From NCBI GenBank assembly GCA_023244895.1, contig JAHFLL010000001.1, forward strand, positions 681,802 through 745,801: 64,000 bases of DNA. The letters are read 5' to 3'. Made by a program: the position numbers and the translations under genes. Below, in pieces: positions 1 to 64,000 of the stretch. Under the pieces are notes generated by a model. That model was not told the DNA's origin. It made no database searches and was given only the letters and a program-made list of their open reading frames with translations. The stretch is from Candidatus Liptonbacteria bacterium (GTDB taxonomy: Bacteria; Patescibacteriota; Minisyncoccia; UBA6257; 2-01-FULL-56-20). Numbering within the stretch: the first letter of the stretch is position 1; each line of letters begins with the position of its first letter.

Positions 1-21
1 GGCAGAAAAACTTTTTCTGCC
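1..21. repeat. Perfect 21-bp hairpin palindrome ggcagaaaaactttttctgcc at the window edge; may be the terminator of an upstream gene outside the window
   Basis: Inverted repeat read directly from the sequence. Confidence 0.4.
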
Positions 22-144
22 TGTTTCTGACGGGACATGACCCTTATCCTAACGATTCTGAGAAGAAAAATAAAGCTCTCTGAACTCCTACCGCCTACAC
101 TCTAAGTTCTAAGCACTAAGTCCTATTTTCTAATTTAAAAACCA

Positions 145-168
145 AAGCCCCCCGCTAAGCGGGGGGCC
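145..168 (-). terminator. GC-rich hairpin (agccccccgctaagcggggggc) just downstream of the stop of the giant minus-strand CDS
   Basis: Stem-loop lies 50 bp past the stop at 220; on the minus strand it is followed by a T-rich tract (plus-strand a-run at 133-143). Confidence 0.55.
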
Positions 169-219
169 AAGGTTTGGCCTGCAATCTTCTCAAGAGATCG
201 CAGAGCTATGTGACTTGTC

Positions 220-3200
220 TTAGGATCCAGACACGTACGAGACGGAGTTGAGGTTGATCGGGGCAACGTTGGTCGGCAGCGAAAGGCTGCTGGTCGGCGT
301 GCCGGATAGACCACCCGTGTATCTCACATCTGTAGCCGCGTTGATGGAAGCTCCCAAGCCCTGAACCACACCGTTCGCACCAGCGAGAGTCTTGGTAGAG
401 TCTACGCGTAGCTTGAAGGAGTATGGCTGACCGGCAGAGATCTGCCAGCCGGCAGTGGTGGTTCCGAACATCCAAGTCTTGGTGCAAGTGTTGGTGCCGT
501 CGCAAGCAGCCGAGGTCGTAGCCGTTACACCAGAGGTGCTGGTTACGTTCACGCCGTTCGCGTCAAGCAAGGTCACACCCGCCAAGAAGGTGGAGATGGA
601 CGGAGCTGTACCGCTGAAGGTTACGGTCAAGGTGTTGAGGTAGGCGTTGTCCGCCGCATCAGCCGTAAAGGTGATGGTGGCGAAGTCGTCCGCAGTCAAC
701 TTGGAGCGGCTAGAAGCCGAACCGATCGCGGCAGAAGAGGCAGTCAGCTTGGTGCGCAATACGGTTAAGGTATTGGCAGTCGCGCCGCCGGAAGCCAGAA
801 CAACCGAGGAAGTAGCGTTAGACGTACTGCCCTTGGCGTTTACGGTTTCCGAGCCCATGTCGTCGTTATCGGTGTCGGTGGAAGTCGCGATCCTGAAGCT
901 GTGTGCGGAGTTATCCGACGCAGCGTTGGAGTTGTAGGTCGCTACATCTCCCTTCAAGATCAAACTGACCGAACCATTCTGAGGGATGGTCAAGTTCACG
1001 CCCGAGAACTTGTAGTAGTAACCAGCACCCGGGTTGGAGCTGGAAGCCGCGGTGTTAGAAGAACCAGCCGTGCCGATCGGGTTAACCAAATCGGTGGACT
1101 TATAGAGCTTCAGATTACCGAAGGAAGGCTTCACAGTTGAGGTCGCAGCTACTACGTCGAAGACGTTCAGGTCGGTGACCTTAATTTCATCCACGTTGGA
1201 AGTCTCCGAAAGCTGGAAGGCAGCCAAGGTGACTCCAGTCGAACCCATTACTACCTGGCCGGTGGCCGGAGTAAGGGAAGAGTTGAGGCCAACTGTTAAG
1301 GTCGCCTGACCAGCTACCGTCACAGCCTGACCAGCGGTGGAGGTGCAAGACACGGCGGTGCCGGTCGAGCCACTGCCAGAGCAGCTGGAAAGAGTGGTGA
1401 TGGTGTTGTTGGTCTGAGAGGTCGCCGAGGACAAAATGTCCGCGTAGACATCCACATAGACGGTCGTACCCTGGGCAACAGTGAACGGAGTACCCGCGAA
1501 GGAGTAGCTACCGTTGTTAGCCAAGGTGGCTTGCGTCTGACCAAACTGAGTGGAACCAATCTTTACCATCAAGTTCTGGAACTGAGCGCCAGCGGCGCCC
1601 ATCAAAACCGTGACGTTAGAGATAGTAACAGACTCCGCGGAAGAGGCAGACAGAGCGTAAGAACCGATCTTGCGCGCCAACGCACCCTTAGCGAAGGTCT
1701 GGGTACCAACTGCGCTGTTCTGAGCTACGGACAATGAAGTCGCGGACAAGGTCAGAGCACTGCCAGTCGCAGAACCGCTTGAGGCGGCTTGGCTGGAAGA
1801 CATGCCCTGCAAGTTGCTGGTATTGCCGGTTAAAGCACCGGTAATAGAGCTGAATGCCGCAGTGGACTGCACGTCACCGACCAAAGACAACACGCGAGTG
1901 GTGTTGGCCGGGACAATGTAGTTGATGTTGGAGCTAGTGTTACCGAAGCAGTTCGAGGCAGTCGAAGTGGCTGCCGAGAAAGCTGTACCGGTACAGGTCG
2001 CAGAGGTGGTCAAGGAGCTTATAGTAGCACCCAACTGACCGCCCGCATCATCCATCATGCGCACATTCTTGATTTCCTGGTCCCAATCTGCACCCAAGGT
2101 GCCGGTCGGAATCAATTGGAAGCCCAAGAACTTTACCTTAACCGCTTCGCCAGCGGCGTAGATGTTGAACTTAGCAAACGTTACATTGGACTGACCCTTC
2201 GCAACATTGCCGGTCGGGGTGTTGGAGGCCAAGGTGACAGTAATCTGTCCCTGGCTGATCGTTACCTGAGTACCGGTGTTGGACTGGGCTCCAATCGGAA
2301 CATTGTACTGAGAGTCAACAGCTAATACATCGTAGGAGTTCAAGATTTCGAACTGGAAGTTATAGCTCGCGGAACCCATAACGTCGGCGTAAACCTGAAC
2401 GTTATTGGAGCCGGTGTTAATCGTTCCAGGGGCCGAAGCCAAATCAAAGTAGGCCGAGCCATCTGCCGCAACCTGCGCCAAGGTAGAACCTACCTGGGTG
2501 CCGTTCACGAATAGCTTGACGTTCTTCAGATCGGACTTGTTGGCCGAACCGATAACCTTGAAGTTGATGCCCTTCAACCACACCTTGGAGTTGCCTCCAG
2601 TGAAGGTCCAGGCACCTACGATTACGTTCTGAGAGCCAGCAGTTACCGAAGTACCAATCGAAGACGAAGCGATGGTTAAGGTCGCGATCGCAGGATTAGA
2701 TACAGTGGTGACTGTCATGGTGTTTCCGTTCAAAGGATAGGAACCGCCAGCGGTGATCGCTGTGCCGGCTACGTCGGTCGCGGAGATATCCGCAGCCGAA
2801 GCAACTCTGAAGGAAATGGTGTTACCCGCGAACAAACCAGTGGCTGGATCTATGGCCAACTCAAAGGTGCGGGTCTGACCGGCGCCGACCGAAAGGCCTA
2901 AGCCGGAGAAGACCAATACGCCACCCGAAAGGGAGTTGTACTGGGCCAATACCTTACCATTTTCGGTCAGGTACGCACCGGAGATAGAACTGTCGGAAAC
3001 AACACCAGCTTTGGTGAACTTGATACCGTTGAAATTCACGGCGCCAGAATTACCAGCGGTTACATTCACGGCCAAAACCGGAATGCGCGCCGCGGAAGTG
3101 GTGCCAGAAATGATAGAACCAGCAACCGGGTTAGAGGCAGCGATGGTCGCTGTCAAACCGGAAGCCGGAACTACTACTGTGCCAGTGCCTGTGCCAGTAC

Positions 3201-3654
3201 CGGTTCCGGTGCCTGTGCCAGTGCCTGTGCCAGTCGAAGTGCCCATCGCCGCGATCTTAGCCCGAGTGATTGCACCAAAGTAGCCGGACGCCGGAGAGAC
3301 TCCGTTCGCCGCTTGCCACTTGGCCAAGGCTGCCTTGGTAGCTGCACCGAAATATTCGGTCTCGTTACCAGGGGAACCAGCACCACTCGCGGATACCTGC
3401 GCGCCATGAGAGTTAAGGAACTGCTGAAGGGCTTTTACTTGCGCTCCCTTCGAACCAAGAGTGAGGTTCATGGTGAAGGAATACGAAGAACCGCCGGTCT
3501 GCGCAGTACCTAACTGCGCCTGCAGTGCCGAAACCTGAGCGAGCAAGGCCGCAATCTGGGCCTGAAGATCAGTGGACGATTGAGCGGATACGCTCGGAAC
3601 TATGGCCAAAACGGTCATAGCGGTAAGCGCTATGGAAACTAATTTTTTGCTCAT
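220..3654 (-). CDS. Giant secreted cell-surface protein (1144 aa). It has an N-terminal signal peptide, a coiled-coil segment, a peptidoglycan-binding-like domain, a (Gly-Thr)n linker, and a long Thr/Ser/Ala/Gly/Val-rich region predicted to be beta-rich. Looks like an S-layer protein or adhesin
   Basis: ORF of 1144 aa; signal peptide MSKKLVSIALTAMTVLAIVPSVSAQS; PG_binding_1-like segment (KGAQVKALQQFLNSHGAQV...GYFGAITRAKI); TGTGTGTGTG linker; low-complexity T/S/G/A-rich body. Confidence 0.85.
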   Translation of the reverse strand: MSKKLVSIALTAMTVLAIVPSVSAQSSTDLQAQIAALLAQVSALQAQLGTAQTGGSSYSFTMNLTLGSKGAQVKALQQFLNSHGAQVSASGAGSPGNETEYFGAATKAALAKWQAANGVSPASGYFGAITRAKIAAMGTSTGTGTGTGTGTGTGTGTGTVVVPASGLTATIAASNPVAGSIISGTTSAARIPVLAVNVTAGNSGAVNFNGIKFTKAGVVSDSSISGAYLTENGKVLAQYNSLSGGVLVFSGLGLSVGAGQTRTFELAIDPATGLFAGNTISFRVASAADISATDVAGTAITAGGSYPLNGNTMTVTTVSNPAIATLTIASSSIGTSVTAGSQNVIVGAWTFTGGNSKVWLKGINFKVIGSANKSDLKNVKLFVNGTQVGSTLAQVAADGSAYFDLASAPGTINTGSNNVQVYADVMGSASYNFQFEILNSYDVLAVDSQYNVPIGAQSNTGTQVTISQGQITVTLASNTPTGNVAKGQSNVTFAKFNIYAAGEAVKVKFLGFQLIPTGTLGADWDQEIKNVRMMDDAGGQLGATISSLTTSATCTGTAFSAATSTASNCFGNTSSNINYIVPANTTRVLSLVGDVQSTAAFSSITGALTGNTSNLQGMSSSQAASSGSATGSALTLSATSLSVAQNSAVGTQTFAKGALARKIGSYALSASSAESVTISNVTVLMGAAGAQFQNLMVKIGSTQFGQTQATLANNGSYSFAGTPFTVAQGTTVYVDVYADILSSATSQTNNTITTLSSCSGSGSTGTAVSCTSTAGQAVTVAGQATLTVGLNSSLTPATGQVVMGSTGVTLAAFQLSETSNVDEIKVTDLNVFDVVAATSTVKPSFGNLKLYKSTDLVNPIGTAGSSNTAASSSNPGAGYYYKFSGVNLTIPQNGSVSLILKGDVATYNSNAASDNSAHSFRIATSTDTDNDDMGSETVNAKGSTSNATSSVVLASGGATANTLTVLRTKLTASSAAIGSASSRSKLTADDFATITFTADAADNAYLNTLTVTFSGTAPSISTFLAGVTLLDANGVNVTSTSGVTATTSAACDGTNTCTKTWMFGTTTAGWQISAGQPYSFKLRVDSTKTLAGANGVVQGLGASINAATDVRYTGGLSGTPTSSLSLPTNVAPINLNSVSYVSGS

Positions 3655-3805
3655 CTTTTACTGAATTACTTACTTTTAATTTCGTTTTAATTTTTTTCTG
3701 GAAGGGTGATTCCGGCGCTATCGACCCGTCTTCTAACCTGTGAGGTTGGTCAGATGGACAGCTGTACGGAGACCCGTAGTAACAATGAAAACCCGGATAA
3801 TAAAA

Positions 3806-3832
3806 AACTCGCTCTGGGAGCGAGGCTTGGTA
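3806..3832 (-). terminator. Rho-independent terminator candidate downstream of the HTH gene
   Basis: Hairpin ctcgctctgggagcgag; on the minus strand it is followed by a T-run. Confidence 0.45.
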
Positions 3833-4044
3833 TACGAATGCCTTAACGAACAGGCACACACGAATAATTCTATTCGTATGGGCGCGTTCGTAGCGCGCTA
3901 TCCGTATGCCAGATTCAGCCTCACTTCCGAATCCGGGCTGGTCCGAAGACCTTAAATTGACAACTGCGATTATACCCTCCTTACCACAAAAAATCAACTC
4001 CTGCAGGGTATAGCGGAAGAGGAAACGGGTAGCCCGTTAAAAGG

Positions 4045-4773
4045 TTACGGCAGGGGGCTAGAAAGCGCCTTTGGACCATTTTCCGGCACGGAAATGACCG
4101 TATCGCGCCTGACTCTGTAATAGGTAGCTGGCCCTCCCCCGCCGATACGCTCTACCTCGCCCGAAACCATCAGCTCCTGTATGTCATAACGCAAAGTCCG
4201 GTCGCTTATGTCCGGCAAGGCCTCTTGGATGTCTCGCAACCGGCAACTGCCCGCCTGCCTTATTTTACTTAGAATTGCCTCTCGACGAACATTGGATTCG
4301 GCACTGTTTTTCTTGGATTCCTTAACCTCCTTAGGCTCCCCATTCTCCTGCTTAGGCTCTTTCGGCAAGACGCTTATCTTTGCCTCTCTGGGTTCCTTTT
4401 GCCGAATTGCCGAATTGCCGAATTGTTTCGGCAATGGCGTAAATATATTGCCGAGTTCAATTGCCGGATTATCCGGCAATATTGCCGAATTCATTGCCGA
4501 ATTAAGATTCTGCAATTCGGCAATAATGAGCTGACTATGATTTTGCCGAATTAAGCCAGATTCGGCAATTATTCTTAAAATATTCTCCAATCCGGCAAGA
4601 TGCTTATTAAAAGAGTCCCTATCTAAGGCGCTTGCCGATTCCATTACGCCTATTGCATGGGAGTATAAAACAGACCTTATTGCCGGATCCTGGTTCGCGG
4701 CAACCCTAAAGACAGCGTAAGCTATTTCGAAACCCTTTTTGCCGAATACCTGTTCTTTGCTTAATTCCGGCAT
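4045..4773 (-). CDS. Transcriptional regulator-like protein with a C-terminal DeoR-type winged-helix HTH. The N-terminal domain is uncharacterized
   Basis: 242 aa; C-terminal segment ILSKIRQAGSCRLRDIQEALPDISDRTLRYDIQELMVSGEVERIG resembles a DeoR/HTH_11 domain; the N-terminal coding DNA is full of GCCGAAT repeats. Confidence 0.6.
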   Translation of the reverse strand: MPELSKEQVFGKKGFEIAYAVFRVAANQDPAIRSVLYSHAIGVMESASALDRDSFNKHLAGLENILRIIAESGLIRQNHSQLIIAELQNLNSAMNSAILPDNPAIELGNIFTPLPKQFGNSAIRQKEPREAKISVLPKEPKQENGEPKEVKESKKNSAESNVRREAILSKIRQAGSCRLRDIQEALPDISDRTLRYDIQELMVSGEVERIGGGGPATYYRVRRDTVISVPENGPKALSSPLP

Positions 4774-4850
4774 TGCCTTAATTCGGCAATACTATCGCAC
4801 AAGCCAAAAAGGAATGCAAGCCGAATTGCCGGATATTCGGCAAGCACCAA
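4395..4850. repeat. Dense cluster of roughly 20 copies of the 9-10-mer ATTGCCGAAT / ATTCGGCAAT in both orientations. It includes three tandem gccgaatt units. The cluster spans the 5' half of the HTH CDS and about 75 bp upstream of it
   Basis: Direct reading, e.g. ttttgccgaattgccgaattgccgaattgtttcggcaatgg; attgccgaattcattgccgaattaagattctgcaattcggcaat; gccgaattgccggatattcggcaag. Confidence 0.8.
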
Positions 4851-4934
4851 GTTCCAAATACCAAACTCCAAACAAATCCCTCCGACAGGAGCGGGTTGAT
4901 GCTTGTTTGTTATTTGGTGCTTGGGATTTGGGAT

Positions 4935-5726
4935 TTACGCAATTTTATTGCGTTGCATGTATTCCTCCGCCTCCTTTAACCCCTCTAAAGTCCCGCAGTC
5001 CAAACGATGTCCGTCAAATTCCCAGCCATAGACATAATTCCCCTTTTTAAACTCCATATCTATGCCGGAATAAACCGGCAGGGCATCCGCCGCGTGCGCC
5101 ATATTCAAAGATGCCTCTTTTAAGTTTTTCAGAATCTCCGGACCCAAAACATATCCACCTATCACATAGAGTTCGGAGGGAACCTGCGCGAGAGGCGGCT
5201 TTTCTATAATATTTGAAATCTGATAAACGTCCGGTTCGCCCAAAACAGGCTCGGCAACTACCACGCCGTAACGCACTATTACCTCCTTCGGTCCGCGCGC
5301 CAGAAGCACGGCGGAACGATCTTTTTTTTCATACAATTCTATGAGGCGCGTAAGAGTCGGCTGACCGCCAAGAATTATGTCGTCGCAAAATCTCATTAGA
5401 AAGGGCTCCTCCCCTATTAAGTCTTCCGCCTGTAAAATCGCGTGGCCATGACCCAACGGTTCGGCCTGGACGCGAATATGGAATTTCAACTTGGGATATT
5501 CTCTTCCAGCTTCTTCAATATACTCCTCGTAAGCACCTTGGTGCTGGGGACTAACGATCAAAACAACTTCCTCAAGCTCGGTCTTTTTAATCTCGTCCAG
5601 AATATAGGAGACTATCGGCCGACCCGCGAGCGGAATCAGGTTTTTAGGGGTGGTAAGCGTAAGCGGCATCAAGCGCTTGCCTATCCCCGCTACCGGTAAA
5701 ATTATTTTGCGTACCTTGTGGCTCAT
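4935..5726 (-). CDS. Sugar-1-phosphate nucleotidyltransferase, most similar to UTP--glucose-1-phosphate uridylyltransferase (GalU-like)
   Basis: N-terminal motif KIILPVAGIGKRLMPLTLTTPKNLIPLAG (G-x-G-x-R-x-P-x-T-K); length 263 aa. Confidence 0.7.
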   Translation of the reverse strand: MSHKVRKIILPVAGIGKRLMPLTLTTPKNLIPLAGRPIVSYILDEIKKTELEEVVLIVSPQHQGAYEEYIEEAGREYPKLKFHIRVQAEPLGHGHAILQAEDLIGEEPFLMRFCDDIILGGQPTLTRLIELYEKKDRSAVLLARGPKEVIVRYGVVVAEPVLGEPDVYQISNIIEKPPLAQVPSELYVIGGYVLGPEILKNLKEASLNMAHAADALPVYSGIDMEFKKGNYVYGWEFDGHRLDCGTLEGLKEAEEYMQRNKIA

Positions 5727-5811
5727 ATTTCCGATAATATCCGCAACTTATCTGATAGGCAAATTCTGGGGACGGTCTACCCTCTAGCGGGCCCGCCAAA
5801 AGCGGGCAAGT

Positions 5812-6546
5812 TTATCCTCCCCCGGCGGAAGACCAAATAGACCAAGAGTTGGCAGTTAGCATCAAAATAACGAGCGCAAACCAGGTAGAAAAGTAGAGCA
5901 GTCCGCTCCGACGAGAAAGAGCTCCCCGAAAACTTTCCAAAACCATCTCCGTCCCGATAACCAAAGACACCAAGACTAATCCGGTTTGGAGATATTGACT
6001 CATGGGCAGAATAGACGCGACCCAAATGAGCTCTAAGGTGAAAAATGCCAAAACGCCAGCGCCCACCGCTCGTCGCCCGGGCGCGAGCTCCTCTCCCCCA
6101 TAGTGGAACATAAGATGGTTCAGCAAAAAGAAAATCGCGAGCGCGAGAATTATCGCGGTGAGCCACAAGCCTGGCACGCCAGGATTTGTGAAATATCCAA
6201 AAAACAAGAGAAGCATCACAAAAGAAAGCGTGAAGAACAAGGCCTCGCTGGCAGATGCCCGATTTATGAGCAATAGGTCCTTAATGCCCAGGACCAGAAA
6301 CATCAAAACCGACAGGAGTAATGCCATCCAAAAATTACTAGCCGGAACAAAAAAAGTAATCCCCAATAAGGCCAAAAATGGCAGTCCCGTCCGGCCGGGC
6401 TGGAAAAAGGGAATGAAGTAAAGCAAAAGCGCAACCGCAAGAAACCAGCCATAGGGCAGAAGCCAAAAAGCCGCTCCGAACGCGACGGCTCTAGCTACCA
6501 ACCACCAAGGCGTTATTTTTGAAATTGACCTTAATTTTTCCTCCAT
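5812..6546 (-). CDS. Polytopic integral membrane protein, function unknown. The 5' end overlaps the clpB stop, so the true start may be internal
   Basis: Highly hydrophobic 244-aa ORF with several predicted TM helices. Confidence 0.5.
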   Translation of the reverse strand: MEEKLRSISKITPWWLVARAVAFGAAFWLLPYGWFLAVALLLYFIPFFQPGRTGLPFLALLGITFFVPASNFWMALLLSVLMFLVLGIKDLLLINRASASEALFFTLSFVMLLLFFGYFTNPGVPGLWLTAIILALAIFFLLNHLMFHYGGEELAPGRRAVGAGVLAFFTLELIWVASILPMSQYLQTGLVLVSLVIGTEMVLESFRGALSRRSGLLYFSTWFALVILMLTANSWSIWSSAGGG

Positions 6547-9136
6547 TTTTGAATTCTCCGCGAATAATCTTATCCGCTAGACCGTCTAGAATAACCTTCT
6601 GCATCAAGCGCTTTAAAGGTCGCGCGCCGAAATCCGGGTCAAAGCCCTCTTTGGCCAGGTATTTCTTGGCAGCCGGGTCTAGAGTTATTTTAATGCTTTT
6701 TTCGGATAAACGCTCTTCTATTTGGCGGAATTGAATATCCACGATCTTCTCTATCTCCTGGGGAGACAAAGGATTAAAGATAATCACGTCATCTATACGA
6801 TTCAAGAACTCCGGCCGAAAACTGCGCTTTAGGGCCTCCATCACCTTACTCTTATAATCCTCCGTGTCTACTTCTTTCTCATTTTCTCCGTCCGCCCGGA
6901 AGCCCAGCTTGGTAGTAGAGCGCAAATGCTGACTGCCCACATTGGAGGTCATAATAATAATCGCATTCCGGAAATTAACCGTCTTACCCTTGCTGTCGGT
7001 TAGCCGGCCGTTGTCCAAAATCTGTAGCAATAAGTTGAACACCTCCGGATGAGCTTTTTCTATCTCGTCAAAAAGTATCAGGCTGTAGGGTCGATGGCGG
7101 ACCGTTTCGGTCAGCTGTCCACCCTCCTCGTGACCGACGTAGCCCGGAGGCGAACCTATTAGCCTGCTAGTAGAGTGCCGCTCCATATATTCCGACATAT
7201 CAATACGGATTATGGCCTTCTCGTCGTTGAACATAAATTCCGCGAGTGTGCGCGCCAGCTCCGTCTTACCCACCCCAGTCGGACCGAGAAACATAAATGA
7301 GCCCAAGGGTCTACTCGGGTCAGAAAGTCCCGCGCGAGCGCGGCGCAGGGCGGAGGAAACAGCTTTAATAGCCTGATCCTGGCCCACTACCCTCTCTCGT
7401 AAGACATCTTCTATTTTGGTTAGCTTCTCGCCTTCCGACTCCAGCATCCTTTGAAGCGGTATGCCCGTCCAGAGAGAAACCACCGCCGCCACATCTTCCT
7501 TGTCCACTGCCTCTTTTAGAAAATGCGCTTCTTCTCCTGATTTTTTTGTTTTCTTGCCCTCGCTGAAGTGCTTCTTCTCGTAGTTTTCGTAATCCTTCTG
7601 AGCCTGAGGCAGTTCTCCGTAAATTATTTCTGCTACCCGCTCTAGGTTGCCATCTCTCTCCGCCACCTCCACTTCCCTTTTCAGGTTTTCTAACTTTTGT
7701 CTCAACTGGTGCAGAGTCTCAAACTTAACTTTTTCGGTACGCCAACGAGAAGAGAGCTCTTCGTTCTCTCCTTTTAGTTTGGCCAAATCGGAATCAATCT
7801 GTTTTAAGCGCGCTTTGCTACCGGAGGTCTCTTCCTTGCTAAGCGCCTGGCGCTCTACTTCCAGACGAGTCATCTCTCTACGCGCCTTACTTATTTCGGT
7901 CGGCAAGCTCTCACTCAGTAGGCGCCTCGCTGCCGCCGCTTCATCAATTAAGTCCACTGCCTTATCCGGCAAAAAACGGTCAGAGATGTAGCGCGCGGAA
8001 AGATTGACCGCCGCCACAATTGCCTCGTCCGAGATACGCAGACCGTGGTGAATTTCATATTTCTCCTTCAGGCCCCGCAAAATAGCAATAGAATCTTCTA
8101 TGCCGGGCTCCTCTACCATAACCGGTTGGAAGCGTCTCTCTAGAGCCGGGTCCTTTTCAATATAACGCTGATATTCCCGGATTGTGGTCGCGCCGATAGC
8201 ATGCAATTCCCCTCTTGCCAAAGCCGGCTTCAATAAGTTGGAAGCATCCACCGCGCCCTCCGCCGCGCCTGCGCCCACGATAGTATGTATCTCATCTATA
8301 AAAAGTATCAGCCGCCCCGCGGAATTTTTTATCTCCTTCACGAAAGCCTTAAGACGGTCTTCAAATTCTCCCCTAAACTTAGTGCCCGCGATTAGCGCGC
8401 CTAGGTCCAGCATTAAAATCTGCTTGTCTTTTAATGTTTCCGGTACCTCGCCCGAGACAATCTTCTGAGCCAGACCCTCCACTATCGCGGTCTTGCCCAC
8501 ACCCGGCTCGCCGATTAGGACCGGATTGTTCTTGGTGCGCCGGGAGAGAACCTGTATGACCCGACGCAACTCATCGTCCCGCCCGATAACGGGGTCAAGC
8601 TGACCGGCCTTAGCCTTGTCGCTTAGGTTGATAGCGTATTTTTCCAGCACCTGATACTTGGTTTCCGGAGTTTCGTCCGTCACGCGCGCGGAACCGCGCA
8701 ACTGGGCCAGAATTCTTATGGCCGCGTCTCTCCTTAAACCGGATTCCTGCAAGGTTCGCTGAGCCGCGGAGGGAATGTCCAGGATAGCGAGCAGAATATG
8801 CTCGCAGGAAATGAATTCGTCTTTCTGCTGGGCAGCCACTTTGGCGGACTGGTCCAAAATACGCATCACTTCTTGAGAAAGATAGAGCTGACCCACCGCC
8901 CCACCCCCGGCTATTTTAGGCAGCTGGTCAATCTGCGCCTCTACGTCGCTCTGAAGTTTTTCCAAATTTATTCCCGCTTGCGCCATAAGCGGCTGGACCA
9001 AAGATTGGCTGTCCGACACGAGGGACAAGAGTAAGTGCAGAGCCTTAAGCTCACCATGATTCTTCTCGGCAGCCTTCTCCTGCGCGAATTGTAATGATTC
9101 CTGAGCCTTTATGGTAAAACGGTGAAAATTGGGCAT
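6491..9136 (-). CDS. clpB: ATP-dependent chaperone/disaggregase ClpB
   Basis: 881 aa; two AAA+ modules with Walker A motifs GEPGVGKT and GPTGVGKT; a long coiled-coil middle domain; N-terminus [16 protein letters not shown] typical of ClpB. Confidence 0.95.
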
Positions 9137-9293
9137 TTGAGATAAATTAAAGTTTATAAATCAAAATGTAGAATGGCGAACTCGCCACACAGCGAATTAT
9201 ACCTTAATTCCGCATTTTGATATTTGATTTTTGAACTGAGTTTAAGAAATATTGTCAGTCCTGTCAACAGATTGCCAATACGCCCCTAAAAGT

Positions 9294-10595
9294 TTATTGC
9301 TCCGCCGGTCTTTTGGCTAAAACTAACTTGAGAGTCATGGTCTTGTCCCCTCTTCTTATCTCCAATGAGATCTCGTCCCCTATGCCATAATTGGATATCA
9401 AGCTGCCCAGAGAACGTTCCGGGGTAATTTTCTTGCCATCCAAGGAAAGAATAATGTCCTCCGCCAGAATACCAGCCTTTTCCGCGGGCGAGCCGGGCGC
9501 CACCCCCGGACCATCCGCACTCCCCCTCACCAGCGCCCCATAGTCCACGGGTAGCTTTTCTTTTTCCGCGACAGCTGCCGTGACGGCCATATAGCGCACG
9601 CCTAAGTAGGCAGACTGTATCTCGCCGGTTTTTTTGACGGACGCAATGTCCCGTTTGGCGTCGTTAATCGGAATAGCAAAACCGATATTTTGTGCGCCGG
9701 AGGCCATGGCGGTGTTTATGCCAATAACCTCTCCCTTTAAATTAAGTAGTGGGCCGCCGGAGTTGCCCAGATTGATAGCCGCGTCGGTTTGAATAACACC
9801 GTGGATGGTTTCCGTACCCATACCCGGACCGGAAGCCTGGACCGTGCGCGAGAGACCGGAAATGACGCCAACCGAAACGGTATTGCGATATTCTCCCAGG
9901 GCGTTCCCGATGGAAATCGCGGTCTGACCCAATTCTATACTGTCCGAATCTCCCAACTCCACGGGAGTTAAACCGATTTTATCTATTTTTATGACTGCCA
10001 AGTCCTTGGCTGGGTCGCGCGCCAAAACCTTAGCGTCATACTTCTTGCCGTCGTTCGTAAAAACCGTGTAGGTCGCCTTGGTGTCCGCGACCACGTGTTT
10101 ATTGGTCAGAATTAAGCCATCCGCGGAGATAATAAAGCCACTGCCCCCGCCCACTTCCTGCAATTTAGAGCCCTGTTCGCATGCTTGCTGCTGAAACTGC
10201 GGGATATTGCCAAAGAATTGCTGGAACTCCGGAGGTAGGTCAGAGAAAGGATTAAGCGGGCTTGTTTGGCAGTTTTCTAGAATAGGCACATTTTTGGAAA
10301 CGGTAATCGCGACTACCGCTGGGGAGGCTTTTTTGACTGCCGCGATAGTGGCTTTTTCATAGTCCAGAGCCGGCTTATAAAGAGGAACTTCCTCTGCCTT
10401 TTTAGATTCATCTTGCTTCAAGACCGGCCCACCCTCCGAGCCTGGCACGGAGACCGGCGCCATATTGTCTTTTATACCTTGCCAAAGATTTCCCCAAAAA
10501 CCCGCCTTGACCTGGGGCGCGAATAGTATTGCAACCAATAAGAAAACCGCGACCAACCAGAAAAACTTAATATTTTTATTATTAGGTTCGTGCAT
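9294..10595 (-). CDS. HtrA/DegP-family periplasmic serine endoprotease with a PDZ domain
   Basis: Trypsin-like catalytic motifs including TDAAINLGNSGGPLLN; C-terminal PDZ-like region; N-terminal TM anchor. Confidence 0.9.
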   Translation of the reverse strand: MHEPNNKNIKFFWLVAVFLLVAILFAPQVKAGFWGNLWQGIKDNMAPVSVPGSEGGPVLKQDESKKAEEVPLYKPALDYEKATIAAVKKASPAVVAITVSKNVPILENCQTSPLNPFSDLPPEFQQFFGNIPQFQQQACEQGSKLQEVGGGSGFIISADGLILTNKHVVADTKATYTVFTNDGKKYDAKVLARDPAKDLAVIKIDKIGLTPVELGDSDSIELGQTAISIGNALGEYRNTVSVGVISGLSRTVQASGPGMGTETIHGVIQTDAAINLGNSGGPLLNLKGEVIGINTAMASGAQNIGFAIPINDAKRDIASVKKTGEIQSAYLGVRYMAVTAAVAEKEKLPVDYGALVRGSADGPGVAPGSPAEKAGILAEDIILSLDGKKITPERSLGSLISNYGIGDEISLEIRRGDKTMTLKLVLAKRPAEQ

Positions 10596-10667
10596 TTTTT
10601 GCTTATATTTCTTCGCGATATACGACGCGTAAAATATCGCTCTCTTACTTATCTGACTATATATATT

Positions 10668-11966
10668 TTAGCCTGCGGACTCTACTAATTTTCGGATAGC
10701 TCCGAGCGCCACGTCAACCTGTCTGCGGTCTGTCCCCCGGCCTAAGGTTATGCGTAAGCTGTGTCGGGCGATCTTATCATCCCCAAACATGGCTCGTAGG
10801 ACATGGGATGGTTCCGCCCCGCGCGCGGAACAGGCCGAACCCGTAGAAACCGCGACTCCCTGCATATCCAGGTAGGTCAGCGCCTCCTCGGCTAAAACGC
10901 CCGGTAGATATACATTAATATTATTGGGCAGGCGCGCGTATTTTTCACCACCCCGAACATCCGGACCGTTTAATCTGGCCTTCCTGTTTATTAATACAAT
11001 CTTTTCCCAAAAATAATTTCGTAGTCCGAAGATTCTTTTCGCCTCCTCCTGTTTTATTTTTTCCGAAACACGCACGGCTTCGGCTAGGCCGACAATATTC
11101 GCCACATTTTCCGTCCCGGAGCGCAAGCCGAACTCCTGACCCCCACCGGTTATCTGAGCCTGCAACATGGACCATGGAACAGAAAGCCTACTATCTTGTT
11201 TTGTGCCGCTTGCACCCTGTTTAATGTTGTGTGTTTTGCGTCCCATGATTAGCGCTCCCACCCCCTTCGGGCCATATATCTTGTGCCCGGAGATGGTCAT
11301 AAAATCCACCCCCAGCTCATTCGGGCGGCAATCCAGATACTGCAAGGCCTGGACCGCATCCGTATGGAAAAGCGGGTACGTGCCAGTAGCTCTGAATTTG
11401 GCTATTTCCGCGCCTATTTTAGAGATGGGCTCTATCGTGCCGATTTCGTTATTCGCATACATCACCGATACCAAAACAGTTTTGTCGTTCAATAGCTTTT
11501 TGAGCTCGGGCAGGCTCACTACTCCCTCCTCGTCCACGGGCAATATTTTTAATTCTATGAGCCCCTCCTGCTCCATATCCCGCGTGGTCTTTAAAACCGA
11601 ATCGTGCTCCACTGCCGAGACTATTACCCTCGGCAAGTAGTCCGAATGCTCCGAATGTCTTTTTTCGGATAATTCGGATGCCATTCGGGTCATTCGAGTC
11701 GCTTTTACAATCCCCCGCAAAACCAGATTGTTCGCCTCCGTAGCCGAACTGGTAAAAATCACGTCCCGGAAATCCACTTCCAGCATTTTCGCAATCGCCT
11801 CCCTGGACTTATCTATCGCCCCCATCGCTTCCTGACCGAAGGAGTGAAGTGAGCCGGGATTGCCGAAGATGTCGCTAAAATACGGCCGCATAGCCTTAAA
11901 CACCCCTTCGTCCAGAGGCGTCGTCGCGGCGTAGTCCAAATATATTCTCTTATTAGTGCCAATCAT
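10668..11966 (-). CDS. Cysteine desulfurase (class-V aminotransferase, NifS/IscS-like). It carries an about 25-aa insertion encoded by a repeat element
   Basis: PLP-lysine motif ISGHKIYGPKGVGAL; overall NifS/IscS-like layout; atypical segment RMTRMASELSEKRHSEHSDYL encoded by the ATTCGG-rich repeat. Confidence 0.85.
   Translation of the reverse strand: MIGTNKRIYLDYAATTPLDEGVFKAMRPYFSDIFGNPGSLHSFGQEAMGAIDKSREAIAKMLEVDFRDVIFTSSATEANNLVLRGIVKATRMTRMASELSEKRHSEHSDYLPRVIVSAVEHDSVLKTTRDMEQEGLIELKILPVDEEGVVSLPELKKLLNDKTVLVSVMYANNEIGTIEPISKIGAEIAKFRATGTYPLFHTDAVQALQYLDCRPNELGVDFMTISGHKIYGPKGVGALIMGRKTHNIKQGASGTKQDSRLSVPWSMLQAQITGGGQEFGLRSGTENVANIVGLAEAVRVSEKIKQEEAKRIFGLRNYFWEKIVLINRKARLNGPDVRGGEKYARLPNNINVYLPGVLAEEALTYLDMQGVAVSTGSACSARGAEPSHVLRAMFGDDKIARHSLRITLGRGTDRRQVDVALGAIRKLVESAG
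11635..11706. repeat. In-frame copy of the ATTCGG-rich RPE-like repeat element inside the cysteine desulfurase CDS. It consists of an inverted half plus a direct half
   Basis: gtccgaatgctccgaatgtcttttttcggataattcggatgccattcgggtcattcgagtcgctttt closely matches the intergenic copies at 19739, 25021 and 47587-47677. Confidence 0.65.
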
Positions 11967-12150
11967 TAATTAAATATCTACACGTACTTAATCCGTCATC
12001 TAAAAGGAATTATGAATTAAGAATTGTGAATTAGGCAAATTCTAAGATCTCTTAAACCCACTACCGAGAAATAACGAGCTTAAGAGATTGGGCAGAGGCG
12101 GCGCATAAGACGCCACGTACCCAATATGCTTGACGGGAGAGCTCTCGCCG

Positions 12151-12714
12151 CTACAGGAAGATGATCAGTGTGCAGACCACCACCCAGACGAGCAGTACGA
12201 CGAAGTGCGTGAACTGCTCCTCCTTGTCAGGCTCATCGGCTTCGTACTCCCGAACCTTCCCTCCATCGTGAATGTCCCTTTCCTCCTTCAGAACCCGCCT
12301 GGGGATGCAGTTCTTGTAGTAGGAGTAGGTCCAGATCACGAAACCCACGAGTAGGAGGGGCACGCCCACCAGAAACTGAATCAGGTCGGTGCCGATCACC
12401 TTCCAGGCGATGAGGATCATAGTGAACTGCCCCACGCCGGTCTTGCTGAACTCGTCGGCCTGCTTGGTAAGCGCGCCGAGCGAGCCGTTCACAGCCTCGC
12501 CCACTTCCTTGCCGAGGCCGACCCACTTGCCGTAGGTCTCGATCCTGCGTTTGAGGTTGTCCTGCTCCACCGTCGCGATCTGCGAAGCGGTGAGTTGGCT
12601 CTTGGGAACAGAGACCATCTCCTCCTGGCCCGGTGCGGTCTGGGCCAGTACCGGCTGGACAAACCCAGCCAGAACTACGAACGCGACGAGGACGAACAGC
12701 AGTCTGCGCATCAC
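12151..12714 (-). CDS. GC-rich orphan ORF. Predicted exported protein with a signal peptide, a roughly 75-aa soluble domain and two C-terminal TM helices
   Basis: 187 aa; N-terminus MMRRLLFVLVAFVVLAGFVQPVLAQ; C-terminal hydrophobic helices; local GC clearly above the flanks. Confidence 0.55.
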   Translation of the reverse strand: MMRRLLFVLVAFVVLAGFVQPVLAQTAPGQEEMVSVPKSQLTASQIATVEQDNLKRRIETYGKWVGLGKEVGEAVNGSLGALTKQADEFSKTGVGQFTMILIAWKVIGTDLIQFLVGVPLLLVGFVIWTYSYYKNCIPRRVLKEERDIHDGGKVREYEADEPDKEEQFTHFVVLLVWVVVCTLIIFL

Positions 12715-12882
12715 ACTCTCCCTTGTTTGAGCCCAGCTTGAAAACTGGGCTGTTGGCTACGGCCCTCAAGAACAATTAATCAAAGATTGATTCCTGAAGG
12801 CCATAGCCACCCTTATCAAAGAACGGCCATAATATAAAATATGAATATTAATATGTCAATTTTTCTGCTTGATTCAGACTAG

Positions 12883-13437
12883 TTATGACTTCCCAAACCT
12901 GACCTCCTTCATCTCCCCCGTCTCCCGGTCGGGAATGAGAAACGCACCCTTCTCTCTATATATATCATATAGCCTCTTAGTCAGTTCTACATCTTTGAGA
13001 CAATATTCCTTCAGCTCCTCAAATCTGCGTTCGTCGTACATCTTAATGGCTTCTGAGCCATGCCCGGTTTTAGCCTCCCCTAAATTCGCCTCCGCGAGGC
13101 GGCTTAAACTGATACGCCGTCCGGTAACAAACTCTATTTTATCCAGCAGATCAACCCGTTCCTTCCCAAACAAATCTAGGCCCACTTTCAGCCTATTAAA
13201 ATGATAGTTCAAGACCGGAATATCGTAGCGATTACTACTGAAGCCAACCAGCGTGTCTGCCCTGTTAAAGTGTTCCGCCGCCAGCACCAACTCATTCTCA
13301 TTAAAATAAGAATATTTATCGGTTTCATATTCATAGATACCCACGCCAGAAATTTTAAGGCGCGCGAAATTATTCCAACCCACATCCGGGTCGGTAAAAA
13401 AGTTGGCTGTCTCAATATCAAATACTAAAGTTTTCAT
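12883..13437 (-). CDS. DEDDy-type 3'-5' exonuclease (DnaQ / YprB / RNase_H_2-like)
   Basis: Exo I motif LVFDIETANF; Exo II motif GFSSNRYDIPVL; Exo III motif YCLKDVELTKRLY; 184 aa. Confidence 0.75.
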   Translation of the reverse strand: MKTLVFDIETANFFTDPDVGWNNFARLKISGVGIYEYETDKYSYFNENELVLAAEHFNRADTLVGFSSNRYDIPVLNYHFNRLKVGLDLFGKERVDLLDKIEFVTGRRISLSRLAEANLGEAKTGHGSEAIKMYDERRFEELKEYCLKDVELTKRLYDIYREKGAFLIPDRETGEMKEVRFGKS

Positions 13438-13479
13438 TTGTATTCCCTGTTCTGTCTTTTACTACCTACTGCTAACTAA

Positions 13480-14040
13480 TCAGTGCGTGTATCTGTCCGC
13501 CACATTAGATGCCGCGTAGCTGTCTGGCTTGGTGATTGCTTCAAAATTGTAAGCGCGGATCATACCGACAACTTCTTGGATCAAGCTCTTGGTCGCTCCC
13601 CCCTCGCCCACGTCCGCGTGGATTTCAAACTCCCATTCCGGAATATTTTCCGCGCCTGGCCCGCTCGCGGGAATAAGATTGCGCAACTCCCCTAGAACCT
13701 GCTGGCCCAACTCTAAAGAAAGCATCACTTCCTTAATAATCCTGTCCCGCAAGGTGTGGAACTTGCCGTAATCTAAATGGCGCCAGAAGTACCTACCCCC
13801 GCTGCCTATGCGATGGATGACCACCGCAGTCACAAAATCAACCTTGTCTTCCGAATTCTTCTGGGAATCGGTGCCAATGGTTATCTTGTACTTGCGGAGT
13901 GGCTCCGCTCGCATAAAACCAACCAAATCCTCCACGAGCTCGGGGACGGTTCGCTTTAGGCCATATGCGCTATTAAACTTAGTATCTTCGGACACAATAT
14001 CCATACCAAAGCACTCTACTCCAAACCTAAATCCTGTCAA
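13480..14040 (-). CDS. Hypothetical protein with a probable RNase H-like (RuvC / RNase HI-like) fold
   Basis: 186 aa; ITIGTDSQ followed by VDFVTAVVIH (beta1-beta2 pattern with an acidic residue); C-terminal PEWEFEIHADVGEGG resembles the RNase HI WEWVKGHAGH region. The assignment is tentative. Confidence 0.45.
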   Translation of the reverse strand: MTGFRFGVECFGMDIVSEDTKFNSAYGLKRTVPELVEDLVGFMRAEPLRKYKITIGTDSQKNSEDKVDFVTAVVIHRIGSGGRYFWRHLDYGKFHTLRDRIIKEVMLSLELGQQVLGELRNLIPASGPGAENIPEWEFEIHADVGEGGATKSLIQEVVGMIRAYNFEAITKPDSYAASNVADRYTH

Positions 14041-14050
14041 AAAAATTGAA

Positions 14051-14075
14051 GCCCGGACGCTGTTCTGTCCGGGCT
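14051..14075 (-). terminator. Terminator hairpin after the small ORF at 14100-14456
   Basis: gcccggacgctgttctgtccgggc; on the minus strand it is followed by a T-run (plus-strand caaaaaaa at 14040-14047). Confidence 0.6.
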
Positions 14076-14099
14076 AAAGCCTTCTCTGTCCGCCGTCTC

Positions 14100-14456
14100 C
14101 TAGGACGGCTTACCAGACGGCAACGCGATGGACTCGCCGTATGCCCGCACCGTCTCCATGGCGGAGACCGTCCCGTCCTGGCGGCGCAGCTCCTCAGCCG
14201 TGTCCGAGGCCAGCCGGGCCGTGACCCGTTCCGCGTCCTCGATCACTCCCGAAATTCTGCCCACGAGGGGGGAGATGGCCAGCAGTTGACGCATGACCCT
14301 CTCGGCCTCCACCTGGCGCTCCAGGAGCTGCTTCTTGTCGTTGTCCACCACAGCGAAGAGTTGAGCGTGGATTCTCGACAAGGAAGCGTTCAGTGTTTCC
14401 ACCGCCTCGGTCAATGTGACCTGTCTTGACTCTGCCACAGCAGACCTCCTCCCCAA
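14100..14456 (-). CDS. GC-rich orphan small ORF (118 aa), predicted all-alpha, no recognisable domain
   Basis: Open frame in a high-GC segment with AT-rich promoter and terminator spacers on both sides. Confidence 0.45.
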   Translation of the reverse strand: MGRRSAVAESRQVTLTEAVETLNASLSRIHAQLFAVVDNDKKQLLERQVEAERVMRQLLAISPLVGRISGVIEDAERVTARLASDTAEELRRQDGTVSAMETVRAYGESIALPSGKPS

Positions 14457-14479
14457 CCGAGAAACCGGTCAGGCTGGCC

Positions 14480-14560
14480 CAATCATATCAATAGAAATAG
14501 ATACGTCAATTCCAAAACCATATAAAAAACGCAACGCCCGTGGCCACGATGGCAACGAGC
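14480..14560. terminator. AT-rich spacer with a near-palindromic hairpin (gcaacgcccgtggccacgatggcaacg) flanked by an A-run and a T-run. Looks like a bidirectional terminator
   Basis: aaaaaacgcaacgcccgtggccacgatggcaacgagcgttatttttt. Confidence 0.5.
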
Positions 14561-14561
14561 G

Positions 14562-14843
14562 TTATTTTTTGGTCTCATCTTTCGCTTGCCCTGCCCGCGC
14601 GATAGCCAGAGCGGACACGAGCGAGAGGTGAAGGTGCGCGAGAGTGCGCAGGGAGCCATACAGAGCGAGCTCGGCCTGGGCGGCGGCTTCCAGCACAGAG
14701 AGCTCTTCGGGAGAGACTCCCCGCTCCAGAGCATTGCGCACTTCCTGAATCAATCCCAAGACGCGCCGACGTGACTCGGCCGCCTTTTGTCGTTCGTCAA
14801 ACAGCCTCGCTGGGTCCATAAGTCCCCCTTCCCCTGCACTCAA
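14562..14843 (-). CDS. GC-rich orphan small ORF (93 aa), predicted helical
   Basis: Open frame in a high-GC segment bounded by AT-rich spacers. Confidence 0.45.
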   Translation of the reverse strand: MSAGEGGLMDPARLFDERQKAAESRRRVLGLIQEVRNALERGVSPEELSVLEAAAQAELALYGSLRTLAHLHLSLVSALAIARAGQAKDETKK

Positions 14844-14964
14844 CTAACACCTTCCAGTCATAAAAATCAAGACAGTACTAATATATATATCCTTAAAATG
14901 ACGAACGCTCGCGATGCCCAATGCATCGCGAGCGCTACCCTACTACGCCACGCATAGACGCCTC

Positions 14965-15207
14965 CTACGCCCGGGACGACCAACGAAGTTCAAACTCCTC
15001 TCGGGCTGCCTTCAGGTTGTCCATAGCTTCGGCAAGCCCGTCAAGCGAATCCGCGCAGGAGTTGCTTGAGGTCACGAGCTTGTCGACCGGAGGCTCACTG
15101 CCCTTTGGTCTTCCGGCCCATTCCCGATATCTGGCGGCTAGGCCCTTCGTTTTCACGGTTAGCGCCGCAACCAGATCCAGGAATGCGATTCCGTTTGGGG
15201 TGTCCAT
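14965..15207 (-). CDS. GC-rich orphan small ORF (80 aa)
   Basis: Open frame; downstream hairpin cgctcgcgatgcccaatgcatcgcgagcg at about 14905-14935; upstream promoter-like TTTACG...TATAGT. Confidence 0.4.
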   Translation of the reverse strand: MDTPNGIAFLDLVAALTVKTKGLAARYREWAGRPKGSEPPVDKLVTSSNSCADSLDGLAEAMDNLKAAREEFELRWSSRA

Positions 15208-15301
15208 GGCTCACCTCCCTTCTCCCAAGACGGTTCCTGCCCTTACTATAGCAAATCGCGGGTGCGCCGAAAAATATCGTAAATTCGCCTGCTTATAGAA
15301 A

Positions 15302-16648
15302 TTATTTGTTGTGGATTAGACCCAAAATTTCTTCTGTCTTCTGTTGCATAAGCTCTCTACTTTTGGCTTCTAAGTTTAAACGCAACATCCGTTCGCCGGT
15401 ATTAGAAAATCTCAGGTTCGCGCGCCAATCTGGATATTCTATTGAAATCCCATCCATATTGTTCATGCGTGCATCCGCGTAACGTCTTTCTAGCCTGGCC
15501 AGGACATTCTCTGAGTCAAATATATCCTTGAGGTAAGTATTTATCTCTCCCGAGATAAAATATTTTTGGAAAAGAGGCTCAAATAGCTCGCTAACCTTCC
15601 GGCCCGATTCCGAAACTATCTGAGATATGGTTAGGAATGGGATAAGACCGTTGTCCGCGTAAAAATAGTCGCGGAAGTAGTAGTGTCCGCTCATCTCTCC
15701 TCCGAAAACCGCGTCCTCTTTGCGCATACGTTCTTTAATGAATGTGTGACCTGCTTTATTTTCTATCGTACTGCCGCCTGCCGCCCCAACCAGATCTATG
15801 GTCGCTCGCGTTAAACGCAAGTCGCTCACCACCCTTGCGCCAGGATTCTTTTTCGCGAAATATTCTCCCAGAAAAGCGGTAATGTAATAGCCGGGAATGT
15901 AACGACCATTCTCGTCAAAAAGGAAGAATCTGTCCGCGTCCGCATCCCAAGCTACCCCAAAATCCGGTTTTTCTTTTTTTACCAGCTCTTCTGTCTCCAC
16001 CCTGTTCTGTTCCTGCAATGGATCGGGCTGGCCCTTAGGAAAACTGCCATCCATTTCTTCATTTAAGGGAATTATCTGAAACGGCAGATTAGCATTGCGA
16101 ATGTTTCGCAGCACTGGACCATTCATTCCGTTGATAACTATCCGCAAGGGCTTAAGCTTAGAAATATCAATAAATTCCAGGCACTTCTTTAAATAATCCG
16201 ACATAATTTCCTTGCCGCTTACCTGGCCCGCTATTTCCGCCTTATGTGCGTAGCCACCTTCCACCAACTTCTTTATATCGGACAGGCCAGAATCGGAAGA
16301 GATGGCCACTGCGTGGGCTCGCACCATTTTGATGCCGTTATATTCCCTTTTGTCGTGCGAGGCGGTTATACTCATGCCCCCATCCACCGGATATGCTCCA
16401 GCGGCAAAATAGAGCATGTCTGTAGTAATCACCCCGATGTCTATCACATTCACTCCATGGTCCATAAAACCCTGGGCGGCAGCACGACACAAAGCTGGAC
16501 CAGACAATCTCACGTCCCGTCCCAAAACCACCACTTTGGGCGAATACATTTTGCTGTATGCCTGAGCAATTGCATATACAGCCTTCTCGTCTATGTCCTC
16601 CGGATAGATGCCTCTTATATCGTATGCCTTGAATATGGCTGGATTCAT
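15302..16648 (-). CDS. Phosphomannomutase/phosphoglucomutase (alpha-D-phosphohexomutase family)
   Basis: 448 aa; active-site serine loop SITASHDKREYNGIK (TASHNP-type); four-domain phosphohexomutase layout. Confidence 0.85.
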   Translation of the reverse strand: MNPAIFKAYDIRGIYPEDIDEKAVYAIAQAYSKMYSPKVVVLGRDVRLSGPALCRAAAQGFMDHGVNVIDIGVITTDMLYFAAGAYPVDGGMSITASHDKREYNGIKMVRAHAVAISSDSGLSDIKKLVEGGYAHKAEIAGQVSGKEIMSDYLKKCLEFIDISKLKPLRIVINGMNGPVLRNIRNANLPFQIIPLNEEMDGSFPKGQPDPLQEQNRVETEELVKKEKPDFGVAWDADADRFFLFDENGRYIPGYYITAFLGEYFAKKNPGARVVSDLRLTRATIDLVGAAGGSTIENKAGHTFIKERMRKEDAVFGGEMSGHYYFRDYFYADNGLIPFLTISQIVSESGRKVSELFEPLFQKYFISGEINTYLKDIFDSENVLARLERRYADARMNNMDGISIEYPDWRANLRFSNTGERMLRLNLEAKSRELMQQKTEEILGLIHNK

Positions 16649-16760
16649 ATTTTCAAATTATATCCTAAATCGCGTAGAAACATGCAACCACTACCCCGGG
16701 AGCAATGTCCCAAAGGGGCGGATTGATATTTCTTCATTAATAGACGAAAATATATGGCGT

Positions 16761-18929
16761 ATGGCCAAGAAGAATAAAGATAAGGAGCGCAATCTCAGAA
16801 ACAACCGAGGAGAGGACAAAAACGGAAAAATTAGAAAATTACATCCCGATACTGCCCGTAGCATCTGGGCGGTAGCTTGCCTGGGCGTGGCCTTGATTCT
16901 ATCCCTGGCCGGGTTTCATAAGGCCGGGCCGGTGGGCGAATGGATTTTTTTCGTACTCAACTATCTCTTGGGCTGGGGTTATTTTTTGTTGCCGATAGTG
17001 TTTCTGGTAATGGCCGGAATACTTTTCGCCTACGACCGCAAGACCTGGGTAGGACTTACCACGCTTGGCGCGGTTTTCTTTGTTTTCTCCGTCTTAGGAT
17101 TAATTCATATTTATTCTCCGGGTAGCGGCGGCATCTTTGGAATGGTGTTGGGCGCGCTAAGGCTAGCCTTTGGCAACCTCGCGGCGGTAATTATAAATAT
17201 TGTAATCGCCCTAATTTCCGCGCTAGTTACGCTTAACACTCCCCTACGCCTAACCTGGTTTAAGTGGCAGAAAAAATTGCTGGATACCACGGAGACGGAA
17301 GAGGAAGACGCGCCGGTTCTGATAGTAGGCGAAGCGAATCAAAAGATGGGCAACAAGGAAGAGCCGCCCAAAGAAGATAAAAAAGAAGAACAAGAATCAG
17401 AGCCGGAGGTAAAGCATATGTCCATCTTTGGCATGGGAGGCAAAAAGCCGACCGCGGTTAAGTTCAAAAACTATTCCGCTCCTCCCTTAGACTTGCTGCT
17501 CACGTCCACCGAGAAGCCGACCACCGGGGATTTGCGCGCCAACGCCAATATTATTAAACGCACCCTGGAAAGCTTCGGAATAATTGTGGAAATGGGCGAG
17601 ATAAACGTGGGGCCTAAGTTTACCCGTTATACCCTAAAGCCCGCGGAAGGAATGAAACTTTCCCGCATAACCGCCTTAGGTCAGGATCTGGCTATGGCGC
17701 TCGCCGCTCATCCAATTCGTATTGAGGCCCCGATTCCGGGCAAGTCTCTGGTTGGTATTGAGGTGCCGAATAAATCCGCCTCCGCGGTGCGTCTAGGCAG
17801 TATGTTGAGCTACCCCGAGTTCCAATCCGCGGGCGCGCTTGCTTTTGCTCTGGGCCGGGACGTGATGGGCGAACCACTCTACGCCAACATTGAGAAGATG
17901 CCTCACCTTTTAATCGCGGGCGCGACCGGCACCGGTAAGTCGGTGGCCCTCCACTCGCTCATTATCTCACTGCTCTACAAAAACTCTCCCGCCAATCTGC
18001 GTTTCATTATGATTGACCCCAAGCGGGTGGAGCTTTCTATGTATGAAAACATCCCCCACCTGGTCGGACCGGTTATAACGGATAATAAAAAAGCGCTCAA
18101 CGTTTTCCGCTACGCCATAAATGAAATGGAGAAGCGCTACGAAACATTCCAAAAATGCGGCAACCGCGACATTAAAAGCTACAACTTAGGCACTGGCAAA
18201 GAGAATCCTCTGCCCTATCTAATGATTATCGTGGACGAAGTAGCGGATATGATGAAGTCTTATGGCCGAGAAGTGGAAGGCTCTATTGTACGCTTGGCGC
18301 AAATGGCGCGCGCGACCGGCATCCACCTGGTCCTTTCCACGCAACGTCCTTCCGTGGAAGTCATCACCGGCCTGATTAAAGCTAACATCACCTACCGCAT
18401 CGCGCTCAAAGTTTTCAGCCAAATTGACTCTCGCACCATTTTGGACACCGGTGGAGCGGAAACGCTTTTGGGTGGTGGAGACATGTTATTTATTTCCGGA
18501 GACAATCCCAAGCCGCGCCGCATGCAGGGTTCTTACATAACAGAAGAAGAAATTAATCGGGTGGCGGATTATGTGCGCGAAAACAATCAGGCCATCGTGG
18601 AAGATGTGAATGTTAGCTTTGAGGGCAACTCCGAAAATGGCCATAGCGGGGAAGGAAGCGCGAACGGCAACGGTGGCATGGCCAGCATGAATACTTTTGA
18701 CGATTTTAGCGATGAGAACGGCAGCGACGAGTTATATGACGAAGCCGTCCGCGTAGTGCGGGAGGCACGCAAAGCATCTGCCTCGTATCTCCAGCGCCGC
18801 CTGGCAGTGGGCTACGCTCGCGCCGCCAAACTCTTGGACATGATGGAGGAACGGGGCGTGGTCGGCCCGGGCGAGGGCGCCAAACCCCGCGAAGTGTTTC
18901 TTACCTCCGAACCTCCCGCCGCGGAATAA
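16761..18929 (+). CDS. ftsK: DNA translocase FtsK/SpoIIIE
   Basis: N-terminal TM segments; Walker A motif IAGATGTGKS; C-terminal winged-helix gamma domain. The ORF opens at 16608, but the likely start is MAKKNK at 16761. Confidence 0.9.
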   Translation: MAKKNKDKERNLRNNRGEDKNGKIRKLHPDTARSIWAVACLGVALILSLAGFHKAGPVGEWIFFVLNYLLGWGYFLLPIVFLVMAGILFAYDRKTWVGLTTLGAVFFVFSVLGLIHIYSPGSGGIFGMVLGALRLAFGNLAAVIINIVIALISALVTLNTPLRLTWFKWQKKLLDTTETEEEDAPVLIVGEANQKMGNKEEPPKEDKKEEQESEPEVKHMSIFGMGGKKPTAVKFKNYSAPPLDLLLTSTEKPTTGDLRANANIIKRTLESFGIIVEMGEINVGPKFTRYTLKPAEGMKLSRITALGQDLAMALAAHPIRIEAPIPGKSLVGIEVPNKSASAVRLGSMLSYPEFQSAGALAFALGRDVMGEPLYANIEKMPHLLIAGATGTGKSVALHSLIISLLYKNSPANLRFIMIDPKRVELSMYENIPHLVGPVITDNKKALNVFRYAINEMEKRYETFQKCGNRDIKSYNLGTGKENPLPYLMIIVDEVADMMKSYGREVEGSIVRLAQMARATGIHLVLSTQRPSVEVITGLIKANITYRIALKVFSQIDSRTILDTGGAETLLGGGDMLFISGDNPKPRRMQGSYITEEEINRVADYVRENNQAIVEDVNVSFEGNSENGHSGEGSANGNGGMASMNTFDDFSDENGSDELYDEAVRVVREARKASASYLQRRLAVGYARAAKLLDMMEERGVVGPGEGAKPREVFLTSEPPAAE

Positions 18930-18984
18930 ATCGCAAACCTCAGCTCCCCTACTTATCACTATCTACTCACTACCTACTAATTAG

Positions 18985-19695
18985 ATGGACACCCTAGATT
19001 TCTCCGCGTTTCTGCGGGATAAAATGAAAGAGCACAATATGTCCTTGCGCCGTCTATCGGACGTAACCGGGATTTCAATCGCGCACTTGGAACTATTCCT
19101 GAAGGGAGATATGGACGACATGCCCGCCGCGCCTTATCTGCGCGGATACATATCGCACATCGCGGAGGCGCTGGAATTTGAGCCGGAAATCTGGTGGGAG
19201 TATTTCAAGCAAATCGGCGTTAAGTCCTCCGGCGGGAAAGACTCCTTACCCAAGAACCGTTTCGCGCCCAAGCCGGTCTCTAAACACATTTGGTGGATAG
19301 GAGCGCTAGTCTTAATTGCCGCCTATTTCGGCTTCCGCTTTACCGCCATTTTTGGCAAACCAATTCTTACCGTGGAATACCCGGCAAGTGAGATGATCCA
19401 AGTCGCGGAATCTTCCGTAATTCTGCGCGGGCAAATCAAATATGGCGATCAGGTATTCATAAATTCCGAATCCATTCCACTGGAAAATAATGCCTGGAAA
19501 AAAGAGGTGCCCCTCCAGCCCGGGCTCAATAGCTTTGAGATAAAGGCGACCAAGTTCTTGGGACGCGAGACGATCTCTCTGCGTCAGATTTTCTATGAGC
19601 CAACCCGGCAGGTAACCTCCACCACCCCGACCGAGAACGCCAGCACTACCCTACAAGACGGAATGAATAGCCAGCCGTCTTCTACGGAGGAATAA
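18985..19695 (+). CDS. RodZ-like protein: XRE-type HTH, one TM helix, and a C-terminal extracytoplasmic domain
   Basis: N-terminal HTH (MSLRRLSDVTGISIAHLELFLKG); TM segment IWWIGALVLIAAYFGF; 236 aa. Confidence 0.6.
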   Translation: MDTLDFSAFLRDKMKEHNMSLRRLSDVTGISIAHLELFLKGDMDDMPAAPYLRGYISHIAEALEFEPEIWWEYFKQIGVKSSGGKDSLPKNRFAPKPVSKHIWWIGALVLIAAYFGFRFTAIFGKPILTVEYPASEMIQVAESSVILRGQIKYGDQVFINSESIPLENNAWKKEVPLQPGLNSFEIKATKFLGRETISLRQIFYEPTRQVTSTTPTENASTTLQDGMNSQPSSTEE

Positions 19696-19738
19696 CTGAT
19701 CTGGGGCGTAGCGTTTCTTAATACAATTATTCTTATAT

Positions 19739-19778
19739 AATTCGGGGTATTCGGATGCGATTTGTAGTATTCGTGTTG
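19739..19778. repeat. Copy of the ATTCGG-rich repeat (aattcggggtattcggatgcgatttgtagtattcgtgttg)
   Basis: Same consensus as the copies at 25021, 47635 and 11662. Confidence 0.7.
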
Positions 19779-19866
19779 TATATATAAATTTTTGCTCTTT
19801 CCCCTGCCCCGTTCTAGAATTAGGCTATAAATATAAAAGTCTATAAACATATATAAAGATATAAAT

Positions 19867-20913
19867 ATGCCTCCTGCAAAAAAAGCCAAACCAGTCGAAG
19901 AAAAAAATGAATTAAAAGACCTACTTTCTTCGCTTCAAGAAAAATTCGGAGAAGGCGCGGTCATGACCCTGGGAGACACCAGAAAGGTGGACGTGGCGGT
20001 TATTCCGACCGGTTCCTTCTCCCTGGACTTGGCGTTGGGCGTAGGCGGAATTCCCCGTGGACGCGTGATTGAGGTGTTTGGTCCGGAATCAAGCGGGAAG
20101 ACTACGCTCGCGCTCCACGTGGTAGCACAAGCCCAAAAGCAAGGTGGTAAGGCCGCATTCATTGACGCGGAGCACGCCCTCGACCCGGAATATGCCGCTC
20201 GTATCGGCGTAAAGATAAACGAACTCCTTATCTCCCAACCGGACAACGGCGAAGAGGCTCTAAATATTCTGGAAAGCTTGGTGCGCTCAGAGATTATCTC
20301 AGTAGTGGTGGTGGATTCAGTCGCGGCGCTTACGCCCCGCGCGGAGATTGAGGGTGAAATGGGCGCACAGTTTATCGGACTGCAGGCTAGAATGATGTCG
20401 CAAGCCCTCCGCAAATTGACCGCTATCGCGGCCAAGAGTCAGACCACCATAATCTTCATCAACCAGATCCGCATGCAGGTCGGCGTATTCTTCGGCAATC
20501 CCGAGACCACCCCGGGCGGAAAAGCTCTCAAATTCTACGCTTCGGTACGCATTGATGTGCGTCGTACTGCCCAAATAAAGAAAGGTGAGGAAGTTTACGG
20601 CAACCGCATTAAGGCCAAGGTGGTTAAAAATAAAGTCGCTCCCCCATTCCGGGTGGCGGAGTTTGATATCTTGTACGGTTCCGGAATTTCTTACGAAGCA
20701 GATGTTCTAAACGCGGGGGTGAAATATGGCGTGATAGCCAAGTCCGGCGCGAGTTTCAGCATGGATGGCGAAAAGATTGGCAATGGCTTTGATAACACCC
20801 GTCTTAAATTGAAAGAGGACAAGAAACTCTTGAACACGATTAAGGCAAAGGTGCGAGAGGCTATCAAAAATAATCAGTCGGCCATAGTAGAGGCGGAGCC
20901 GGAAAAGGAATAG
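19867..20913 (+). CDS. recA: Recombinase RecA
   Basis: Walker A motif [13 protein letters not shown]; full-length RecA-like sequence (348 aa). Confidence 0.97.
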
Positions 20914-20956
20914 CGAGCTAGAAGCTGGAAGTTAGAAGTTAGTAGATGATACAAAT

Positions 20957-20982
20957 CAAAAATCCCGCACTGCGGGATTTTT
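20957..20982. terminator. Bidirectional rho-independent terminator between recA and the convergent 345-aa gene
   Basis: aaaaatcccgcactgcgggattttt: a hairpin flanked by an A-run and a T-run. Confidence 0.8.
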
Positions 20983-21064
20983 GACTCAAGTGTTTTCTAT
21001 ATTTTAAATCCTCCCCTGCACCATTCTTAATTCTAACTTCTACATTCTACCTTCCAACTTCTAC

Positions 21065-22102
21065 TCACAGCCTCCTACCCGCCTCCTCAAAGGACTCGAG
21101 CGATGTGCTAATCAAAAAGTATTGGCTGTTTACCCAGCCATACACCAAGCGCGCGCCGGGATTGCTATAAGTCAAAACCCTAGCCGACTCGCCATAGACT
21201 TGCTTGCTCTCAAACTGAGTCACTTCCGACCCCGGGTCAAGGAAAAATAGTTTTTTGAGTTCGGAGGATTTCTCTTCCATATTCCTTAAATCCACATCCG
21301 CCAGAATCTTGGTTTGCCCCTCCTTTAACTTCAAGACATAAACCGGCCAAGCGCCTCGCTCGTCCCAGCGTACAAATAGATTAAAACCCTGCTCAAAGTA
21401 CCCTTGCCATAGTCTTTCTTCCAAGAGAGAAGCTTCCGCCATTTTCAAATACGATGCCCAAGAGAGGGCGTGCCCTTCCGAGTTCTTAACGACAACCTCC
21501 GTGAAACGGCTTAGCGCGGAAGTCGCATTGTTCTCCCCCGCCGAACCCACCACCGCATCCACCAATCCTAATTTAGTGGCATTATCCGTTAAAATTATCT
21601 CGTACTTCCCATCCGTGGGAAATTTAGCAAAACTCTTATAGCCCAAGAATGTGGGCGCGGTAACGGGCGGAAGCGATGGCGCGTTGGTACTGCTAGCGTT
21701 GTTGACCGTCGCAGGCGGCGGAGTCGGCTTAGCCGTAAGTTTCGGTATCAGAAAATATCCTCCCGCGAAAAGTAGCCCTGCAATGCCTATACCCACAAGC
21801 ACCCAAAGCCAAGCGACATAGCTCTTATTGGGCATCACATCCGACACGTCTCCTTGAAACGGAGCTCCCGTCGCTTGCGACCTCACCTCCACCTGTGGAG
21901 CGGAAAAAGTAAGATTACCGAAGGCGTTGGCCTGTCCGCCCATCTGCTCAATATCGGACTGCATAGTCCTTATCTCTATTTCCGCATTAATCCCCGGGGA
22001 GGGTGGCGGGAAATTTTGACCAGGAGTTCTGTTCTGCGCGCCCGGAACTTGATTCTGACCGGAACCGCTTGCGTATGGTGATTGATTGAAAATCTGACTC
22101 AT
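21065..22102 (-). CDS. Hypothetical membrane-anchored protein. It has an N-terminal disordered Gln/Pro/Gly-rich region, a single TM helix and an extracytoplasmic domain
   Basis: 345 aa; TM segment VAWLWVLVGIGIAGLLFAGGYFLI; no recognisable catalytic motifs. Confidence 0.6.
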   Translation of the reverse strand: MSQIFNQSPYASGSGQNQVPGAQNRTPGQNFPPPSPGINAEIEIRTMQSDIEQMGGQANAFGNLTFSAPQVEVRSQATGAPFQGDVSDVMPNKSYVAWLWVLVGIGIAGLLFAGGYFLIPKLTAKPTPPPATVNNASSTNAPSLPPVTAPTFLGYKSFAKFPTDGKYEIILTDNATKLGLVDAVVGSAGENNATSALSRFTEVVVKNSEGHALSWASYLKMAEASLLEERLWQGYFEQGFNLFVRWDERGAWPVYVLKLKEGQTKILADVDLRNMEEKSSELKKLFFLDPGSEVTQFESKQVYGESARVLTYSNPGARLVYGWVNSQYFLISTSLESFEEAGRRL

Positions 22103-22198
22103 AACTTTGATATTTTAACACACAAAACCAAAATCCCGCGCTGGGCGGTATCTTGGCTAAGATCTTTTTACTAAGTCCTAATGACTAGGTTCTATGTC

Positions 22199-24307
22199 TT
22201 ATTTCTGCTCCTCCATCTGCTTCAAAGACAAACCAATCTTACCCTCCTCCACCTTGATGATTTTGGCGGTGACAATATCTCCTAGATGGACTACCTCCGT
22301 CACGGTTTTAACAAAACCGTTCTTAAGCTCGGAAACGTGAATCATGCCGTCCTGCCCCCCGCCCAAATCCACTATCGCTCCGAAGTCCATAATGCGCACC
22401 ACCTTGCCAGTTACAACCTCCCCGATCGTAAACTCCCGAGTCATGGAACGGATCTGGCTGGCCGCCTCCTCTGCCTTACTTCTATCAATAGCGGCGATAA
22501 AGATACTGCCGTCTTCTTCTATGTCAATCGTGGTTAGTCCCAAATCGCGAATCATGCCGTTTATCATCTTGCCACCCGGTCCGATAACCATTCCGATTTT
22601 CTCCGGATTTATCTTGAGCTGAATAATCGTCGGCGCGTACACGGAAAGCTGTTTGCGAGGCTCGGGAATAACGGAGTTAATGACTCCCAGAATTTCCAGG
22701 CGGGCATCCTTGGCCTGCTTCATAGTCTGCTCAATTATCTGCTTGGTTAAACCAAACACCTTCACATCCAGCTGAATAGCGGTAATACCGTCTTTGGTGC
22801 CCGCCACCTTAAAGTCCATATCACCATAATGATCTTCCGGTCCCTGTAGGTCGGTTAGCACTCGGAAATTATCTCCCGACTCGTCCATCATGAGACCCAT
22901 CGCGATACCGGCCACTGGCTTCTTTAAAGGCACGCCAGCGTCCAGGAGCGACATGGTGGTCGCGCAAACTGTCGCCATAGAAGAAGATCCGTTTGAGGAC
23001 AGAATTTCGGTGACCACGCGGATGGTGTATGGGAATTGTTCCACGCCCGGGATCAGGGGCTTCAGGGCCTTCTCTGCCAAGGCGCCATGCCCAATTTCCC
23101 GCCTGCCCGGACCGCGGAAGTTACCAGTCTCCCCCACGGAATAGGGCGGGAAGTTGTAGTGCAACATAAATCTGCGCTTGGTGTTCGTCTCCATAGTCTC
23201 AATCAACTGCTCCGCGCCTGGTGCGGCCAAAGTCGTAACCGCAAGCGCCTGGGTGTTGCCTCTCACAAACAGAGCGGAGCCGTGAGTGCGCGAGAAAAGT
23301 CCTACCTCGCCGTAAAGCGGGCGAATCTCGGTTATCTTGCGCCCATCCACGCGCCGGTCTTTAGCGATAGCTTCCTTATGCGCTAAAGCATCTATCATTT
23401 CTTCCATAATGAAGTCCGCTGCTACCATATCCGGTTTTTCCAACTTCTCCGCAAGGTGCGCCCCGAGCTGTTCCTTTAGCTCGTTTAAGCGACGGGTATG
23501 TTCCATTTTATTGGACTGGAAAACAGCCTCTTCTAAACGAGGCGCCAAAAACTCCTCTACCGCGGAGCGCAACTCCGGTGCCGGTTCATAAACCTTGACC
23601 TGCACTTTAGGCTTGCCGATTTCCGCGATAATTTTGGATTGAAAATCAATCAGTTTGTTTATCTCTGTTTGCGCGAGCTCAAAAGCGTGCATTACGTCCG
23701 CCTCCTGCGCCTCCATACCGGAAAGCTCTATCATACTGATGCGGTCTTTGGGTCCGGCCGCGAAAGTTTCAAATACAAAATCTTTTTCGGCGAGGCGAGA
23801 GTTGTTAGGGTTGACCACAAAGTCGTTCCCTATTTTAGCCACGCGCACTCCACCCACAGGACCGGCCCAAGGAATATCGGAAGTGCCGAGCGCGGTAGAA
23901 GCCGCGACGAGACCGATGAAATCAGGGTCATTCTCCTCGTCTATCGCGAGCACGGTTACCACCACTTGCATATCCCGGCGAATACGTTGGTCAAAAAGCG
24001 GACGCAGCGTGCGGTCTATTAGGCGACCGGAAAGGACCGCGTCTTCCGAAGACCTGCCCTCTCTGCGCACGTAACGGCTACCCAAGATTTTGCCCGCCGC
24101 GTAAAATCTTTCTTCGTAATCCACCTTGAGCGGCAGATAGTTGGCGGTAGACTCAAAGGGAGCCATAACCGCGGTTGCCAAAACTACCGTCTCGCCATAC
24201 TTGGCAAGCACCGCCGAGTTCGCCTGCTCCGCCATTATGGAGAACTCCAGAGAGAAGGTCTTACCTCCTATCTCGGTTGTAAACTTCTTTTTATTCATTT
24301 CTTTCAT
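22199..24307 (-). CDS. pnp: Polyribonucleotide nucleotidyltransferase (PNPase)
   Basis: 702 aa; two RNase PH-like domains plus KH and S1 domains at the C-terminus; classic rpsO-pnp neighbourhood. Confidence 0.95.
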   Translation of the reverse strand: MKEMNKKKFTTEIGGKTFSLEFSIMAEQANSAVLAKYGETVVLATAVMAPFESTANYLPLKVDYEERFYAAGKILGSRYVRREGRSSEDAVLSGRLIDRTLRPLFDQRIRRDMQVVVTVLAIDEENDPDFIGLVAASTALGTSDIPWAGPVGGVRVAKIGNDFVVNPNNSRLAEKDFVFETFAAGPKDRISMIELSGMEAQEADVMHAFELAQTEINKLIDFQSKIIAEIGKPKVQVKVYEPAPELRSAVEEFLAPRLEEAVFQSNKMEHTRRLNELKEQLGAHLAEKLEKPDMVAADFIMEEMIDALAHKEAIAKDRRVDGRKITEIRPLYGEVGLFSRTHGSALFVRGNTQALAVTTLAAPGAEQLIETMETNTKRRFMLHYNFPPYSVGETGNFRGPGRREIGHGALAEKALKPLIPGVEQFPYTIRVVTEILSSNGSSSMATVCATTMSLLDAGVPLKKPVAGIAMGLMMDESGDNFRVLTDLQGPEDHYGDMDFKVAGTKDGITAIQLDVKVFGLTKQIIEQTMKQAKDARLEILGVINSVIPEPRKQLSVYAPTIIQLKINPEKIGMVIGPGGKMINGMIRDLGLTTIDIEEDGSIFIAAIDRSKAEEAASQIRSMTREFTIGEVVTGKVVRIMDFGAIVDLGGGQDGMIHVSELKNGFVKTVTEVVHLGDIVTAKIIKVEEGKIGLSLKQMEEQK

Positions 24308-24409
24308 GTTTTTGTTTTTATTTTTTGTTATTTATGAGCTCAAATTAAAAAAGCCTATGCGGCATTACTTGATTTTAACTCGTTTTTATTTGGTTTTTAT
24401 GACTTTTTA

Positions 24410-24997
24410 TTAGCGTCTTAAAATTATCCTGGGTATCGACTCCAAGTTAATAAATTTGTCCACCGCTTCCTGCAATTTGGAAGAAGTACTGCGGTGAAAC
24501 CCAGCCACCTCCACTCTGCGTCCGCGGCCATGCTTCAAATATTCCACGAGTGGTATGTAATCTCCGTCTCCAGTTACAAGTATAATAACGTCCAGAAAAT
24601 CACACATACGGATGGCGTCTACCGCCAAGCCCACATCCCAATCTCCTTTCTTTAGGCCATCGCCGTAAACCTGCAGGTCTTTAACCCGCAATTCCAATCC
24701 GGATTTCTCCAGAGCGTCAAAGAAAGCGCTTTCGGTAGAGAGCCCCTTTTGGCGCTGATTTACAACCTGCTCTAGGGGATGTACAGAGGCCTCCACTCCT
24801 TCGCTTTTGATAACGTAAGCCATAGCACGAATAAGCTGGCGGGGGCCAACCAAGTGCTTCATCATCTCCGCGTAGTTAACCCGGCCATGGTAGATGTTCT
24901 TGGCGGAATGATACAGATTGGAAACGTCCACAAATATACCAACTCTCTGATTGGGCAGATAGTCGGATTGTGGGCGCACTTTACGTTCGGGAATCAT
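24410..24997 (-). CDS. NYN-domain (LabA-like) predicted ribonuclease
   Basis: GIFVDVSNLYH...ILVTGDGDYIPLVEYLKHGRRVEVAGF matches the NYN/LabA motif pattern. Confidence 0.7.
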   Translation of the reverse strand: MIPERKVRPQSDYLPNQRVGIFVDVSNLYHSAKNIYHGRVNYAEMMKHLVGPRQLIRAMAYVIKSEGVEASVHPLEQVVNQRQKGLSTESAFFDALEKSGLELRVKDLQVYGDGLKKGDWDVGLAVDAIRMCDFLDVIILVTGDGDYIPLVEYLKHGRGRRVEVAGFHRSTSSKLQEAVDKFINLESIPRIILRR

Positions 24998-25020
24998 CTA
25001 ATAGTTATCTTCTTTGCCCT

Positions 25021-25064
25021 AATTCGGGGCATTCGGATGGAATTTGTAGTATTCGGGTCGCTTT
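25021..25064. repeat. Copy of the ATTCGG-rich repeat (aattcggggcattcggatggaatttgtagtattcgggtcgcttt) between rpsO and the NYN gene
   Basis: Direct sequence match to the other copies. Confidence 0.7.
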
Positions 25065-25335
25065 ACTTCTTCAAATCCAGCTTCTTGATCAGCTTTTCAT
25101 AATCCGCCGGCTTCTTCTTGCGTAAGTAGTCTAAAAGCTTTCTGCGCTGGCTGACCATCTTCAAAAGTCCCCGACGGGAGTGATTATCCTTGGGGTTTTT
25201 CTTGAGATGCTTACTTAACTCCTCTATCTGACGGGTAAGTGTGGCAACCTGCACGTTGGCCGAGCCAGTATCTTTGTCGTGGACTCCGTGTTCCGAAGAA
25301 ATTTTTGTTTTTACTCTTTTAGTTAACATTGACAT
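25063..25335 (-). CDS. rpsO: 30S ribosomal protein S15
   Basis: [50 protein letters not shown] matches the S15 signature. The likely start is the internal MSMLTKR, not the ORF-track start at 25392. Confidence 0.93.
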
Positions 25336-25397
25336 AAGAATAACACCTTTTCGTATATATTGCAAATAAGACCCAGTCAGATCATCAGCCAAGGCAT

Positions 25398-25438
25398 TTA
25401 TCCACGAGAATAGACGATCGTCTTTTTTTGTGGATAAA
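25398..25438. promoter_or_regulatory. Imperfect palindrome: two inverted DnaA-box-like 9-mers (TTATCCACG and TTATCCACA) flank a perfect 12-bp core agacgatcgtct. Its left half is related to the palindrome at 26843
   Basis: ttatccacgagaatagacgatcgtctttttttgtggataa. Confidence 0.5.
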
Positions 25439-25506
25439 TTGGCCCTGGTCTATTAATCTTTAGAAACGACTGTGGCCGGGGTGCGCTGATGCACCTCGGC
25501 CACGGA

Positions 25507-25770
25507 CTAGTCCCCTGGAGAGCGGGACCATGTGTCCCAAGCTGACGAGAAGAGCATCACGCCAGCCACGAGCAGACCCGCGACGCAGATACCCTTCGTC
25601 GGGGCAAGGGGCACGAGCAACCACGAGGCGGCCGCGAAGACCAGCCTCCAGGCAGCCTTCTTCGGGGTCGGAACCTTCGGCCTCATTATCCCTCCGAGGG
25701 AGCCCGCTTCGGCAGTCGCCCATGCGAAGGCTCCTACCGTTCCCAACAGCACCAACTCGCAAACCATCAT
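25507..25770 (-). CDS. GC-rich orphan small membrane protein (87 aa, 2-3 TM helices)
   Basis: Hydrophobic ORF in a roughly 330-bp high-GC segment, bounded by AT-rich spacers and a hairpin at 25471-25502. Confidence 0.45.
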   Translation of the reverse strand: MMVCELVLLGTVGAFAWATAEAGSLGGIMRPKVPTPKKAAWRLVFAAASWLLVPLAPTKGICVAGLLVAGVMLFSSAWDTWSRSPGD

Positions 25771-25886
25771 GTCTGACCTCCTTTTTTAATTATAACATAT
25801 TATCCATACATTGGCAAATACAACCAAGATTGGCAATAGAAACATTAATAATGTACATATCTGTCGCAAAATAAAATTGTGGTAGA

Positions 25887-26804
25887 ATGGGGTTAATGTC
25901 TAATCTGAAGGAGCTGGTACAAGATTATCTGAACTACCTGGAGATAGAAAAGGGGCGCTCCCCTCGCACCCGCGAGAACTACGAGCACTATCTCGCGGAC
26001 TTTATGGCCTACGCCAAAATCTCCTCCCCCAAAGACATTACCGACCGCCTGGTGCGCGAATATCGCTTGAATCTCGCACGGCGGGATATCAAAAAAATCA
26101 GCCAGAACTACTACACCATCGCTCTGCGCAACTTTCTAAAATATCTGGCACGGCGGGACGTTGTCTCTCTCCAGCCGGATAAAATTGAGCTGGCGAAAGT
26201 TTCCCGCGCGCAAATAGAAATATTGGAATATCAGGATTTAGAAAGGCTGCTCCAGGCGCCCCAGGGCGGAGACTTGCGCTCTCTGCGGGATAAGGCGATT
26301 TTGGAAATGCTTTTTTCAACCGGCCTGCGCTTGGCGGAACTGTGCTCTCTGGAGCGATATCTGAATTTGGAGCGGGGAGAATTTACGGTGCGGGGCAAGG
26401 GCGATAAGTTGCGGGTGGTTTTCTTATCCGACCGCGCCAAAAAAGCTATTAAGCAATACCTGGACAAGCGCACCGACGCGGAGCCGTATCTCTTCGTGAG
26501 TCTTTCTAAAATTGCCAAGGGCTCCAAAAAGGAGCCGAAGGTGCTGGGCAGAATAACCCCCCGGGCGGTGGAGCGGGCGGTGGAGCACTGGTCCAAGGTG
26601 GCGGGCATTCCCAAGCATATTCATCCCCACCAGCTACGACACAGCTTCGCGACCGATCTTTTAATGAACGGGGCGGACCTACGCTCCGTGCAAGAGCTCC
26701 TGGGTCATGCCAATATTTCTACTACTCAAATCTACACCCATCTAACCAACAAGGAACTTAAAGAGATCCACGAGGCCTTCCATGGCCAAAGGAGGAAGAA
26801 GTAA
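25887..26804 (+). CDS. Tyrosine site-specific recombinase of the XerC/XerD family
   Basis: C-terminal catalytic region HQLRHSFATDLLMNGADLRSVQELLGHANISTTQIYTH (R...H-x-x-R...Y); N-terminal SAM-like domain; extended -10 tgtggtagaat upstream. Confidence 0.9.
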   Translation: MGLMSNLKELVQDYLNYLEIEKGRSPRTRENYEHYLADFMAYAKISSPKDITDRLVREYRLNLARRDIKKISQNYYTIALRNFLKYLARRDVVSLQPDKIELAKVSRAQIEILEYQDLERLLQAPQGGDLRSLRDKAILEMLFSTGLRLAELCSLERYLNLERGEFTVRGKGDKLRVVFLSDRAKKAIKQYLDKRTDAEPYLFVSLSKIAKGSKKEPKVLGRITPRAVERAVEHWSKVAGIPKHIHPHQLRHSFATDLLMNGADLRSVQELLGHANISTTQIYTHLTNKELKEIHEAFHGQRRKK

Positions 26805-26842
26805 GTAGTGCTCTTAAAATCCATAAAATCCACTCGCTCGGT

Positions 26843-26884
26843 CTACTCCACGATAATTAACGATCGTTAATTATCGTGGAGTAG
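26843..26884. repeat. Perfect 42-bp palindrome with a 6-bp centre cgatcg and AT-rich arms, immediately 3' of the xer gene. Candidate dif-like site
   Basis: ctactccacgataattaacgatcgttaattatcgtggagtag is its own reverse complement. Confidence 0.6.
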
Positions 26885-26922
26885 CGGGAAACCGCTCTCA
26901 TCTGCCTAGTTTTGTACGAATT

Positions 26923-27747
26923 TTAATTTCTAAGCCAACCCTTAAGATTAATAACCTCCACCACCCTCCCTAAAACATCCGATTCCTTGATCGGACCAAA
27001 TTCCCGGGAATCATAAGATGAGTCCATATTGTCGCCCATCATAAAATATTCTTTGTCCTTTAGGTTGACTACGAGCCCTTCCGGGTAGGTGCCATGATAG
27101 AATCTGTTCTTTACGGCTTGACCATTCACGAGCATCTCCCCATCCTTAATCTCCAGGGTTTCGTTCGGTAGCGCCACTACTCTTTTAGCCAGGCGCGTGC
27201 CCGGACTTTCTTCTATGGAAAATATTAATACGTCTTCCCTCTCTATCTTCCCGCCCGCCCGACTGGTTAAGAGATAATCTCCAGACAGATAGGCAGGTTG
27301 CATGGAGTTGCCGCTCATTAGATAGGGCTCGTAGGGATATAGTTTTTTTGCTATAAACGCAGTGGGAACGGATATCAAATTCCCGATTATTATAAATGTC
27401 ATAAAAATCAGGAAACTTTTCCCGAAACTGATGGGGCTGACCCTATTAATAAAAAAGTGGACCGTATAAGTGGCCAGGATCAGACCTATTACCAGTATTC
27501 CCAAATAGGTTACTACCACAAGACCCATGTTTACCCGCGAATCTCCCGAAATGTCGAACCCGCCAGAAAGGCTTATTAAAACCAAAAGTACCGTTGATAG
27601 AATGAGCAGTAAAAATACCGTGCCGAGCGACCTCTTCCAGGAAACATCCTCTATCCCAAATAATCGCACCACAAAATAAAAGACGGCCACTTCTATGATT
27701 AGGAGGCCCCCGGCGGTCAAAAACATATAGAACATCTGCGCGAGCAC
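26923..27747 (-). CDS. lepB: Signal peptidase I
   Basis: Motifs GNSMQPAY (Ser box), AKRVVALPNE and GDNMDSSYDSREFG (GDNR-x-x-S-x-DSR); N-terminal TM helices. Confidence 0.85.
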   Translation of the reverse strand: MLAQMFYMFLTAGGLLIIEVAVFYFVVRLFGIEDVSWKRSLGTVFLLLILSTVLLVLISLSGGFDISGDSRVNMGLVVVTYLGILVIGLILATYTVHFFINRVSPISFGKSFLIFMTFIIIGNLISVPTAFIAKKLYPYEPYLMSGNSMQPAYLSGDYLLTSRAGGKIEREDVLIFSIEESPGTRLAKRVVALPNETLEIKDGEMLVNGQAVKNRFYHGTYPEGLVVNLKDKEYFMMGDNMDSSYDSREFGPIKESDVLGRVVEVINLKGWLRN

Positions 27748-27835
27748 GGCACCATACTATTCCCAAAGTGAAATAAATTCAATCCTCGCGCGGCATATAT
27801 GCTGATAAGGCTGCCTTCTTCCGATTTTACGGAAA

Positions 27836-28840
27836 TTGTGGCATATTAAATATATGGAACAAACAAATAATATAGAGTCTAAAAAAGCGGGGCCGAAAGA
27901 CGTGTTGTCTCATCTTTTCGGTATAGTGCTCCTATATATAAGCACTATCAGCTTCGGTACTTTAGCCTTTCAAATAATAAACATAATCTTCCCGGACCAA
28001 ATAAACTACCTTTCCGCTCAGGGCCTACGAGAAGCGGTCCGCTGGCCAGTCGCGATTCTGACACTCGCCTTCCCGGCCTACCTCATAATAATGTCCTGGC
28101 TCCAGCGCGACCTGATGCGCAATCCCGAAAAGCGCGAAATCAGAACCCGCAAGTGGCTGATTTACATCACTCTCTTTATCACCGCACTCGTAATCTTGGT
28201 TGATCTAATCACGCTTATTTATCGCTTCTTAGGTGGAGAACTACCCACGCCCTTCCTACTCAAGGTTCTGACTGTTCTGGTTCTCGCCATACTAGTTTTC
28301 TTCTACCACCTCTGGATATTGAAAAACGACAGGCCCGCGCTCAAAGATCCTAAAATGAAGTGGTTCGTCTACGCGGTTATCGTCTTAGGGTTGGGACTCA
28401 TAGTCTCCGGCTACTACTTCGCGGGCGCGCCCAAGACGGAGCGAATGCGCAAACTGGACGAGCAAAGAGTAAGTGACCTGCAATCTCTGCAATACAGCAT
28501 TCAGTATTACTGGCAGGCCAAACAAAAGTTGCCGACCGCGCTTATAGACCTGAAAGATGATATGAGAGGCACGGTTGTTCCGAGCGACCCGGAAACTAAA
28601 ATGGCATATGAATATCAGGCGACTGGCACGAAAGATTTCAAGCTGTGCGCCACCTTCAAGGCCTCCAATGAGGAGGATGTAGCTTCCTGCCAAGTTAGAG
28701 CCTACTGCCCGGAAACGTATAGCCCCATCTGGGCGCACCCCGCAGAGAAAACCTGCTTTACTCGCACGATTGACCCCGACCTCTATCCTCCACTCAAAGA
28801 TGGATCTACTGTACCCACTAAGCCAATACCGGCACCCTAG
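27836..28840 (+). CDS. Hypothetical membrane protein: four to five N-terminal TM helices and a Cys-containing C-terminal extracytoplasmic domain
   Basis: 334-aa ORF; hydrophobic N-terminal half; no recognised motifs. Confidence 0.6.
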   Translation: MWHIKYMEQTNNIESKKAGPKDVLSHLFGIVLLYISTISFGTLAFQIINIIFPDQINYLSAQGLREAVRWPVAILTLAFPAYLIIMSWLQRDLMRNPEKREIRTRKWLIYITLFITALVILVDLITLIYRFLGGELPTPFLLKVLTVLVLAILVFFYHLWILKNDRPALKDPKMKWFVYAVIVLGLGLIVSGYYFAGAPKTERMRKLDEQRVSDLQSLQYSIQYYWQAKQKLPTALIDLKDDMRGTVVPSDPETKMAYEYQATGTKDFKLCATFKASNEEDVASCQVRAYCPETYSPIWAHPAEKTCFTRTIDPDLYPPLKDGSTVPTKPIPAP

Positions 28841-28852
28841 CCCTCTAATCAA

Positions 28853-28877
28853 AAACGCCCCCACCGGGGCGTTTTTG
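28853..28877. terminator. Bidirectional terminator between convergent genes
   Basis: aaaaacgcccccaccggggcgtttttga. Confidence 0.8.
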
Positions 28878-28884
28878 ATTTAGA

Positions 28885-29496
28885 CTACTTTTTCGCTAGC
28901 GCCACGCCTTTATACATAAAAAGAAGCGGTCTGCGCTTTTGGGGAAAGGTTTCTAGCTCCGTGATTTTGAAACCCGCTTGCGAAATGAGCTGGTCCACTT
29001 CCCTATCTAGATGGCACCCGCCCGACACGTACCCGAAAATGGGCGTCAGCCACTTTTGCCACTTCGCCGTGAGGCGCCCGGGAGATTTTCCGTGCTCAAT
29101 AAAAATAAACTTCCCGCCCGGCTTAAGGACTCGGAAGATTTCTTTAAGCGCGAGCTCGGGGCGAGGAATACTGCACATGCTCCAGGTGGAGACAACGGTA
29201 TCGATCGTATTTTCCGAGAGAGGAATATTCTCCGCCGAAGCCTTGATGTACTCAACCGGAAAGGAGACTTCTTTAATCCTTGTCTCCGCGAGATTGTATA
29301 GCTCTAAGGACGGGTCAAGCGCGTAAAGCTTCAAGATGCCCCGATAGTGCGGAAGATTGAGACCGGAGCCGAAGCCAACCTCTAACACCCTGCCCACGGC
29401 CTGACTCACCACCCCCGGCCGGAGCTTCTCCGTCTCCTCTCTACGCATAGTGGAGTTAAGCAACCGAGGCAGAATGTATTTTTGATAGGGGTTCAT
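28885..29496 (-). CDS. Class I SAM-dependent methyltransferase (Methyltransf_11-like)
   Basis: Motif I VLEVGFGSGLN; post-I motif LKPGGKFIFIEHG; 203 aa. Confidence 0.8.
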   Translation of the reverse strand: MNPYQKYILPRLLNSTMRREETEKLRPGVVSQAVGRVLEVGFGSGLNLPHYRGILKLYALDPSLELYNLAETRIKEVSFPVEYIKASAENIPLSENTIDTVVSTWSMCSIPRPELALKEIFRVLKPGGKFIFIEHGKSPGRLTAKWQKWLTPIFGYVSGGCHLDREVDQLISQAGFKITELETFPQKRRPLLFMYKGVALAKK

Positions 29497-29618
29497 CTTC
29501 TATGATAAAAGTATACGAAAATTAAGAGCTTATTGTAGAGTTCGTCCGGAATGGTTTGAAGTACCTAAGCCGAAGTCAGGTAAAAGAAAGAATATGGTTT
29601 ATTATTCTGTGAAATAAA

Positions 29619-31145
29619 CTACAGATTTTTTACGGTTTGTATCAAGCCTGCAATTGAGTTTTTTAACTCAATATCCGTATAATTAAAACTCTGCATCGTT
29701 TTATTTTCAGGATGATGCGTTTTATTTCTTATGAATGTTGGCAAGGTAACATCTATTTCTCCCTGGGACACTCCTCCGTACTCGGGATTCCACTTTTTAG
29801 TGGCTGCTATTTTTGTTTGTAAATAATCCTTCTCAAACACGGTTTGCTTACCCCTGCTATCGGCATCTGATTGATCAGTGGCCTTACTGATGAAAAGTTC
29901 GTGCAAATAACCATATAGCTCATCGTGAAATTCTATCGTGGGCATATCGTAAGCAAAATAATTAATTTCTCCCCAAGATGGGCTCCAAGAAGGGAAAAGC
30001 CCCCATCCTTTAGATCTTGCATCCTCAATCTTGATCTTATTATTCACGTCTCTAGTAAATAGCAGGAGCGTGGCATTCTGGGAAATGGCGCCCTTAAACA
30101 AATAGGGTGAGTGGGTAGAAACAATTATTTGTTTACTTTTCGATTCTTCAAGTAATAACTCCAACAGCTTTTCTTGTGCTTTGGGGTGAAGATGTAGTTC
30201 TGGTTCGTCAATTAAATAAACAATGCTGCCTTTTGAAGCTCCTGCTATGTTTTTTAGTATCAAAAGAGTCAATATTATCTCTACGCCAGAACCTAAATCC
30301 CTGACATTAATTTGAGACAAGGTATTTTCATCTCGTAAAGCGAAAAAGGCCGCGGAGAAAGGATGTAGAATATTTAAAAGTTCAATTTTAATTTTCTCAA
30401 ATTCGTCTTTTCCAAAAAACTCTTTTAACTCTTTAGTGGTCTTTTGGCTAAAACTCTTATTTGCAATCGCATCAACATTTTTAAAATATTCCCCTGCAAT
30501 ATTCTGAGAAATCATATTTATATTCTCATCTGTTAAATTCTTAACAAATGTCCAATTCAGATCATCACAGATTTTTTCGAAAGTTGTTTTATAGTTTCCA
30601 GTAGTAATTTGTCTTGTCCTATTTTTATCGAAAAAGAATATATTCAGTTCGTCGCTATCGTTGATTCTCGATTTGGAAAATATTTTATCTCTCCCATCAA
30701 TCTCTTTCCCCTGCGAACCATCTCCTTTTATATAATTGGCTTCTGTAATAAAGGAGTTATTTATTTGAAAAGGACTAGATAACAAATTTCCTCTTTCCTT
30801 GGTATCCCTACTCTTGGCCTTAAAAGAAACGCCCTTTGCTTTAAAACTCCAATCCTTATAAAAATCAATTCCCGAACCACAACCGAACTCATCACTCTCA
30901 GCTTCGACAAGTATCTCTTTTTTGAAATCAAAGAAATCGTTAATGCTTAATTTATTTTCCGCGGAAAAACTATTAAGCGTGAGATAATTAACTGCTTCAA
31001 GGACAGTAGTTTTTCCATTTCCATTCTCTCCAATGAGAATATTTAGACCGCTTCCACGATTTCCATTTGGAACATTAAAACTAATCGGTTCATTTTCAAA
31101 ACATCTATAGTTTTGAATCTTTAATTTTTTTATGAATATGGCCAT
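29619..31145 (-). CDS. AAA_21/AAA_15-type ABC-like ATPase. It has an OLD/RecF-like N-terminal ATPase head and a C-terminal roughly 150-aa domain of unknown type. Candidate defence ATPase
   Basis: N-terminus IKKLKIQNYRCF; Walker A motif GENGNGKTT; Walker B / D-loop motif VYLIDEPELHLHP...STHSPYLF; gene sits in an AT-rich island. Confidence 0.75.
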   Translation of the reverse strand: MAIFIKKLKIQNYRCFENEPISFNVPNGNRGSGLNILIGENGNGKTTVLEAVNYLTLNSFSAENKLSINDFFDFKKEILVEAESDEFGCGSGIDFYKDWSFKAKGVSFKAKSRDTKERGNLLSSPFQINNSFITEANYIKGDGSQGKEIDGRDKIFSKSRINDSDELNIFFFDKNRTRQITTGNYKTTFEKICDDLNWTFVKNLTDENINMISQNIAGEYFKNVDAIANKSFSQKTTKELKEFFGKDEFEKIKIELLNILHPFSAAFFALRDENTLSQINVRDLGSGVEIILTLLILKNIAGASKGSIVYLIDEPELHLHPKAQEKLLELLLEESKSKQIIVSTHSPYLFKGAISQNATLLLFTRDVNNKIKIEDARSKGWGLFPSWSPSWGEINYFAYDMPTIEFHDELYGYLHELFISKATDQSDADSRGKQTVFEKDYLQTKIAATKKWNPEYGGVSQGEIDVTLPTFIRNKTHHPENKTMQSFNYTDIELKNSIAGLIQTVKNL

Positions 31146-31165
31146 GCATTTAAATAAATTGCAAG

Positions 31166-31663
31166 CTATTTAGCCATTTCGCATTTACCAGAAGATACTA
31201 TCGCTCCCGTTCCGAGTGTCGCGATATCAACAAATTCTCCTTTATCGCCTAAGGCATCTCCAGTGACAACCTTGAACATCATTGCTTGACCTTGCAATGG
31301 AGTAAATTGTGTAAATTCTCCAGAAATGTGTACCTCAACTGGATATGAATCACATCCTTTAGTATCACACCTAAAATAGGTTCCGCTCTCAGTTCCATAA
31401 TCTACGAAATAATAAGTTGCTGGAGTTGAAGCCGTACAACTACCCCCACCACAATCAAACCGACTTGTCGGAAAACAAGAAAGCTCGGCGATATCTGCCA
31501 TTGCGGAATGTTGTGAGGATTCTTCATATGCGATCCTCAATGACTCGGTGGGCGGGATGATTACAGTTGTCGTTTGAACCTTTTCTTTATTTCCAAAAGC
31601 AATATAGGAAAAAATACCCAATAGAATTACAAGCATGCCAATAATTAAATTTTTCTTTTCCAT
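31166..31663 (-). CDS. Small exported Cys-rich protein (165 aa; N-terminal TM or signal sequence, 8 Cys)
   Basis: N-terminus MEKKNLIIGMLVILLGIFSYIAFG; downstream domain with CFPTSRFDCGGGSC...CDTKGCDS...GKCE. Confidence 0.55.
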   Translation of the reverse strand: MEKKNLIIGMLVILLGIFSYIAFGNKEKVQTTTVIIPPTESLRIAYEESSQHSAMADIAELSCFPTSRFDCGGGSCTASTPATYYFVDYGTESGTYFRCDTKGCDSYPVEVHISGEFTQFTPLQGQAMMFKVVTGDALGDKGEFVDIATLGTGAIVSSGKCEMAK

Positions 31664-31907
31664 ATGTTTGAAAATGTCCTTATTTACTTGGGTTCGAACT
31701 TGGAAATCTGGCGGAGAGGAAGGACGCTAAGCTATTCGAACGCACTCCAGTTCCTATTGTAGCCCCGCCGGATTGTTTGGCAAATATGGGGTCATTAAGG
31801 ATTATAGCCCTCTTTCGCTTTTCTAGTTTATGTAGCAATAAATTGTATCCTTTGCGTGAACCTTTTTGAGACGAACTGACACGCCCGGACATAATTTTCT
31901 GCGACGA

Positions 31908-34900
31908 TTATTCTAATTTCAACATCTCCTTTATCTCTAGCACGCACCGCGCCAAATCGTTTTGGAGTTGGTACACCCAAAATCGTTTGACTCGCCATCC
32001 GTGCATGATGAGATGCTGGTCTCGCTTCAAATCCGACAGTAAGCGGCCTCCGTCAATGTCGCGATGCCACATCTCACCGTCAATCTCAATATCAATCGGG
32101 ATTTCCGAATCAAGGACGGCGAGATCAAGGCGATATTGATATAGCGGGTACTGCGAGACGGTTCTGATACCTTCCCGCGCGAGGGCGTCATACAAAACTT
32201 CCTCCCATGGTGACTCAAATTTTCCTCCACTCTTGTTTTTGTTTTCCGGCTCCAGCTCCTCGACATACTGCACGAACTCTGAAAGGTGCGAGATGCCGGA
32301 TTGGGCGCAAGCTACCCTGTCGCCGACAATGTGCAACTCCGCCCTTGCACGGGTAATCGCGACATTAAACAGGTTTACCGTGCTCCCTAAAAATCCTAGT
32401 GAGCGTTGTTGAATTTTACGCGACACAACCGGAGAGAAAATCATTATGTCGCGTTCGTCTCCTTGATATTTATGCGCGGTATCAACCGTAAAATCCAGCT
32501 TCCGCAACTCCGCCGCGTCTATTTTTTGTTCTACCAAATCTCTGATTTTATTCGCTTGCTCTCGAAACGGCGTAACGACGCCAAGTGATACAGAGTAGTC
32601 GTCGCCGTGGGCGGAAATCCTGCCGATGATTTCTCCAATCAATACAACAATCGCCTTCGCCTCTTCCAGATTGTATGCGCTTCCGGCAGATGGCCGGACA
32701 ACCTCACCGACGACATTGTGCCATGTGAGAGCGTCGGGGTGTCCCGCACCGCGCAATCTACGATAATCCGTCCAGACGCTCAACTTGCCACCATAAAATT
32801 TCTTATTGGAAAAACCGATAATTTCGGCGCGGCTGCGGTAGTGTTCGAGCAAGTGAATGAATTTTGCCCCGGTTCCCACAACGCTTCGTGCAAGCTCAAA
32901 GAGCGAGTTTATGCTGTAAAGAAAACGTTGGTCGTCGGTTGAGGTTAGACTAATCTGCCGTTGTAACTGTTGATCGTCCACCCGATGCAAAAGCGAGATG
33001 TGCGTAAGCTGATTTGGATCGCCAACAATAACGGCTCGTTTCGCGCGATAAAGTAGTGGAATCGCGGACGCGATGTCGCACTGGGAGGCTTCATCAATAA
33101 TCACAACATCAACGGCTCCTGCGCTCAACGGAAGCGCATGACGGACAGATAGATTTGTAACTGCCATCGCCGGAAACGCTTTTACTACGCTCTTAAACAT
33201 TCTCTTGCGCTCATTTCTCAGTTCCTCCGCGAGCTCACCTCCTGTTACGTCGCCCTCCAGTCGGCGCACGATACTCACATAATCCGCAATATCGCGTCGT
33301 TCCTTGGGGCCGAGCGATTTTAAGCGACGTTTCATTAGCGCATCAACATATCTAACGCTAATGTCTATCGCGCGTTCTTTACTTTTTGTGATTCGCTCCC
33401 GTAAAACCTCTACTCGCGCTTCATTCTCGTTCTCTCGCACAATTCCCAAAAGCTCCGATTGATTATCAATCCATTTTTTTAATGCACGGCAAATCGTCAA
33501 AAGCTCGCGACAGGCATGGATAGAATTAAGCGAGAGGGGGATATCTTCAATCGGCGCAAGCGCGAGTAAAGATTTTGCCGTTTCTAAAACTCGCTTTTCC
33601 AGCGTGGAACCAAAAAACGCGAGAATGCGCGAGATAAAACTAGGCCCTTCGTCAACTTCTTTTACCAAACGACTCAACGAAATAAGAGAGGCATAAAACT
33701 CCTGTTTCCCCTCGATTTTTTGGTACGAATCGAGATTGCGAGAAATTGACGAGGGCAATTCCGCTCTAACAGATTCAAGCGTGACATCAAGACGACTTAT
33801 TCGATTCCTGCGGGCAAGGATGCGGAACAGCGATTGCTGTGCCTCTTTTTCTTCTGAGCGCACTAATTCAAGTTCCTTTTTGTACTCGCTGATTTCTCGC
33901 TCTAATGACTGGTTGTTGTAGCTTGAGGCACGTTCAATCGCCGACAAGAGCGCTTCCGCAAATTCAATCTCGCGTTCTTTCTGTCCGTATTTCAGAATGA
34001 CCGGCTCGGACTGAAGCCTCAATAATCGTTCGATAACAACATCAACCGCTTTGTGATTTTTACTTCCGAACAAGACGCTTTCATTACGAAGTAGTGCGTT
34101 AGCAATAATATTGAGAACAATTTGCGACTTTCCGGTTCCGGGCGGGCCGGTAATGACGCTAACCGTGTTGTTAAAAGCACTTTTTACCGCGCCTCGCTGT
34201 TCGTCATTCAATCCGGTTATTTCCAGCAATCCTTCACCATTATCCTCTTTAACTTCTGCGTTTCTATCAAGAATTACGCGCCATACATCATTAGGAACGG
34301 TCGTGTCTCGTAATTCGCTCAATTCTTGTTCTAGCCCACCAGTATATTTTGAATCTGCGCTCCGAAAAATAACGCCGAGAGGGAAAACGCCGCTCTCTGC
34401 TTTTAGTTCCGTTGTCTTTCCGCCAAGAATATCTTTTGAGAACGGAACCTCTTGTGGTAGAAGTTCGGCGAACGCACCCAAAATAATTTTGAGGTTCTGC
34501 CCCCTGTTTTTTTCATCGTCCCACGACTCTAAAACTGCTTCGGCTATTTGCTTTCTTTCCTCAACGCTCGTTAATAAACTTTTGTCTGTAAGAAAAGCAG
34601 AGTTGATTCTCGGTCTATCCGATTGCAAAATGAAAGCGTATCCGGTTTCTGTTTGAATAAGATCTATTCCAAAAATTAGAATGGGTTGAATGATCTGACC
34701 CGACCATCCTCGCCGCGATTGTCCAATTTGTTTTATGTGGCAAGGAAAGCCGTAGAAATACGAAAGCGGACTGCGACTCCATCGGGGACCACTGATGAAC
34801 GCTTGGATTTTTTCATTCTGCCCCTCAAATTCTAGCTTTTCTTTGCCGGACGCAATCCATTCTTTTTTCATCGTAGGCACCTGTAAAAACTCCACCCCCT

Positions 34901-35096
34901 CTTTTGACGAGTAGAGCGTAATTTCTCCGGCGTTCTCAACAGAAATGCACGAACCGTAATACTTGAGAAGTTTTTGCCAGCGCAAAGATGTCGGGTCGGT
35001 ATGAACCACCGGAGCTTCGTTTTCCGTTTTTCGCGCGATTGTCGTTCGCCTATATCCGCTCCGACCTCTGTATTTGTTGCGATAGTAGATTGCCAT
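31908..35096 (-). CDS. Large SF1 (Upf1/DNA2-like, AAA_11+AAA_12) helicase. It has an uncharacterized N-terminal domain of about 300 aa and a C-terminal DUF559/Vsr-like PD-(D/E)xK nuclease domain
   Basis: Motif I GPPGTGKSQ; motif II VIIDEASQ; VGDPNQL; YRSRAEIIGFSN; motifs V/VI VDTAHKYQGDERDIMIF; C-terminal RLDLAVLDSEIPIDIEIDGEMWH (DUF559-like). Confidence 0.8.
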   Translation of the reverse strand: MAIYYRNKYRGRSGYRRTTIARKTENEAPVVHTDPTSLRWQKLLKYYGSCISVENAGEITLYSSKEGVEFLQVPTMKKEWIASGKEKLEFEGQNEKIQAFISGPRWSRSPLSYFYGFPCHIKQIGQSRRGWSGQIIQPILIFGIDLIQTETGYAFILQSDRPRINSAFLTDKSLLTSVEERKQIAEAVLESWDDEKNRGQNLKIILGAFAELLPQEVPFSKDILGGKTTELKAESGVFPLGVIFRSADSKYTGGLEQELSELRDTTVPNDVWRVILDRNAEVKEDNGEGLLEITGLNDEQRGAVKSAFNNTVSVITGPPGTGKSQIVLNIIANALLRNESVLFGSKNHKAVDVVIERLLRLQSEPVILKYGQKEREIEFAEALLSAIERASSYNNQSLEREISEYKKELELVRSEEKEAQQSLFRILARRNRISRLDVTLESVRAELPSSISRNLDSYQKIEGKQEFYASLISLSRLVKEVDEGPSFISRILAFFGSTLEKRVLETAKSLLALAPIEDIPLSLNSIHACRELLTICRALKKWIDNQSELLGIVRENENEARVEVLRERITKSKERAIDISVRYVDALMKRRLKSLGPKERRDIADYVSIVRRLEGDVTGGELAEELRNERKRMFKSVVKAFPAMAVTNLSVRHALPLSAGAVDVVIIDEASQCDIASAIPLLYRAKRAVIVGDPNQLTHISLLHRVDDQQLQRQISLTSTDDQRFLYSINSLFELARSVVGTGAKFIHLLEHYRSRAEIIGFSNKKFYGGKLSVWTDYRRLRGAGHPDALTWHNVVGEVVRPSAGSAYNLEEAKAIVVLIGEIIGRISAHGDDYSVSLGVVTPFREQANKIRDLVEQKIDAAELRKLDFTVDTAHKYQGDERDIMIFSPVVSRKIQQRSLGFLGSTVNLFNVAITRARAELHIVGDRVACAQSGISHLSEFVQYVEELEPENKNKSGGKFESPWEEVLYDALAREGIRTVSQYPLYQYRLDLAVLDSEIPIDIEIDGEMWHRDIDGGRLLSDLKRDQHLIMHGWRVKRFWVYQLQNDLARCVLEIKEMLKLE

Positions 35097-35121
35097 AATT
35101 ACGAGCGAAAGTTCCTATTAG

Positions 35122-35208
35122 CGGAGAGGGAGGGAGTCGAACCCTCGAAGCCGGTTAAGGCTTACGCGCTTTCCAAGCGCGCGCACTAGGCCACTATGCG
35201 ACCTCTCC
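35122..35208 (-). tRNA. tRNA-Ser (anticodon GGA), a type II tRNA with a long variable arm
   Basis: Minus-strand sequence GGAGAGGTCGCATAGTGGCCTAGTGCGCGCGCTTGGAAAGCGCGTAAGCCTTAACCGGCTTCGAGGGTTCGACTCCCTCCCTCTCCG: 7-bp acceptor stem, anticodon loop TTGGAAA, T-loop TTCGACT, discriminator G, no encoded CCA. Confidence 0.85.
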
Positions 35209-35229
35209 TTTAACTCGCCCATCTTAACC

Positions 35230-35811
35230 CTAAAGCCCGATATTTTCAATCCTGGAAATTATCTCCGCCTCCTCTTCGCACCAGGGAGAATACGTGCCGG
35301 GCTTATTCCTTATTTCCTCCAAAAACTCCTGCCAGGGCACAGAGCGCACCGCCTCCACCTCCTCCGGATTGATAATCGGCTCTTGGTCCGAGAACCCGAT
35401 AAATATCGGGCAGATTTCATTTTCCATTACCCCATCTTTGGTAAAGCAGTAGCGATAAGGCGCTACTTCCTTCACTTCTATGCCCGTAAGTCCCAGCTCG
35501 TCTTTTAGTCTCCTTTTGACCGCCTCCCCTCTATCTTCCCCGGGCGAGGGATGCCCGCAACAACTATTGGACCAGACTAAGGGCCAGGTTTTCTTTTTAG
35601 AACTTCTTTGCTGGAGCAATAATTCTTTCTTGGAGTTAAATAGAAAAAAGGAAAAGGCGCGATGAAGGGGCGTCTGCACCCCGTGCACTAATGCCTTAGG
35701 CATAGTGCCAATTTCCCTATCATCCTCATCCACCAGAACGACCGACTCTGCCATTGTGTCGTCTGCCAGGTCCCCATTTTTACCGGGTGACTCCATTGCG
35801 CGTTGTTCCAT
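35230..35811 (-). CDS. idi: Isopentenyl-diphosphate delta-isomerase, type 1 (Nudix family)
   Basis: HRAFSFFLFN and WSNSCCGHP motifs plus Nudix box GEDRGEAVKRRLKDELG. Confidence 0.8.
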   Translation of the reverse strand: MEQRAMESPGKNGDLADDTMAESVVLVDEDDREIGTMPKALVHGVQTPLHRAFSFFLFNSKKELLLQQRSSKKKTWPLVWSNSCCGHPSPGEDRGEAVKRRLKDELGLTGIEVKEVAPYRYCFTKDGVMENEICPIFIGFSDQEPIINPEEVEAVRSVPWQEFLEEIRNKPGTYSPWCEEEAEIISRIENIGL

Positions 35812-35923
35812 GTTTTAAATATAACTCTACTTATGACGGTTGCAAATTAAGTACCCCTGCTTCTAGGACGCGATATTCTCCACAAGGAGGCATGCTGCCA
35901 AATTGTGTATAATATAATTATCA

Positions 35924-35937
35924 AACAAAGGCCGAAC
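35924..35937. promoter_or_regulatory. 14-bp palindrome GAACAATATTGTTC overlapping the promoter and start region of the zinc-ribbon gene. Candidate operator. An extended -10 tgtgtataat lies upstream
   Basis: Direct reading: ...ttgtgtataatataattatcaaacaaaggccgaacaatattgttcagtt. Confidence 0.4.
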
Positions 35938-35941
35938 AATA

Positions 35942-36244
35942 TTGTTCAGTTATTATTTACCCATGGGAATTTTAGACGACGCAGTTAATTCCGTTAAAAA
36001 CAGCTTGAAATGGAAGGCTCAAGGCGCGATAAATAGCGGGGTAGAAAAGGGCATCGGTTCCGTGATCTCACGATTCAAAAACAAATGTCCAAAATGCGGC
36101 AAGGCAGTGACGGAAGAGGGCGCGAAATTCTGCCCCAATTGCAGTGCCAACCTAGTTCTTACCTGCAGTAACCCGAACTGTCAGCGCATCTCTCCTATCG
36201 GCACAAAGTTTTGTCCCGCTTGCGGAGGAAAATTAAAGGCCTAA
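35942..36244 (+). CDS. Double zinc-ribbon small protein
   Basis: CPKCGK...CPNCSAN...CSNPNCQ...CPACGG: four CxxC pairs. Confidence 0.6.
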   Translation: MFSYYLPMGILDDAVNSVKNSLKWKAQGAINSGVEKGIGSVISRFKNKCPKCGKAVTEEGAKFCPNCSANLVLTCSNPNCQRISPIGTKFCPACGGKLKA

Positions 36245-36309
36245 AGAACTCGGACGGGGGGTTCAAATAAAATGCCAAGTAGACATAATTTGAGCGCATA
36301 CACTCTAAA

Positions 36310-36552
36310 ATGAATAAAGATGAGTTAGAAAAAACATTAGATAAAATAAGACCTACAATTACCCCTTTTGGCTGTAAGTTGAGCGTTGACAGCATAGATG
36401 GCGACGAGATCAAATTGAAGATGGACTGTCCGCCCCTTGACATGTTCAAGGTGCAGGGCAAGACGGTTAGCATGCAAGACGAGTTTAAAAAGAAAATTAT
36501 AGATCGCATTCAAACCGGCTACGCAAGCGCAAAAGTGACATTTATCCAATAA
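36310..36552 (+). CDS. Small NifU/Nfu C-terminal-domain-like protein (tentative)
   Basis: LDKIRPTITPFGCKLSVDSIDGDEIKLKMDCPP resembles the Nfu pattern IRP...DGGD.ELV...G.C. Confidence 0.4.
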   Translation: MNKDELEKTLDKIRPTITPFGCKLSVDSIDGDEIKLKMDCPPLDMFKVQGKTVSMQDEFKKKIIDRIQTGYASAKVTFIQ

Positions 36553-36556
36553 AACC

Positions 36557-37618
36557 ATGAATCTAAAAAGTTTGAGGTTTAATCTGCCCCCTAGTTGGCG
36601 GGAGATTTCCCGTTCCGGCAATGAAAACCAGCTGGTTTTAAGGTTGTACCACATAAATCCCGTTTCCCAGGTTGATTCCAAAATTTTCCAGGACCAACTG
36701 ATTTCTTCTAGTGACACATCCTCTGTTTCTAAAATAGCGGTTTCTACACCATCTGGAGTGGGTGGTTCTTATGCGGATTTCTTTAAGGGCATGCAAGGAT
36801 TCATAGATAGTGGCTTCGCGCCCGCTCATATGACCTCCAGCTGGTTGAATGATTTTCGCACCAAGGCAACTAAAAGACCCGGGGCGGAGGTGCCGGATGA
36901 ATCTGACCTGACCGGAGACCTCTCTATCGTGCAGAGCAAAACCAAGGACATTGCCGAACAGGTTTTCCAGGGTTATGCCTCCTTCCCGCTCGGCCCCTTC
37001 GGCGGACCGATCCCGGGCGGCCCGGTTTCTAATGGAAAAGCTATGAACTTTATGGATTTGATGGAAAGCGATGCCTTAAAGTCGGTTGTTTCCAAGGAAC
37101 AGCTGGCTCAGATGAATCTGCTGTCAAAAGAGATGAAAAAACAACTGCCCAAAATCCAAGCGGAAGCTAAAAAAACCGGAATGAAATATAGAGAAGAAAA
37201 ATATTTAGGCTACCGGGCTATTTTTTGCGACATGCCCAATCCCAACCCCCCGCCCAAGCCGCCCAGCCCGATTCCCAAGGGTAAGTTTCAAGGCGGAGGC
37301 AGTCGTGGCAACAACGTCACCATTCCCCTACCTAAAGCATCAACCCCCTACTCCAAAACCATAAGCACTTGCCAAGCGGTTATTGTTAAAAATTTCGTGG
37401 TCACGGGCGGCTTACTGGCAGCAGCCTCCTTTCTGCCTCCCGGGAAGACTCCCTGCTACTCGCTCAAAAAAACGGAAAAAAGGACTGAAACTGTGGAGGG
37501 CATAAAGTCAACTTACATCATCGCCTCCGCGAGCACTTACGCGCAAGAAGGATACTTGAATAGAGAGGAAGTGGAAAAGGCGCTGAGTTGTGTTTTCTCT
37601 AAACTAAAAAGTCAGTAG
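36557..37618 (+). CDS. Hypothetical protein (353 aa) with a Pro-rich PNPNPPPKPPSPIP segment
   Basis: Long ORF with average composition and no recognised motifs. Confidence 0.5.
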   Translation: MNLKSLRFNLPPSWREISRSGNENQLVLRLYHINPVSQVDSKIFQDQLISSSDTSSVSKIAVSTPSGVGGSYADFFKGMQGFIDSGFAPAHMTSSWLNDFRTKATKRPGAEVPDESDLTGDLSIVQSKTKDIAEQVFQGYASFPLGPFGGPIPGGPVSNGKAMNFMDLMESDALKSVVSKEQLAQMNLLSKEMKKQLPKIQAEAKKTGMKYREEKYLGYRAIFCDMPNPNPPPKPPSPIPKGKFQGGGSRGNNVTIPLPKASTPYSKTISTCQAVIVKNFVVTGGLLAAASFLPPGKTPCYSLKKTEKRTETVEGIKSTYIIASASTYAQEGYLNREEVEKALSCVFSKLKSQ

Positions 37619-37663
37619 CGCGAATAAGCGCAAGCCCCTCTCAGTCTGGGCCTCCTGGCGAAA

Positions 37664-38356
37664 TTAGCTAACTACTGTCCCCCTAAATTCTCGGCCCTTC
37701 ACTAATTTTTCAAAATTATCCAATTCCCGACCATCTATCACTATCGCGTTTATCTTTGCGCGCATAGCGAGCTTGGTTGCTACCGGATCTACCGGAGCAT
37801 GCATACCCGGATTCCACTTTGTCGGGATAAGCTTGCGGTATTCCTTCCAGCTCATTCCCTCAAATTTTTTGGCTTTGGGGTTTTTGACCGGATCGCTTGA
37901 ATACACAAAGTCCGGCTTGCCCGCTACTATCACTTCTTTTATTTTAAGCTTTTCCGCCATCGCAAAAGCGATATAATCCGTGGACCAGCCCGGATGCCAG
38001 CCGGAAGCGACGGTTATTTTGTATTTTAGTTTTTTGACCTTGTCCGCGCCATCCACCACCACCGGGTCCGCCACGTCCCGAAAAACGGTGCGAATAAGAT
38101 GAGCGTTCAACCTGGTCGCGTGAATACCCAGCCAATCTTTATCTTCGTTGGTAACCTTGGTGAGCGCGCTCGCCGCTTTCTGGTACTCGCGCGCGACTCC
38201 CCCGCCGCCTATAACCACCACTATCTTTTTGCCCGAACGTATCAGGGGTTTTATAAATTTCTGAAATCTCCTTAAAAACTCCACATTCACTCCATCCGGA
38301 CAGACTATTGAGCCACCCAGGCCAATTATTATTTCCGAACCAAATTTATATCTCAT
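37664..38356 (-). CDS. pyrH: Uridylate (UMP) kinase, archaeal type
   Basis: IIIGLGGSIV...VVVIGGGGVAREY and GWHPGWSTDY match archaeal PyrH (GGTHPGHTTDA); amino-acid-kinase fold. Confidence 0.8.
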   Translation of the reverse strand: MRYKFGSEIIIGLGGSIVCPDGVNVEFLRRFQKFIKPLIRSGKKIVVVIGGGGVAREYQKAASALTKVTNEDKDWLGIHATRLNAHLIRTVFRDVADPVVVDGADKVKKLKYKITVASGWHPGWSTDYIAFAMAEKLKIKEVIVAGKPDFVYSSDPVKNPKAKKFEGMSWKEYRKLIPTKWNPGMHAPVDPVATKLAMRAKINAIVIDGRELDNFEKLVKGREFRGTVVS

Positions 38357-39246
38357 GCGACTGGAGTTTCTTCGGGCGAGATCGGAGCGACCGACACTGT
38401 TTCCGCCAGGATTTTCTGAGGCTCAAGATTTATCCAAACACAAACTGCGAAAAGCACCGTAAATAGGATTGGCACGCCGGGCAATCCGACATTTCCCAAA
38501 AAGTTCAAAATAACTCCCAAGGTAACCGCGTGCAAACCGATGCGGTAAGCATAGCCATAGGTCATTTCCACCTTCTTGACTCTAGCGATGAGTAGAACAA
38601 TGAGCGCGCCAAAGAGCAAGAACACCAACTTGGAAAGACTAATGATGTATGCCAAGAATATCAGGATGGCGGTTATGGGTAGAACCACCGGCGTTGCTCG
38701 TTTTACCATTTTGTCAGTTTTATCCGCCAGACCATCCATAAACTGCTTATTGATAACCGTGTTGGGTACATCTTTAAGGGCGGTTACCCTCGTCTCCGCG
38801 CCCTGTTTTACCACCATAGAATCGGAGGTTAGCCAGGCCAGAGTTCTGTATTCCTCCATCTTGCTCAAAGAAAACGGGGTTTTAGTGTCTATGGCAACCA
38901 CATTAGCGAGCTTGCAGAAGTCATCTTCCTTCATCTCGCTTGAAAGATTGCACAGCCCCCGAGGCATCTCCACAAAGTAGGGCTCTTCTACGTTGGTGCT
39001 AGCCCGCCCATCTTGTATTGTAACCGTAAGTTCGGACGGATAGCTGCGCAGGAAAGGCTCCGCCTTTTGCATCAGCGTCTTAACCATGGGCAGAACAAAT
39101 ATTGAAGTGGCCACCGCGGAAACGAAGGCCAATATCAGGACTAAGGAATAAAAATATCTCAGGGAAAACCAGAAGTTTTTGTGTTTTAGCTCGCGATAAA
39201 ACTGCGGAGAGTAGAAACTCTGCTTAAAGACTTGTATAAATTTCAT
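38353..39246 (-). CDS. Membrane protein, possibly of the DUF1189 family
   Basis: N-terminus MKFIQVFKQSFYSPQFYRELKHKNFWFSLRYF followed by TM helices. Confidence 0.55.
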   Translation of the reverse strand: MKFIQVFKQSFYSPQFYRELKHKNFWFSLRYFYSLVLILAFVSAVATSIFVLPMVKTLMQKAEPFLRSYPSELTVTIQDGRASTNVEEPYFVEMPRGLCNLSSEMKEDDFCKLANVVAIDTKTPFSLSKMEEYRTLAWLTSDSMVVKQGAETRVTALKDVPNTVINKQFMDGLADKTDKMVKRATPVVLPITAILIFLAYIISLSKLVFLLFGALIVLLIARVKKVEMTYGYAYRIGLHAVTLGVILNFLGNVGLPGVPILFTVLFAVCVWINLEPQKILAETVSVAPISPEETPVA

Positions 39247-39300
39247 GGCTACTATTATATCATGCCCAACCCAACTTCACCCAACCATCTCGTGGCGCGC

Positions 39301-39852
39301 CTAGTAAGGAATAAGCTGCATAAAATTCATAGCCGACCAACCCGCCACAAGCATAATTAATATGCCCCACGCGACAAACTTTATTTTTTCCATTTCCGGC
39401 AATTTGGAGAGTGGAGACAAACCTACCTCCGCGCCTTGCCGCCACTTCAACTTATAGAGCCAATAGATTAGCAGAAAAAATATATAGACATACGGTGCGA
39501 TTATTGCTGCCGCGTCTAAAAAAACAGAAGGCTCGCCCGAGAAAAGAGCCCACGCTCCCTCTCCTATTGATCCCATCAGAACCAAAAAACCGAATCCATC
39601 TTCGATAGTCAAACTGACCACGGAAAATAAAATTAAGGCCAAAATAAAAGAATATAGCACGTGCCTAGAAACAAAACTCCCCGGCTTTACATCTACTCCT
39701 CTTTCCCTAACTTTTTTAACATCCCTCCACAGCCACAGCATAAAAAACGGCATTAAAATCGAGAGGGCCGATATAAACTGCATTATTTGTTTCATAAACG
39801 TATATGATATTGCTCCAATATTAACTCCCATTATGCGGGACCCCCCAACCAA
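39301..39852 (-). CDS. Small polytopic membrane protein; paralog 1 of a three-member local family
   Basis: Shares the pattern W..R.....R.RG.D..PG......H..YSF.L.LI with the ORFs at 40889-41338 and 42661-43170. Confidence 0.6.
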   Translation of the reverse strand: MVGGSRIMGVNIGAISYTFMKQIMQFISALSILMPFFMLWLWRDVKKVRERGVDVKPGSFVSRHVLYSFILALILFSVVSLTIEDGFGFLVLMGSIGEGAWALFSGEPSVFLDAAAIIAPYVYIFFLLIYWLYKLKWRQGAEVGLSPLSKLPEMEKIKFVAWGILIMLVAGWSAMNFMQLIPY

Positions 39853-39937
39853 ACCTAAACGCCGGACCGATGACTATTTTCTTGTTTACATGTTTTTGTT
39901 ATTTATTGCTACTTATTTGTTATTCATAGTTCAAGCC

Positions 39938-40861
39938 CTATACCTTCATGCCCTGGAGGGCCCGAACCCTATCCTGAATAGGCGGGTGGGTCAAAAATAG
40001 CTTCGCGAAACCGGAAGTCTGCGCCTTGCCCCGGAATGGGTCGGAAAGCCAGAGGTGGGCAGTAGCGTGCCCCGCCGCGCGCATGGGGGTGGGGTCGCTT
40101 GAGATTTTTAGAAGTGCGCTCGCCAAGCCTTCCGGATAACGGGTAAGGAGCGCGCCCGAGGCATCCGCCAAAAACTCGCGCTTACGGGAGATAGCTAATT
40201 GTAAGAGGGTGGCGGCGATGGGTGCCAAAATCACTGCTACGAGCGCCAAGACCGCGAAAAGATTATTCCCTCCCCGGTCGTCATCCCGACTACGCCCCCC
40301 ACCCCAAAACATTGAGCGACTAAAAAAGTCCGAGAGTAGAGAAACAAAACCCACTAAGACCACCGCCACCGTGCCGATCAACATATCCCGATTACCGATA
40401 TGCGACAGTTCGTGGGCCAGAACCCCTTCCAACTCGGAACGGTCCAATTTAGAGAGAAGCCCCTGCGTTACCGCAACCACCGCGTGTTTGGGGTCACGTC
40501 CAGTCGCGAAAGCGTTAGGTTGCTGTTCCGGTACAAGATAAACCCGGGGCATAGGCAGACCGGAAGTGATGGATAGGTTTTCTACGATGCGATATAGCTC
40601 GGGATAGTTCTGCATAGTAACCGGCGCGGCACGGGTGGAAGCCAATACTATTTTGTCGGAATACCAATAACTAGTGAAGCTCATCAAGACGCTGATAATT
40701 ACCGCGACATACAAGATCCCCGGATTGCCGTAGGCCTTGGAAAAAATCCAACCCAATCCGATAACTACAACCAAAAACACACTCATCAAGAGCCAAGTCT
40801 TCGCGATATTAGAAGATTTGTGGGTGTAGAGTGAGGTCATTAAATTATCAGGCAGACGCAA
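39938..40861 (-). CDS. htpX: Zinc metalloprotease HtpX (M48 family)
   Basis: HELSHIGNRD (HExxH motif); TM topology; C-terminal HLWLSDPF...THPP. Confidence 0.85.
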   Translation of the reverse strand: MRLPDNLMTSLYTHKSSNIAKTWLLMSVFLVVVIGLGWIFSKAYGNPGILYVAVIISVLMSFTSYWYSDKIVLASTRAAPVTMQNYPELYRIVENLSITSGLPMPRVYLVPEQQPNAFATGRDPKHAVVAVTQGLLSKLDRSELEGVLAHELSHIGNRDMLIGTVAVVLVGFVSLLSDFFSRSMFWGGGRSRDDDRGGNNLFAVLALVAVILAPIAATLLQLAISRKREFLADASGALLTRYPEGLASALLKISSDPTPMRAAGHATAHLWLSDPFRGKAQTSGFAKLFLTHPPIQDRVRALQGMKV

Positions 40862-40888
40862 AACCGACTTATTATCGCCAAACGGAAG

Positions 40889-41338
40889 CTAGAAAAATAC
40901 ATACCAAGAAAAGAAAAAATATATCGTAGTAACAGCCCAGAATAATATCCCATTGATAGCTGGCAGATTCGCTAGCGGAGGATTCTCTGGACGAACCATC
41001 TTTAGAAGACGAGATCTATATGCATAATGAATCAAGCTAATAATTATAAACCACAACAAGGGGCCAGATACTAAGTTAAATCCGATACCCAAATCACGGG
41101 CCACTTCAGGTCTAAAACCGATAAAAAGATACACTAACCGATACGCTAAATAAGTAGTTAAATTGCCCAAAAAATTTGAAATATTAGTTCCAATAATAAA
41201 AAATGCGATTGGGATAATGTTGGGATAAGTTTCGACGTTCATCGTCCTTATTTTAATCAGGTCTGAACGCTGCCAAATAACAAAAATGTAATATACGACG
41301 ACGAGGCACACCCAAACTGCGGCATAAATACTTACCAT
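40889..41338 (-). CDS. Small polytopic membrane protein; paralog 2
   Basis: Same conserved pattern as 39301-39852 (WQRSDLIKIRTMNVETYPN...). Confidence 0.55.
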   Translation of the reverse strand: MVSIYAAVWVCLVVVYYIFVIWQRSDLIKIRTMNVETYPNIIPIAFFIIGTNISNFLGNLTTYLAYRLVYLFIGFRPEVARDLGIGFNLVSGPLLWFIIISLIHYAYRSRLLKMVRPENPPLANLPAINGILFWAVTTIYFFFSWYVFF

Positions 41339-41342
41339 AAAT

Positions 41343-42683
41343 TTAAATATTGGTTGATTGTTTCTTAAATAGCCGGAAGACCATAAAACCCATCCCCAAG
41401 ACGACCAATACGAGGACCGTGGTCAGAAGCCAAGAGTAGCGCTCGCTAAATGGCCTCTCCAGCCCGGTGGGATATTTATATTGCTCGTTATCATGCTTGT
41501 TTCCCAGACTGAACTTCACCCTTGCGGAAGCGTCAAAATATTGCAAATAATTGTTTAGGTCATACTGCGCGTAGCGGGCGCCGGGATTGCCGTAGTAGAG
41601 CTTATAACTCTTCCCAACTTCATACGGGAAAATAGCCTTGCGCACCGTGCCATAAAGCGTGCCCTTCTCTATTTGAATGGGTTGATTGTCGCGGTTAAAG
41701 ATGGTCAATTTCAGAAAACGATAGTTCTGGTCCGGAAAACGCAATTCCAGCTTGTTGCCGGTAAACTTGGGCGTGCTATAGGAGAAGATAACGTCCCGAT
41801 TGGTAATTATGCTCCAAGCCGTGCCATCGTTCGTCCCCTCCAGCGCCACCTCCCTATTGAAATTAGTGCTGGGCGTCTCTAAAACCAAACGATTTGTCGG
41901 CAAGCCCTTAACTCCCATATCAAGAAGTATAGAGTTGGCCTGCCTGTCTTTTACTTCCGTCCGCTCCACAATCGGAACTTCATAAGAAACCTCTTTGCCG
42001 GCGCCATATGATTCGCGCGAGATGGTCGCGGAAACAATTCCGAGCGGAGCTTCGCCCTTGTCCGAAATCGTAATTCTCAAATAACGGTAAGTGGAGTCGG
42101 TATAAGACAAAGATGTATCGCGCGCCTTAAATTCCAAGGTGTAGTCGTAAATTGAACCGTTCGCAAGCGTAAACCAATTCGCCATATCCGAGCTGCCTTC
42201 CACCTGCATCTCTCGCCGGAAATTAGTGGAGGTAACGCTAAGCTCCACTCGGTTATGAATGAACCCTTCTGCCGCTAAATCTAGAACCAAAAAGGTGCTT
42301 CCTGCCTGGACGCCCTTGTTTAGAATTCTCGCGGAATGAGTCTCACGGGCGAAGGAGGGCGCCTCTACGTCCATCACATACGGTATTTCCCTCTCCCCCG
42401 ACATGATGCGCACATCACTCAAGTCCGACTTGGAACCGGAAAGGACCTCTCCGTCAAAAACAACCTCTCCAAAATCGCCCGATCCGCCACTCGCGGGCAT
42501 AAGTTCCTTTTCATACTTCCAGCCCGCCGAATCAAAATCTGCCAGGGCTGACGAACACGAAAACAAAAGAATCAGTCCTGCAAACAATATATTCCTAGTC
42601 GAACTCCCTGCCCAGTTTTTAAAATATTTCATTTTGTTGATTTTACAAATATTTATTAATTTACAATAGACCGAAAGTAACAA
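41343..42683 (-). CDS. Exported protein of 446 aa with a signal peptide and a C-terminal TM anchor; possibly DUF3999-like
   Basis: N-terminal signal with the lipobox-like LLFSCSS; C-terminal segment WLLTTVLVLVVLGMGFMVF; it sits next to a DUF2339-like gene. Confidence 0.55.
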   Translation of the reverse strand: MLLSVYCKLINICKINKMKYFKNWAGSSTRNILFAGLILLFSCSSALADFDSAGWKYEKELMPASGGSGDFGEVVFDGEVLSGSKSDLSDVRIMSGEREIPYVMDVEAPSFARETHSARILNKGVQAGSTFLVLDLAAEGFIHNRVELSVTSTNFRREMQVEGSSDMANWFTLANGSIYDYTLEFKARDTSLSYTDSTYRYLRITISDKGEAPLGIVSATISRESYGAGKEVSYEVPIVERTEVKDRQANSILLDMGVKGLPTNRLVLETPSTNFNREVALEGTNDGTAWSIITNRDVIFSYSTPKFTGNKLELRFPDQNYRFLKLTIFNRDNQPIQIEKGTLYGTVRKAIFPYEVGKSYKLYYGNPGARYAQYDLNNYLQYFDASARVKFSLGNKHDNEQYKYPTGLERPFSERYSWLLTTVLVLVVLGMGFMVFRLFKKQSTNI

Positions 42684-43170
42684 CTATGGTGTAAATCCAT
42701 GACTTAAAATACGGGATGCCCGGAATGAGCAACATGGCCAGGCCAATAAAGAAAAGAATGTTGTCCGACGGGGGGACAACTGGAAGAGGGAGATTATTAG
42801 ACAAAGGTTCTTTCTTTAGCCTAGCTCGCGAGGAAAGATGGATGATCAGGAAAAAAAACAAGATAAGCGGCATAGCGGCCATGGAATAATTAAGCACGCC
42901 TGATAGATAATCAATACCGTGATAACCCACTACCATAGTTAATAAGTTGAATCCTTCTCCTGAATATATAATGACTGATAATTTGGCTATTAGGCCCAAT
43001 AGAAAAGAATAGATTATGTGCTTAAGCATAAGCTCCCCAGGCCTTATATCTATCCCCTGCAGCCTAAGTCTTTTAAGCTCATCCCATTCTCTCCGCACAT
43101 AACATACAAGAAGGACATACAATATTAGGCGAATAAATGCGGAAAACCAAAGTATATATACCCACGCCAT
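42661..43170 (-). CDS. Small polytopic membrane protein; paralog 3
   Basis: YVRREWDELKRLRLQGIDIRPGELMLKHIIYSFLLGLI parallels paralog 1. Confidence 0.55.
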   Translation of the reverse strand: MAWVYILWFSAFIRLILYVLLVCYVRREWDELKRLRLQGIDIRPGELMLKHIIYSFLLGLIAKLSVIIYSGEGFNLLTMVVGYHGIDYLSGVLNYSMAAMPLILFFFLIIHLSSRARLKKEPLSNNLPLPVVPPSDNILFFIGLAMLLIPGIPYFKSWIYTIVVTFGLL

Positions 43171-43185
43171 GTTTTTTAAATTATA

Positions 43186-45198
43186 CTACAACACCAGTTC
43201 TTTTATTTTTTCCCGGAAGCGATAGTACAGGAAAGAAATCAAAAGCAATATTACGCCCAGACCAATAAAGGAGATGATGCGGTATAAATCCGACAGGGCC
43301 TGCATGTCGTACAGGAACACCTTCAGTATCACCACCAGTAGACCGACTATTCCCAAGATTCGGACAGAACGTATTCTCTTCGCGAACCCCACCAACATCA
43401 GAAACCCGGAATAAAGCCCCCAGATTACCGAAAGAGCTAAGTTCTGTTGATTATGGATGGAATCTATCTGCCGCCAGGTATCTTCCCTGCCAGTGGGGGC
43501 AAAGATGGACGGCTGACGACTAGCTTGGTCCAGCTCATATACCTTCTTATCAAAGATTTGGCTGACCTCCATGCTTAAAGCGAAAACTCCCAAAAGATTA
43601 GCTACCACGCCCATTATCACGGGCATACTACGCTCTCCTTCCTCCAGCTCTTCCCCAGCGCGCGCCAAAAGCCAAGTCGCGCCGAACATCATTAGGATCG
43701 CAAACAAGAAGGTCATGAAACGCTGATTGAAGAATGCCACAGAGTCCCCTATCGCAACCCCGGAGTCCAAATCAAATGCGAATAAACGGATAATGATAAG
43801 AACAAAAACTATATAAGCGAAGGCTCGGATGTTTTGAGACTTAAGAGACAGCCCCGTCCAAATTAGAACCATGGCCTCCGCCGCCCAGGCGATCGTTATC
43901 CAATTAGAACTAAGCTGAATCGGAATCGCCGCGGTCGCAAGCACTAAGCCCACTCCGCCCAAGCCCAAGATACCGACCCTATCTTCTTCGTTGACCACCG
44001 AGAGGACATACGCGCCCAAAATGTAGGCTGCCGCCCAGCCCGCGAAGAAAAAGCCCAGATAGGCGTCAAAATCTGGCTTAAGTAATATGTAGCTGGTTAC
44101 AAAATACGCTCCCGCGTTTATTACCGCCGCGAGAATGTCTTCGTTCTCGGATTTAATCTTGCGGGCCAAGCTCATGACAAACGGACCAATCAGGAATATC
44201 AGGAAATAAATCGTCAACACGAACATAGATGGTCCGAGAAGTGCCTTCTCATAGAACTGAGCCATCCAGGAATAAAAAACAATATAGGTTCCCAAGAAAC
44301 TCAGAAGATAGACCTTGTGCCACTTTTTGAAATAGCTAATCACCAAATAAGTTAGGTCCAATATGGCCAAATAGGTAAAGAGCGCGGGATAGTTGTTCTC
44401 CCCCGAAGACGCGAGGAATGGGGTTAGAAACCCGCCCAGAAGAGACAACGTGGAAAGCCAGACACTATCTTGTTTAATGGCGAGGACTGCGCCTATCAAG
44501 GTCACAATTACCATAAAAACAAACGCTGGAGCCTGAGAAATCAGATGATAGTAGTTAAAGGCGCTGTAAATTGAAAGATATAGTACTGCTAAACCGCCTC
44601 CACTCAAAAAGAAGGAGTATTGCCTGTATCTCTCTCTGCGGGATAAAAAGTCTCCCAGGGCGAGCAGTACCACTCCGCCTAAGAAGCCCAGAATCACCCG
44701 GCCAGTTTCTCCGATGAGATTATTATCAAAAGCGTATTTCAAGAGGAAGGCGACGCCAAAAATAATCGCCAAAATACCCAAGGCCGCAAACCACTTGCCA
44801 GTAATCTTGCTTTCCAATTTTTCCGGTTCCTGGAACTTCTCTGGGCTGATTTCGGAATATGCAGGCGAAAATTTTTCTGCCGTCACAGGTTCAAAGACAT
44901 TGCCCTCCACATAGGTCGTGGCATTTTCCGGCATCTTACTACTGACTCCCAGCTTAGCCTCCAGGCTGCCTAGGCGATTTTCAAGATATTTTAACTGGCT
45001 TTTAATGGATGCTGCTTCCTGGCGTAAATCGGAAGAGGTTCCGGAGGCGGAGACGGAGGCTGTCCCTAAGGAGCTGAGCGCCAGTTGTATGTCTGCCTCT
45101 TTCCAGCCCGCGCTACGCAACTTGTCCGTAATCAAACTAAGCGCTATCCCCTTCTGGAGCTGTTCGCTAATATATTTGACGATATCCGGATTCGCCAT
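43186..45198 (-). CDS. Large polytopic membrane protein (670 aa) with an N-terminal cytoplasmic coiled-coil region; DUF2339-like
   Basis: More than 12 predicted TM helices after a roughly 130-aa soluble N-terminus. Confidence 0.65.
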   Translation of the reverse strand: MANPDIVKYISEQLQKGIALSLITDKLRSAGWKEADIQLALSSLGTASVSASGTSSDLRQEAASIKSQLKYLENRLGSLEAKLGVSSKMPENATTYVEGNVFEPVTAEKFSPAYSEISPEKFQEPEKLESKITGKWFAALGILAIIFGVAFLLKYAFDNNLIGETGRVILGFLGGVVLLALGDFLSRRERYRQYSFFLSGGGLAVLYLSIYSAFNYYHLISQAPAFVFMVIVTLIGAVLAIKQDSVWLSTLSLLGGFLTPFLASSGENNYPALFTYLAILDLTYLVISYFKKWHKVYLLSFLGTYIVFYSWMAQFYEKALLGPSMFVLTIYFLIFLIGPFVMSLARKIKSENEDILAAVINAGAYFVTSYILLKPDFDAYLGFFFAGWAAAYILGAYVLSVVNEEDRVGILGLGGVGLVLATAAIPIQLSSNWITIAWAAEAMVLIWTGLSLKSQNIRAFAYIVFVLIIIRLFAFDLDSGVAIGDSVAFFNQRFMTFLFAILMMFGATWLLARAGEELEEGERSMPVIMGVVANLLGVFALSMEVSQIFDKKVYELDQASRQPSIFAPTGREDTWRQIDSIHNQQNLALSVIWGLYSGFLMLVGFAKRIRSVRILGIVGLLVVILKVFLYDMQALSDLYRIISFIGLGVILLLISFLYYRFREKIKELVL

Positions 45199-45255
45199 AT
45201 TTATTGTTTTATTTTTTAGTTCCTAAGTCCTAAATTCTAAGTTCTAATAACTAAC

Positions 45256-45801
45256 CTAGAAGCTCACCTTCACCGGCTCTTTCTCCGCCGCGGAACTTAC
45301 TTCAAAAAACTTTTCCTCGTGGAAGCCGAACATGCCCGCCAAAAGATTGGTCGGGAATTTCATAACGGCGGTGTTGAGGTCGTTCACGGTGGAATTATAG
45401 AAGCGACGGGAAGCCATCATCTTATTCTCGGTATCAGATAATTCTCTCTGGAGCTCTAAAAAATTAACGTTGGCTTTCAGGTCGGGATAGTTCTCCGCTA
45501 CCGCGAAAAGAGATTTAAGCGTGCCGGACAAAGCGTCTTCCGACTTGGCCCGGTCTAGAGCGGAACCTCCGCTCATCGCCGCCGTTCTGGCCGCAGTCAC
45601 ATTTTCCAGCAGTCCCTTCTCGTGCGCGGCATAGCCTTTTACGGTTTCTACCAGATTGGGAATGAGGTCGTATCTGCGCTTGGACTGGACATCAATATCG
45701 GAAAGCGCCTCCTTGGCCCGATTTTTCAAGGTTACCAGCCGATTGTACATGGTAGCGACCAAGAGAACCAAAACTACGAGGACTATTAATGTATATATCA
45801 T
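45256..45801 (-). CDS. lemA: LemA family protein
   Basis: N-terminal TM helix followed by YNRLVTLKNRAKEALSDIDVQSKRRYDLIPNLVETVKGYAAHE, characteristic of LemA. Confidence 0.85.
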   Translation of the reverse strand: MIYTLIVLVVLVLLVATMYNRLVTLKNRAKEALSDIDVQSKRRYDLIPNLVETVKGYAAHEKGLLENVTAARTAAMSGGSALDRAKSEDALSGTLKSLFAVAENYPDLKANVNFLELQRELSDTENKMMASRRFYNSTVNDLNTAVMKFPTNLLAGMFGFHEEKFFEVSSAAEKEPVKVSF

Positions 45802-45834
45802 ATAGAGAGATTATCATATTTTTGACCTCCAATC

Positions 45835-45869
45835 AAAAACCCCGCCGTCCGGCGGGGTTTTTGATTTAT
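45835..45869. terminator. Bidirectional rho-independent terminator
   Basis: aaaaaccccgccgtccggcggggtttttga. Confidence 0.85.
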
Positions 45870-45926
45870 TCACTCTCCTTTTATTTCCTAACTTCTAAAT
45901 TCTATCTTCTAGCTACTAACTTCTTC

Positions 45927-47588
45927 TTAATAATCCATCCCTCCCATGCCCGGCATGCCGCCCGCCATTGGATTTTCTTTCTTCTCCGGAATATTGGTTA
46001 TGGCCGCGCCGATCGTGAGATACGTGCTCGCGACCGAGACAGCGTTCAGGAAGGCGGTCTTGGTCACCTTGAGTGGGTCAATGATTCCCGCTTCCTTGAG
46101 GTCGCCAATATCGTTTATGACGGCATTAAAACCCCGCCAAGATTCATTCTCCTTGCGATCTTTAAGCTTGCGCGCGATTGTGTCCGGCGACTCACCGCTG
46201 TTCGCTACGATCGCCCGCAGAGGCGCCTCCGCCGCGGTTAAAAGAATATGGTAGGCGGTTTTCGCCACCTCGTCCTTACCTTCCCCCGCGAGACCAGAGG
46301 CGACATTGAAGAGCGCGATACCTCCGCCCGGGACTATGCCCTCTTCCATCGCCGCGCGTGTCGCGGCTACTGCGTCTTCTACTCTCTGTTTTAATTCTTT
46401 CTGAGCGGTTTCGGTTGGGGCGCCAACTTTAATAACAGCCACTCCGCCCGACAACTTACCCAAGCGCTCCTGCAACTTTTCTTTGTCGTAATCGGAATCG
46501 GTTTTCTTAATTTGCGCCTTGAGCTGGGCAACCCGCTCTTCAATCATTTTCTTGTCGCCCTTACCGGCCACAATCACGGTATTGTCCTTATTGGAGACAA
46601 CCTTGTTGGCATGGCCCAAATCTTCCAAAGTCACGCCATCCAACTTCTTGCCCAAATCTTCCGAAACATAAGTCGCGCCGGTCACAATCGCCACATCCTG
46701 CAACATCTCCTTGCGCCTGTCGCCGAAGCCCGGCGCCTTGACCGCCAGGACGTTAAAGATACCGCGCAGCTTGTTCACGATAAGCGTGGCCAAGGCCTCG
46801 CCCTCAATTTCGTCCGCGATAATAACCAACTCCTTCTTGCCGCTCTGGACTATTTTTTCCAGTAATGGCAATAAGTCATTAATGGAAGAAATTTTGCGGT
46901 CGGTTACCAAAATGTATGGGTCCTCCAGGGCCGCCTCCATCCTTTCCTGGTTGGTAACCATATATTGAGAAACATAACCGCGGTCAAACTGCATACCCTC
47001 TACCATCTCGTAGGAATTACCGATGGTGTTGGAGTCCTCAATCGTGACTACGCCCTCTTTACCGATTTTACCCATCACCTCCGCGATCAAGGTCCCGATT
47101 TCGGAGTCCTTGGCAGACAAAGTCGCCACTTCTTGCACTTTTTTATTGTCGTTAATAAGCTCTTTTTGCTTTTCTAGTCCCTCTATCACCTTCGCTACTC
47201 CTTTCTTCAATTCCTCCGAAAGATGGATAACGTTAAAACCCTTCTCGCGAATGGCTTTCTCGCCTTCATCTATCATAACGTGGGTTAAAACTACGGAAGT
47301 GGTTGTGCCATCCCCTACGTTGTCGTTGGTTTTGTCCGCGGCCTGCTTAATAAATTCCGCGCCTAAATTTTCGTACTTATCTTCAAAGCTAATTTCTTTC
47401 GCTACGGTCACACCGTCAAAAGTTACCTGGGGCGCGCCATAGCCTTTTTCTATTACCGCCGCCCGGCCTCGGGGCCCGAGCGTCATGCGGACCGCGTCCG
47501 CCAACTTATCCATACCCTTCTTCATCGCCGCGCGAGCGTTCTCGCTGAATAAAATTTGTTTGGCCATGTTTTTTTGTTTTTTTTGCAA
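45927..47588 (-). CDS. groL: Chaperonin GroEL
   Basis: 553 aa; C-terminal GGMPGMGGMDY tail; canonical GroEL sequence throughout. Confidence 0.97.
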   Translation of the reverse strand: MQKKQKNMAKQILFSENARAAMKKGMDKLADAVRMTLGPRGRAAVIEKGYGAPQVTFDGVTVAKEISFEDKYENLGAEFIKQAADKTNDNVGDGTTTSVVLTHVMIDEGEKAIREKGFNVIHLSEELKKGVAKVIEGLEKQKELINDNKKVQEVATLSAKDSEIGTLIAEVMGKIGKEGVVTIEDSNTIGNSYEMVEGMQFDRGYVSQYMVTNQERMEAALEDPYILVTDRKISSINDLLPLLEKIVQSGKKELVIIADEIEGEALATLIVNKLRGIFNVLAVKAPGFGDRRKEMLQDVAIVTGATYVSEDLGKKLDGVTLEDLGHANKVVSNKDNTVIVAGKGDKKMIEERVAQLKAQIKKTDSDYDKEKLQERLGKLSGGVAVIKVGAPTETAQKELKQRVEDAVAATRAAMEEGIVPGGGIALFNVASGLAGEGKDEVAKTAYHILLTAAEAPLRAIVANSGESPDTIARKLKDRKENESWRGFNAVINDIGDLKEAGIIDPLKVTKTAFLNAVSVASTYLTIGAAITNIPEKKENPMAGGMPGMGGMDY

Positions 47589-47677
47589 TCCGAATCTACA
47601 AATTCACACGAATGCCCCAAATTATAAATTTATTTATTCGGATAATTCGGATGTGATTCGTAATATTCGGGTCGCTT
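47587..47677. repeat. Two copies of the ATTCGG-rich repeat in opposite orientation, lying between groEL and groES
   Basis: caatccgaatctacaaattcacacgaatgcccc (inverted copy) followed by ttattcggataattcggatgtgattcgtaatattcgggtcgctt (direct copy). Confidence 0.7.
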
Positions 47678-47966
47678 ATTGAATTATTGCCAACACGTCT
47701 TCTTCCTCTCCGACCAAATATTTTTTGCCTTCTATCTCTATTTCATCCGGACCATATTTCTTAAAAAGAACCGTGTCTCCAACTTTGACCGACATGGGGA
47801 TAATTTCGCCCTTCTCGTTCCGCTTGCCCTCGCCTATGGCTAGAACCTTTCCGCGGGTCGGTCTTTCCTTGCTGGCGGTCTCGGGCAGTACGATGCCGGA
47901 CTTAGTGACCTTTTCGTCTTCCAGGGGCTCCAGGAAGATGTGGTTTGATAATGGTTTAAAATTCAT
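47676..47966 (-). CDS. groS: Co-chaperonin GroES
   Basis: 96-aa Cpn10 sequence (PLEDEKVTKSGIVLPETASKERPTRGKVLAIGEG). Confidence 0.97.
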   Translation of the reverse strand: MNFKPLSNHIFLEPLEDEKVTKSGIVLPETASKERPTRGKVLAIGEGKRNEKGEIIPMSVKVGDTVLFKKYGPDEIEIEGKKYLVGEEEDVLAIIQ

Positions 47967-47976
47967 TTTTTTATTA

Positions 47977-48003
47977 TTAGCAGTCTACCTCGACGATTGC
48001 TAA
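47977..48003. promoter_or_regulatory. CIRCE-like HrcA operator upstream of groES
   Basis: TTAGCAGTC-N9-GATTGCTAA, compared with the CIRCE consensus TTAGCACTC-N9-GAGTGCTAA. Confidence 0.7.
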
Positions 48004-48043
48004 TTTATACGAAATGCTGGGTTTCGTCAATCCTTCGACCAAC

Positions 48044-48496
48044 TCAGGGCAAGGACGAAAGAGCGAGCCGACCGCGGACCGGTCGGCTCTCATCTCCTCT
48101 TGCCCTCGCTTCCCGATATTGGGCCGGGTCGTCCCGGTCAAACACCTGGAACTCCACCGCCAGGACGAGCATCCGGCAGAATTCCTCAATGGCAGCTTCT
48201 GAGCCAAGCTGGAGCAGGTTCAGAGCCTTCTCCCGCATCTGCTCGGTTTCGCCCTGGGACAATGGGCGCTTCATGGCAATCTCGCGCGCCAAGGCGAAGG
48301 TCGCCACTCTCTGCGCCGTCCTCTCCAGTCGCCGCGCGACGATTGCCCTAGCGCGAATCCTGCCCGCTTCGGTTTTGGGGGCGTCCACCCCGAAAACCGC
48401 GCGGAAGCTTCGCTCCGATTCGCTCTCCCCCAGAAGCGCGAGTAGGATGCTTGCGACGACGAGCATGCCTGTCAGCACGCATACCAGAAACTTCAT
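48044..48496 (-). CDS. GC-rich orphan ORF of 150 aa: an N-terminal TM or signal segment followed by an Arg/Ala-rich helical domain
   Basis: High-GC segment bounded by AT-rich spacers; a heptamer array and a promoter-like region lie upstream. Confidence 0.45.
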   Translation of the reverse strand: MKFLVCVLTGMLVVASILLALLGESESERSFRAVFGVDAPKTEAGRIRARAIVARRLERTAQRVATFALAREIAMKRPLSQGETEQMREKALNLLQLGSEAAIEEFCRMLVLAVEFQVFDRDDPAQYREARARGDESRPVRGRLALSSLP

Positions 48497-48611
48497 GGCC
48501 TCGCCTCCTCTGGCTCAAAATAATATGCCCAAAACTAAACGGACACAATCCCCGCTCGTCAAGAAAATTTCCCCTCTTGCCTACTATATTCTATCTTCCA
48601 GATTCTAACTT

Positions 48612-49526
48612 CTACTTACTGAGCTCCTCGTAAATATTCAAAAGCGCCTTCACTCCGTCGCCCACCGAGATATTGTTTTGTTTATAGAGCACGTCGCTCA
48701 CATCTCCTATCGCCCAAATGCGAGCGTGGGAGGTTTTCTGTGTGCGCGGGTCGGCAATTATCTGACCGTACTTATCAAGCCCCACCAAAGCTTTGACTGG
48801 TTCGGAGTTCGGCATCGCGCCAATTTCCACAAAGACGCCCTGCACCGCCAAAGATTTTTCCTCACCGCTTATTCTGTCTTTATATTTCAAACCGTTCACA
48901 AATTTATCTCCGGTCACCGCCATGGTTTGCGCGTTCAAAATTATTTCCACCTTGGAATTAGCCCTTATCTTTTCCTGGGTAACCAAATCGCCCTTCAGTG
49001 CGTCGCCATATTCCAAAAGATAAATCTTATTGGCGTAAGACAAGAGGTCCACTACCGATTCCAGACCGGAATTGCCACCGCCTATCACCACCACGTCTTT
49101 ATCCCCGAACATGGGTGCGTCGCAAGTGGCACAATAAGCCACACCCTTGCCGTCGAACTCTTTCTCGCCCGGCACGTTAAGCTTGCGTCTGCGACTACCC
49201 GCCGCCCAGAGCAAATACCTAGTCTCAAATTCCTCGCCGGAGGACGTTTTGACCTTAAGACCGTCCGGTATTTCGGAAACTTCCGTTACCAGCTGGCCGT
49301 CTTTAATATCTATTCCCTCCTGCGCGCGCAGATGCTCCTCCAATGTCTTGGCCAGCTCCAACCCCGAAATATTTTTGGTGCCGATCCAATTTTGGATGTC
49401 CGCGGAAACAATAGATTGCCCCCCGAACGATTCGGTTATAAGTAACGATTTTATCTTTTTGCGGGCCCCGTATATTCCGGCCGATACTCCGCCCGGCCCA
49501 CCCCCGACTATAATTAGTTCGTACAT
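48612..49526 (-). CDS. trxB: Thioredoxin-disulfide reductase
   Basis: FAD motif GGGPGG; redox-active CATCDA; NAD(P)-binding VIGGGNSG. Confidence 0.9.
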   Translation of the reverse strand: MYELIIVGGGPGGVSAGIYGARKKIKSLLITESFGGQSIVSADIQNWIGTKNISGLELAKTLEEHLRAQEGIDIKDGQLVTEVSEIPDGLKVKTSSGEEFETRYLLWAAGSRRRKLNVPGEKEFDGKGVAYCATCDAPMFGDKDVVVIGGGNSGLESVVDLLSYANKIYLLEYGDALKGDLVTQEKIRANSKVEIILNAQTMAVTGDKFVNGLKYKDRISGEEKSLAVQGVFVEIGAMPNSEPVKALVGLDKYGQIIADPRTQKTSHARIWAIGDVSDVLYKQNNISVGDGVKALLNIYEELSK

Positions 49527-49557
49527 ATATTAGTGATTAGGACTTAGTTCTTAGGAC

Positions 49558-49917
49558 TTAGTCTTTGAGCTTAGATTTACTTAACATGGAATTTAACATT
49601 TTCCGGACTTCAAGTAAAAGACTCTCTGATTTGCGATACTGCTCAGGGACAGCATAACCTAGGTCTTTCGATAATAATAACTGCGTCTCTACTTCGCTAG
49701 TTGAGCCATAGGCTATCGAGAAAAATTGCCTGTTCTCCCGTAAGGATTTACGGCTAAACCCCTCCGCAATATTGGAAACTACAGAAACCGCTGCCCTACG
49801 CAATTGCGAAGTTAGTCCGTACTGCTCAGTCTGCGGGAATTGACCGGTCAAACGATATATTTCTTTCGTCAGCTCAAAAGATTTCCGCCAAACAATCAAA
49901 TCTTTATATGATGTCAT
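49558..49917 (-). CDS. Four-helix-bundle protein, member of the family named after 23S rRNA intervening-sequence proteins (Avd-like)
   Basis: DLIVWRKSFELTKEIYRLTGQFPQTEQYGLTSQLRRAAVSVVSNIAEGFSR is a near-canonical sequence for that family. Confidence 0.8.
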   Translation of the reverse strand: MTSYKDLIVWRKSFELTKEIYRLTGQFPQTEQYGLTSQLRRAAVSVVSNIAEGFSRKSLRENRQFFSIAYGSTSEVETQLLLSKDLGYAVPEQYRKSESLLLEVRKMLNSMLSKSKLKD

Positions 49918-49971
49918 CTTTCGTCTTACATCCTAGGTTCCCGCTAAGTTCTAAAGTCTAAGTCCTAGGTC

Positions 49972-50223
49972 CTATCCCAGTCCCAGCGCTTTCTCTATCG
50001 CTTTTTCATCAAATCCCACAAAGACCTCCTCTTCTATCTCTATAACCGGCACGCCCAGCTGGCCGGTCTTGCGCCTGATCTCTTCGTGGACCACCGTGTC
50101 CCCCATCACGTCTATTTCCTCATACATTACCCCATGCTTAGCGAAAAGACGCTTAGCCAAATTGCAATAAGCACAAGTCGGCAGAGTGTATATCTTTACA
50201 TTTCTACGCTTACCTCTTTCCAT
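49972..50223 (-). CDS. Glutaredoxin/NrdH-like small redox protein
   Basis: CAYC active site with a thioredoxin-fold pattern (KIYTLPTCAYCNLAKRLF...GVPVIEIE). Confidence 0.75.
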   Translation of the reverse strand: MERGKRRNVKIYTLPTCAYCNLAKRLFAKHGVMYEEIDVMGDTVVHEEIRRKTGQLGVPVIEIEEEVFVGFDEKAIEKALGLG

Positions 50224-50392
50224 TGGTTTTACTTACTGGCTCCTGACCATAGATCAGCCAGAGGCCTCTTAGAACCAGTACTACGCCCAAAACGGTGTTG
50301 CTCCACAATAGTAAAGTAACCCCGCTTGCGCCTAATATCCAAGGCGAAACTATTAACCAAGCTCCGATTGTAACCTCCACCCAGAAAGACAT
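50210..50392 (-). CDS. Small hydrophobic protein (60 aa, two TM helices); the call is uncertain
   Basis: Short hydrophobic ORF with no other support. Confidence 0.3.
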   Translation of the reverse strand: MSFWVEVTIGAWLIVSPWILGASGVTLLLWSNTVLGVVLVLRGLWLIYGQEPVSKTNGKR

Positions 50393-50414
50393 GTTCTTAT
50401 TCTAACGCCAGCGA

Positions 50415-51224
50415 TTATTTGAGCAAGGCGTCAATTACGCTGATGAATGCCGAGAATGGCTGGGCGCCGGATATTTCCTGACCATTGCCGTTCTTCTCTT
50501 TCGCATCAAGAGTTGGAGAGAGCTTTATGAAGGAGGCTACTTCCGAGGTTGCCCGCGTAATAAACGAAGTGGGGGTAGAATTTATGCCCGTCTTCTGGGA
50601 TGTTTGGACACTGTTCTCCACTGCTTCGGAATACTTCTTACCGTCATAGCACTTTACAAAATCATTCGTGTTCATGCCCACTTGCTTAGCTAGTTTAATG
50701 AATAGGTCTCTATTCAAGTTGCCGTTATGTTCCTCCCCGTCTTTTATTTCCTCCGTGTAGAGCGCGTCGTGAAACTGCCAAAACTTATTTTGATCCTTGG
50801 AACATTCTGCCGCTTCCGCGCTCGCAATTGATTCGGGGCCCAGGAAGGCAAGATCTCTATATACAAACTTAACCTTGCCGGTGTTAACGTAGTCTTCTAT
50901 CAGGTTGGGTTCTACTTGGGTAAAAAACCTGCCGCAAAAGGGACACTGGTAGTCACCATACTCAATAAGCGTCACTTTAGCATCTTTATTTCCCATAACA
51001 ACGTCTCTCGTCCCGATCGGAGGCACCACTATGGTTTGCGCCTGATCCGCCCCGTTCGCGGCAGGGGCAGATGGGTCTCCGGCGGAGGGAGGCAACACGG
51101 TCCCCTTTTGGTTAGCGGAATATATTACAGCCCCGGAGATAAGTATTGCCGCCGCCAGAATGCTTATCGGCAAAGAAACAATGGGCTTTCTTTCGCCGTT
51201 TCCACCTTCGTTATTTTCGTTCAT
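50415..51224 (-). CDS. DsbA-family thiol:disulfide oxidoreductase (exported)
   Basis: CPFC active site (GDYQCPFCGRF); N-terminal TM anchor; thioredoxin-like fold. Confidence 0.8.
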   Translation of the reverse strand: MNENNEGGNGERKPIVSLPISILAAAILISGAVIYSANQKGTVLPPSAGDPSAPAANGADQAQTIVVPPIGTRDVVMGNKDAKVTLIEYGDYQCPFCGRFFTQVEPNLIEDYVNTGKVKFVYRDLAFLGPESIASAEAAECSKDQNKFWQFHDALYTEEIKDGEEHNGNLNRDLFIKLAKQVGMNTNDFVKCYDGKKYSEAVENSVQTSQKTGINSTPTSFITRATSEVASFIKLSPTLDAKEKNGNGQEISGAQPFSAFISVIDALLK

Positions 51225-51447
51225 ATTTTTATTTTGTTATTTGTTCGAGAAGTATAACATAAGCGGCATAATTGGGAAGACAAAAGTCCGTATAAATTCC
51301 AAGCGCAAAATCCCAAATTCCAAACAAATCCCAATTGCCCGAACCCCGAAGACTAAATTGATTTTTATCTAAATATCGGTGCTTATGGATTGTTTGTCAT
51401 TTGGCGCTTGTTTTAGAGCTTAATCCTGGCTATACTGGCTAGATAAG

Positions 51448-52794
51448 ATGCGTGTTTTTCTGCTTATTTTAGGCGATCTAGTGGTCTTGTTCGCGTCCTT
51501 GGCGCTCACCGTACTGGTTCGCTACGGCAGAGGAGACTGGCTGACCCACTTCCTCCCCCACCTTCCGCCCTTTAGCGCCGTTTTTTTGATCTGGCTAGTA
51601 GTTTTCTACATTGCCGGACTTTATGACTTCCGCAGATTGCGCAACCGCCTGGACTTTTTCCGGGTTCTTTCCGTTAGTCTTATAGTCAACGCTCTACTCG
51701 CGACCGTGTTCTTCTATCTGACCCGTTCCTCTGGCATCACTCCTAAAACCAACCTGGTCATATTCTTGATATTATTCTTTGTACTGGAAACATTATGGCG
51801 GCAATGGTTCAACCGCATCTCACGCTCTATGCTTCCCATAAGCCGAATAATTATCTTCGGAGAGAATCGGGCCAATGAAGAACTGTTCGGCTTTCTCAAA
51901 GAGAACCCCCAATTGGGATATGAAGTACGTGCCTGGGTGCAGGCCTCCGGAGACTTGCCCGCTCAAATGCACGACTGGAAAGATTTGGCGCGTAGTAATT
52001 CCGCGGACACCCTGATTATGCCCCGCGATATTTTGCACGACCCAAAGCTGAAGAAAGTTTTTTTCGGACTAATTGACTACGGGCTGGAAATAAAAGATCT
52101 GCCGGTATTTTACGAGTCTATTTTCAATAAGATCCCTCTCTCTGAGATAGATGAGGAGTGGTTTCTGGAGCACATTACCGGCACTCACGACACATACGAG
52201 TTCATAAGGCGCGGGACGGACTTCCTAATTGCGACCGTGGCACAAATAATTTTCCTGCCTTTAGAGATACTAATAATACCCGCTATACTCCTTACCTCCC
52301 GCGGACCCCTTATCTATAAGCAAACTCGGGCCGGTAGGCACGGCAGGCCCTTTATGCTCTATAAGTTCCGCAGGATGTACAACGAGAAAGCCAAAAATCC
52401 GGACGCGGATTCCAGTAGCCCCACCTGGAGCCCGCCTACGGGCGACTCGCGCGAGACACCGGTTGGCAAGTTTTTGCGCGCCAGCCATCTGGACGAGCTA
52501 CCTCAGCTGATAAACATCCTTAAGGGAGACATGTCTTTCGTGGGTCCCCGACCGGAAAGACCAGAGCTTATTCAAAATCTCAAAACAGAGGTACCTTACT
52601 ATGAGATGCGCAGTCTAATAAAACCGGGCCTGACCGGCTGGGCACAGATTCATCACTCTAAAGACACGAATCTGGACGATGTAAAAGAAAAACTTTCCTA
52701 CGATCTATACTATCTCAAGAATCGTTCCTTTGTTATTGACGTGGCAATTATCATAAAAACTATAAAGGTCCTATTCGTGAAGCCAAGTAAGTAG
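51448..52794 (+). CDS. Polyprenyl-phosphate glycosyl-1-phosphate transferase (bacterial sugar transferase, WbaP/EpsL-like); the initiating enzyme of glycan assembly
   Basis: C-terminal DELPQLINILKGDMSFVGPRPERPE; N-terminal TM helices. Confidence 0.85.
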   Translation: MRVFLLILGDLVVLFASLALTVLVRYGRGDWLTHFLPHLPPFSAVFLIWLVVFYIAGLYDFRRLRNRLDFFRVLSVSLIVNALLATVFFYLTRSSGITPKTNLVIFLILFFVLETLWRQWFNRISRSMLPISRIIIFGENRANEELFGFLKENPQLGYEVRAWVQASGDLPAQMHDWKDLARSNSADTLIMPRDILHDPKLKKVFFGLIDYGLEIKDLPVFYESIFNKIPLSEIDEEWFLEHITGTHDTYEFIRRGTDFLIATVAQIIFLPLEILIIPAILLTSRGPLIYKQTRAGRHGRPFMLYKFRRMYNEKAKNPDADSSSPTWSPPTGDSRETPVGKFLRASHLDELPQLINILKGDMSFVGPRPERPELIQNLKTEVPYYEMRSLIKPGLTGWAQIHHSKDTNLDDVKEKLSYDLYYLKNRSFVIDVAIIIKTIKVLFVKPSK

Positions 52795-52820
52795 AAAGTG
52801 GTAGGGCGATAATCAAAACA

Positions 52821-53735
52821 ATGAAAATTATTGTAACAGGAGGGGCGGGATTCATCGGGAGCCACATTGTAGATGCCTATATCAAAGCGGGACACAAGGT
52901 GGTCGTAATAGACAATCTTCTAACCGGTTTTCGCAAAAACCTGAACAAGAAGGCTAAATTTTATAAAGCTGACATTAGAGATTCCGCTACGATTCTAAGG
53001 ATATTCAAAAAAGAGCGACCGGAAGTGGTAAATCACCATGCCGCCATAGCGGAAGTAGCCAAATCTCTGCGCGATCCATTACCGACCCTAGAGGTCAATG
53101 TCCTGGGAACTGCTAATCTCTTAAACAACTTCGGCAAGTATGGCCGAGGGGCGCGCAGGTTTATTTTCGCTTCCACTGGCGGGGCGATATACGGTGAACC
53201 GAAAAATTTACCGGCCAGCGAAAAAACCCCCGTTAATCCCCTCTCCCCATACGGACTCTCAAAAAAACTGGGTGAGGATTTAATAGAGTACTACGCCAAA
53301 CAACATGACTTTGAGTTTGTGATATTCAGATATTCTAACGTCTACGGTCCGCGCCAAAACCCCAAAGGTGAAGCGGGGGTGGTGGCTATCTTTGGCGGAC
53401 TGATGCGCTTGAAGCAACGGCCGATAATTTTCGGCGATGGCAGTAAGACTCGCGATTATGTTTTTGTCTCGGACGTAGTCCACGCCAACATGCTTGCTCT
53501 CCAGAAAGGCACTGGCAAGAGGATGAATATCGGGCGGGGCGAAAGGGTGAGTGACCGAGACATTTTCGATGCCGTCTCCAGCGAACTAAGATATTCGGAT
53601 AAGCCAATCTATAAACCGTTCCGGAAAGGAGAAGTAAGGCATATTTCCCTAGACGCCAAACTGGCCAAAAAGACTATCGGCTGGCAGCCGCAAGTGAATC
53701 TGGGAGCGGGCATCCGGAAGGCATTATCTAGATAG
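52821..53735 (+). CDS. NAD-dependent nucleotide-sugar epimerase/dehydratase (GalE-like SDR)
   Basis: MKIIVTGGAGFIGSH Rossmann motif; SDR-type YxxxK expected near YGLSKK. Confidence 0.85.
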   Translation: MKIIVTGGAGFIGSHIVDAYIKAGHKVVVIDNLLTGFRKNLNKKAKFYKADIRDSATILRIFKKERPEVVNHHAAIAEVAKSLRDPLPTLEVNVLGTANLLNNFGKYGRGARRFIFASTGGAIYGEPKNLPASEKTPVNPLSPYGLSKKLGEDLIEYYAKQHDFEFVIFRYSNVYGPRQNPKGEAGVVAIFGGLMRLKQRPIIFGDGSKTRDYVFVSDVVHANMLALQKGTGKRMNIGRGERVSDRDIFDAVSSELRYSDKPIYKPFRKGEVRHISLDAKLAKKTIGWQPQVNLGAGIRKALSR

Positions 53736-53841
53736 GACAAGCTCAAAAGCTAGGAGCTACTGAATGCGGCTTCCTGTTTTTCACATTTCCCTCAACCACT
53801 ACCTTCTAAATTCTATCTTCTGACTTCCATCTACTACCCTC

Positions 53842-54555
53842 CTACTCCCACTCCTTAATCGCCTTCTCCCACTTCTCTAAAGTACCGCAATCGTACCAGC
53901 GCGAATTTATCATCTCGAATCCAGCCAATTTGCCTTGCTTGGCCAACTGTGGGAAAACATCTCTTTCAATCATAATCTCGCCGTCTCTAGAGAAATCTAC
54001 CAAATCCAATACGCCCGACTCCAACACATAAGTGCCGGCGTTTATCCAGTTGGAGGGAGGGTCATCCGGCTTCTCCAAAAAATTCACTATCTTGTTCCCC
54101 TCTCGGATAGGCACTCCCTTACTGCGAACCACTTCTGGCTCAACCTCTATGAGTGCCAGCGTCCCTAAGGCACCCTCTCTTTTATGCAAATCTATCATGC
54201 TGGTAAAATCCACATCCTTCAGGTCATCGCCATTAGTCATAACAAATCTCTCTCCGCCCAACCAGTCTTTCAATAGCTCAAACCCACCGAAGGTCCCACG
54301 TGGTTTTTCCTCATAAAATATGCTAACTTTTCTTTGAGCTAGATAGTCGTCCCAGGCTTTTTGCCAGCGACGAAAATCTTCCTCGTGGCCACGGGAAGCA
54401 AGCAGAGCGATATCATTGACTCCGTGCTTGTGGAAAAGTTCTATTAGATGGTTTACTATCGGCTTTTTCTGAACAGGCACCAAGGGCTTGGGTATTTCAT
54501 AAGTAACTGGCCTCAAACGGGTACCCATTCCGCCTACCAAAATTACTCCTTTCAT
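53842..54555 (-). CDS. Sugar-1-phosphate nucleotidyltransferase (HddC/RmlA-like)
   Basis: MKGVILVGGMGTRLRPVTYEIPKPLVPV. Confidence 0.8.
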   Translation of the reverse strand: MKGVILVGGMGTRLRPVTYEIPKPLVPVQKKPIVNHLIELFHKHGVNDIALLASRGHEEDFRRWQKAWDDYLAQRKVSIFYEEKPRGTFGGFELLKDWLGGERFVMTNGDDLKDVDFTSMIDLHKREGALGTLALIEVEPEVVRSKGVPIREGNKIVNFLEKPDDPPSNWINAGTYVLESGVLDLVDFSRDGEIMIERDVFPQLAKQGKLAGFEMINSRWYDCGTLEKWEKAIKEWE

Positions 54556-54575
54556 AATACATAAAATATAACAGC

Positions 54576-56054
54576 ATGTTCGCTAAAGTCAAAAGGCTTC
54601 TCCTGGAAAATTACGGTGTCCGACAAACTGTAGTTAAAAATACATTTTGGCTAAGCGTGAGTAATGTGGGCGGTAGATTGATCAGAATGCTCATCATTAT
54701 GTATGCGGCCCGCGTTCTGGGCGCATCGGAATGGGGGGCCTTCTCTTATAGTATGGCTATTATTGCTTTTCTGACCATCTTGGTTGACTTTGGAATTAAC
54801 AACGTGGCCACCCAGGAACTATCCCGGAACAATTCCGATAAACCGGTTCTAATATCTACCATCTTCAGGATAAAAATCGTCCTGCTCTCACTGATTGTGC
54901 TAGGCACGGTAGTTTTCGTGCCCCATCTGACGAAAATAGAAAGTGCGCGCGCGGTTCTACCCATACTAGCTTTAGTTATGGCCATGGACGCCTTAAGAGA
55001 TTTTGGTTTTTCTATTATCAGATCTGAAGAGAAGATGGAGAAAGAGGCTCTTTTATTTGTCTTGACCAACATTGCCATAGTTGGATTTGGATTCTTAACT
55101 CTCTACCTTTCGCCTACCGCAGAGTCATTCGCCTATGCCTATGCGGCAGGGGGAGGGCTGGGCACGATATTCACCGGCATAGCCCTAAGGTCCTACTGGA
55201 AATATTTAACCGTAAAAATAAACCTCTCCAGGATAAAAAAGATATTCTCTCGCGCTTGGCCTTTCGGACTCTCTAGTTTGCTGGGTGGGATGATGGTAAA
55301 CACGGACGTAGTTATTTTGGGCTGGCTAAAAACATCAGAGGCGGTAGGATACTACTCCTCCTCTCAAAGGATAATTCTGCTACTCTATATTATCCCCGGT
55401 ATACTTGCTTCCAGCATTTTCCCAGTCATATCCCGTCTAGCAAGAAAAGACGACGAGAAGGTCGGGAGGGTATTATCTGCGTCTCTTCGTTTTATTTGGC
55501 TTGTCTCTCTGCCCATTATGATGGGCGGAGTCATCTTGGCAGATAATTTAATTGGTTTCTTTTTTGGCGCGGAATATCTTCCCGGGGTTATGGCTTTTAG
55601 GATCTTGGTACTATCTCTGGGGGTGAATTTCTCCGGAATGATCTTGGCAAGTATTATTTTCGTCTATAACAGACACAAGGAGTTGATTATATACTCCGCC
55701 CTAGGTGGCGTAACTAATGTCATCCTAGATTTAATACTAATCCCACGCTGGGGCATAGAAGGTAGCGCCTTTGCTACGTCCATGGTGCAAGTTATGACTA
55801 CGATCTACATTTGGAATCGTGCCAGTAAAGATGTCCACTTTCCAATAGGAAAATACTTGCCCAAAATGTTTGGCGCGACTGCCGTCATGGGCATTCTCGT
55901 TTTTTTAATGAAAATGTGGCTCGTACCGGTAATACCCCTAATTTTTGCATGCGGATTGATCTACTTCCTGGTTCTATACCTGCTGAAAGAACCCCTCTTA
56001 ATGGAAGCTAAAGAAGTGATGCTCGATACTGGAAGACAGAACTCGGTCCCATAA
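54576..56054 (+). CDS. Wzx-type oligosaccharide flippase (polysaccharide biosynthesis protein family)
   Basis: 492 aa with about 12 TM helices and a MATE-like Wzx layout. Confidence 0.75.
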   Translation: MFAKVKRLLLENYGVRQTVVKNTFWLSVSNVGGRLIRMLIIMYAARVLGASEWGAFSYSMAIIAFLTILVDFGINNVATQELSRNNSDKPVLISTIFRIKIVLLSLIVLGTVVFVPHLTKIESARAVLPILALVMAMDALRDFGFSIIRSEEKMEKEALLFVLTNIAIVGFGFLTLYLSPTAESFAYAYAAGGGLGTIFTGIALRSYWKYLTVKINLSRIKKIFSRAWPFGLSSLLGGMMVNTDVVILGWLKTSEAVGYYSSSQRIILLLYIIPGILASSIFPVISRLARKDDEKVGRVLSASLRFIWLVSLPIMMGGVILADNLIGFFFGAEYLPGVMAFRILVLSLGVNFSGMILASIIFVYNRHKELIIYSALGGVTNVILDLILIPRWGIEGSAFATSMVQVMTTIYIWNRASKDVHFPIGKYLPKMFGATAVMGILVFLMKMWLVPVIPLIFACGLIYFLVLYLLKEPLLMEAKEVMLDTGRQNSVP

Positions 56055-56055
56055 A

Positions 56056-56880
56056 TTACTCAACAGACTTATAAATTCTTAGGGCTAGTCTCATGGCCGA
56101 TTTTGGCAACAAAGAGACCAGGCGATATGCCAGAAGGCGCAGATACCCCCGTGCGACCACCCACACTCCCCCGCGATATAGTCCGAGATATTTTCTAGAT
56201 AGGCGGATGTCTTTCTGGAATTGATCTATTTTATTGCTAGAGCTGATATTGCCCGGACGCAAGGTGAACTTAGTGGCATAATCCGGCAGATTGGCGAACT
56301 TCCATTTCTCGCCCAGACGCAACCACAAATCATAATCCTCCACGTGTTTAGTCTCTTCCGTTTCCGGATATCCGCCCAATTCTATTACCGCACCCCGCCG
56401 GAACATGACCGAAGAATGAGTAAAACAATTCTGCTTTAATATTTTCCTACGCACATCCTCGTCTCTAAGAGGTTGCCGATAGCGGAAAATCTCCGCGCCG
56501 TTCTCGTCCGCCTCAATTATTCCCGTACCGACAATCCCATGCTCCGGATTGCTATCTAAAAACTCAACCTGTTTCTTTAGCTTGTCTTTGTCCGCCCATT
56601 CATCGTCATCGTCTATGCGTGCCACATATTCCCCTCTTCCAGCCACCAACCCGCGGTTAAGAGATTTCTGGATGCCCAAATTCTTCTCGTTGCGCAACAA
56701 TTTCACTCTCGCATCTTTTTGAGAGGTCTCCGCAACAAGACCCGCCGTTCCGTCGCTCGAGCCATCGTCTATAACTATGAACTCCCAATCTGTAAACGTC
56801 TGGGCTTGAACGCTGGCGATTGCCCTCGGAAGATATTTGGCGCCGTTGTGGCATGGCAAAATTATGCTGACTTTAGGCAT
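56056..56880 (-). CDS. Family-2 glycosyltransferase
   Basis: VSIILPCHNGAKYLPRAIASVQAQTF...IVIDDGSSDGT. Confidence 0.85.
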   Translation of the reverse strand: MPKVSIILPCHNGAKYLPRAIASVQAQTFTDWEFIVIDDGSSDGTAGLVAETSQKDARVKLLRNEKNLGIQKSLNRGLVAGRGEYVARIDDDDEWADKDKLKKQVEFLDSNPEHGIVGTGIIEADENGAEIFRYRQPLRDEDVRRKILKQNCFTHSSVMFRRGAVIELGGYPETEETKHVEDYDLWLRLGEKWKFANLPDYATKFTLRPGNISSSNKIDQFQKDIRLSRKYLGLYRGGVWVVARGYLRLLAYRLVSLLPKSAMRLALRIYKSVE

Positions 56881-57469
56881 GTTTATTTTTTAAAATTATA
56901 TCAACTGCTTCTGTTAAATTTTTTGCCACATGGTCCGGACGCATAGGATATTTACCGTCACCCCCCCCATAACCGGTTTTAACCAAAATAGTCCTAACTC
57001 CAGCTCTCTCCCCTGCAAGAATATCTCCGGTCTTATCGCCCACCAAATAACTCCTCTTGAGATCTATGTTCATTTCTTTGACTGCCTTCAAAATTAATCC
57101 TGGCTCTGGCTTGCGGCAACTGCACTTATGAGCATATTTTACCACCTTGCCGTCCAGGTGATGAGGACAATAATAAGCCGCATCTAATCTGGCTCCTTTC
57201 CCCATTATTCTAGAATTAAGAACTTCTCCTATTCGGTACATTTCCGCCTCAGACAACATGCCCTTGGCAACTGCCGCCTGATTGGAAATTATAATCGTCA
57301 GCCAACCGGCGCGATTTAGACTGCTCAAGGCGCTTGCTACGCCAGGCAATAACCGCAACTGGTCTTCTTTGCAAAGATGATCAACGTCCCTTATTAAAAC
57401 CCCATCTCGATCTAAAAAAACCGCAGGGTGAACTTTAGCAGATCTATGCGCTATCACTAGGTTTTTCAT
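56873..57469 (-). CDS. gmhB: HAD-IIIA phosphatase, D-glycero-D-manno-heptose 1,7-bisphosphate phosphatase-like
   Basis: FLDRDGVLI motif I; Zn-binding CPHH...CSCRKPEPG; GDKTGD. Confidence 0.7.
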   Translation of the reverse strand: MKNLVIAHRSAKVHPAVFLDRDGVLIRDVDHLCKEDQLRLLPGVASALSSLNRAGWLTIIISNQAAVAKGMLSEAEMYRIGEVLNSRIMGKGARLDAAYYCPHHLDGKVVKYAHKCSCRKPEPGLILKAVKEMNIDLKRSYLVGDKTGDILAGERAGVRTILVKTGYGGGDGKYPMRPDHVAKNLTEAVDIILKNKHA

Positions 57470-58785
57470 TCTCTAAAATCTTCCGCTTCGTCAAAACGAC
57501 GCAAGAGTAGCCCAGAAACGATTAGGCTAATAACCAACCAGAGCCACCGCAGGGTTAGCGTATCCAAGAATAAGGAGTTTGCAAGCAATGCTATTAAGCA
57601 GACTATTAAACCATTACTTTCCCAATCGTTCTCAATTAGAATCTTTTTCGCGTAACGCAAAATATTGGCGAGAAACCCCAATAAGGCGATTAGCCCCAGA
57701 TATCCGCCCGACAAACCGACCTGCAAAAACAAGTTGTGAGGTCCCAATTTATGACCATCTGACGCTAGCATGATTGGTTGCCAATAATGATACGCGAGGC
57801 CGAAGCCCAAGGGATGGCTGATAAATTTTTTAAATCCGGTCAGGAAAAGAGTATCTCTACCTGAGGCGAGATAATCCAAGCTTTCATTAGAGGGCATCCC
57901 CACAGAGGAGGTTGAGCCGGTAAAAGGTCGCACTATACGATCAAGCATTGCACCTCTGATTTCGGGAGAGGCGCTTGTCCACGACAGTAATACTCCCAGG
58001 ATTAGAAATCCCGTAATCCAAATGGAACTTAGAAGTTTGCGGTGGATAAGGAAACTGCTACGAAAATAAAACACTGTTAAAAAAAGCGACGCCACAGCGG
58101 CAGAAAGGATTGCTCCCCGCGATGCAGTCCAGAGTAGGAGCGGTGTCAGAGTGGCAACCAAGGGCAAACCTAGCCAACGCTTACGATCCTTTGAGTAAAG
58201 AAAATACGCCGAGGACAATATCAAACCGAGAGCTATCCAACCACCCAAATAGTTTGGATCATTACCGGGGCCACGCAAGCGCTGATCCTCTATTTCAAAA
58301 AATAAACCACTCCAGATAGGAATGCGAGACAACCACAATACCAATGGAGAAATCATTATTGTAGCCAAAACACGCTTGCGCCAAATAGGGTATAAATAGA
58401 GAAAGCAAGTTGCGCCAAGAAAGAATGCCACCACAAACATAAATCTAAAATATTCTAAAACAACTTCACTCACATATATTCGCCATTCCGGCAGAAAAAT
58501 TGCGCTATAGAACAGTCCCAAGACAAACGACAAGGCCAAGAGCGTCAACCATGTAAAAGCAGCACGCAGATGCAACCCTAAATTGCGGATCAAGCTACGC
58601 GCCTGGATAGATGCCAAAATCACAAAGATAAGCACCGCGAGGAACAGAGCAGTAAATAATTCGAAAAACTTGAGCGCTGGCCAAGGCCAACCAAAACGCA
58701 ACGTCAACGAAAACACGGCTGAACATAACAGCACCCCCGCGACGTTAGCCGAGTAATTTATTAAATAGTTCTTCATATTGGCCAA
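57466..58785 (-). CDS. O-antigen ligase/polymerase-like (Wzy/WaaL family) membrane protein
   Basis: 439 aa; polytopic with a large loop; characteristic RGAxxS region (SRGAILSAAVA). Confidence 0.65.
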   Translation of the reverse strand: MANMKNYLINYSANVAGVLLCSAVFSLTLRFGWPWPALKFFELFTALFLAVLIFVILASIQARSLIRNLGLHLRAAFTWLTLLALSFVLGLFYSAIFLPEWRIYVSEVVLEYFRFMFVVAFFLGATCFLYLYPIWRKRVLATIMISPLVLWLSRIPIWSGLFFEIEDQRLRGPGNDPNYLGGWIALGLILSSAYFLYSKDRKRWLGLPLVATLTPLLLWTASRGAILSAAVASLFLTVFYFRSSFLIHRKLLSSIWITGFLILGVLLSWTSASPEIRGAMLDRIVRPFTGSTSSVGMPSNESLDYLASGRDTLFLTGFKKFISHPLGFGLAYHYWQPIMLASDGHKLGPHNLFLQVGLSGGYLGLIALLGFLANILRYAKKILIENDWESNGLIVCLIALLANSLFLDTLTLRWLWLVISLIVSGLLLRRFDEAEDFRE

Positions 58786-60625
58786 CTATGGTCTGCCAGT
58801 CGTGCCCCCCTTGCCATATCTCTTTGCCATTTCGGATTAAATCTGCACGCAAGGAAGGATTATCTAGCAAGCGGTTCGCGGAAGCAGACATTTCGTCGAA
58901 AGTCGTGGCGATTTCAACCGCTCCAGGATGGTCCAAAACGTTACCGACTGGCCTAGTCAGAAACGGAGTACCAGCCGCGAAAGATTCATACATGACTAAT
59001 GGAGAACATTCTACCTGGGAGCCGAAAAGAAAAAGATCTGCGTTTTTATAGGCAGATAAAACCGCCTGCCTATTCCGTCCATCCACTAGATATATATTCT
59101 TGCTCCAGACGCTTTTCCAGAAACAGGACAACCTGTCCACAAAAACATGTCCCCATTCCTTAAAACTGCGGGGGGGCCTCAACTCTCCTATCATGAGCAA
59201 AGATACATCATCTCTCTGCATTCTGCGGAAGGCCTTTAGGACAAAATCGTGCCCCTTGGCTTTATAATGATTAGAAACAGATATGGCTAAAAAGGGAGTT
59301 TTTATACCCATCTTTTTACGTATGTCGTAGTCGTCCGTGGATACAAATTCCTCGCTCGCCACGCCATTAGGAATTAAAACCGATTTATCTGCTAGGCCAT
59401 GCTCATCCCCAAATTTTTTGTCCTGGTAGTTTGGAGACATATAAACCAAAGCATCATAATGGCGTAAATATTTTGGTAACTCCCGAAAATAATCTTGATA
59501 GCATTTTTTAAGGAGGCCCGAGTAGCCACAAGGCACTAATATCTTTCTAGCTTTTATCTTATCTAAACGGTCCAGCGCTAAATCGGTTGGCCAACTTTGA
59601 GCGGCATAATTCAGTATCACATCGAAGTCGCCCTCTAGTAGTTTCTGATACCGCTCTATTTCCCTGGCGCTACCACGTATGCCCGCAACCTTGTTTCCAG
59701 CCAGATTAAATTCTTCTAATCTCACGCCGTTATGGTTGAATCTTTCGCGTTCGACTAGCTTAGTGGTGGCAACCGTGACTTTATGCCCACTATCGGCCAA
59801 TCTTTCGGCCAATTGCCTAACAACCTCTTCTGCTCCGCCAATTTTAGGATAATAGAACTCCACCGTTAAAAGAATTTTCAGCTGTCTAGAAATTAGACTT
59901 TTTGCTTTGGGCCCAAAGCCAGCATCCTTCATCCAAACTGCCAAAAGATCCTCCTCTTCCTTGCCTACTAGATATTGGGATAATAGTGAGCAGACAGCCC
60001 TTCTTTCGTCTACCGTCTGGTCGGCATCCTTCCTGGCCTTCATTTCTAGGTTGGGCAAACGATGTCCCCCATATTTACGATAGAAACTATCTGGAACGAA
60101 TCTACCTATAAAATTAAGAAATGGTATCTTGGGATAATGTTGCGCCAAACGGTTATGGTAGGTCTTGCATCTTATATTTTTAAAACCTAATTTTTTTAGA
60201 ACCAAATTGCCCTTGGACTTATCCCAATAATCATAATGGTTAGCCCACTTAGCCTCTTGAGAACCTAAAATATGTCGCCATAGCTGGAACTTTCTTCTTT
60301 GAGAGAGAGCGAATACGTATGCTCGAGCGCATGCCCCAAAGTCAGGGGTTTCTATCCAAAGTAGACCGTTTGGCTTAAGCCATCTACGCCAGCGTAACAA
60401 CAATTTTAAAGCCTGCGCACGGTTAAAATGTTCAAAAAGATGGTGGCTACGAATCTCATCTACTGAATTATCCGGATAGCTCAAATCCATCATATCGGAA
60501 TACAAGTCCGCCTTAACCTTCATCACGCTATGCTCCGATTGAGGATAATCGACATTAACGTACCCCTCCATATACTTATCCCCGCAACCTAGATGGAGCT
60601 TAACCGGATTTGGATTTGTTTCCAT
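58745..60625 (-). CDS. Fusion protein: N-terminal class I SAM methyltransferase plus C-terminal GT4 (group 1) glycosyltransferase
   Basis: N-terminus HLGCGDKYMEGYVNVD...LKPNGLLWIETP; C-terminal GT1 region LFGSQVECSPLVMYESFAAGTPFL. Confidence 0.75.
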   Translation of the reverse strand: METNPNPVKLHLGCGDKYMEGYVNVDYPQSEHSVMKVKADLYSDMMDLSYPDNSVDEIRSHHLFEHFNRAQALKLLLRWRRWLKPNGLLWIETPDFGACARAYVFALSQRRKFQLWRHILGSQEAKWANHYDYWDKSKGNLVLKKLGFKNIRCKTYHNRLAQHYPKIPFLNFIGRFVPDSFYRKYGGHRLPNLEMKARKDADQTVDERRAVCSLLSQYLVGKEEEDLLAVWMKDAGFGPKAKSLISRQLKILLTVEFYYPKIGGAEEVVRQLAERLADSGHKVTVATTKLVERERFNHNGVRLEEFNLAGNKVAGIRGSAREIERYQKLLEGDFDVILNYAAQSWPTDLALDRLDKIKARKILVPCGYSGLLKKCYQDYFRELPKYLRHYDALVYMSPNYQDKKFGDEHGLADKSVLIPNGVASEEFVSTDDYDIRKKMGIKTPFLAISVSNHYKAKGHDFVLKAFRRMQRDDVSLLMIGELRPPRSFKEWGHVFVDRLSCFWKSVWSKNIYLVDGRNRQAVLSAYKNADLFLFGSQVECSPLVMYESFAAGTPFLTRPVGNVLDHPGAVEIATTFDEMSASANRLLDNPSLRADLIRNGKEIWQGGHDWQTIVGQYEELFNKLLG

Positions 60626-60635
60626 GTGGTTTGTT

Positions 60636-61574
60636 CTAGCCTATTTTATTGCCTGCCCGATCCCTAAACTGCATTGGCTCTTCGACGAGCTTTGTTTTCA
60701 ATGCGGAAATTTTTACCAGATAATCCTCCCGGCTTTTGCGATTATACTCCAGAAACTTTTCGCTAATGGACCCGGAATTCACTCGAGCAAAACTTATTAT
60801 ACGCGGGAAACAATAAGAGAGGTATCCTCGGGCGTTAAAGTTATAGTAGAAAGACATCCAATCTCCTGGCTCCTTAGTACCCATGTGATACGGAGGCAAG
60901 CAATCCATAAACATTTTTCTATCCATAAACATGGCATTATCCGGAAACAGAACTCCCGTCTCTAGCCAATAATTGAACCACTCCCTTTTGTGGAGAGGCT
61001 TGGAATTTTTCACAAAGCTCGCGGCTGCTTTAAGATTGGCAGGTTTCCAGAGGCGTAATATATTCCGAACCGATTTTATAGGATGTAAAATATCTATCCG
61101 CGAAAAAGCACTATTGATTAATTTCGCCCATCGCCAGCCAGACTTATTCTCCGGCAAAAATCTAGCAAACATATAGTTTGGTCCTAATTCTTTTCCTTCT
61201 TCGTTTATCTGCATAGGCACTCCCCAAACCAAAGATACCTCCGGATCACTCTCCATCGTCTCCACGCAAGATTTCAGCCAATCCTTATCGAGCCAACCAT
61301 CCGAAGCGCACAAGACGCAAACAAACTCTCCCTGCGCCTTTTCCAAGGCTTTATGTATGGCGTGGTATGGTCCTTCGTCCGGCTCTGACCAAAATCTTAC
61401 GCGCGGATCAGAAATGGCATATTTCTTCAGTATTTCCACGGTAGCATCTTTAGAGCCACCATCCATAACAATTACCTCCCAGTCTCCAAAGGTTTGAGCG
61501 AATACCGTGTCTAGTGTTTCCGCTAGGTATTTCTCTGCCTGAAAAATTGGCATTAAGATGGATACTTTAGCCAT
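60636..61574 (-). CDS. Family-2 glycosyltransferase
   Basis: VSILMPIFQAEKYLAETLDTVFAQTF...IVMDGGSKDAT. Confidence 0.85.
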   Translation of the reverse strand: MAKVSILMPIFQAEKYLAETLDTVFAQTFGDWEVIVMDGGSKDATVEILKKYAISDPRVRFWSEPDEGPYHAIHKALEKAQGEFVCVLCASDGWLDKDWLKSCVETMESDPEVSLVWGVPMQINEEGKELGPNYMFARFLPENKSGWRWAKLINSAFSRIDILHPIKSVRNILRLWKPANLKAAASFVKNSKPLHKREWFNYWLETGVLFPDNAMFMDRKMFMDCLPPYHMGTKEPGDWMSFYYNFNARGYLSYCFPRIISFARVNSGSISEKFLEYNRKSREDYLVKISALKTKLVEEPMQFRDRAGNKIG

Positions 61575-61585
61575 AAACGCTCTTC

Positions 61586-62596
61586 TTATCTGAAATTTAT
61601 TCCGCCCAGATTATGACTATAGTGAACAATATGACTACCCAAAGAATCGAACCTAAAAGGCACGTGCATAAATTTACCAAGGGCGCTTCGAACCTCTTCT
61701 TGTTTGTCTGGCTCAACGAAAAGAAGCACGAATCCCCCTCCGCCAGCACCCAAAAGCTTCCCCCCTATCGCCCCCGCCTGCTTAGCGGAATTGTAAACTT
61801 CGTCCACGGTGGAGTTGGTGATATTATCAGTTAATTCTCTTTTGCGGCGCCAAGCTTCGTCTAGCAATTCCCCGAACTCCCGCAGATTATGACTCGTATT
61901 AGTCAATATTTCTACCGCCTCATCCACCATTTGGTGCATCCGTCTAAGATTAGCATCATTGCGCTCTGTGTTCTTTATCCAATGTATAGCCATGTCAGAT
62001 GCCGTGCGAGATAAACCCGTGAAGAAAAGCATGCAGTGATCCTGCATACTCTCCAATCGATCGTGAGACATGATAATTGGCTCAACTCTAACGCCATGCT
62101 GGCCCCCGAATATTATTCTATTCAACCCGCCGAATGCTGCAGCAACTTGGTCCTGGGAACCGACATTTTCTTTAATGTGCTGCTGTTCCACCTGAATGGC
62201 ATCCATTGCAAGTTGGTGCTTGCTTACCATTTTGCCCTTAAGAGTATAGAGCGCATGAAGCAGTCCCACCGTAAAAGAAGAGCTTGAGCCCATTCCGGAA
62301 CGTGCCGGCAAATCGCCATCATGGATAACGGTGACACCATGGTCTATATCTGCGAACTTTAGACACTCCCTTACGGAGGGATGCTCTATCTCGTCCGGGT
62401 GGTCTACATTTTCTATCTTGGAATAAACTATATGATGTTTTTTCTCAAAAAAAGGAGGGAGTGGACGACAGGTGACATGGCAATACTTGTCTATACTGGT
62501 AGACAAAACCTGACCCCCGTTTTTATCATACCAGGCAGGATAATCTGTGCCACCTCCGAAAAACGATATACGAAATGGTGTTCTAGTAATAACCAT
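61586..62596 (-). CDS. GHMP-family sugar kinase, D-glycero-alpha-D-manno-heptose 7-phosphate kinase (HddA)-like
   Basis: GHMP motif PARSGMGSSSSFTVG; 336 aa. Confidence 0.7.
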   Translation of the reverse strand: MVITRTPFRISFFGGGTDYPAWYDKNGGQVLSTSIDKYCHVTCRPLPPFFEKKHHIVYSKIENVDHPDEIEHPSVRECLKFADIDHGVTVIHDGDLPARSGMGSSSSFTVGLLHALYTLKGKMVSKHQLAMDAIQVEQQHIKENVGSQDQVAAAFGGLNRIIFGGQHGVRVEPIIMSHDRLESMQDHCMLFFTGLSRTASDMAIHWIKNTERNDANLRRMHQMVDEAVEILTNTSHNLREFGELLDEAWRRKRELTDNITNSTVDEVYNSAKQAGAIGGKLLGAGGGGFVLLFVEPDKQEEVRSALGKFMHVPFRFDSLGSHIVHYSHNLGGINFR

Positions 62597-62646
62597 AGAT
62601 ATGTTTACTGCTCCAATTTATCCTAGAGTGAGACAAAGCGCAACAT

Positions 62647-63567
62647 CTAAGCAGCTAGAATACGGGAAATAGACCCCGCCACCTTTTCCGCGGAGATATT
62701 ACAAACATCCCTTAAGTACTGCTGACTCCCGACCGTTTCTGGCCAAAAATCGTCCACTCCAAAAGAATGAAATTTTTTAGGGCGATTGTCCGAATCCATA
62801 AGAACTTCCGCAACCGCGCTACCGAGTCCACCGATAACACTGTGCTCCTCCAGAGTAAATATTCCTCGCCTCTTGCCGGCTCGATCCAGTAAGAACTCCC
62901 TATCTATAGGCTTTAAAGTATGCATATTCGCTACCTCTACCTCCAAGCCCTCCGCAGAGAGAATTTCCGCAGCGCGCAACGCTTCTGACACTATCGTGCC
63001 CTGTGAAACTATAGTTATGTCTCCCCCCTCCCTCAAAACGGATGCCTTACCTAAGGCGGCTGGAATCTGAACTGGTAAATTGGGCTCCTTACCTCTTCCA
63101 ATACGCACATAAGCTGGTCCGCCCAGCTCGAGCACCTGTTTCATTAAGCTGTATGTCTCGGGCGGATCCGCAGGACAAACTATTTTCATATTGGGCAAGG
63201 CCCGCAACATAGCAAGTTCCTCTATGGAATAGTGTGTTGCTCCGGCAGAACCATAGGCGAATCCTCCGCCTACTCCCAGTACTATAACGTTCAGGTTCTG
63301 ATCGCAGATATCAATCTTTATCTGCTCTATGCAACGCAAGGTAATAAAAGGCACTATGGAATATGCCACCACTTGCATGCCCGAAAGAGCCAGGCCGGCA
63401 GACACTCCAATAATGTTCTGCTCGGACATTCCTCCATTGATATAGCGCGCACCGAAATCTCTACGAAACTCCTCTGTTTTCATGTGCCCCAGATCACCAT
63501 TAATAAACCACAGACTGTTGTTTTTCAAACCATTTTCATATATTGCTCTTACGGCTTCAAAGCGCAT
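62647..63567 (-). CDS. Transketolase, C-terminal (pyrimidine-binding) subunit of a split enzyme
   Basis: 306 aa; the Pyr and C-terminal transketolase domains (GMSEQNIIGVSAGLALSG...). Confidence 0.8.
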   Translation of the reverse strand: MRFEAVRAIYENGLKNNSLWFINGDLGHMKTEEFRRDFGARYINGGMSEQNIIGVSAGLALSGMQVVAYSIVPFITLRCIEQIKIDICDQNLNVIVLGVGGGFAYGSAGATHYSIEELAMLRALPNMKIVCPADPPETYSLMKQVLELGGPAYVRIGRGKEPNLPVQIPAALGKASVLREGGDITIVSQGTIVSEALRAAEILSAEGLEVEVANMHTLKPIDREFLLDRAGKRRGIFTLEEHSVIGGLGSAVAEVLMDSDNRPKKFHSFGVDDFWPETVGSQQYLRDVCNISAEKVAGSISRILAA

Positions 63568-63579
63568 ATTTCTGCTGAA

Positions 63580-64000
63580 TCAAGATAGTTCTTTTATTGC
63601 GACCTCGTACTGCTCTGCGTCCGGACATTTACCATGCCACTCTCCCCTATTTTCCATAAAAGAAACCCCCTTGCCCTTTAAAGTATTGGCGATAATTGCG
63701 CGGGGTTTATCTGATTTATTTTCCAGTGCCGATATAAGCTCATCAAAATCATGTCCATTCACGCTTTCCACTTCCCACCGAAATGCGCGCAATTTTTCAT
63801 CCAGGGGATCGATATCTAGAATCTGATTCGTGCGTAGGCCAGACATTCCGTCCTGTAGATAGTTGCGATCTATAATAAGGGTTAGATTGGATAATTGATG
63901 ATGTCCCGCGAAAAGAAGCGCCTCCCAAACAGAACCCTCCTCCATCTCGCCATCTCCGGAAAGAACGAATATTCTGGAATCTTCGCCTTTTTGCTTAGCT
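63580..64000 (-). CDS. Transketolase, N-terminal (TPP-binding) subunit; 3' portion only, the CDS runs beyond the window edge
   Basis: The reading frame stays open to position 64000; upstream translation ...VLSGDGEMEEGSVWEA is the TPP-binding GDG motif. Confidence 0.75.
   Translation of the reverse strand, partial: AKQKGEDSRIFVLSGDGEMEEGSVWEALLFAGHHQLSNLTLIIDRNYLQDGMSGLRTNQILDIDPLDEKLRAFRWEVESVNGHDFDELISALENKSDKPRAIIANTLKGKGVSFMENRGEWHGKCPDAEQYEVAIKELS

What the first reader, a model, noticed from the sequence alone, without database searches (positions are those of the whole stretch)
31908..35096. 1062-aa helicase with an unassigned N-terminal domain of about 300 aa and a C-terminal DUF559-like nuclease
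The SF1 motifs (GPPGTGKSQ, VIIDEASQ, VGDPNQL, QGDERDIMIF) and the C-terminal Vsr/DUF559-like motif (LDLAVLDSEIPIDIEIDGEMWH) are clear. The first roughly 300 residues match no domain I recognise. Helicase-nuclease fusions of this size are effector candidates in defence islands (Nhi-like logic), but this one has the nuclease at the C-terminus and an orphan N-terminal domain.
Basis: partly seen in the sequence, partly recalled or inferred. Interest (0 to 1): 0.6.

Follow-up and report, generated by a model that had tools for sequence, protein, structure and literature searches.

The report
Standalone CnuH/Hhe-like helicase-nuclease gene
This is a real 1062-residue enzyme joining a UPF1-type helicase to a Vsr-type nuclease; it is an uncharacterised, horizontally mobile, stand-alone cousin of the helicase of Type III-B CoCoNuT restriction systems and of the anti-phage protein Hhe, and its 'orphan' front domain is that family's own conserved domain.

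Summary
ORF 31908-35096 (-) encodes 1062 aa with every quoted motif at the stated place. Residues 34-295 hit nothing in Pfam, NCBIfam, PDB sequences or PDB folds.

The domain is not an orphan. It is conserved in about 1000 protein clusters, always at the N-terminus and always followed by the same helicase. It is homologous (hhalign 99.8%) to the pre-helicase region of CnuH, the helicase-Vsr protein of Type III-B CoCoNuT systems. It is probably a remote relative of DUF4011 (74-92%), the equivalent domain of the validated anti-phage protein Hhe.

The window protein has no CnuA-D partners and no conserved neighbour. It is scattered over many phyla. It is 88% identical to a copy in a genome whose only shared neighbouring gene is 50% identical. 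It starts 25 nt after a tRNA-Ser gene, and its relatives sit next to tRNAs, recombinases, restriction-modification, TIR, Septu and MADS genes.

Best reading (about 0.6): a single-gene nucleic-acid-targeting immune helicase-nuclease. It is a new compact variant of a known kind. Function is inferred, not shown.

The parts
31908..35096 (-). Complete gene for the 1062-aa helicase-nuclease
   Evidence: ORF list. Full-length homologs run from 94% down to about 30% identity. Full-length AlphaFold model has pLDDT 85.6 and pTM 0.81.
34998..35096 (-). Residues 1-33: disordered basic R/Y-rich tail. This is the clade-specific form of a variable N-terminal add-on.
   Evidence: pLDDT <50 for residues 1-27. 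The tail is conserved in close homologs. Other members have nothing here, or (in the examples read) a ~70-aa wHTH-like module, a Topo-I-type zinc ribbon or a WYL-like module.
34212..34997 (-). Residues 34-295: family-specific N-domain (alpha/beta). Conserved motifs: YY..C, YGFP, P-I-L-I-F, PRIN, WD, S.YT.GLE.EL.
   Evidence: No Pfam or PDB match. Profile finds 995 clusters, always N-terminal and followed by Walker A. hhalign 99.8% to Type III-B CnuH N-regions. hhalign 74-91.5% to DUF4011 regions, with controls <0.5%. Its last helices align to the IGHMBP2 segment just before RecA1.
33981..34211 (-). Residues 296-372: RecA1 first part with Walker A (GPPGTGKSQ 317-325)
   Evidence: AAA_11/AAA_19/AAA_30 hits. 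G317-Q325 are conserved in the 69-sequence alignment: eight of the nine positions invariant, P319 nearly so.
33177..33980 (-). Residues 373-640: all-helical (coiled-coil-like) insertion in RecA1 between Walker A and motif II
   Evidence: DSSP of the model shows only long helices from 373 to 640. The paper describes the same feature for all CnuH helicases (PMC11090510).
32247..33176 (-). Residues 641-950: rest of RecA1 (DEASQ 668-672, GDPNQL 692-697) and RecA2 (QGDERD 878-883, NVAITRAR 911-918)
   Evidence: AAA_12 4.7e-29. Motif residues are invariant across the family. Foldseek matches SETX/Sen1/UPF1/IGHMBP2/Aquarius/DNA2/ZNFX1 at E 1e-23 to 1e-15.
31917..32219 (-). Residues 960-1060: Vsr-like PD-(D/E)xK nuclease (MTES_1575/DUF559)
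   Evidence: Pfam MTES_1575 and DUF559. PDB 3hrl 'endonuclease-like protein' matched by the profile. Q982, E1004, D1006, G1007, H1011, D1022 and R1025 are invariant and D991 nearly so.
35121..35208 (-). tRNA-Ser(GGA), ending 25 nt upstream of the helicase start codon. Candidate integration site.
   Evidence: ARAGORN and Rfam. A tRNA lies within 600 nt of the helicase in 6 of 51 loci against about 0.9 expected, P=3e-4.
31711..31741 (-). Possible decayed copy of the tRNA-Ser T-arm/acceptor 3' end, just after the helicase stop codon (att-like remnant). Weak evidence.
   Evidence: GTTCGA-N(4-20)-CCTCTCCGC occurs only here and in the tRNA; 0.01 expected. The motif was chosen after seeing it, and the junction alignment is not significant.

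Best explanation
The gene encodes a self-contained, single-polypeptide immune (anti-phage / anti-mobile-element) helicase-nuclease. It belongs to the superfamily that contains Hhe and the CnuH subunit of Type III-B CoCoNuT systems.

Proposed mechanism; every step below is inferred unless marked shown:
1. The basic tail and the N-domain, which sits just before RecA1 where UPF1-like helicases carry their stalk/1B module, bind or gate single-stranded nucleic acid of an invader.
2. The UPF1-like SF1B motor uses ATP to translocate 5'->3' on that strand. Motor motifs intact: shown. Polarity: inferred from the clade.
3. The long helical insertion in RecA1 mediates self-association or autoinhibition. 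In CoCoNuT relatives it is proposed to dock coiled-coil partners.
4. The C-terminal Vsr-like PD-(D/E)xK domain cuts the substrate. Catalytic-type residues conserved: shown. Activity and DNA-versus-RNA preference: unknown.

The gene moves horizontally as a one-gene cargo. In this genome it lies in a small islet directly downstream of tRNA-Ser.
For: Architecture and integrity:
- All helicase motifs and the acidic/His residues of the nuclease are invariant over 69 sequences down to about 30% identity.
- The full-length model is confident.
- The nearest folds are UPF1-like helicases.

Kinship with known immune proteins:
- PADLOC hits MkoC 1e-64, PDC-S37 1e-56, MkoA and Hhe 3e-29.
- NCBIfam hits ProA 7.6e-65 and Hhe 1.8e-39 over the RecA2 and nuclease half.
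- The N-domain is homologous to the N-region of helicases embedded in seven operons. Those operons have a coiled-coil protein, a coiled-coil NxD McrB-like GTPase, a DUF2357 McrC-like protein and a protein of about 800 aa. They match Type III-B CoCoNuT as described in PMC11090510.
- Hhe is experimentally anti-phage, and a mutation in its Vsr domain (E1731A) abolishes defence (bioRxiv 10.1101/2022.06.16.496414).

Mobility and context:
- Taxa are scattered from Patescibacteria and Nanoarchaeota to Actinomycetota.
- No neighbour is conserved among 31 standalone loci: 161 Pfam families in 134 neighbours.
- The helicase is 88% identical to a relative while the only shared neighbour is 50% identical.
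- tRNA adjacency is enriched.
- Close relatives lie next to serine recombinase/HTH_17, Type ISP and MmeI-like restriction-modification genes, or a ThsB-like TIR gene.
- Septu PtuA (2.5e-106) and MADS mad3 (5e-95) occur among the neighbours.
- Here, a low-GC AAA_15 ATPase lies next door.
Against: - No experiment exists on any member of this clade.
- Membership of Hhe, ProA and MkoC fails their curated cut-offs.
- Many neighbours are ordinary housekeeping genes, so the defence-island signal is moderate and was not compared with a genome-wide background.
- xseA/xseB adjacency in 3 of 7 close relatives could point to DNA processing or repair instead.
- The helicase GC (0.47) equals the window average (0.48), so it is not a recent compositional alien.
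- The att-like repeat is weak.
- The CoCoNuT authors predict RNA targeting for their systems, so even the substrate class is open.
Confidence: 0.6

Rival explanations
1. It is a genome-maintenance enzyme: a Dna2/AddAB-like helicase-nuclease that processes ssDNA ends or flaps, possibly working with exonuclease VII.
For: DNA2 is among the sequence and fold relatives. xseA/xseB lie directly beside the gene, overlapping by 40 bp or 2 bp away, in P0008 and P0016, and just upstream in P0004. The GC content is native-like.
Against: There is no xseA in this 64-kb window. Gene order relative to xseAB differs between relatives, and recombinase/HTH_17 genes accompany it there, which suggests a shared integration spot. 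The patchy distribution and the 88% versus 50% identity contrast do not fit a vertically inherited repair gene. The nearest characterised relatives are immune proteins.
Confidence: 0.12
2. It is cargo that serves a mobile element itself, for example in replication or transfer, in exclusion of competing elements, or as an addiction-type toxin, and does not protect the host.
For: Serine recombinase and HTH_17 lie beside it in three relatives. T4SS coupling-protein and integrase genes occur among the neighbours. About five IMG/VR contigs carry a family member, and one BFVD structure matches the N-domain. tRNA adjacency is enriched.
Against: It is very rare on viral contigs (about 5 of 2.9 million), and three of those five loci begin at a contig end. 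In this window no recombinase, replication or transfer genes lie within the islet; the nearest tyrosine recombinase is 5 kb away beyond housekeeping-type genes. Exclusion of competitors would in practice be the same biochemical activity as defence.
Confidence: 0.13
3. It is one subunit of a multi-gene system with its downstream neighbours, the 165-aa protein and the 508-aa AAA_15/AAA_21 ATPase. That would be Gabija-like logic: ATPase plus SF1 helicase.
For: All three genes are on the same strand and closely spaced. No minus-strand terminator-like site was found in the 244-nt gap. The ATPase resembles GajA/PtuA/NsnB ATPases. AAA_21 matches 4 and AAA_15 3 of the 134 neighbour proteins, the window's own ATPase included.
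Against: None of the six closest relatives examined has this ATPase or the 165-aa gene. GC is 0.35 and 0.40 against 0.47 for the helicase, which indicates separate acquisition. A promoter-like site lies in the gap. The other AAA_15/21 neighbours match bona fide Septu and MADS models, that is, independent systems.
Confidence: 0.07

Closest known systems
CnuH of Type III-B CoCoNuT systems (Bell et al., eLife 2024, PMC11090510)
   Same: A UPF1-like SF1 helicase with a large helical/coiled-coil insertion after Walker A and a Vsr-like PD-(D/E)xK nuclease fused directly to the C-terminus. The pre-helicase N-domain is shared (hhalign 99.8%, E 9e-28, 249 columns). Identity is 34-37% over the helicase and nuclease parts. 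It is the sister clade in a distance tree.
   Different: There are no CnuA, CnuB (NxD McrB GTPase), CnuC (DUF2357) or CnuD genes anywhere in the 64-kb window, nor next to the other standalone members. The extra 120-200-aa N-terminal extension of CnuH, probably the 'Sul7s-like wHTH' of the paper, is missing; a 33-aa basic tail stands in its place. The taxonomic range is far broader than the mainly alphaproteobacterial III-B systems.
Hhe (single-gene anti-phage helicase-Vsr protein; NCBIfam NF042953, PADLOC PDLC02194) and ProA (NF058533)
   Same: It is a single polypeptide with a pre-helicase domain, a UPF1-like AAA_11/AAA_12 helicase and an MTES_1575/Vsr-like nuclease. The RecA2 and nuclease half aligns at E 1e-29 to 1e-65. 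The N-domain probably shares the DUF4011 core. Hhe defence needs its Vsr-domain glutamate.
   Different: It is about half the size: 1062 aa against about 1800-2200. There is no Pfam-detectable DUF4011, no DUF3320 tail, and no ~400-aa region ahead of DUF4011. Scores are far below the curated cut-offs: 135 against 2000 and 219 against 1500. It falls in a separate clade.
Mokosh MkoC/MkoA (PADLOC)
   Same: Best PADLOC score (MkoC 1.1e-64), covering the whole helicase core 295-944. It is in the same UPF1-like clade.
   Different: The match is to the helicase only. As I recall the Mokosh description (not re-read here), its effector is a PLD-family nuclease; no PLD domain is detected here and the nuclease is Vsr-like.
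Eukaryotic UPF1-like helicases (SETX/Sen1, UPF1, IGHMBP2, Aquarius, DNA2, ZNFX1)
   Same: They are the closest solved structures for the motor: Foldseek E 1e-23 to 1e-15, TM 0.45-0.62 normalised to the target. An accessory module precedes RecA1 and an insertion lies within RecA1.
   Different: None has the Vsr-like nuclease. The N-domain fold has no detectable match to their 1B/stalk modules by Foldseek.

Membership tests
Type III-B CoCoNuT (CnuH as part of the system) | UPF1-like SF1 helicase with a large helical/coiled-coil insertion after Walker A | tested here: met
   AAA_11/AAA_12. UPF1-clade folds. An all-helical insertion at 373-640 in the model.
Type III-B CoCoNuT (CnuH as part of the system) | Vsr-like PD-(D/E)xK nuclease fused directly to the helicase | tested here: met
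   MTES_1575/DUF559 at 965-1057. Catalytic-type residues are invariant.
Type III-B CoCoNuT (CnuH as part of the system) | Encoded with CnuB (coiled-coil NxD McrB-like GTPase), CnuC (DUF2357 McrC-like), CnuA and CnuD | tested here: not met
   tblastn of CnuA-D from three III-B loci finds nothing in the 64-kb window. No such neighbours occur in the other standalone loci.
Type III-B CoCoNuT (CnuH as part of the system) | N-terminal wHTH resembling Sul7s | tested here: not met
   The window protein starts with a 33-aa disordered basic tail. The CnuH-specific 120-200-aa extension ahead of the shared N-domain has no counterpart.
Hhe (NF042953) | Whole-protein score at or above the curated cut-off of the equivalog model | tested here: not met
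   135 bits against a cut-off of 2000. Only residues 627-1041 align.
Hhe (NF042953) | DUF4011 (PF13195) domain ahead of the helicase | tested here: inconclusive
   The Pfam model never hits, in the query at E<=10 or in 33 homologs at E<=1. Profile-profile comparison gives 74-91.5% probability over 71-92 core columns, with controls <0.5%.
Hhe (NF042953) | C-terminal DUF3320 after the nuclease | tested here: not met
   The protein ends 2 residues after the nuclease domain and has no DUF3320 hit. Hhe-type relatives in the genome scan do have it.
ProA (NF058533) | Whole-protein score at or above the curated cut-off | tested here: not met
   219 bits against a cut-off of 1500. Only residues 634-1058 align.
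Mokosh type II (MkoC) | PLD-family nuclease domain in the same protein as the helicase (feature recalled from the original description, not re-read here) | tested here: not met
   No PLD-family Pfam hit. The PADLOC match covers the helicase only, 295-944.
Nhi | Significant match to the Nhi model beyond the P-loop | tested here: not met
   PADLOC Nhi E 0.0056, residues 296-342 only.
UPF1-like SF1B helicases | Helicase motifs I, II, III, V and VI intact, and fold similarity to the clade | tested here: met
   Motifs located and invariant. Foldseek probability 1.00 to SETX, Sen1, UPF1, IGHMBP2 and DNA2.
UPF1-like SF1B helicases | 5'->3' translocation on ssRNA/ssDNA | not testable with these tools
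   Needs biochemistry.

The most novel reading that the evidence does not exclude
The compact standalone clade is a one-protein RNA-surveillance immune effector: a bacterial counterpart of UPF1/ZNFX1/Mokosh-type RNA-sensing immunity. In this reading the Pfam-invisible N-domain is a new sensor module that recognises a specific invader RNA or ssDNA structure and licenses the Vsr-like nuclease. The CoCoNuT III-B systems would have arisen when such a standalone effector was captured by an McrBC-like module.
Probability: 0.15. Interest if true: 0.7.

Novelty: new variant of a known kind. Interest (0 to 1): 0.4.

Why it matters
If it is confirmed as a defence gene, this would add a compact (about 1000-1100 aa), widespread, single-gene helicase-nuclease to the anti-phage repertoire. 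About 1000 clusters at 50% identity span many phyla, including CPR bacteria and a Nanoarchaeota MAG. Current annotation tools miss it: PADLOC matches only Mokosh/Hhe fragments, NCBI names it 'AAA domain-containing protein', and Pfam has no model for the N-domain.

It also links three things so far treated separately: Hhe/ProA (the DUF4011 giants), the CnuH subunit of Type III-B CoCoNuT, and a large standalone clade. In a distance tree the CoCoNuT helicase is nested among standalone enzymes, which suggests it was recruited from them. A tractable one-gene version could help test whether CnuH-type enzymes cut RNA or DNA, a question the CoCoNuT study left open.

Tried and rejected
2. Pfam at E<=10 on the N-terminal 308 aa and on the insertion gave nothing useful.
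3. The idea that the AAA_15 ATPase and the 165-aa ORF are partners was rejected on context and GC.
4. An att-type direct repeat bracketing the helicase: a post-hoc motif is unique, but the alignment is not significant against shuffles. I kept it only as a weak lead.
5. The supplement of the CoCoNuT paper is truncated before the Type III-B sheet, so no direct sequence comparison with the published CnuH was possible. I tested the defining features of the operon instead.
6. A CnuB profile against PDB was swamped by coiled-coil hits, and a CnuD profile found nothing. The Hsp70-like nature of the '+4' gene is therefore unverified.
7. No primary paper on ProA was found in the library.
8. The preprint on forked-DNA activation concerns Druantia III DruE, not a relative.
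9. The source organism was not identified.
10. The 244-nt gap after the helicase does not fold more stably than shuffles (z -0.69), and no minus-strand terminator-like site was found.
Full report
**1. Observation**

The ORF at 31908-35096 lies on the minus strand and encodes 1062 aa from an ATG.

Pfam assigns AAA_11 (from 296), AAA_12 (731-927), MTES_1575 (965-1057; 40.2 bits, cut-off 38.2) and a weaker DUF559 hit. PDB sequence and fold searches place the motor in the UPF1-like SF1B clade: senataxin/Sen1, UPF1, IGHMBP2, Aquarius, DNA2 and ZNFX1.

The first ~300 residues match nothing:
- Pfam at E<=10 gives no hit.
- NCBIfam gives no hit there.
- A PDB profile search finds nothing.
- Foldseek of a confident model (pLDDT 83) against PDB finds nothing.

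**2. The N-terminal region is a conserved family domain**

In a BLASTP of residues 1-295, 113 of the 120 listed homologs match, most of them over residues ~39-294. Conserved motifs are YY..C, YGFP, P-I-L-I-F, PRIN, WD and S.YT.GLE.EL.

A profile of the domain, searched against 1.84 billion representative proteins, finds 995 clusters at E<=1e-3 and 611 at E<=1e-10. Among the 150 best hits:
- The domain is always N-terminal.
- Every protein of at least 900 aa continues into a Walker A motif about 20 residues later.
- 57 of those 62 match a simple Vsr-type nuclease pattern.
- Shorter entries that extend far enough show the same Walker A and look like contig-end fragments.

The domain therefore belongs to one fixed architecture.

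What precedes it varies. Of 171 full-length members, 54 have nothing and 22, including the window's clade, have a ~33-aa basic R/Y-rich tail. The remaining 95 were not classified by rule; the examples I read have a ~70-aa wHTH-like module, a Topo-I-type zinc ribbon or a WYL-like module.

**3. Link to CoCoNuT**

I clustered the neighbours of 48 loci that carry the domain. No partner recurs for most of them. In seven loci (L018, L024, L026, L030, L034, L040, L049) there is a conserved same-strand set next to the helicase:
- A coiled-coil protein.
- A ~670-aa protein with a long coiled coil, a P-loop, a DEMN Walker B and an invariant T-M-N-E-D-E-S motif.
- A DUF2357 protein.
- A protein of about 800 aa.

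The N-x-D-E motif is the NxD McrB signature that defines CoCoNuT CnuB, and DUF2357 is the McrC N-domain (PMC11090510). The paper describes Type III-B CoCoNuT as the subtype whose UPF1-like CnuH has a large helical insertion after Walker A and a Vsr-like nuclease fused to it. That subtype also has separate CnuA and CnuD proteins and occurs mainly in Alphaproteobacteria. Four of my seven loci are alphaproteobacterial. The Hsp70-like nature of the ~800-aa protein could not be verified.

Profile-profile comparison of the window family's N-domain with the pre-helicase regions of these seven CnuH proteins gives 99.8% probability, E 9e-28, over 249 columns. The CnuH proteins carry an additional 120-200 residues in front, which is probably the paper's Sul7s-like wHTH.

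The window encodes no CnuA-D homolog in 64 kb. The window protein is therefore a standalone relative of CnuH, not a CoCoNuT system.

**4. Link to Hhe/ProA and DUF4011**

The genome scan also returned helicases that match only residues ~297-1061. The two giants of ~2000-2200 aa that I scanned have the order DUF4011, helicase, MTES_1575, DUF3320, which is the Hhe/ProA type. Of two ~1250-1400-aa proteins scanned, one has a partial DUF4011.

DUF4011 occupies the same pre-Walker-A position as the N-domain. hhalign of the N-domain profile against these regions gives 74-91.5% probability (E 1e-5 to 9e-7) over 71-92 columns. The match is centred on the 'P-L-I-L-V-P-V ... p-r-f-N' hairpin. Four controls give 0.1-0.4%: two unrelated alignments, the reversed DUF4011 alignment and the family's own helical insertion.

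I read this as probable remote homology that the Pfam DUF4011 model cannot see.

The last two helices of the N-domain align to the IGHMBP2 segment that immediately precedes RecA1. This fits the view that the domain stands where UPF1-like helicases carry their stalk/1B module. That is an inference from position, not a demonstrated fold match.

**5. Family tree**

A neighbour-joining tree of the motor and nuclease core, without support values, shows:
- All N-domain bearers form one clade, separate from the DUF4011 types.
- The III-B CnuH proteins form a nested subclade, sister to the group that holds the window protein.
- The one 'standalone' inside the CnuH subclade (L022) lies close to the end of the fetched locus, so partner genes downstream could not be checked.
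- Melainabacteria, Actinomycetota and a Peregrinibacteria/Nanoarchaeota pair branch deeper, and all are standalone.

**6. Context and mobility**

In the window the gene order on the minus strand is idi, tRNA-Ser(GGA), helicase, 165-aa ORF, 508-aa AAA_15/AAA_21 ATPase, methyltransferase.

The six close relatives examined (68-88% identity) each have a different neighbourhood:
- xseA-xseB and a prophage-like block ending in a serine recombinase.
- HTH_17, helicase, xseAB, RelA_SpoT, serine recombinase.
- A ThsB-like TIR gene, serine recombinase, HTH_17, helicase, xseA.
- serS, two tRNA-Ser genes, helicase, a Type ISP restriction-modification enzyme.
- MmeI-like methyltransferase/HNH and glycine-cleavage genes, then the helicase.

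. None has the ATPase.

Further evidence on mobility:
- The helicase is 88% identical to P0004's, whereas the only other gene shared between the two neighbourhoods, an amino-acid kinase, is 50% identical.
- The best species-representative genome among 185,579 species is only 34% identical, and hits span very different phyla.
- Across 31 standalone loci, 134 neighbours fall into 161 Pfam families, and no family occurs in more than 4 of them.
- The neighbours are a mix of housekeeping genes, mobile-element genes (integrases, T4SS coupling proteins) and genuine defence genes: PtuA 2.5e-106, mad3 5e-95, mad8, ResIII.
- tRNA genes lie within 600 nt of the gene in 6 of 51 loci, against ~0.9 expected (P=3e-4). 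Five of the six are upstream on the same strand.
- Only about five of 2.9 million viral contigs carry a member.

In the window the ATPase (GC 0.35) and the 165-aa ORF (0.40) differ in composition from the helicase (0.47; window 0.48). They look like a separate, later insertion.

A short motif shared by the tRNA 3' end and the region just after the helicase stop codon is unique in the window. I defined it after seeing it, and the junction alignment is not significant.

**7. Mechanism**

Shown:
- Intact helicase motifs and conserved nuclease residues over the whole family.
- A confident multi-domain model: disordered tail, alpha/beta N-domain, RecA1 split by a 268-residue all-helical insertion, RecA2, Vsr-like domain.

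Inferred:
- 5'->3' translocation on single-stranded nucleic acid, as in the UPF1-like clade.
- Cleavage by the Vsr-like domain, whose counterpart is required for Hhe defence.
- The N-domain and its variable add-ons as substrate-recognition or gating modules.
- The helical insertion as an oligomerisation or autoinhibition element. The CoCoNuT authors propose partner docking for the equivalent region.

Whether the target is DNA or RNA is open. For Hhe, a phage screen suggests activation by the function of phage DNA-metabolism genes, not by one protein.

**8. Verdict**

The defence-candidate idea stands, but the right frame is a standalone CnuH/Hhe-like helicase-nuclease, not a Nhi-like effector with an orphan domain.

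It is a new compact variant of a known kind and is uncharacterised experimentally. Current annotation resources give no model for the N-domain and no specific name for the protein. Interest is moderate.

Noticed in passing
window 29619-31145 (-): 508-aa AAA_15/AAA_21 ABC-type ATPase. It resembles NsnB, GajA, PtuA, AriA and OLD ATPases at E 1e-21 to 1e-26, and no Pfam or PADLOC match listed reaches past about residue 380. GC is 0.35 against 0.48 for the window. It looks like a separately acquired defence-type gene.
   Followed up: partly
window 31166-31663 (-): 165-aa ORF with a hydrophobic N-terminal segment and several Cys residues (CFPTSRFDCGGGSC...CDTKGCDSY...GKCE). No hit in Pfam, NCBIfam or PADLOC. 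GC 0.40. Only one member in its protein cluster.
   Followed up: partly
window 35121-35208 (-): tRNA-Ser(GGA), the only tRNA in the 64-kb window. It ends 25 nt before the helicase start codon, and a sigma-70-like site lies just upstream of it (35249-35221). The helicase might be co-transcribed with the tRNA.
   Followed up: partly
L002 8211-9976; L005 6497-8174; L090 7810-9430: Exonuclease VII genes (xseA, then a small xseB-like ORF) lie directly next to the helicase-nuclease in three of seven close relatives, in two different orders. HTH_17 and serine recombinase genes are nearby. This is unexplained: a shared integration hotspot or a functional link.
   Followed up: partly
L018, L024, L026, L030, L034, L040, L049 (e.g. 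L034 8858-19445): Operons matching Type III-B CoCoNuT (CnuH-Vsr, CnuA, CnuB with the NxD-E motif, CnuC with DUF2357, and a protein of about 800 aa). They occur also outside Alphaproteobacteria: Pontiella, Opitutaceae, Competibacteraceae. In L018 the helicase comes last instead of first.
   Followed up: partly
window 26843-26884: Perfect 42-nt palindrome (21+21, no spacer) between a XerC/D-like tyrosine recombinase gene (25887-26804, +) and the signal peptidase gene (26923-27747, -).
   Followed up: no
window 22199-24997 (-) and 35230-38356: Housekeeping-type surroundings: PNPase, a NYN-domain protein, IPP isomerase (idi) and an amino-acid-kinase-family protein. The source organism could not be named from public records.
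   Followed up: no
L023 10004-13360: A full-length family member (1118 aa) in a Nanoarchaeota MAG. This shows the family crosses the bacteria/archaea boundary, or that the contig is mis-binned.
   Followed up: no
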